A DNA stretch of 33,000 nucleotides from contig OZ176054.1 in NCBI GenBank assembly GCA_964247055.1, positions 2,201,001 to 2,234,000 on the forward strand, read 5' to 3'. The notes below the pieces were generated by a model. That model saw nothing but the letters and a program-made list of their open reading frames with translations. It was not told the DNA's origin and searched no databases. Made by a program: the position numbers and the translations under genes. Origin of the DNA: Paragordius varius (taxonomy: Eukaryota > Animalia > Nematomorpha). Positions 1-33,000 of this stretch are shown in pieces (the first letter of the stretch is position 1; the number at the start of each line of letters is the position of its first letter).

Positions 1-2
1 TA

Positions 3-675
3 AAATGTTATGCATTAATAACTCAACCAAATAAACTTGATTCAACGGCGATGATAACCTTAGAAAGAGAAATTTTTGAAAAAGGTTACAATGTAAAAAC
101 AGCATCTCACAAAAAGGCATCAAATGAATTGATACAATGTTTAAAGGGAAAAGAAACTGAGATTGAATTTAAATTAGCTGACAAGGATGGGAGTGTTTGC
201 AATTTACCAGGTTTTTTTAACAATAAATTTATAAGAATTTTAAATCATTGATATATATATATTATATTCTGTATTGATTGCTTATTTTGCTTTTTTGTAA
301 AAATCCACTATTTTGATAGTTTTTTATGCAATAATATAACTAAATTAAAAATATATTAATTGTTACCCATATGTTTTAATTTAAATCATAATACCGTTTT
401 TTGCATTTTCTTAATTATTGTGTAATATTTGATAAATAAATATTTACTGACTTTTTCTGGAGTCTTATCTTAAATTTTTTTATCATAATATATAATGAGG
501 TAAGGTCTATTATAATAATTTTGATCCATAAAATATTATATTAATTATTTTACCTTTTATTTTTTGCATATATACATATTTAGCTCAAAGTTATTTATAC
601 ATACCACCATCACGTTACATATACCCCAATGCAGAAATTAAAGGACCACAAATAGCACTTGTGAACATTATATAA
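3..675 (+). CDS. C-terminal part of an unidentified protein (gene starts before the window); likely exons 3-210 and 584-675
   Basis: Frame open from base 3 (KCYALITQPNKLDSTAMITLEREIFEKGY...GSVCNLP). Phase-1 donor CCAG|gttttt at 210/211 joins acceptor catatttag|CT at 583/584 to give AQSYLYIPPSRYIYPNAEIKGPQIALVNII*, with AATAAA overlapping the stop. Unspliced alternative ends at TGA 251. No family recognised. Confidence 0.5.
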
Positions 676-1293
676 ATAAAAATCAAAAACAAAATATATA
701 TATATCTTCAAATTTAACTAAATAGCCATATAATTAGTTTTGTGGAAAAAAATCAAATTATTTTATGGTGGAAAGAAGTAGTAATAAACTTATATTCTGA
801 TTAATATTTTTTTTCTATGCACTTGCTTGAACCAATCAAATTATATGTAGTTGTTTAGTGTAAGATCATTCATTTATTTAGAAATATATTATTATTATAA
901 CCATTATTGTTGTGTATATAATCAATTCGTATATTATATATACATATATAAAAATAAATTTAACCAATTATTAAACTTTCAGTAATACTTAAGTAGTTTG
1001 TATAATTTGATTATTATTTTACAACCTTGACCTGTATTAAATTAAAAATATAGAAAATTAAAAATAACCCAATATAGCTACCAATCTTTGATAATCTTTA
1101 AAAGAAAGCTGTTTTTTTTTCAAATTGCTTCTAAATTCATCAAACGATATTAAAAGTACATTAATATATTCTAGTATTTCACAATTCAAATTTAATTTTT
1201 AGAATGATAAATTCATAAAGTGCTATAATTCCTTCTAAGGTATAAAATAATTTAAACAGCGAAATACATTTTGTAAAGAGATTATATAATCGA

Positions 1294-4200
1294 TCATGAG
1301 ATTTGATAATAGCCATCAAGATAGCCTTCAATCAATAAATCTTTCATTGGAGTTTGATCACTAATGCTTTGACTAAATCCGTATAGCGCTGCCTATAGAA
1401 TAAAAATTATAATTATAAAGATAAAAAAGTCATACAATAAAACTTGAAATTATAGAGACAAATGAAAAAACTAAGACAACCTTTTAAATTAATTATATTA
1501 TCAATTTGCATCTCTATTATTTATTTAGCCGCCCGAAAAAACGTAACTTATATCCAAAATTCAAGGAAAAATATATTTTTATAAAATATTGCCATTTAAT
1601 ATTTATGTTTCGTTTTAATAATTTTAATATGGAAAATTCTGGCTTTGTGATCTGTTTCCGGAAAACCGGTAGACCCATTCAAATCCAAACTGAAAAAATA
1701 TAATCATTAATGAATGCCCCGACAATAGCTTGGCCTTTTTTGAATTAGGCTCCAGTTCGGACTCACCCCGTGTGAAAAACGGTTTTTTCAAAGCGGAAAT
1801 CCACAAAAATCGTGTCTTTTAAACAAATTTCCGGAGAACGTGTTGGTTCAATTTCTAATATGATTTTTGTTTACCTATTTCTAATTGCGCCGAACATCGT
1901 CGTCTCGCTTTTTTAATTTAGGTCCTCTTTTTACCCACTCCCCCCGTATTATGCCTTTTTTGCAAAAAACAAAATTCACAAAAATAATTTTTTAAAACTA
2001 TTTTTCCCCCAAGTAACAATATATTAGGATGAATGCATCGTTTTAAAATTCCTATGAGATCATAGCTATTAAATAATGTTTCGAAATAATCCACATATGT
2101 GGATCATTTTATTGTCGCTTTTTTCAAATAACCCCCCCCCCCCCCCCAGAAGTGCGAAGGAAGTAGTTTATAAAAAGGTATTTTTAATTTTAATTACAAT
2201 ATTTTTTGATTTGTCTTCGTTGATATTGCTATTTGAAACAATTTCTTTTTCGTTCCTTAAAAATCGATCAGAATCAATCATATCTTGTAGAAATACGTCT
2301 TGCAATTGTTTTTGCACATGAACCATAGTTATACAAATGTGAAATCTATCGTATCGTAAAAAAATGTATAATTTATTTAAGATTTTTGCATTCATATAAA
2401 ATAAAAAAAATGCAAATAAACTTATTTTTATCACATTTTTTTAAAAATAATGTTGAGATATTATATCTTGTGAAATATAATTAAACCAAAACCCTTTAAT
2501 ATGTATCTTTTGTTTGAAAATATTAATTAAAAATTCAAATTTGTTAAAAAGTAAAAATCAGTATTTTTCGAAATGAAAATAATGTTTACCCTCTAGGATT
2601 TTGTAATAAATTAAGATTCCATCCCTTGGCTTTTTGCATATGTTCAGCAAGTTCATAAATATCATAATTGCTTTTAGTAGAGTTAAAAAGCTTTGATTTA
2701 TTATTACTAATATTAGAGTGTAAATTATTCCCAAATGCAATGACATTGTATTGCGGTGAACCGAGGATTTGAAATCCCACACCGTTTTCTTCAAATTCCA
2801 TATATTGTTTAAGGCTATAAAATATAATATTTAACTAAAATATTTTCCATTAGTAGTTATGTAAATGAAAATATTATTAATATTAATAATATAAAATAGT
2901 CAATAGAGGTTTTTTAAAGACTCTTATATTTTATACCTCGAACATTTCAAAAATACCCTCGAACAATCAAAATTCATCTTTGAACATTTCAAATCTAAAA
3001 TAAATTGCATTAAATAAAAAATAATTACATATAATTTTAATTAAATTTGGTTTAAAACTAATATACAACACAAAAAAATAATAAACTATGCTACAACGAA
3101 ATAAGTCATAATGATAAGTGATATTAGCTGAAAATACATTATTTATTTTTAGGGTAAATTTGACAGGTAAATGATACATATATATATATATATATATAGA
3201 CTATGTTGGCAAAAAGTTAAAAAACCAACCATATTGGCTATATGAAAAATTTAAAGATATACAAATATGGACAGAATTCCAGCCCTTTATATAGAAATTA
3301 AAAAATAATACATACCAATACATTTTACATAAAAAAATATTTTAAATCTTTGCTTTTTATTTATACTTTTGTTCTATAAAACTGTGTGTTTTACCAATTT
3401 ACATCTCTATTCATCCTCAAGGCAAAACGATAGGTAAAATATTTATTAACAAAATATTTGTCAGTAATTTTATATAGTTTGTCTTTATAATTTTAAACAT
3501 TTTTACTATATCTGATAAAAAGAAATCACCCTTGTATGATATTCCTTGTGCATTGAATTATTTTGTATGCATTTTGACGATATCCATCATACCCAAAATG
3601 TAAAAGGGTGGCCCAAGTTAGTGCTATATTCAGACCACTGCGGGAGCCTAATAATTTGAAACATGCAAAAAATCAAAAAAATCAATAATTTAAAAAAAAA
3701 AACATTATTTTTTAATTTAAAATATTTGCCATTTAGTTTTTACGCTTTTTCCTTTAGTAATTCAATTTTTACTGTATATGATAATAATTCAAGCAAATAA
3801 TTCTCTTAATTAAATAAACGATCAAATAATAAGTTTTTGTAAATGCTAAATTATCAAAAATTATTCAAAAAAACTAAAAAAAAATTTAATTTTTTACCTG
3901 AGAGTGTTTGAGAAGGATACATTCCACCCATCCATTCAGTATTAACATAATATTGACAATGGAGATATTCTTTGTTGAAGTAAAGTAAAATTGAACTGCC
4001 TTTGGGACAATAACCATACTAGATGGCAAAAAATATCGCAAATATAATTTTGATTTTAAATTAGTAAAAAAATGTGAAATATTACATTGTTTATAATCAC
4101 CATTAAAAAAGTTGTTTGTAATGTTTATAACAAAATATTTCAGAATAAATGCTTATGTTAAAATTCGGCAAAAATATAGAATATTAAAAGAAAATTGATT

Positions 4201-7200
4201 TAAACCATTGTCAAAGGACCATTTTTTTATAAAAAGTTATTTGTTTAAACTTATTAAAAATCTTATTTTTTTTATTAATTTTCAGTTTACATACCCACAA
4301 CTTATTTTCGGAGCTAAAATGATCAAAAAATCTCAAAATTCAAAATATAAGCAAATAATTTTATATAAACGTTTATTATTTTAATGAAAATTATTTAAAT
4401 AACTTATTTTACCCGTAAAATTTTGCTAAAAAATCTTATATATCATACCTTATGAGAGTCTAGTGAAACACTAGTAACGCCAGGAACTGATAAAAATTTA
4501 TTCCAAACCACATTATAGTGGTTAATATTTTCTCCTTGTTTGAAATCATTAAATTCTTCAAAGGAATTTAAATCTTTCATATCTAATAACGGAATTAAAA
4601 ATCCACCTAAACAACTATCAATGTGTAATGGTATGGACAAGGATTCACAAATCTAAAAATAAGTTAAATAAAAAATCTAAAAATAAATAAAATGTATCTC
4701 AAAATAAAATAAAATAATTATTAATATAAAGTAATTTATTTAAAAATAATATTAATTTAGATAAAATTAAATTTTTTAAAAAATTATAAAAAAAATACTT
4801 TAGCAATGTGTGGAATGGGCTCACAAATACCATGAGGATAGCCAGGTGCCGATGCAACAATCTATATTTTTGAAAAATATTTATTTAAATGTAAAAAAAT
4901 AATATTTTTTAGAAAAATTAAGGCAAACATAAGTTAAGGCCTAAGTCATTTTTTAGAAAATTACTTTGTTTTTTGTTACAACTTATGATTTTGGATAGAA
5001 ATTAACTATAAAATGGAAATATAAACAATTTTATATTTGACAATTCAAAATATTACCGAATTTAAAAATATGCATTCTTTAGTCTTTTAAGCGCATTTTA
5101 CAAAAAAAATTTTTAAGGCATGAAAAATTTAATAAAAATTCTCATCTCAAACTTTTTTGTCGCCATTTTTTACCATAAAATTTTTTTTAAATCGCTAATG
5201 CAACAGGCAATAAATCTTTATTTCGGTTAAAAAATGTAAAAAATTAACTTTTTACAGCTTTCAGGCTTAATTTTACCAGAAAAAAACTTGTTACATTTTC
5301 ATATATCAGCTCATTAGTATTTTGAAGGTATCTCAATTTTAAACTCTAGAAGTCGCAAAAATAGAAATACAGGCTTTTTTTATCTAATATATACAATGTT
5401 TGATAATTAAATTTTTTAACAAAAATAACATTTAGAACTGTAGCTCTTACAAAACTGAAGTCTGGGATTAAAAACAACCCCAAATAAACAAGGACAAAAA
5501 AGGAAGATAATGAATTGTTAAAATTAAAAATACTTAAAGGTAAATATATATATTAAATTATCATAACTTACACAAATCGTATTTTTCGTTATATATTGAT
5601 AAAGTATTTCTGGATCATACGTAAATGTGTTTTGATTAACAGGGATTGATATAATTTTTATGCCAAAATATTCACCGGCCTAAATATATATTATACAAAT
5701 TTAAAAACTTAATCAAAATATATAACAAAAATTGTATAAAAATTAAAAAAAATATTTATATCTACCTTTAAAAAGGCGGCATGAGCAGTTTCTGCAATTA
5801 TTCTAAAGAATTATTTAAAAATAAGAAATTTTGGGGAAAATATTAACAATAATATTATTAAAAAATTTAAATGTAATATTTCGATAAAATATTAAAATTG
5901 AGAGAATTACGCATTGTATTTATGAAATTTATTAAAAAAAAATAAGCTGAAATGCGTACAAATATAAAAAAATATATATTTTAATTTTCGACTTTTATAG
6001 TAACGGATCGGTGATGAAAATACAAAACAATAATAATTTATTAAGGATTTCGTGATATTTATACTTTTTCCGTACCCGGTCGCCATCCTCTTGATGATGT
6101 CTCGTCCATTGAGATTTAAAGGACGCATACCATACCTTCAAATTCCCGTGGGGATGTGGAAAGTAAAAAATATTTAGTTATTACTACCCCGATGGGATAT
6201 TTCCAATCCAATTTAATCGCCTCCTACCATTTGGATTGATGGTTTCTCCCATGCTTTTCCAGAGAATAATGGATTAGGTACTCAAAGATTGCAGGGGCAC
6301 AATGGCTTATCTCGATGATGTTTTGATTTTGTTGGTAAAACGAAAGATGAACACGATAAAAATCTGAGCGAGACCTCTTAACAAAGTTACAAAAATGCGG
6401 GTTTACACTAAGAAAAGATAAATTAAAACTGTATCAGAAGAATATGAAATTTTTGGGGTTTGAGTTATCAAAACAGGGAATTCGCCCTGCTGTACAAGAT
6501 AAGCTCGACGCCATTGCTAAATGTGTGCAACACCCACCAATAAAACTGAGTTAAGATCATTTTTGGGATTGCTCAATTTTTATGAACGTTTTATTCCTGG
6601 TTTACATGTCAAAGTTAGTAATCTACATGCCAAGCCAAAATTAATTCGTCTTCGTGCAGCTGTTGGGATAACCAACCGATGACCAACATATACGAAACCA
6701 TGGGCTTGTTTGAGATCATTTCTAACGGATTTGAATGCGGATAATTCCGGTGTTGACCAATCATTATTTTTAAGTGCCATACGTAGTCGTTTTAACAGTA
6801 GTTTATCCTCCAAACAATCTTTTGTTTTTTGCGTTTTATTTTGAAATTTAAATCCATGAATGCGATTTTTCGGATTTTTTCGGCCACATATTCATCATCA
6901 TTGTCTACGGATGTCTGACTCTTTTCGGGAAGTCTTGAAAACACATCGGTTGGCCATGTTTGTTGATCCCGCAATATATTTCATAATATCAAAATCATAC
7001 GCGAAGGCCTTGTAGAGATCCATCTTAACAATTTACAGTTTTTAATATACCACTTAAAACTTCCAATTGTTTCCGAATAAATGAACCAACGGTTTATGAT
7101 CTGATCTGACCAGACCTCACATTTCTGTCCATAAATATAAAATGATGGAATTTTTCTAAACGCAAATAAAAAAAGATTGTTTGGAGGATAAACTACTGTT

Positions 7201-10072
7201 AAAACGACTAGGTATGGCACTTAAAAATAATGATTGATTGGTCAACACCGGAATTATCCGCATTCAAACTCGTTAGAAATGATCTCAAACAAGCCGATGG
7301 TTTCGTATATGTTGGTGTGATCGGTTAATTATCCCAACAGCTGCACGAAGACTAATTTTGGCTTGGTTTCATGTTGGACATCCCCGGGTATTGTTGCTAT
7401 GAAAAACACAGCCAGGTCGGTGGTGTTTTGGCCCAGAATGGATAAGGACATTGAAAAGTTAGTACACGAGTGTCAGTGTTGTCAGAGGAACAGGGCGAAC
7501 GTTGCTGAGAATCCGGTATATAAATGGTGGAACTTCAATGTGGGAATATGGGAAAGAGTCCATGTGGACATCGCGGGTCCCATGTGTGGTAAATATTGGT
7601 TGGTTTTAATTGACGCGTTCTCAAGATGGGTGGACAGGTGGAGATACTTAGCAGTATTACATCTGATGTGATTTTGAAACAATTTGAGAAATGGTTTTCC
7701 AAGAATGCTAGTATCTGATAATGTGCTACTTATTTCAAATCGTTCAATTTTCGGGATAAGATGACAAACTGGAACATTAAGCATGTGACGTCGGCTCCCT
7801 ACCCCACCCAAGGACAAATGGTTTGGTAGAAAGAATAATTTATACGTTGAAATCGAGATTCCGTTCCACGATGATGCCTGGCGTGAAGAGTCAGGAGGCT
7901 TTAAACAATGTTTTATTGGCCTATCGTAATTCATGTGGCATAACGAGATTAAGAAACGACCCCTGCATCGTTGTTTTTGAAGAGAAACATCAACACACCG
8001 TTGAATTGGTGTTGCAAGATAAAGAAACGCCTAAAGAAAGAAAGTACACCACCGAGGAGACCCTTAAGAGATTTTTAGAGGATGAAGTGAATGATATGTA
8101 GTTGATATTATCTACAACATTGCATCACATTGTATTTTTATCTTACATCATATTATTATATTAATCGCATCTGGCGTTTATGTTTGTGCGTCTCATTATT
8201 CGTGAAATTCTTATATATATATATATATTCGTAGAGTAAAAGACATATTCTTACAATTGTGACGCACATGCATGTTAAAATTGTCATTAATTAAAAAGTA
8301 TAAATATCACGAATTCCTTAAAAATTATTATTGTTTTGTATTTTCATCACCGAGATCCGTTGCTATAAAGTCGAAAATTAAAATATATATTTTTTATATT
8401 TGTACGCATTTCAGCTTAATTTTTTTAATAAATTTCTATAAAATAATATTTACATTTCAGGCAAAATGATATTTTTGTATTTTCGCCCATAATTTCTGTA
8501 GGCCAAACACGCTAATAATATGCTTTCTGTTCCACCTGTTGTAACCTGGTATAGTGAGCATATTAATAAAAAATAAGATTTGGTTTAAATATAATTTAAC
8601 TTAAAATACTCACTCGAATTAAATTTTTTGATAAAATTTTATATGAAAAAAATTTTTTAAAACAATAAAAAAAACATAAATATCAAATTTGAACGGGGTA
8701 GGCGTTTTAAAAATTTTAATTTTCTTTAAACTAAAATTCAAGTATTTTTTTAATTTTGTTATAATGGGTGAATAAAAAGTAAAATTTTTCAAAATTTATA
8801 TTAAAATAACGTAAAGTTTTTAAAAATTATATTATTATACATATAAATAATAATTTAAATAATTGTAAATTTTATAAAATGGAAGCGAAATCAAGTTTAT
8901 TTGACTTTATTAAACAATGCAACTAGAAATTAAAAACCGGAACCAAAAACGATAAAGAATCTAATCAGCATACTAAAACTCAAACATTATTTTTTTTAAA
9001 AAAATTCAATTTTCCTTAAAATAAAAATTTAAAAAATATTTCAACTTACACATCCACAATAATTCAAATTTCCTGAGCATATTTTTTCTTGAAAATTTTC
9101 AGACATTTTGGCATTGCTGTGAGTTAACATTCCAATCGCAAAACGTATAATATCGCATTCCATGACCATTACACTTGCATAAAGGTCTGGGTGTAATGGA
9201 TTTGCATATGCAAATATTTTGAAAATCTAAATATGCGGAATGGAATATCCTTTATAATTACTTGAAAACCATTTTGAATTATAAAATTTTGAAAATTTAC
9301 CCAAAATAAGATTTAAAGGGTATATCGAAAAATGACGAAAATATATTTACTATAGTCCAAATCATAAAAAAGTATATGTATTGATATTTTAGTCTTTATA
9401 ATATTTAAAATGAGTGTATAAGCGTTAAATTATATACATCTATATTTAACTAAACAATAATTTTTAATTTATAGATATAAAATTTAATATTTTTAACAAT
9501 TTAGATAATAGGACTATTCATACCAATTTGATATTATTATGCATATAAAAATATTTAACTAAGTTATTTTAAATATATTTATAATATAAATAATAACCAT
9601 TAAAAAATTAAAACCTCTGATTGCAAAGATCTAAGTTCTTCATTAGGGATTATATAGCAAGAGCCCGAAATTTTCCCAGATTCCAAGCATTCACGATTAT
9701 CTAAAATTACAAAAATAAATTATCTAAAATACCCGAAGCTTTATAATTTGTGGCCATTGCCAATATATCAGACTTAAGTTTATAAAATATATGTTACCTT
9801 TAAACGTGATTTATCAAATTTTTCAACCAAATTTTGAGAGTCAAATGATTTGTACAAACTTTTTCGTATATCTTGTTTTGCGCTACAAAGTTGTGTGTCA
9901 ACTTTTTTAGACAATATAGGTGCTTTTATTAAGAAATCCATAGCTTTTCGCTTAATGTAAGTACCTTAATTATATTTAAAAGTTTACCCTGTTTATAAAT
10001 TTTCAGAAATATAAAAGTTAACATGCCATACATGAAGGCATAACCAATTTGTGTCAATAAAACTTTCAACAT
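1294..10072 (-). CDS. SGPL1: Sphingosine-1-phosphate lyase (PLP-dependent), 15 exons, 589 aa
   Basis: Exons 10072-9988, 9964-9798, 9772-9733, 9700-9615, 9226-9050, 8545-8454, 5802-5766, 5679-5572, 4861-4799, 4652-4449, 4018-3898, 3647-3530, 2814-2590, 2345-2198, 1392-1294; all GT-AG and phase-consistent (1770 nt). Motifs: N-terminal hydrophobic segment, YANPLHPD, VTTGGTESILLAC, AHAAFLK, LHIDSCLGGF, SLDSHK|YGYCPKG (PLP lysine), GSRSG, GWNLNLLQNP, AALYGFSQ. Start codon uncertain (possible upstream ATG at 10138). Confidence 0.95.
2132..2147. repeat. C16 homopolymer (G16 on the transcribed strand) in the last SGPL1 intron
   Basis: Direct count of 16 consecutive C, about 50 nt inside the intron donor at 2197. 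Confidence 0.95.
2932..3180. mobile_element. Degenerate copy of the TATACCATTT-terminus MITE family, in an SGPL1 intron
   Basis: Carries the family's subterminal repeats (ataccctcgaacaatcaaaattc; atttatttttagggtaaatttg) and a decayed right end gtaaatgataca followed by (TA)10; left terminus eroded. Confidence 0.6.
5924..6069. repeat. Left arm of ~145-bp inverted repeat (partner 8293-8436)
   Basis: Reverse complement aligns to 8293-8436 with about 8 differences by hand alignment; the ORF track shows the shared peptide NYYCFVFSSP on opposite strands. Confidence 0.95.
6630..7366. repeat. Internal ~205-bp inverted duplication inside the gypsy remnant (arms about 6630-6835 and 7157-7366)
   Basis: Both arms encode the RNase H-integrase linker (STPELSAFK.VRNDLKQA.GFVYVG) on opposite strands; roughly 90% identical by eye, with small indels. 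Confidence 0.9.
8097..8255 (+). repeat. Possible 3' LTR of the gypsy remnant
   Basis: TGTA...TTACA boundaries after a purine-rich tract (tagaggatgaag) downstream of the integrase; no 5' LTR is present to compare. Confidence 0.35.
8293..8436. repeat. Right arm of ~145-bp inverted repeat (partner 5924-6069)
   Basis: See left arm; lies 17 nt inside the SGPL1 intron donor at 8453. Confidence 0.95.
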
Positions 10073-10182
10073 TTTAAAATGCCGAAACTATCTATTTAAA
10101 AACAACCACGAAAACGAATGTAATACATATTCAAACATTTACATGTGTTATTAAAATTTTTCAATCGTTTAAAATTTTATAA
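10073..10182. promoter_or_regulatory. Putative bidirectional promoter, SGPL1/GOT1
   Basis: Divergent start codons at 10072 (or 10138) on - and 10183 on +. Inferred from position only. Confidence 0.55.
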
Positions 10183-15211
<5,029 letters not shown>

Positions 15212-15635
15212 TCAAACCATTTTTATACAATTTGAAAATGTGTATGATTAAATTTTATTTATTAAAGTGTGATTTACTTTTGATGTGATAGCTAATTATT
15301 TTGCAAAAAAAAATTGATGCAATTCCAAATTATATTTTTTTGTGATGGAAAATTTAATTATATTTCGGTCAAATAAATCATGATGCTTTATGAATTTTTG
15401 GTTTGTTTAATAATTTATTTAGATAATTAATTAAATTTTTAGGTTTATTTACGTTTTTAAATGTTAACAAATTTAAAAAACAATATAACATATATTAACA
15501 ATAGATTATTATAATTTATTGACGATATGTTTACACTATATTATTCACAGTTTATATATTAAAATTACCTATTTCTAATCTAAGATACTAAAATTTGAAT
15601 AAATAATTTTTACAATATAATATCTAACAACAAAA

Positions 15636-17278
15636 TTAAGCCTTTTGCCCCGATTTGCATGATGTGCATTTCTCTTTATTCACGCATGTTCCACCTTTTA
15701 AGAAAATAATATAGTAGCAATTGAAATTATATGGACAAAACGTAAAAAATCAAAAGACAACTAACTATATTTTAAAAAACTTTAATTTTTTGAATATAAT
15801 ATAACCTCTTATTTTGGGTAGTATAAAAAAATAATACTTAAAATGATTTCAGATTTAATAATATATTTGACATGTGTCATGATTAGGCAGTATAGAAAAT
15901 AATATAGATTTTAATTGGATAACTCAAAATCTATATTATTTGGCATTTAGATTTAAGGTTAATCTTGATAATTTTAATTTTTTCTAAATAATAAAATTGG
16001 TCCAAAAAATTTTTAAATAAAATATAATTTTAAAATCACTTACAAGTACTGCAATTTGCACAGGGTTCTCCTGGAGGGCATTTATCATGGCATTTGGTAC
16101 AGCACTAAAATATGCCAGATGTAAAAATTTTAATATAAATTTACTTAATTTAAAAAACATTTTTAATTAATTTTAAGTATTCTTTTAATGATAATTAAAT
16201 TAATAAATTTGATTTAATATTTATTGAAATAAGTAAAAAGCATAAATTCTATATACCAAATATTAAAAATATGCGTTTGAATTTTTAAAAATTAAATAAT
16301 AAAAAATAAATACTTTACAACAGCCTTTGCTACAACCGTGACATTGTTTATCGTGATGACCTAGTATTAAAAATAAAAATTTTAAAATTAAATTAAAGAT
16401 TGTATAGAATATTTTATTTCATTAAATAAAATTCTTGTATATAAGAAAAAACAAGGATTACCACAGTTTTAATAAAATAATAACTTAAATCATGGCTTTA
16501 AAATTTTGGCAATTCAATTTAATCAAAAGTTTGCTCTGAAGGACACGGATTTTAGCGTAATGAATGTTTTATTAAATAATTATTATTCAAAAGTGCATAT
16601 GATTACAACTATTCTTTACTCAAATATTATAAAAAGATCTATTTATGGGTACATGTTAAAGGTGATTACGTCTCAAGTTTAAGCTTCAATGAATAAATAT
16701 ATGATATGCAAAAGGCGGAAAATAGAAAAACAATCACTTTTCAACTTATGAGCAAAAAGATACCATAAGTATTAAATTCGGAAAAAATCCATGTAATTTA
16801 GTCAAAAAAACATTAATTAAGTTTAATAAACAACAATCATATAAAGTTATTTATATTTATCAGGTCTAATGTTCAATCGATGGGTTAAAAAAGCGCCCCC
16901 GGAAAATTAATTTGCCACATCCTGCGTTAACCGAATGACCTAAAACAAAAACCGTTGCGGTTTGAAATAAAATCACAGATCGAAGAAATTTTAAGCATTA
17001 ATCAAAAAATGATTAAATCAAAATTTAACAAGCAGGCTCCAATTGACCGTAATTATGTAGAAATATATTTAGTCAATTCGTTTAAAATGAAGAAAATACT
17101 TACATGAAACGCATTTTTCTCCATCAGCAGTCTTGCAACACTATATTCAATTCATTTAAAAATTAATTTAATGGAAATAATTGTAAAAAATTTAAATCCA
17201 TATATATATTTTTATAATTCGTACTTTACAACAATCTTTTGGGCAACTGCATTGGGCGCAATTTTTGTGTTCTTCCAT
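15636..17278 (-). CDS. Metallothionein-like Cys/His-rich protein, 93 aa with six exons (85 aa if the micro-exon is skipped)
   Basis: Exons 17278-17225, 17140-17104, 16939-16916 (GC donor), 16360-16314, 16104-16044, 15694-15636 give MEEHKNCAQCSCPKDCCKCCKTADGEKCVSCHSVNAGCGHHDKQCHGCSKGCCKCCTKCHDKCPPGEPCANCSTCGTCVNKEKCTSCKSGQKA*: 24 Cys, 6 His, no aromatic residue, CxC/CxxC/CC motifs; splice phases consistent. Metal binding is inferred from composition only. Confidence 0.8.
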
Positions 17279-18913
17279 TTTTTGGCAAATTGGTGTAAAA
17301 TATAAATAAAAATTGAGAGAGATAAATATAAATTTTTAAATGTGAAAATATGATTACTCACTTTTATATAATGATAAATAAAAACTATTGTCTACCAAAA
17401 AATCAATACACAAAGCGTTGTAACAAGATAACAATGTACGATACAATTTAAAGGGTATATGATTTTGCATTTTTTTAATATTGTAAAATTTTGACGTTTT
17501 TACTGATATTAAACTATAGTTTTAGTTTAAAATGAATTAAATTGTAAGATACCCTATTCTGAGGTATTTTTATAGTGGTTAATCGAAAATTATTTAAATT
17601 CAAATGATTGCCAATTCAATATGAAACAATTCCAATATATAATAAAGTGGCTACAAATTACTTTTGATATATATATATAAAGTTGAATTTAAAACACAAT
17701 CAAATAACTTTATTACCTTTTATGGATAGACATATAATATATATACATATAATAAATAATTTTTTTTACAGAAAAAATATATCTATCATCTCAGTTATTT
17801 ATTGGAATTTCCATTCCGAAAACTATTATTTATTTTTTGGGTGCCATTTTGGCTTTTGAAGCTTTCGGTATAAAACTTTCTATTAAAACTGAGTCGACTG
17901 TATCGAGTGTTTGCATTGAAATTATATATGAAAAAACTATACACCTCTCCCGTTTTTTTGCAAAATTTGAAAAATATTATTATATATTGGGCATAAATCA
18001 TTATTTAAACGTCAAAGGTAGCAAATAAATATCCAAATTATTTCTCATTTTAAATCTATGGGTAAACATTAAGGTATTACCAAAAAAACTTAATTTACTG
18101 AAATAGAATTGATTATTGGTGCGTAAACGCAGAAACTTTGGCTTGAAGGTCTAACGGCGAGAGATATATCTTTTATTTAATTACTACTAACTTATACAAA
18201 GGTTTTTTCTTCCATACTACATAATTTATATATAATAGAAAAACTTAGCTTTGAGACAATTTTTCGGAAGAGTATGTGCCCTTCAGAATCATTAATTTTT
18301 ATTTTGATGCACTGAATAAAGTCGGCCACACTTCATTAAATTAGCCGGTTTTTGCCGTTCTCCCGATAAAATGACATTTTTCGAAAAAAAATATTAAGTT
18401 CCAAAAAATATTTTTTACAAAGATCAGTCCAAGTTAAGCGACAAATCATTGTTTTAGGTATTCCAGTGTTAAGATAAAAATTTTAATCTAAACCTTTTTT
18501 AATTAGCTGTTAGGCAGGGTTCCACTATCTATAAAATGCTTCAACAGATAATATTAACGTGGCTTTGAAATTATTTTTCGCTTATGTTAAAAACCATATG
18601 AATTATCAATTAACAGTTTATTTATTTATAGTTAAGAAGCAAAAATTCTCTGTGTGTTTTTGTCTTTATGCTAAATCCCCTGACATATAGAAACAACGTG
18701 GCTTGAAAATAATCTTGGGTAATTTAAGATATCATATGGATTGAATTTCAACCATATCCTTATAAAAACAAAAGTACGTTTTTTAAATAAAATAATTCTG
18801 GGTAGAGCACAGCTATGGTAAATATGCCACCATTATAACGGCTAACATAGATTTTTGCCAAAGAATTTTTTATAATCTTTAAAATATGTTTGCTAAAAGA
18901 ACTTTTTCTTTAA

Positions 18914-21900
18914 TTATACATAATTTATTAAGTTTGTTGAAATAAATATGAATAAAAGAATATATTGTGATGCATTGGGAATGCTTATAGGCGCATATTT
19001 TTCATTAAGGCTTGAAACTCGAATAATGTGATATTCAAACCAAAACCCCAAAAATATCATTGCAATTTTTAGCGAAATCGAAATTAAAATTCGATGTTTT
19101 TGCATTATATTATGTACAGGTTTACTTAAATAATTTTGCGAAAATACAATAATTATAATAGATAAAATAATAGGTGAGACAGGCAACTTTATAAATTTTG
19201 TAAAAAAATATGAAAAATTTTGTGGTCTAAAATGAGTATTCTTGATAATATCTTGATACCCTCTTAATTTGAGATTCATAGAAAAGAATGTGATATATGT
19301 TTCATACATGACAGGAATATCATAAATCATTAAAGTTAACAAAATGAATTGAAATATAAATAATTTAATTACAGCATTATTTTGTCTAAACTTAAATTTT
19401 TGTGAAATCAATATTATAAAAATCCATGCCAGGCTTGGATATGTATTGAGCAATATAAGTATCGTGATATAATTTACAAATTCAAAAAAATATCTTGCTT
19501 TTGTACCATTAATATTTTTTGAGAACTTTTTAAGCAAAAAAATTCTGAAGTTTAAATAAGATGCAAAATAATTAAAACCAAGTACCATTGTATAACTTAC
19601 AACTGTAATAAAAATTATAAAACAAGATGCTATGCATAAACATAATAATATATTTATCATTCCATCTTCATAATTTGAGACAAATAACTGATGTGAGATA
19701 TATATAGGGATTATTATAAAAAAATTTAGCAAATAATTCTTAAATTTTGGAAATATAAAATTAATAAAATTGGGCCATAAAAATAGGAAAATGAAGAAAA
19801 ATATAATACGTACAGCCATTAAATAAATTAAATATTTGTGTAATAAAACAATTTGTCGACCAGCAACCACATAATTAAATTTAATCGAGATGAACTGTTT
19901 AACCACAAAATTGTCATTTGATTCAGGATTCAAAATAATGGTGAGATATGGATTTACTATAAAATTATCGTTGGTAATTTCATTTTGATTTTTTGGCATA
20001 TTATCCATTGGATCGTTTATAAAATTTAAGGCATACGTATTGTAATGTGCCAATGTACGCTGTAAAAACAGCGTAAATTTACAGTTAAACATTGGATTAG
20101 GCATAGTTTTGGATTCTAATTCTACTTCTTGACAAAAATGCAAAGGTTGAAAGAACCGTGTCTCCATTTCTAAATATTCGGTAAACGCTTCCAGATTTTT
20201 ATTGGTTTCTTTGCTGTAAAACGCTATTTTTGGTTCAATCGTAAACATTATTTGTATCTAAAAACAGAAAATTTAATAAATAAATTATAAGAAAAACGGT
20301 TAAAAATATTTTAAAAATAATTACCTGCTGAAAGATTTCATTCAAAGTTTTCAAGTCCGAAGACGTATTAGAAACGCTAATTTGCAGATCAAAATCATAA
20401 GCTTGCCAAATATGTTGCATTATGGAAGTAAGTTTAATTCGGATTATCGGTTCTGACAATGATGAAAAGTCGAACTTATTCTATCATATATAGTGAATTG
20501 ATATAATATTTTTTATCAAAAAGTTGTGTATATTATTAAAACAAAACTTAAAATATATACATTGCCATTGCTATGGTGATATATATTTTCTGTGGAATTC
20601 ATCAATAAAATTTGTGGAATAGTAAAATATTTAGGGTTAAATATGGAGCTTAAATTAATCATGATATTCGCTAAAGCACTGCTATTAATTTGAAGGTGCG
20701 TGGTTCCATTGCATTCTGAGGTAAAAACTTGGTGTTTAAAATCTTTAGAGTCAATAATCACGCGTAAAAGATAACGGATTTTATATGGTTTTTTCGATAT
20801 ATCATCATCTCTAAGTAAATTGTCTCTTGGGTTTTTTGTGTCAAATTTGTGTCGCAAATTAAAGGGTAATCGTCGTAAAGATGTCATTAAAATACCAGAT
20901 AAATCAGTGATGTTATTATGATATTGACTGTTATTTTTTGAAATCAATATTTTTGCGATTTCTTGATGTAGATTATCCAAAAACGGTTCGAAATTAATAA
21001 ATCGCTCATAGTTGACAGAATACGGTTGATTTACCAAAACGGTGAAATAAATGTTATAATCATTCTTTGATATTCCATCATCCACACATGATTTGGAAAT
21101 TTTAATAAGGAATTGATTAGGGCTTAAGGGGTAAAATATATTTTTTGTGCTGTCAATAGTTGAATTTGGAATATTTATTGGGACCTGCTTCTCAAAATAT
21201 ATCGGATTTACACGAATCCAAAAGCTACGAAAATATGCATTTTCAAGTTTCAACATTTGAGAATGGATTGCTAAATTCTTACCATTTTTATAAGAAAGTC
21301 CCATTTTAACATCAATGTAACGTGTTAGCAATCGAACCAATTCATTACACCACACGATACTCAAGTGATCATTAGGAACCCAAACTTCTGGAATATTGTT
21401 AGTTGAAACTGTCAAAGAGCTTCTACTAACAACATTTCCTTTCAGAACAGAATTTTTTGAGCTATATGCAAGAGGAACTTGAAAGTCCCCAGGCCCACCT
21501 GTGATATGTATCTCTGTCAAAGTACAGGGTTTTTGGTGATTCATATGTATGGATTTATCATGTGTAGAATATGCCGTGTAAAACGCATAAAAATTGGGAT
21601 CCCACCATAAAACTAAACATATTACATATTGTATATAATTAAAAAATATATTTAAATCAAATTGAAAATTGAACAATTTATTAAACCAAAACCAAACTAT
21701 TAAATACTAAACGCTCAAAAACGGTTTAATAAATATAGTATGGATAGAAGTAGTTTTTTGAAAGGGTGTTTGCATGTTTAAGCCTTATTACAATAAAATC
21801 AATTTGCAATCAATCACATACATCTTATGAAATAAAAAAATATTAAACGGACTTTGAAATAAAAATTAAAACTATAACTTTTAGATATGATATAAAATAT

Positions 21901-22647
21901 ATCCAAAAAAATTAATTAGTATACATAATTTGTTGTACACATACCTGGTTTGTTAAATGGAGTTGCAAGACTAATAAAAACGATATGAGACATTTTATTG
22001 TGTTTTAAATTAATTCCATCCAACATGTTATGTGACAAAATATGGTCAAGGATAACGCCACCCTAAGAAATAAATTTACTGTAAAATACCAAAGAATGAC
22101 CAATTAATACTATCGCTGGTGCATTGGAATGACTTGACAACAATGTTGCGATAGCTTTTACAGTAAAATCTAAAAATTATTTTGGCATATACTTAATTGC
22201 TTTTTTAGCAAATTAGCATTTAACGCAGACATTTCCTGTAAAATTATATTTATAAACAACTAAAAAACTTCATTAAAATCACAAGCATATACATCGTAGT
22301 TAAAATGCAACATATTTTCCAAGCCCTTAATTAACAGGACTGATGCCAAAGAACGGGATTGTTTATGGCTTCCTGAATTCCCAGGAATAAATAAGATAGG
22401 AATGTTATTTTTATCTCTTTTTTGCTGTTTGTTAAACCTTAAAAATTAGTAATAAATTTATTTACATTTCTCTATAAAGATAGAGTTTGTAATTAGAGTC
22501 GCTATTTTTAACTTTCAGTGGGATTGCTCTAAATACTGGTGGAGAATACATAAAAGTCATAGAACATTTATTTAAAACGTCCCGGCTAAGAATATCAAAA
22601 GCATTAAGGATGCTAAAGAAATGGTAAAAAAATAATATTAAAAACAT
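18914..22647 (-). CDS. PGAP1: GPI inositol-deacylase (PGAP1/Bst1 family), 8 exons, about 1047 aa
   Basis: Exons 22647-22466, 22437-22269, 22235-22193, 22169-22090, 22062-21945, 21612-20561, 20480-20325, 20257-18914; phase-consistent. Motifs CSMTFMY, IPILFIPGNSGSHKQSRS, GHSL|GG lipase serine, LATP, GGPGDFQV, DHLSIVWCNEL, hydrophobic multi-TM C-terminus. Possible extra terminal exon 18892-18842. Confidence 0.9.
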
Positions 22648-22708
22648 TTTTATCGTTTCATCTCAAATTTTTTGAATTTAAAAACTGAACCACAAATGTG
22701 AAAAGCAT
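22648..22708. promoter_or_regulatory. Putative bidirectional promoter, PGAP1/MTRF1L (61 bp between start codons)
   Basis: ATG at 22647 (-) and ATG at 22709 (+); an in-frame stop lies just upstream of the PGAP1 ATG. Inferred from position only. Confidence 0.55.
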
Positions 22709-25700
22709 ATGTTTAATTTATATTTTAAGCGAGGAATATGTCACATTTTATCCAACAAAAACCCATTTTTCTTGAATTTTCGGAACAAACTTGTTGAAAA
22801 TAAATATTGTTCAGCCACTTTACTCGATCAATTATCCAAATATGAAAATGATATTAAGGATTTATCCGAATTTTCCAGTTGTTTGTTTGAATAATTAATA
22901 TTTTAGATAACGAAACCGATTCCCTTTTAAAAACAATAGCTGATAACGACATAAAAAATATTAATGAAAAACTTACCCTTATAAGACATGAGGTTTAATA
23001 TTTTATTAAATTAGATTTTTACTGATACGGTTAAAAAATATAATTTAATCAATAACGATTTTCTTGATACCGGTGTCAATTATTCTGAAGAAGCTTTAGA
23101 ATTAGAACTTAATGCAGGAGTTGGTGGACAAGAGTCTGCTTTGTTTGTTGAGGAGCTTCTCGATATTTACCTTAAATATTGTCAATGGCTAAATATTGAT
23201 TACTCTATGATCCAGACTGAAAACACTGAAGTTGGTAAACATTGTATTTTTTATGAGAAAGGATGCATTAAATGTCATATTTTTTGAGCATATATTAAAT
23301 TAAATAGTTGATGGGTTTTTTACAAAAATATGGGGCTCAAACGCCATATAAATAAATATATTCACAAAATCAAAATGTGCTGAGCAGCCGATTAGTTTTT
23401 GTTCACACATTTTTAATATACTATACCATTTACACTTCAAATTTACCCTTGAACAATTTAAATACCCTCTAACAATTCAAATTCACCCTAAAATAAATTA
23501 TATGTTTTTTAAGATTCAACATTTACTATATTATTTTATTATTTTGAAAAATGAAATTCGGTTAGAAATAAACAATATAAGCCATAATATTTCATACTAA
23601 TATAAGTTATATTAATTGAAAACGCATAATTTTATTTTAGAGTAAATTTGAATGTCCGAGCATGATTTGAATTGTTTAAGGGTGAATTTATATTATAAAT
23701 GGTATATAACATACAATGTTAAAAAATTTATGTAATATATCCGTCATAATTTATAAATTTTACGATATTCTTTTTCGATCTATCTAAAGGTTGTTTAAAA
23801 AAAATATATATATCATTATATACTATATTTACTAAAATAAATTTTTTTAAATAGTGGTTGCGCGATCATTTTAATTATATGCCATGTTTTATCAACAAAT
23901 TTGTTATGTCGAAAGAACGTCCTTAATAGAAAACTTTGGTTTAAGCCTACTTTAAGTATTTTAGGCCACCTGAATAACGGATTTACGATACACTCCCGAT
24001 TTTTTTATACTTCTATGGTGCTTTATTCCTATAAACTAAATTTTGAAAAATTTGTTCACCCTTAATTTTTATGTTATAAAATTTTATTGGCAGTTTTTTG
24101 AACACCACAAAAATATATATTTCTTTAAAATAAATACAAATTTAATTAAAATATAAATGTTTTTTACGGATCAATTATATTATTATTTTTGCCTTTTTAG
24201 GAGGGATTAGAAAAGCCAAAATTAAATTAAGCGGAAATCGCGATCATTTATCGTTGATTAAATTGGAGTCTGGCGTTCACAGAGTTCAACGAGTACCCCG
24301 TACTGAGCGATATGGGCGAATTCATACGAGCACTGTAGCAGTCAGTTTATTACCCCTCTTTGAAACGGTAAAATTGTTTTATTTTATATTTTATTTTCGT
24401 TAATAATAGATTAATTTAGTATTATTCTGTGTATATATATATTTTACGATAGTTAAATTTCTTTTGACTTTTTTTATAATTCACATTATGTAAAAAAGTT
24501 TGAAATTTACTCTTTATTGATAGTTAGTTATCCAATTCTAAAACAAACGGTTTAGAGAAATACATTAATATTATTAATTCATTATGTAGACAGAAAATCA
24601 TTACATACACGGTTAAAATTTAAATTATACCGTAAATAATAAAAGACAACACTTTTTTTAACGACAACCATACTTTTTTATAATCGATATAATTAAAATA
24701 ATTGACTGAGTATAGCACTTTTTTTAAAAAAATATTTGTCTTTATGTTTTAATATTGTATTTGTCGTTAATTTATATATTATGTAATGCAGAAAGAAATT
24801 GATTTGCCCCCAAAAGATCTAAAAATCGATACTTTTAGAGCTCAAGGCAAGGGTGGCCAACATGTCAATAAAACTGAAAGTGCTGTTAGAATAACTCATA
24901 TTCCTACAGGTTTCGGTTATATAAAAAACAAGTTTTATTTATTAAGGTTTCCCAAAATGAAAACAAAACAAGTCCCATATATATAGAATAATTTTAGTTT
25001 TTATAATTACGGTTATGATGGGAAAAATATATATTTTATCACACCGTATGGTGACATAAACAATTTTTTTATGGTATTTCATTATTTAAAATGGAATTAA
25101 AAATCAATGATAATTAAACTATCACCCACATTTATGGACACCAAATAATACCTTTATTTAAAAAATTGGCATTTTTACTTCAAATCTTCAGTCTTAAGTT
25201 AATAAATATCATATCATGTACAATACATATTATTGTTTATAGCATTCATTGAATATAAATTTCATCCAAATCTATGTTTCATATATCCACAATTTTTTTT
25301 CGAATTATGCTAGGAATCGTGTCGGAATGCCAAGAGGAACGCAATCAATTACAAAATCGTGAAAAGGCCCTAATCTCTCTTAAAGCCAAAATCATATCGT
25401 TAGAACGAGAGAAAGAATCACAAATTTTCACGGATAGTCGCAAAAGTCAAAGAGGTATAACAAATATTATCCATTTTAGTATTATTTTTATATATGGTAG
25501 GTTAAAAATTGAATAATAAATCTGAATATATAATTACAGTCATGTATCCTTTATTTTATCTAAAATTTATTTTTTTTTCGTTAAATGGGTATAAATATTT
25601 GGTAAAGAATGGAAAAACAAGAGCTCTATGGTAATTCTTATACTTTTTGATGAATATGAGATTGTTAATACCATACAGCTCTTCCATTCTTTAATAAATA

Positions 25701-26124
25701 TATATACCCATTTAACGAAAAAAATAAATTTTTGATAAAATAAAAGGATGCATGACTGTATTGGAATTGTTCACCCCATATTCTATATATAAAGTTTTTC
25801 ATATCATTATTTATGATAGGTACGTTATCAAGAAATGAAAAAATCAGGACATACAACTTCCCCCAAGATCGAATTACGGATCATCGATTAAACATTGCTG
25901 CTCAAACAAATGTAATAAATCAGAAGAACTCTGATGACAAAAATAAGGATAAAGAAATGACAGAACTTTTTAAAAGCCCACCAGCTCAAATCCATCATTT
26001 TTCGGTTAAAAGATTTTTTGGAGAAAATCCACCGCTCGTCCTTTATGAGCTACAAAATGCTTTATTGAAACAAAGGATGGAAAAGGCATTTACAATGATA
26101 TATGAAAAACTGACTGCAACATAG
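22709..26124 (+). CDS. MTRF1L: Mitochondrial peptide chain release factor 1-like (class I, RF1 type), 7 exons, 401 aa
   Basis: Exons 22709-22877, 22907-22992, 23015-23234, 24201-24367, 24792-24909, 25314-25454, 25820-26124 (1206 nt). Motifs [40 protein letters not shown] (PxT recognition loop), [51 protein letters not shown]; basic/hydrophobic N-terminus consistent with a presequence. Confidence 0.92.
23422..23706. mobile_element. MITE with TATACCATTTAC.../...TAAATGGTATA termini, in MTRF1L intron 3
   Basis: 285 bp; long imperfect TIRs (ttcaaatttacccttgaacaatttaaat vs atttgaattgtttaagggtgaattt); homologous to 12419-12650. Confidence 0.8.
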
Positions 26125-26563
26125 CGTTTAAATTTTATACTCTTGGTTAAATAAATTAACAACATGACTATTACTTATTAGAATTAATTTTATCAAAGGC
26201 AAAATATATTTCTTCGAATGATTCAAAATTTTTATAAAAAGAGCCTAGTTTATAAAATTTGTTTTTTTTTCTATTTAAAGTAGGTATAGTGTGGTACAAG
26301 TATATAACTTAAAATTATATATTGCTATATTTATTATTTATTTCATTGGATTATAAATGGCTTGGAGTTGAATATATTCATTCTTCATTCCTAAAAATAA
26401 TAGACAAAAAATTATTAAAAAGTAAAAAAAACTAAGAGTAATTATCAAGGTTCGGTCAGACCGCGACTGAAATCACTTTAAAACATATTATTCAAGATAT
26501 TATATCCAAAATTTAAATCAATTATATGTTAATAAATTAAAATGGATTACTATTAAAAATAAT

Positions 26564-27529
26564 TTAGAGCTTAAATAAAAAATATTTTTGAATATTATAG
26601 ATTTAATTGTCTGCTCATGCCGTGAATAACTGATTTATAAGGGGTCCAGCGGTTATAATTTTCTGAGTGGTCAAACCAACAAAATAACGATCAAAACATA
26701 ATAGTGCTTAAACCGCAATTTTATATTTAAAATGAAAAGGGCAATATATGTACCAGAGGTATTTCCAATTCTCCGCTCTTAATTTTTTCGATTAAATCAT
26801 GAGGGGCATTACCCTCAATGGTGCAGCCAACGGATTGAGCAGTTCCCAAAACTTCTTTAACGGTTCCAACAAGAGCTTTAGCCATTGACCGAGGTCGCAT
26901 TGCCCGAGCAATTTCCATAATATCGTCCATAGTTATGTCACCATTGTGTTTAACTGTTATTTTTAACAAAAAATATTGGGAGATGTGCTTTAAATATGTA
27001 TACAATATAATAGCAGAAATAAAGCCAAAATTATTAAAAACCATAGTAAATCAAGAAATTAAAGACAGATTAAGCAACGTTTTTTATATACAATTAGTAA
27101 AAACTACTATAATATTGTTTAAATATAATAAAACTTACTATTTTTGACTTTTTTCCTATCACGAGGCGGTTCTTTAAGAGCTTTAATTAACATAGATGCT
27201 GTGGATGGAACTACTTCAATGGTTGCTTGACGATTTTGAATAGTTAATTTAACGGTAATCTTCAAACCTTTCCAATCTTGTGATGCTTTCGCTATATCAT
27301 CACCAATTTTTTTGGGTGACTGTTAATAATATTTACAATAGATGAGCAATAAAAATGGGTATTCGGAAATAAAATAAAAACTTACCAAACCAAGAGGACC
27401 AACTTTAGGGGCCAATGACGAAGTAGCACCGACTTCTCCACCAACAGCTCTTAGACAAACTAAACTTTTAAAAACAAAAATTTTACCGACTGTAATCGCA
27501 TTGGGATCACCACCTTTTGGGGGAGGCAT
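26564..27529 (-). CDS. RPL12: 60S ribosomal protein L12 (uL11), 5 exons, 167 aa
   Basis: Exons 27529-27487, 27459-27386, 27319-27139, 26953-26754 and probably 26569-26564 (CTC TAA). Sequence includes [55 protein letters not shown]...KEPPRDRKK...[14 protein letters not shown]. Last 6-nt exon is inferred; unspliced alternative stops at 26727. Confidence 0.96.
26605..26735 (-). ncRNA. Candidate H/ACA-type snoRNA in the last RPL12 intron
   Basis: GC-richer island in a 184-nt intron; hairpin with internal loop at 26611-26670; ACA at 26610-26608, 15 nt from the top of the loop; an ANANNA-type AGAAAA is also present. No convincing rRNA target found by eye. Confidence 0.35.
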
Positions 27530-27895
27530 GAGTACGGAAACAACTGATAATAAACGAATGTAAAAATATATGATGGAATTAAATTTAATTTACTCTGATC
27601 TAGTTAGTTATTAATAATGCCGCATAAATATGATTTATATATATTTTTATTAATAAATATATGATTAAAAATATATACTTATAGTAATATTTTGTCCAAA
27701 AAATTTATTTAGTTTTTTATCAATTATTTTTTGCGCAAGCGCATAAAATTCTGCAGCCATTTTAAGTGGTATACAATAGTCTGCTCTAAAGTTTGGTTTG
27801 GATGTAAATTGGTTTATTGGAAAGAAATCTAAAAAATAATTGACTGAAGGATATTACTCGTTATTTTCTTGAAAGTTAAACAATTACAAACAACA
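27530..27895. promoter_or_regulatory. Putative bidirectional promoter, RPL12/PURA
   Basis: 366 bp between divergent start codons. Inferred from position only. Confidence 0.45.
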
Positions 27896-29472
27896 ATGTC
27901 GGATCATGCTGAATATGAAAACGCCGAAGGAGGAGATATGACTCAAATTAATGGTCAAGACGCAAACACCACTGAAACTACCCAGAATATACCAAATGGT
28001 GATGCAAAAAATTATGTTAATAACCGTGACAATGAAAGAGAATTGGCTTCGGTTGTTTTGGTGATTCAAAATAAGCGTTATTATTTGGATATTAAGCAAA
28101 ATGCATATGGTAAATTTGTTAAATTGGCGCAAGTCGTTCCTCAAAGGCCAAAACAAAGAATTGTTTTTTCTATGGATAAAGTTGTAGAATTCCGAAATAC
28201 TTTAACTGAGTTTGGCGAATATTATGCCTCTCTAGGTAAAAAAATGTTTGTTTAAATTAATCTTAGGCCCACCTCAAGAAAATAATGGTGAACGTGATCA
28301 GCAACCCGGAGGCGAAATTTTGAAAAATAAAATGATTATGGGACGAAACCGAAAATATTGGCTAGACTTGAAAGAAACTAATCGCAACAGAATATTAAAG
28401 GTAACTTTTAGTTTTTATCTTATAATTAATTTATTATTAATTTCTAATAGGTTAGTCAAATAATGTCACCGTCTAACACGCGATCCGTCATTGTAATTCC
28501 GGCCCAGGGAATAATTGAGTTGAGAAATGAGTTGACTCATCTCATTGATGAATATGCTACTGAAGAAGGTAAAATCATAAAAAGCTATTTAAAATTATTT
28601 TTGATATCCTCATATTGTATTGCCTGAATATCGGGTTTATTATAACATTATTAAATCCGGTTGTTACGGCCTTTATTTAAAATAATTAAAAATATTTATT
28701 TTTTAATCATAAATTCATTTGTAGTAAAAGATTCTTTTCTCATTTTTCATTTTATAAAAAAATTGTACAGATTTACGCCCATCGGAAGTTAAAACCGCAA
28801 ATATGCGTCTTGGAAATCGTAGAATTCATTTTGAAACCAGAGCAAACCAACGTGGTCGTTATTTACGCATCAGCGAGGTTCGAAAATTTTATTTTGTTTA
28901 ACCACCCCGCAATATATAAAAATAAATTATTGGTTTAAAGGTAAATTAGTCTTTTATGCTCCATATGCGGGTTATCGAAATCCAAGGCAACACTATATAT
29001 TCATACAAAATTATAGTGTTATGTATCTTCACTATAAGGGTTTTACATAAAAAATGGAAAATGCACGATAAACAGTATTAGGTTAGTTTAAAGAACAACT
29101 ATGTCGTTTTTTCGTTATTTTCCTTTTAGATTTCATAGAGCTCGCTTACATACTAATGCTACCATATTCTTAATTATTAATTAAAAATATTGTTTTAATA
29201 CTTAGACACGTAATAATCAACAAACCAATTCATTCGTCGTACCCGAAAATGCCTTGGATCGCTTTAAAGAAGTCCTTGATAGCATGATTGAGGATATGAA
29301 GCTTACAGCCATCGCTGGTGACACTCATAAGGATAAAACAGCTGCAGCTAGAAACAATGGGGGCGCCTTATCAACTGAGACTCATCATGGGGGCGAAAAT
29401 GCATCATCAGATGTTGCTCCAGATACCGTGGGAGCTGATAATTTAAGCGCCGCCTACAATGGGACTTATTAA
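27896..29472 (+). CDS. PURA: Pur-alpha family single-stranded nucleic-acid binding protein, 5 exons, 321 aa
   Basis: Exons 27896-28235, 28267-28400, 28451-28568, 28771-28877, 29206-29472 (966 nt). Three PUR repeats: ELASVVLVIQNKRYYLDIKQNAYGKFVKLAQV; NRKYWLDLKETNRNRILKVSQ; NRRIHFETRANQRGRYLRISE. Confidence 0.93.
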
Positions 29473-30072
29473 GGGTTAAAAGGAATATTAACTGTACGAA
29501 AAAAAATATTAACGATTTTTCCGTATTTTCATTATGAAACCTTTACACCTTATCATTGTATTGTGCATGTTCACCATTTATATTATATAGTAGTTGGTTT
29601 TTTTGGTTAACCCCATTTGTCGTATGTTTTTTTACCACTATAGACCTTTTTTGAAGTATCTATCTACCTAGACCTTATTGATTGACTTTATATTTAAAGT
29701 TTTGTTTGTTTAATTAAAAATAGTGTTAGATTTGATGATTACATATGTGAATTGTTTTTTAGGAGGGCGAAAAAAATAAAAAGTAAAAAAAAAGGTTTCC
29801 AAAATTAAGCTTGTGTATACCACTTTAATATCTTATTATACAACTTGAAACATTTATTTGTTTTGTATGATTTGAATATTCCCCTAGCAATTTGTATAAT
29901 ATTAAGTAATTCATATTTTTGTAAATCATGCCTCCTAATATATATTTTATATCATGCAATATGTTCACCACACACTTGTATTATATTTCTTTTTTTTAAA
30001 TAACCATACAACATACAAATTAGTGACGTGTTTTTTTCTAGAAAAATTATTAATATCAATTACACCAAACTT

Positions 30073-30076
<4 letters not shown>

Positions 30077-30102
<26 letters not shown>
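30077..30102. repeat. (TA)13 microsatellite
   Basis: Direct reading. Confidence 0.9.
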
Positions 30103-30106
<4 letters not shown>

Positions 30107-30235
30107 GTAGTGATAAACGGAAATAAATTTTATATTTTCATTGGTTTGTAAATTTAAAGCCATTGTGTTTTAAGTCAAAAAGGGTGCAGTTTGGGTAACT
30201 TTCTTTTTTAAAATATATATATTTACTGTATATTA

Positions 30236-30506
30236 CAGGGGTCTCCAACACGCGGCCTTTGCCGGAAGCCAAAAATAAAGAATGCCAAATAAAATCAAAA
30301 TATATAATTTGCTTAAATTTTCTACTTAATATATCTCGGTTAAATTATTAAATACTCCAAATTAATATTATTTTTGTCGTTAAAATAATTGTTAATATTA
30401 AAATGTAATAATTCATTAAAATTATCAATGGTTAAATAATGATTTCGGTTCTTTGTGCTTATAATTTTTTAAATCCTGCCCGCGAGCCCATTGTCGGGCA
30501 CCTCTG
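30236..30506. mobile_element. hAT (Charlie-like) non-autonomous MITE, 271 bp
   Basis: Left end CAGGGGTCTCCAACACGCGGCC; right end GCCCGCGAGCCCATTGTCGGGCACCTCTG; degenerate 8-bp target-site duplication gtatatta/gtttataa (6 of 8 match); AT-rich non-coding interior. Confidence 0.75.
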
Positions 30507-33000
30507 GTTTATAATTAGGGTTAAGTTTTTGATTGATGAAAAAAAATAACCGGTATTACCGCTTGTTATGCAGTTAATCACAGTCGCAATCATAACAACA
30601 AATGTATAATATATTTTAAAATAACCGTTTTAATTAGTTGTTTATATTAGTTTTAACTGAAAAAAATAATTATAAAATTGATTTGAATTGAGATCACTGT
30701 ATAGCCCTAGCCAACTTTAAAATGTTTTTATTCAAAAAGTATCAAAGCTGGGGGTGTTTTAACTAAATTTATGCTAAAATATCTAATTTTAGCTTTGAGG
30801 AAAAAGTTTTATATCAACTATTTCCGCGCCATATTTAAAATTTTTTTTAAAAAAAATATAATGTTTTTTTAATAATACGGCTTAAATTTAAGTTAATCTC
30901 ATATTAAATACATCGATTAATAAATAAGACAAAATTGATTATAGCAACTTTTACATGCACTCAGTTAATATTTTCTCTATTTTTGCCTTTTATCAGTGCA
31001 AGATGAAATGGTTTAAACACTTTATATTTTACCAAATATTTGATTTTTAATCTGCATGAAGTGGTCAATTATCCCAATTTGTAGCGCATATAGACATAAA
31101 TGTTTCAACTATAATTACTTGATGAATATATGTTCCACGTTCCATTGGCTAGTTTTTTTTATAAGCGATCACAGTTATGGATATAATCATAACTGGTGTG
31201 TATAATATTTACTAAATGTGCTTAAAAAATTAAATTAGGTTTAAAAATACAGCTCTGTCTACAAAATTGCTAGGTTAAATAAATAGTTTTGGATAAAACA
31301 GTCGTACTGAAACCACGGCCCCAAAATGCATTGTTATGGCCCTTAATCATTTATGAAAAATATTTTGATGTATATATTATGAGTAAAAATATCGGCAAAA
31401 GGGCCAAACAGATATGAAATTCTAATCGGTTTTATATGGTGCACGGCGTTCCGAGACAAGATAGGGTTTTGCGGACCTTCAAAACTTTTTGTTATCACAC
31501 CACTGGGATAAAATATATATTTTCTCATATCAAGAAGATATGATTTAAATCTAAAAATAAATTATTGAACACCTCATCCATGAAGTATAACTTATTAGCT
31601 TCGAACAAAGACTTAGGACATGACTGAGTACTTTTCTTTTTGACATAGAGCATATTCAGATTTATTAACCAATGTGCCAAATTATTTTATGAAAACATAC
31701 CAATTAGTATTTAACTAAATATAGTGAGCTTTAACTTTCATTATTGTATCAATAAGATATTTATGCCAATATCTCGAATGCATTTTTAAATGTGTTCTGG
31801 TTCTGGGGAAACATTATGTCAACTTAAATTTAAGTATTCAAAAACCATAAACTATAAAAACTTTAAATTACTAAACTTTGTCCACTAACTTTTTGTCCTA
31901 AACAAGCCATGTGGGTAATTTCTTATTACAGTAACTATCAAGGTTTGTCATATAATTAAATGAGTTGAAACCTTATCCTGAAAATAAATTTCTATCTTGT
32001 ATACACAACTTTTAAATCGATTTTATATAAAAAAAGTGTGATCCGCATAAACATATCATTAAAGCATTATCAAATAGTCCGATATGTTAACTCTTTGAAT
32101 CATGCCCAAAAAATATTAACACCTGACTAAAGCCAATGATGAAATATTACTTGCTGTTTTTGCAATGGAAATTTAACCGGCTTTTTTTACTTTTAAACTT
32201 TATAAAATTAAACAGATTAAAAAATTGTTCTAAAAGATTTTTATTTCAATTAACCATGGTGTGTACTCTTTCGATTCTAAAAACTATGAAAATTAAAATT
32301 TGTCTCAAATTCCTAGAGAGGTCGTTAATTGGATAAATGATATGACAAAAATTTTTGATCTTACGGTCCTTAAAATTAATAATATCCATCAAATCAAACA
32401 CAAAATTAGATAATCTACTATCAATTATTTTATTTTTGATGGCAGAAATGTTACACAGTCTAAGAAAATATAATTAATAATTTTCAATCCACCAACAAAA
32501 TATTGTATTATCTTTTCAAATTTTTAAGTTCATCAAAAATTTTGAGACGAAAAATAGTGTTGATTAGAATCAATATCCAATATTTTTGACAATATCGCAT
32601 TCTCCAGAGATTTCTTTAAGCCATTCCAAGAAAACTTGAAGGAATCCTTAAAAATATATTTTTTAATAAAAAAATTTAAAAATTAATTGTAAATTTTTTT
32701 CAAAAAAAATACATCCAATTACAAAAAATGTGGCTTATTTAAACTTGTTTGTATTAATATTTTAAAAGTGGTCAATGTTTTCGGGTTGATATAAATTAAT
32801 CATTACTCTATAATTGAAAAATTTCGAATTCTGGGCAGATACTTTTTGAGGACGGGTCAAATTCTAATATTTCCTTTATAATTTGCAAACATAAATATGC
32901 ACCCGAAATATTTTTAATAATTATGTAAATAAAATTATATATATCTCAAAATCATAGGCCCCGATTATTTGTATTTTAATTTCAAAATATGCTTCACTTT

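What the first reader, a model, noticed from the sequence alone, without database searches (positions are those of the whole stretch)
15636..17278. Hidden metallothionein-like gene built from a fused tandem duplication of a three-exon module
No exon exceeds 61 nt, so the ORF track misses it. The 93-aa product has 24 Cys, 6 His, no aromatics and an unusual CCKCC cluster twice. Exon structure repeats: exons 1 and 4 end CCK| in phase 0 (HKNCAQCSCPKDCCK vs DKQCHGCSKGCCK); exons 2 and 5 start CC and end in phase 1 inside a Cys codon; exons 3 and 6 complete that Cys and share VN...C. I found no ATG that could start the second half with this frame, so it reads as one two-domain gene. The Cys spacing matches no metallothionein family I can name, so it may be a new type. 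Metal binding is inference from composition.
Basis: partly seen in the sequence, partly recalled or inferred. Interest (0 to 1): 0.8.

Follow-up and report, generated by a model that had tools for sequence, protein, structure and literature searches.

The report
Two-module metallothionein-like gene in hairworm
A small gene made of five or six tiny exons, sitting in an apparently empty gap of a very AT-rich genome that most likely belongs to a horsehair worm, encodes a 92-residue protein that is one quarter cysteine and looks like a two-domain metal-binding metallothionein; metal binding and splicing are still unproven.

Summary
On the minus strand, 17278-15636, six exons of 21-61 nt with GT..AG borders join into one 279-nt frame. 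The product has 92 residues (not 93), 24 Cys, 6 His, 14 Lys and no aromatic residues, and carries CC-K-CC twice. Exon GC is 39-48%; intron GC is 11-26%. Four of the eight Cys-dense open segments in the 33-kb window lie here, in order on one strand.

Two junction pairs repeat. Introns 1 and 4 split CCK|CC in phase 0, with 16 of 18 bases shared across the junction. Introns 2 and 5 split a Cys codon (T|GT) after CxxC. Exons 4-6 have no Met and no possible start, so the second half must be read from exon 1.

Exon 3 (21 nt) is the weak point. Its donor GTGGCA is atypical, and skipping it keeps the frame (85 aa).

The genome (110.6 Mb, TTAGGG telomeres) is closest to Gordionus (Nematomorpha). I found no paralogue, no Pfam or PDB match exon by exon, and no report of nematomorph metallothioneins. 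The joined protein was not searched, by rule.

Verdict: a real, probably single-copy, two-module metallothionein-like gene, and a new variant of a known kind. Metal binding, expression and family novelty remain untested.

The parts
17361..17370 (-). TATA-like box (TATATAAAAG), 83-92 nt upstream of the ATG. It fits a promoter but is weak evidence in DNA this AT-rich.
   Evidence: Read directly. No MRE (TGCRCNC) cluster upstream.
17225..17278 (-). Exon 1 (54 nt). The ATG sits in an A-rich context (aaaaaATGg). Encodes 18 aa ending CCK; donor GTACGA, phase 0.
   Evidence: junction repeat D5.
17104..17140 (-). Exon 2 (37 nt). Starts with CC and ends in a split Cys codon T|GT; acceptor ..atatag, donor GTAAGT, phase 1.
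16919..16939 (-). Exon 3, a 21-nt microexon with a strong acceptor (tttttgttttag) and an atypical donor (GTGGCA). It is optional for the frame: exon 2 to exon 4 is also in frame.
   Evidence: donor comparison.
16861..16960 (-). GC-rich patch (42-47% GC) that runs about 60 nt past the exon-3 donor. Reading on from exon 3 reaches TAG at 16868-16866. It may be a remnant, or an alternative use, of the first module's old terminal exon.
   Evidence: No Rfam match and no stable fold.
16361..16918 (-). Intron 3 (558 nt, the longest). Proposed to be the former 3' end, spacer and 5' end between two tandem gene copies.
   Evidence: Inference. No significant similarity to the promoter region of exon 1.
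16314..16360 (-). Exon 4 (47 nt). Counterpart of exon 1 without an ATG; ends CCK; donor GTATTT, phase 0.
16044..16104 (-). Exon 5 (61 nt). Counterpart of exon 2, 8 aa longer with 3 extra Cys. Starts with CC and ends T|GT; donor GTAAGT. Single copy in the genome.
15636..15694 (-). Exon 6 (59 nt). Completes the Cys codon, adds 18 aa with 3 more Cys, and ends with stop TAA at 15638-15636. An AATAAA lies 116 nt downstream (15520).
15696..15805 (.). Copy of a dispersed repeat of about 100 bp inside intron 5. It is not part of the coding gene but explains part of the intron's length.
   Evidence: 51 matches in G000; all but the query's own locus are copies of this repeat, 70-91% identity; no inverted partner in this intron.

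Best explanation
This is one real, single-copy, protein-coding gene on the minus strand. It lies between an aminotransferase gene and a PGAP1-like gene in the genome of a probable horsehair worm (Nematomorpha). Five or six micro-exons are spliced into a basic cytosolic protein of 85-92 aa and about 9.7 kDa. The protein has no signal peptide and no hydrophobic core. A quarter of its residues are Cys, arranged as CC, CxC and CxxC.

The most likely function is that of a metallothionein. The thiolates, possibly with four Cys-adjacent His, would wrap Zn(II), Cd(II) or Cu(I) ions into two metal-thiolate clusters: an N-terminal module with 9-10 Cys and a C-terminal module with 14 Cys. The protein would buffer or detoxify metals.

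The gene most likely arose when a three-exon metallothionein gene was duplicated in tandem and the two copies fused. A donor inside the old terminal exon and an acceptor at the old start codon turned the stop, the spacer and the second ATG into the 558-nt intron 3.

Shown: the frame, the splice motifs, the composition, the repeated junctions, and the second half's dependence on exon 1. Inferred: transcription, inclusion of exon 3, metal binding and the fusion route.
For: - Frame and borders. Few frame-keeping alternative junctions exist, and the model uses the most consensus-like ones.
- Exon GC is 39-48% against 11-26% in introns, which argues for constraint in a genome under AT pressure.
- Cys-dense segments cluster here (P about 7e-5).
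- Published working criteria for candidate metallothioneins are all met (PMC13168519): Cys 20-30% in CC/CxC motifs, few aromatic residues, and a short N-terminal stretch. Here these are 26% Cys, CC x4, CxC x3, 0 aromatic residues, and 6 residues before the first Cys.
- Three coding exons is the usual metallothionein gene plan (PMC4101491), and it matches each module.
- Duplication: an 18-nt junction repeat covering K-(D/G)-C-C-K|GTA (D5); identical intron phases and sites; the halves align with a score of 78 against 55.8 +/- 7.8 for shuffles.
- One gene: no Met or start is available for exons 4-6.
- Nothing else occupies the 3.9-kb gap: no ORF of 70 aa or more and no RNA family.
Against: - There is no transcript evidence and no orthologue. 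The only comparative route open to me was the 10-kb flanks of the Gordionus PGAP1 gene, and they show no Cys-rich exons.
- No metallothionein Pfam family matches any exon or any place in the genome. This test is insensitive for 7-20-aa exons.
- There is no cluster of metal-response elements. C. elegans metallothionein genes lack them too (PMC4101491).
- The exon-3 donor is atypical.
- The similarity of exon 3 to exon 6 is not significant.
- Six His and 92 residues are at the high end for animal metallothioneins.
Confidence: 0.6

Rival explanations
1. The locus gives two products, or a different main product. Exon 3 would be a terminal exon that reads on to the TAG at 16868-16866, giving a 54-aa, 10-Cys single-module protein with a hydrophobic tail. 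The long form would then skip exon 3 (85 aa, 23 Cys). On this reading the 92-aa six-exon protein is rare or absent.
For: - Exon 3 has the best acceptor of the gene, but its donor (GTGGCA) is unlike 10 other donors in this genome, all GTA.. or GTT...
- The GC-rich patch continues about 60 nt beyond that donor.
- An ATTAAA lies about 40 nt after the TAG.
- The exon 2 to exon 4 junction keeps the frame.
Against: - The read-on tail contains Leu, Ile, Arg and 3 Phe, residues absent from the rest of the protein.
- ATTAAA/AATAAA occurs about once per 100 nt here by composition alone.
- The 21-nt exon is exactly in frame and metallothionein-like in composition.
Confidence: 0.18
2. The gene is real, but the protein is not a metallothionein. 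It would be another kind of small Cys- and Lys-rich protein, such as a zinc-cluster regulatory module, a redox or structural protein, or a sperm or nuclear basic protein.
For: - No metallothionein family model matches.
- The only hint from sequences of solved structures is exon 5 against the Zn2Cys6 cluster of yeast PUT3 (E 0.076).
- The product has pI 8.3 and 15% Lys.
Against: - The PUT3 match is not significant and covers 19 residues.
- There are no aromatic or aliphatic core residues to build a fold without metal, no signal peptide, and no Arg.
- At 26% Cys in CC, CxC and CxxC, the composition fits the working definition of metallothioneins (PMC13168519).
Confidence: 0.15
3. The reading is not a functional gene. 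It would be a decaying relic, or a chance chain of short open segments picked out by eye.
For: No transcript, orthologue or paralogue was found. Exons this short give a reader much freedom.
Against: - Cys-dense segments cluster on one strand and in order (P about 7e-5).
- Every junction has GT..AG in the required phase.
- Exon GC is about double intron GC despite AT pressure.
- All 24 Cys codons are intact although the two halves have diverged almost completely at the DNA level.
Confidence: 0.07

Closest known systems
Nematode metallothioneins (family 6, Pfam PF05522; C. elegans CeMT-1 with 75 aa, 19 Cys and 4 His, and CeMT-2 with 63 aa)
   Same: Nematodes are the sister phylum. These are small, Cys-rich and aromatic-poor proteins, His contributes to coordination, and the promoters lack MREs (PMC4101491).
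   Different: PF05522 has no match anywhere in this genome in six frames, these exons included. This product is longer (92 aa, 24 Cys, 6 His), and it has a repeated CC-K-CC signature split by introns. Homology was not tested with the joined protein.
Modular or bidomain animal metallothioneins built by internal or tandem duplication (mollusc, tunicate and Oikopleura metallothioneins; Tetrahymena; chelicerate bidomain metallothioneins)
   Same: They follow the same evolutionary logic. Cys-motif modules are duplicated and joined into larger metallothioneins, and most animal metallothioneins have two domains that bind about 3-4 divalent ions each (PMC7826182, PMC8476144, PMC8283569, PMC1808422, listed; PMC13168519).
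   Different: Here the duplication unit is visible as a whole three-exon gene plan with conserved intron sites and phases. The Cys pattern is Cx2CxCx3CCxCCx7Cx2C followed by a 14-Cys module, and it differs from the chelicerate domain patterns quoted in PMC13168519, the only ones I could read.
Chelicerate type-2 metallothionein, domain D2a (CCx5CCx4CCx6C(C/H))
   Same: It is rich in CC doublets and has a conserved His next to the Cys set (PMC13168519).
   Different: The spacing differs: doublets here are one residue apart (CC-K-CC). There is no evidence of common descent.
Fungal Zn2Cys6 binuclear cluster (PUT3, PDB 1zme/1ajy)
   Same: Exon 5 aligns over 19 residues, with four Cys columns and a P-G-x-P-C stretch. 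Both are two-metal thiolate clusters.
   Different: E is 0.076 on 20 residues, which is not significant. There is no DNA-binding linker or dimerisation region, and the full six-Cys spacing is not kept. I treat this as a chance resemblance.

Membership tests
Metallothionein (operational superfamily definition) | Low molecular weight (roughly under 10 kDa) | tested here: met
   92 aa, 9.7 kDa (85 aa, 9.1 kDa without exon 3).
Metallothionein (operational superfamily definition) | Cys content of about 20-30%, arranged in CC, CxC or CCC motifs | tested here: met
   24 Cys = 26%; CC x4, CxC x3, CxxC x8, no CCC. Criterion from PMC13168519.
Metallothionein (operational superfamily definition) | Few or no aromatic residues; short N-terminal stretch before the first Cys | tested here: met
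   0 Phe/Tyr/Trp; 6 residues before the first Cys.
Metallothionein (operational superfamily definition) | Binds d10 metal ions in metal-thiolate clusters | not testable with these tools
   Needs recombinant protein with ICP and ESI-MS, or native purification.
Metallothionein (operational superfamily definition) | Expressed, and usually metal-inducible | not testable with these tools
   No transcript data could be reached. There is no MRE cluster, which is not decisive (PMC4101491).
Nematode metallothionein family 6 (PF05522) | Match to the family profile above its cut-off | tested here: inconclusive
   No six-frame match in the whole genome at E up to 10, and no Pfam hit for exon pieces. The exons are only 7-20 aa, and the joined protein was not scanned, by rule.
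Vertebrate/mollusc/crustacean-type metallothionein (PF00131) and dipteran metallothionein (PF02067) | Match to the family profile above its cut-off | tested here: inconclusive
   No six-frame match in the genome. The same sensitivity limit applies.
Fungal Zn2Cys6 binuclear cluster | Cx2Cx6Cx5-12Cx2Cx6-8C spacing with a significant sequence match | tested here: not met
   Only E 0.076 over 19 residues of exon 5. The spacing in exon 5 is Cx2Cx3Cx5Cx2C.

The most novel reading that the evidence does not exclude
This would be the first metallothionein of the phylum Nematomorpha and a lineage-specific type, marked by a CC-K-CC signature split by a phase-0 intron. It would have been created by fusion of two tandem three-exon metallothionein genes. 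The old stop, the intergenic spacer, the second promoter and the second ATG would have become intron 3, and a 21-nt microexon would have been carved out of the old terminal exon. That would make it an unusually legible case of gene fusion by intronisation.
Probability: 0.4. Interest if true: 0.55.

Novelty: new variant of a known kind. Interest (0 to 1): 0.42.

Why it matters
Metallothioneins are so heterogeneous that their evolution is still called a 'black hole' (PMC8476144). According to PMC13168519, they have been characterised mostly in chordates and molluscs. I found no paper on a nematomorph metallothionein.

A candidate from a horsehair worm would fill a phylum-level gap next to the nematodes.

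Its exon plan also preserves the duplication unit: a whole three-exon gene repeated, with intron sites and phases kept. That makes the route from tandem gene copies to a two-domain protein directly testable by comparing nematomorph genomes.

On the practical side, it shows that genes made only of exons of 61 nt or less escape ORF-based scans.

Tried and rejected
**Left out by rule**
- I made no search, fold or look-up with the joined (spliced) protein. All database work was done exon by exon and by reference.
- The joined sequence was built only inside scripts, for counting residues and comparing its own two halves.
- The contig is not human-like (21-30% GC, invertebrate genes), so that rule did not apply.

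**Searches that gave nothing**
- Pfam on exon 5 and on 20-aa pieces around exons 1, 4 and 6 gave nothing at E up to 10.
- PDB sequences gave only PUT3 at E 0.076 for exon 5, and nothing for exon 1.
- Pfam metallothionein families PF02067, PF05522 and PF00131 gave no six-frame match in the whole genome.

**Paralogues**
- A DNA search of the locus found only an intronic repeat.
- An exon-5 protein search found only itself.
- A junction pattern found the two known sites plus one chance hit on contig C1, in a Tyr/Phe-containing context with no Cys-rich neighbours.

**Regulation and structure**
- MRE motifs are not enriched: 6 in the window against 5.5 expected, and none upstream of the gene.
- The GC-rich patch after exon 3 has no Rfam match and no fold better than shuffles (z +1.27).
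- Its similarity to the end of exon 6 (GGCAAA..TTAATTTT) is not significant (299 of 1000 shuffles).
- The promoter of exon 1 against intron 3 is not significant either (91 of 1000).

**Synteny**
- Its best hit is the Gordionus protein.
- The Gordionus locus with 10-kb flanks holds no Cys-rich exons, so it gives no comparative support either way.

**Identifying the organism**
- Arthropod cuticle domain: none found.
- Nematode cuticle-collagen domain: none found.
- TTAGG telomere repeat: absent.
- An Hsp70 piece was too conserved to place the genome.
- The 444-aa PGAP1 tail had no hits.
- The protein atlas was uninformative on taxon.
- Exact look-ups of window ORFs were not on record.

**Earlier findings**
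- The search of earlier findings never opened.

Full report
**What is there**

The window is very AT-rich: 21-30% GC per kilobase, apart from a retroelement remnant at 36-40%. It carries intron-split animal genes.

| Exon | Coordinates (minus strand) | Length |
|---|---|---|
| 1 | 17278-17225 | 54 nt |
| 2 | 17140-17104 | 37 nt |
| 3 | 16939-16919 | 21 nt |
| 4 | 16360-16314 | 47 nt |
| 5 | 16104-16044 | 61 nt |
| 6 | 15694-15636 | 59 nt |

- The five introns measure 84, 164, 558, 209 and 349 nt. All begin GT and end AG, with phases 0, 1, 1, 0, 1.
- The exons sum to 279 nt, which is 92 residues plus TAA.
- The product has 24 Cys (26%), 14 Lys and 6 His, and no Phe, Tyr, Trp, Leu, Ile or Arg. 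It weighs 9.7 kDa and has pI 8.3. Its motifs are CC x4, CxC x3, CxxC x8 and four Cys-His pairs.
- The ATG sits in an A-rich context, and a TATA-like box lies 83-92 nt upstream. Both fit a start site, but both are weak evidence in such AT-rich DNA.

**Is it more than chance?**

- Across all six frames of the 33-kb window, only eight stop-free segments contain four or more Cys within 15 residues. Four of them are these exons, on one strand and in order. With 0.21 expected in this stretch, Poisson P is about 7e-5.
- Exon GC is 39-48% and intron GC is 11-26%. That is the pattern expected of constrained coding sequence in a genome under strong AT pressure.
- I enumerated every GT..AG pair within 30 nt of each junction that keeps the frame. 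Only one to four options exist per junction. The model uses the most consensus-like option at four of the five junctions; the exception is the exon 3-4 junction discussed below.
- Nothing else occupies this 3.9-kb gap. There is no ORF of 70 aa or more, no tRNA and no Rfam family, even at a permissive threshold.

**One gene or two?**

- The second half (exons 4-6) contains no Met codon.
- There is no in-frame ATG upstream of exon 4 before stop codons.
- Intron 3 holds no ATG...GT mini-exon that could feed exon 4 in phase 1.
- Exons 4-6 keep 14 Cys codons intact, clean splice motifs and raised GC. Meanwhile they have diverged almost completely from exons 1-3 at the DNA level.
- They therefore look constrained, and they can only be translated from the ATG of exon 1. 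This supports a single two-module gene.

**The weak point is exon 3**

- Its acceptor is the best in the gene. Its donor, GTGGCA, differs from the ten other donors I read in this genome: four in this gene, two in PGAP1 and four in two Hsp70 genes. All of those start GTA or GTT.
- Skipping exon 3 keeps the frame and gives 85 aa with 23 Cys.
- Reading on from exon 3 gives a 54-aa protein with an un-metallothionein-like tail and a TAG at 16868-16866.
- A GC-rich patch (16960-16861) runs about 60 nt past the exon-3 donor. It is not a known RNA and does not fold better than shuffled sequence.
- I read the patch as a remnant of the old terminal exon of the first copy, or as a terminal exon that is still used. 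Only transcript data can decide.

**Internal duplication**

- Introns 1 and 4 both lie in phase 0 between CCK and CC. An 18-nt stretch across that junction is shared at 16 of 18 positions (family D5). It covers K-(D/G)-C-C-K plus the first three intron bases.
- Exons 2 and 5 both start with CC and both end with C-x-x-C, with the last Cys codon split T|GT in phase 1. Exon 5 is 8 residues longer and has three extra Cys.
- The two protein halves align with a score of 78, against 55.8 +/- 7.8 for composition-matched shuffles. Only 17 of 2000 shuffles reach that score.
- Exon 3 against exon 6 is not significant at the DNA level. The similarity of the region after exon 3 to the end of exon 6 is not significant either.
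- So the module repeat is well supported for the first two exons of each module and only suggestive for the third.
- Three coding exons is the usual metallothionein gene plan (PMC4101491). The simplest history is a tandem duplication of a three-exon gene followed by fusion, with the old stop, spacer, promoter and second ATG becoming the 558-nt intron 3. That route is inference.

**Whose genome?**

- G000 is 110.6 Mb in 44 contigs, and the window is C5:2201001-2234000.
- It has TTAGGG telomere arrays at contig ends and no TTAGG arrays.
- It has nuclear-receptor DNA-binding domains, so it is an animal.
- It has no arthropod R&R cuticle domain and no nematode cuticle-collagen N-domain.
- An intronless 1009-aa E78-like nuclear receptor from contig C3 has its best match in Gordionus sp. 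m RMFG-2023, at 60% identity over 99% of the queried region. The next matches are near 40%, and the named ones are mostly arthropods.
- The window's PGAP1 piece also has its best hit, among 1.84 billion representatives, in a Gordionus protein.
- Gordionus DNA is about 27% GC (27.6% in locus L016).
- The genome is therefore most likely a nematomorph, though not a close relative of Gordionus.

**Neighbours and copy number**

- Gene order: a class I/II aminotransferase on the plus strand (exon at 14155-14337) converges on the 3' end of the candidate. The candidate lies 1.6 kb downstream of a PGAP1-like gene on the same strand. A Pur-alpha gene lies further on.
- The candidate is single copy. The DNA search found only an intronic repeat. 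The exon-5 protein search found only itself. A degenerate junction pattern found the two known junctions and one chance site.

**Comparison with known families**

- Exon pieces hit no Pfam family.
- Pfam metallothionein models for Diptera, nematodes and the vertebrate/mollusc/crustacean type match nowhere in the genome in six frames. With exons of 7-20 residues these tests are insensitive, so family membership stays open.
- Against PDB sequences, exon 5 weakly resembles the Zn2Cys6 cluster of PUT3 (E 0.076). I treat this as chance.
- By the working criteria used in current metallothionein surveys, the product qualifies as a candidate metallothionein (PMC13168519). Those criteria are 20-30% Cys in CC/CxC motifs, few aromatic residues, and a short N-terminal stretch.
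- His-containing metallothioneins are known in the sister phylum, and C. elegans metallothionein genes lack MREs (PMC4101491). The absence of MREs here therefore does not argue against this reading.
- Multi-module metallothioneins built by duplication are well documented in molluscs, tunicates, ciliates and chelicerates (papers listed and read). The architecture is a new variant, not a new principle.
- I found no paper on nematomorph metallothioneins.

**Comparative test that failed to inform**

The Gordionus PGAP1 locus with 10-kb flanks (L016) contains no Cys-dense exons. Gordionus has a genome about 2.6 times larger and is only distantly related, so this neither supports nor refutes the gene.

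**Verdict**

- I put about 0.8 on a real spliced gene of roughly this structure.
- I put about 0.6 on the full statement: one gene, two homologous modules, and metallothionein function.
- Interest is moderate. It is a likely first metallothionein candidate for a neglected phylum, with an unusually legible duplication-and-fusion exon plan. It lacks transcript, orthologue and metal-binding evidence.

Noticed in passing
window 5907-8469: Degraded Ty3/gypsy-like retroelement. Broken plus-strand ORFs carry reverse-transcriptase/RNase H-like and integrase (HHCC zinc finger and DDE-like) motifs, at 36-40% GC. It is flanked by similar segments at 5907-6128 and 8272-8469 that translate to near-identical peptides and look like LTRs. 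Observed only.
   Followed up: partly
window 15696-15805 (intron 5); e.g. G000:C4:4192383-4192819, C9:63528-63779: Dispersed repeat of about 100 bp. One search returned 51 matches in the genome, and all but the query's own locus are copies of it, at 70-91% identity. Elsewhere the copies often occur as inverted pairs 160-300 bp apart, which looks like the terminal inverted repeats of a MITE. Intron 5 holds a single arm only.
   Followed up: partly
G000:C1:64-922 and genome-wide: Long TTAGGG arrays (about 10,000 overlapping 30-mer matches), including one at the very start of contig C1, and no TTAGG arrays. If the genome is a nematomorph, this ecdysozoan keeps the ancestral animal telomere repeat rather than the arthropod one. 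The nematode repeat TTAGGC was not tested.
   Followed up: partly
L014:2750-5779 (G000:C3, minus strand): Intronless 1009-aa E78-like nuclear receptor, with a 500-residue N-terminal region before the DNA-binding domain. It is 60% identical to a Gordionus protein and about 40% identical to arthropod E78.
   Followed up: partly
window 16861-16960: GC-rich patch (42-47% GC) spanning exon 3 and about 60 nt of intron 3, including CCGGGGGCGC. It has no RNA family match and no stable fold. It may be a remnant of an older terminal exon or a regulatory element.
   Followed up: partly
window 16045-16104 (exon 5): Weak resemblance (E 0.076) of the exon-5 peptide to the fungal Zn2Cys6 binuclear cluster of PUT3. 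Probably chance, but both are two-metal thiolate clusters.
   Followed up: yes
window 10800-15000 (+) and 18914-21676 (-): The flanking genes are a class I/II aminotransferase and a PGAP1-like GPI inositol-deacylase. The two PGAP1 introns I read are about 70 nt each, much shorter than those of the metallothionein-like gene (84-558 nt).
   Followed up: partly
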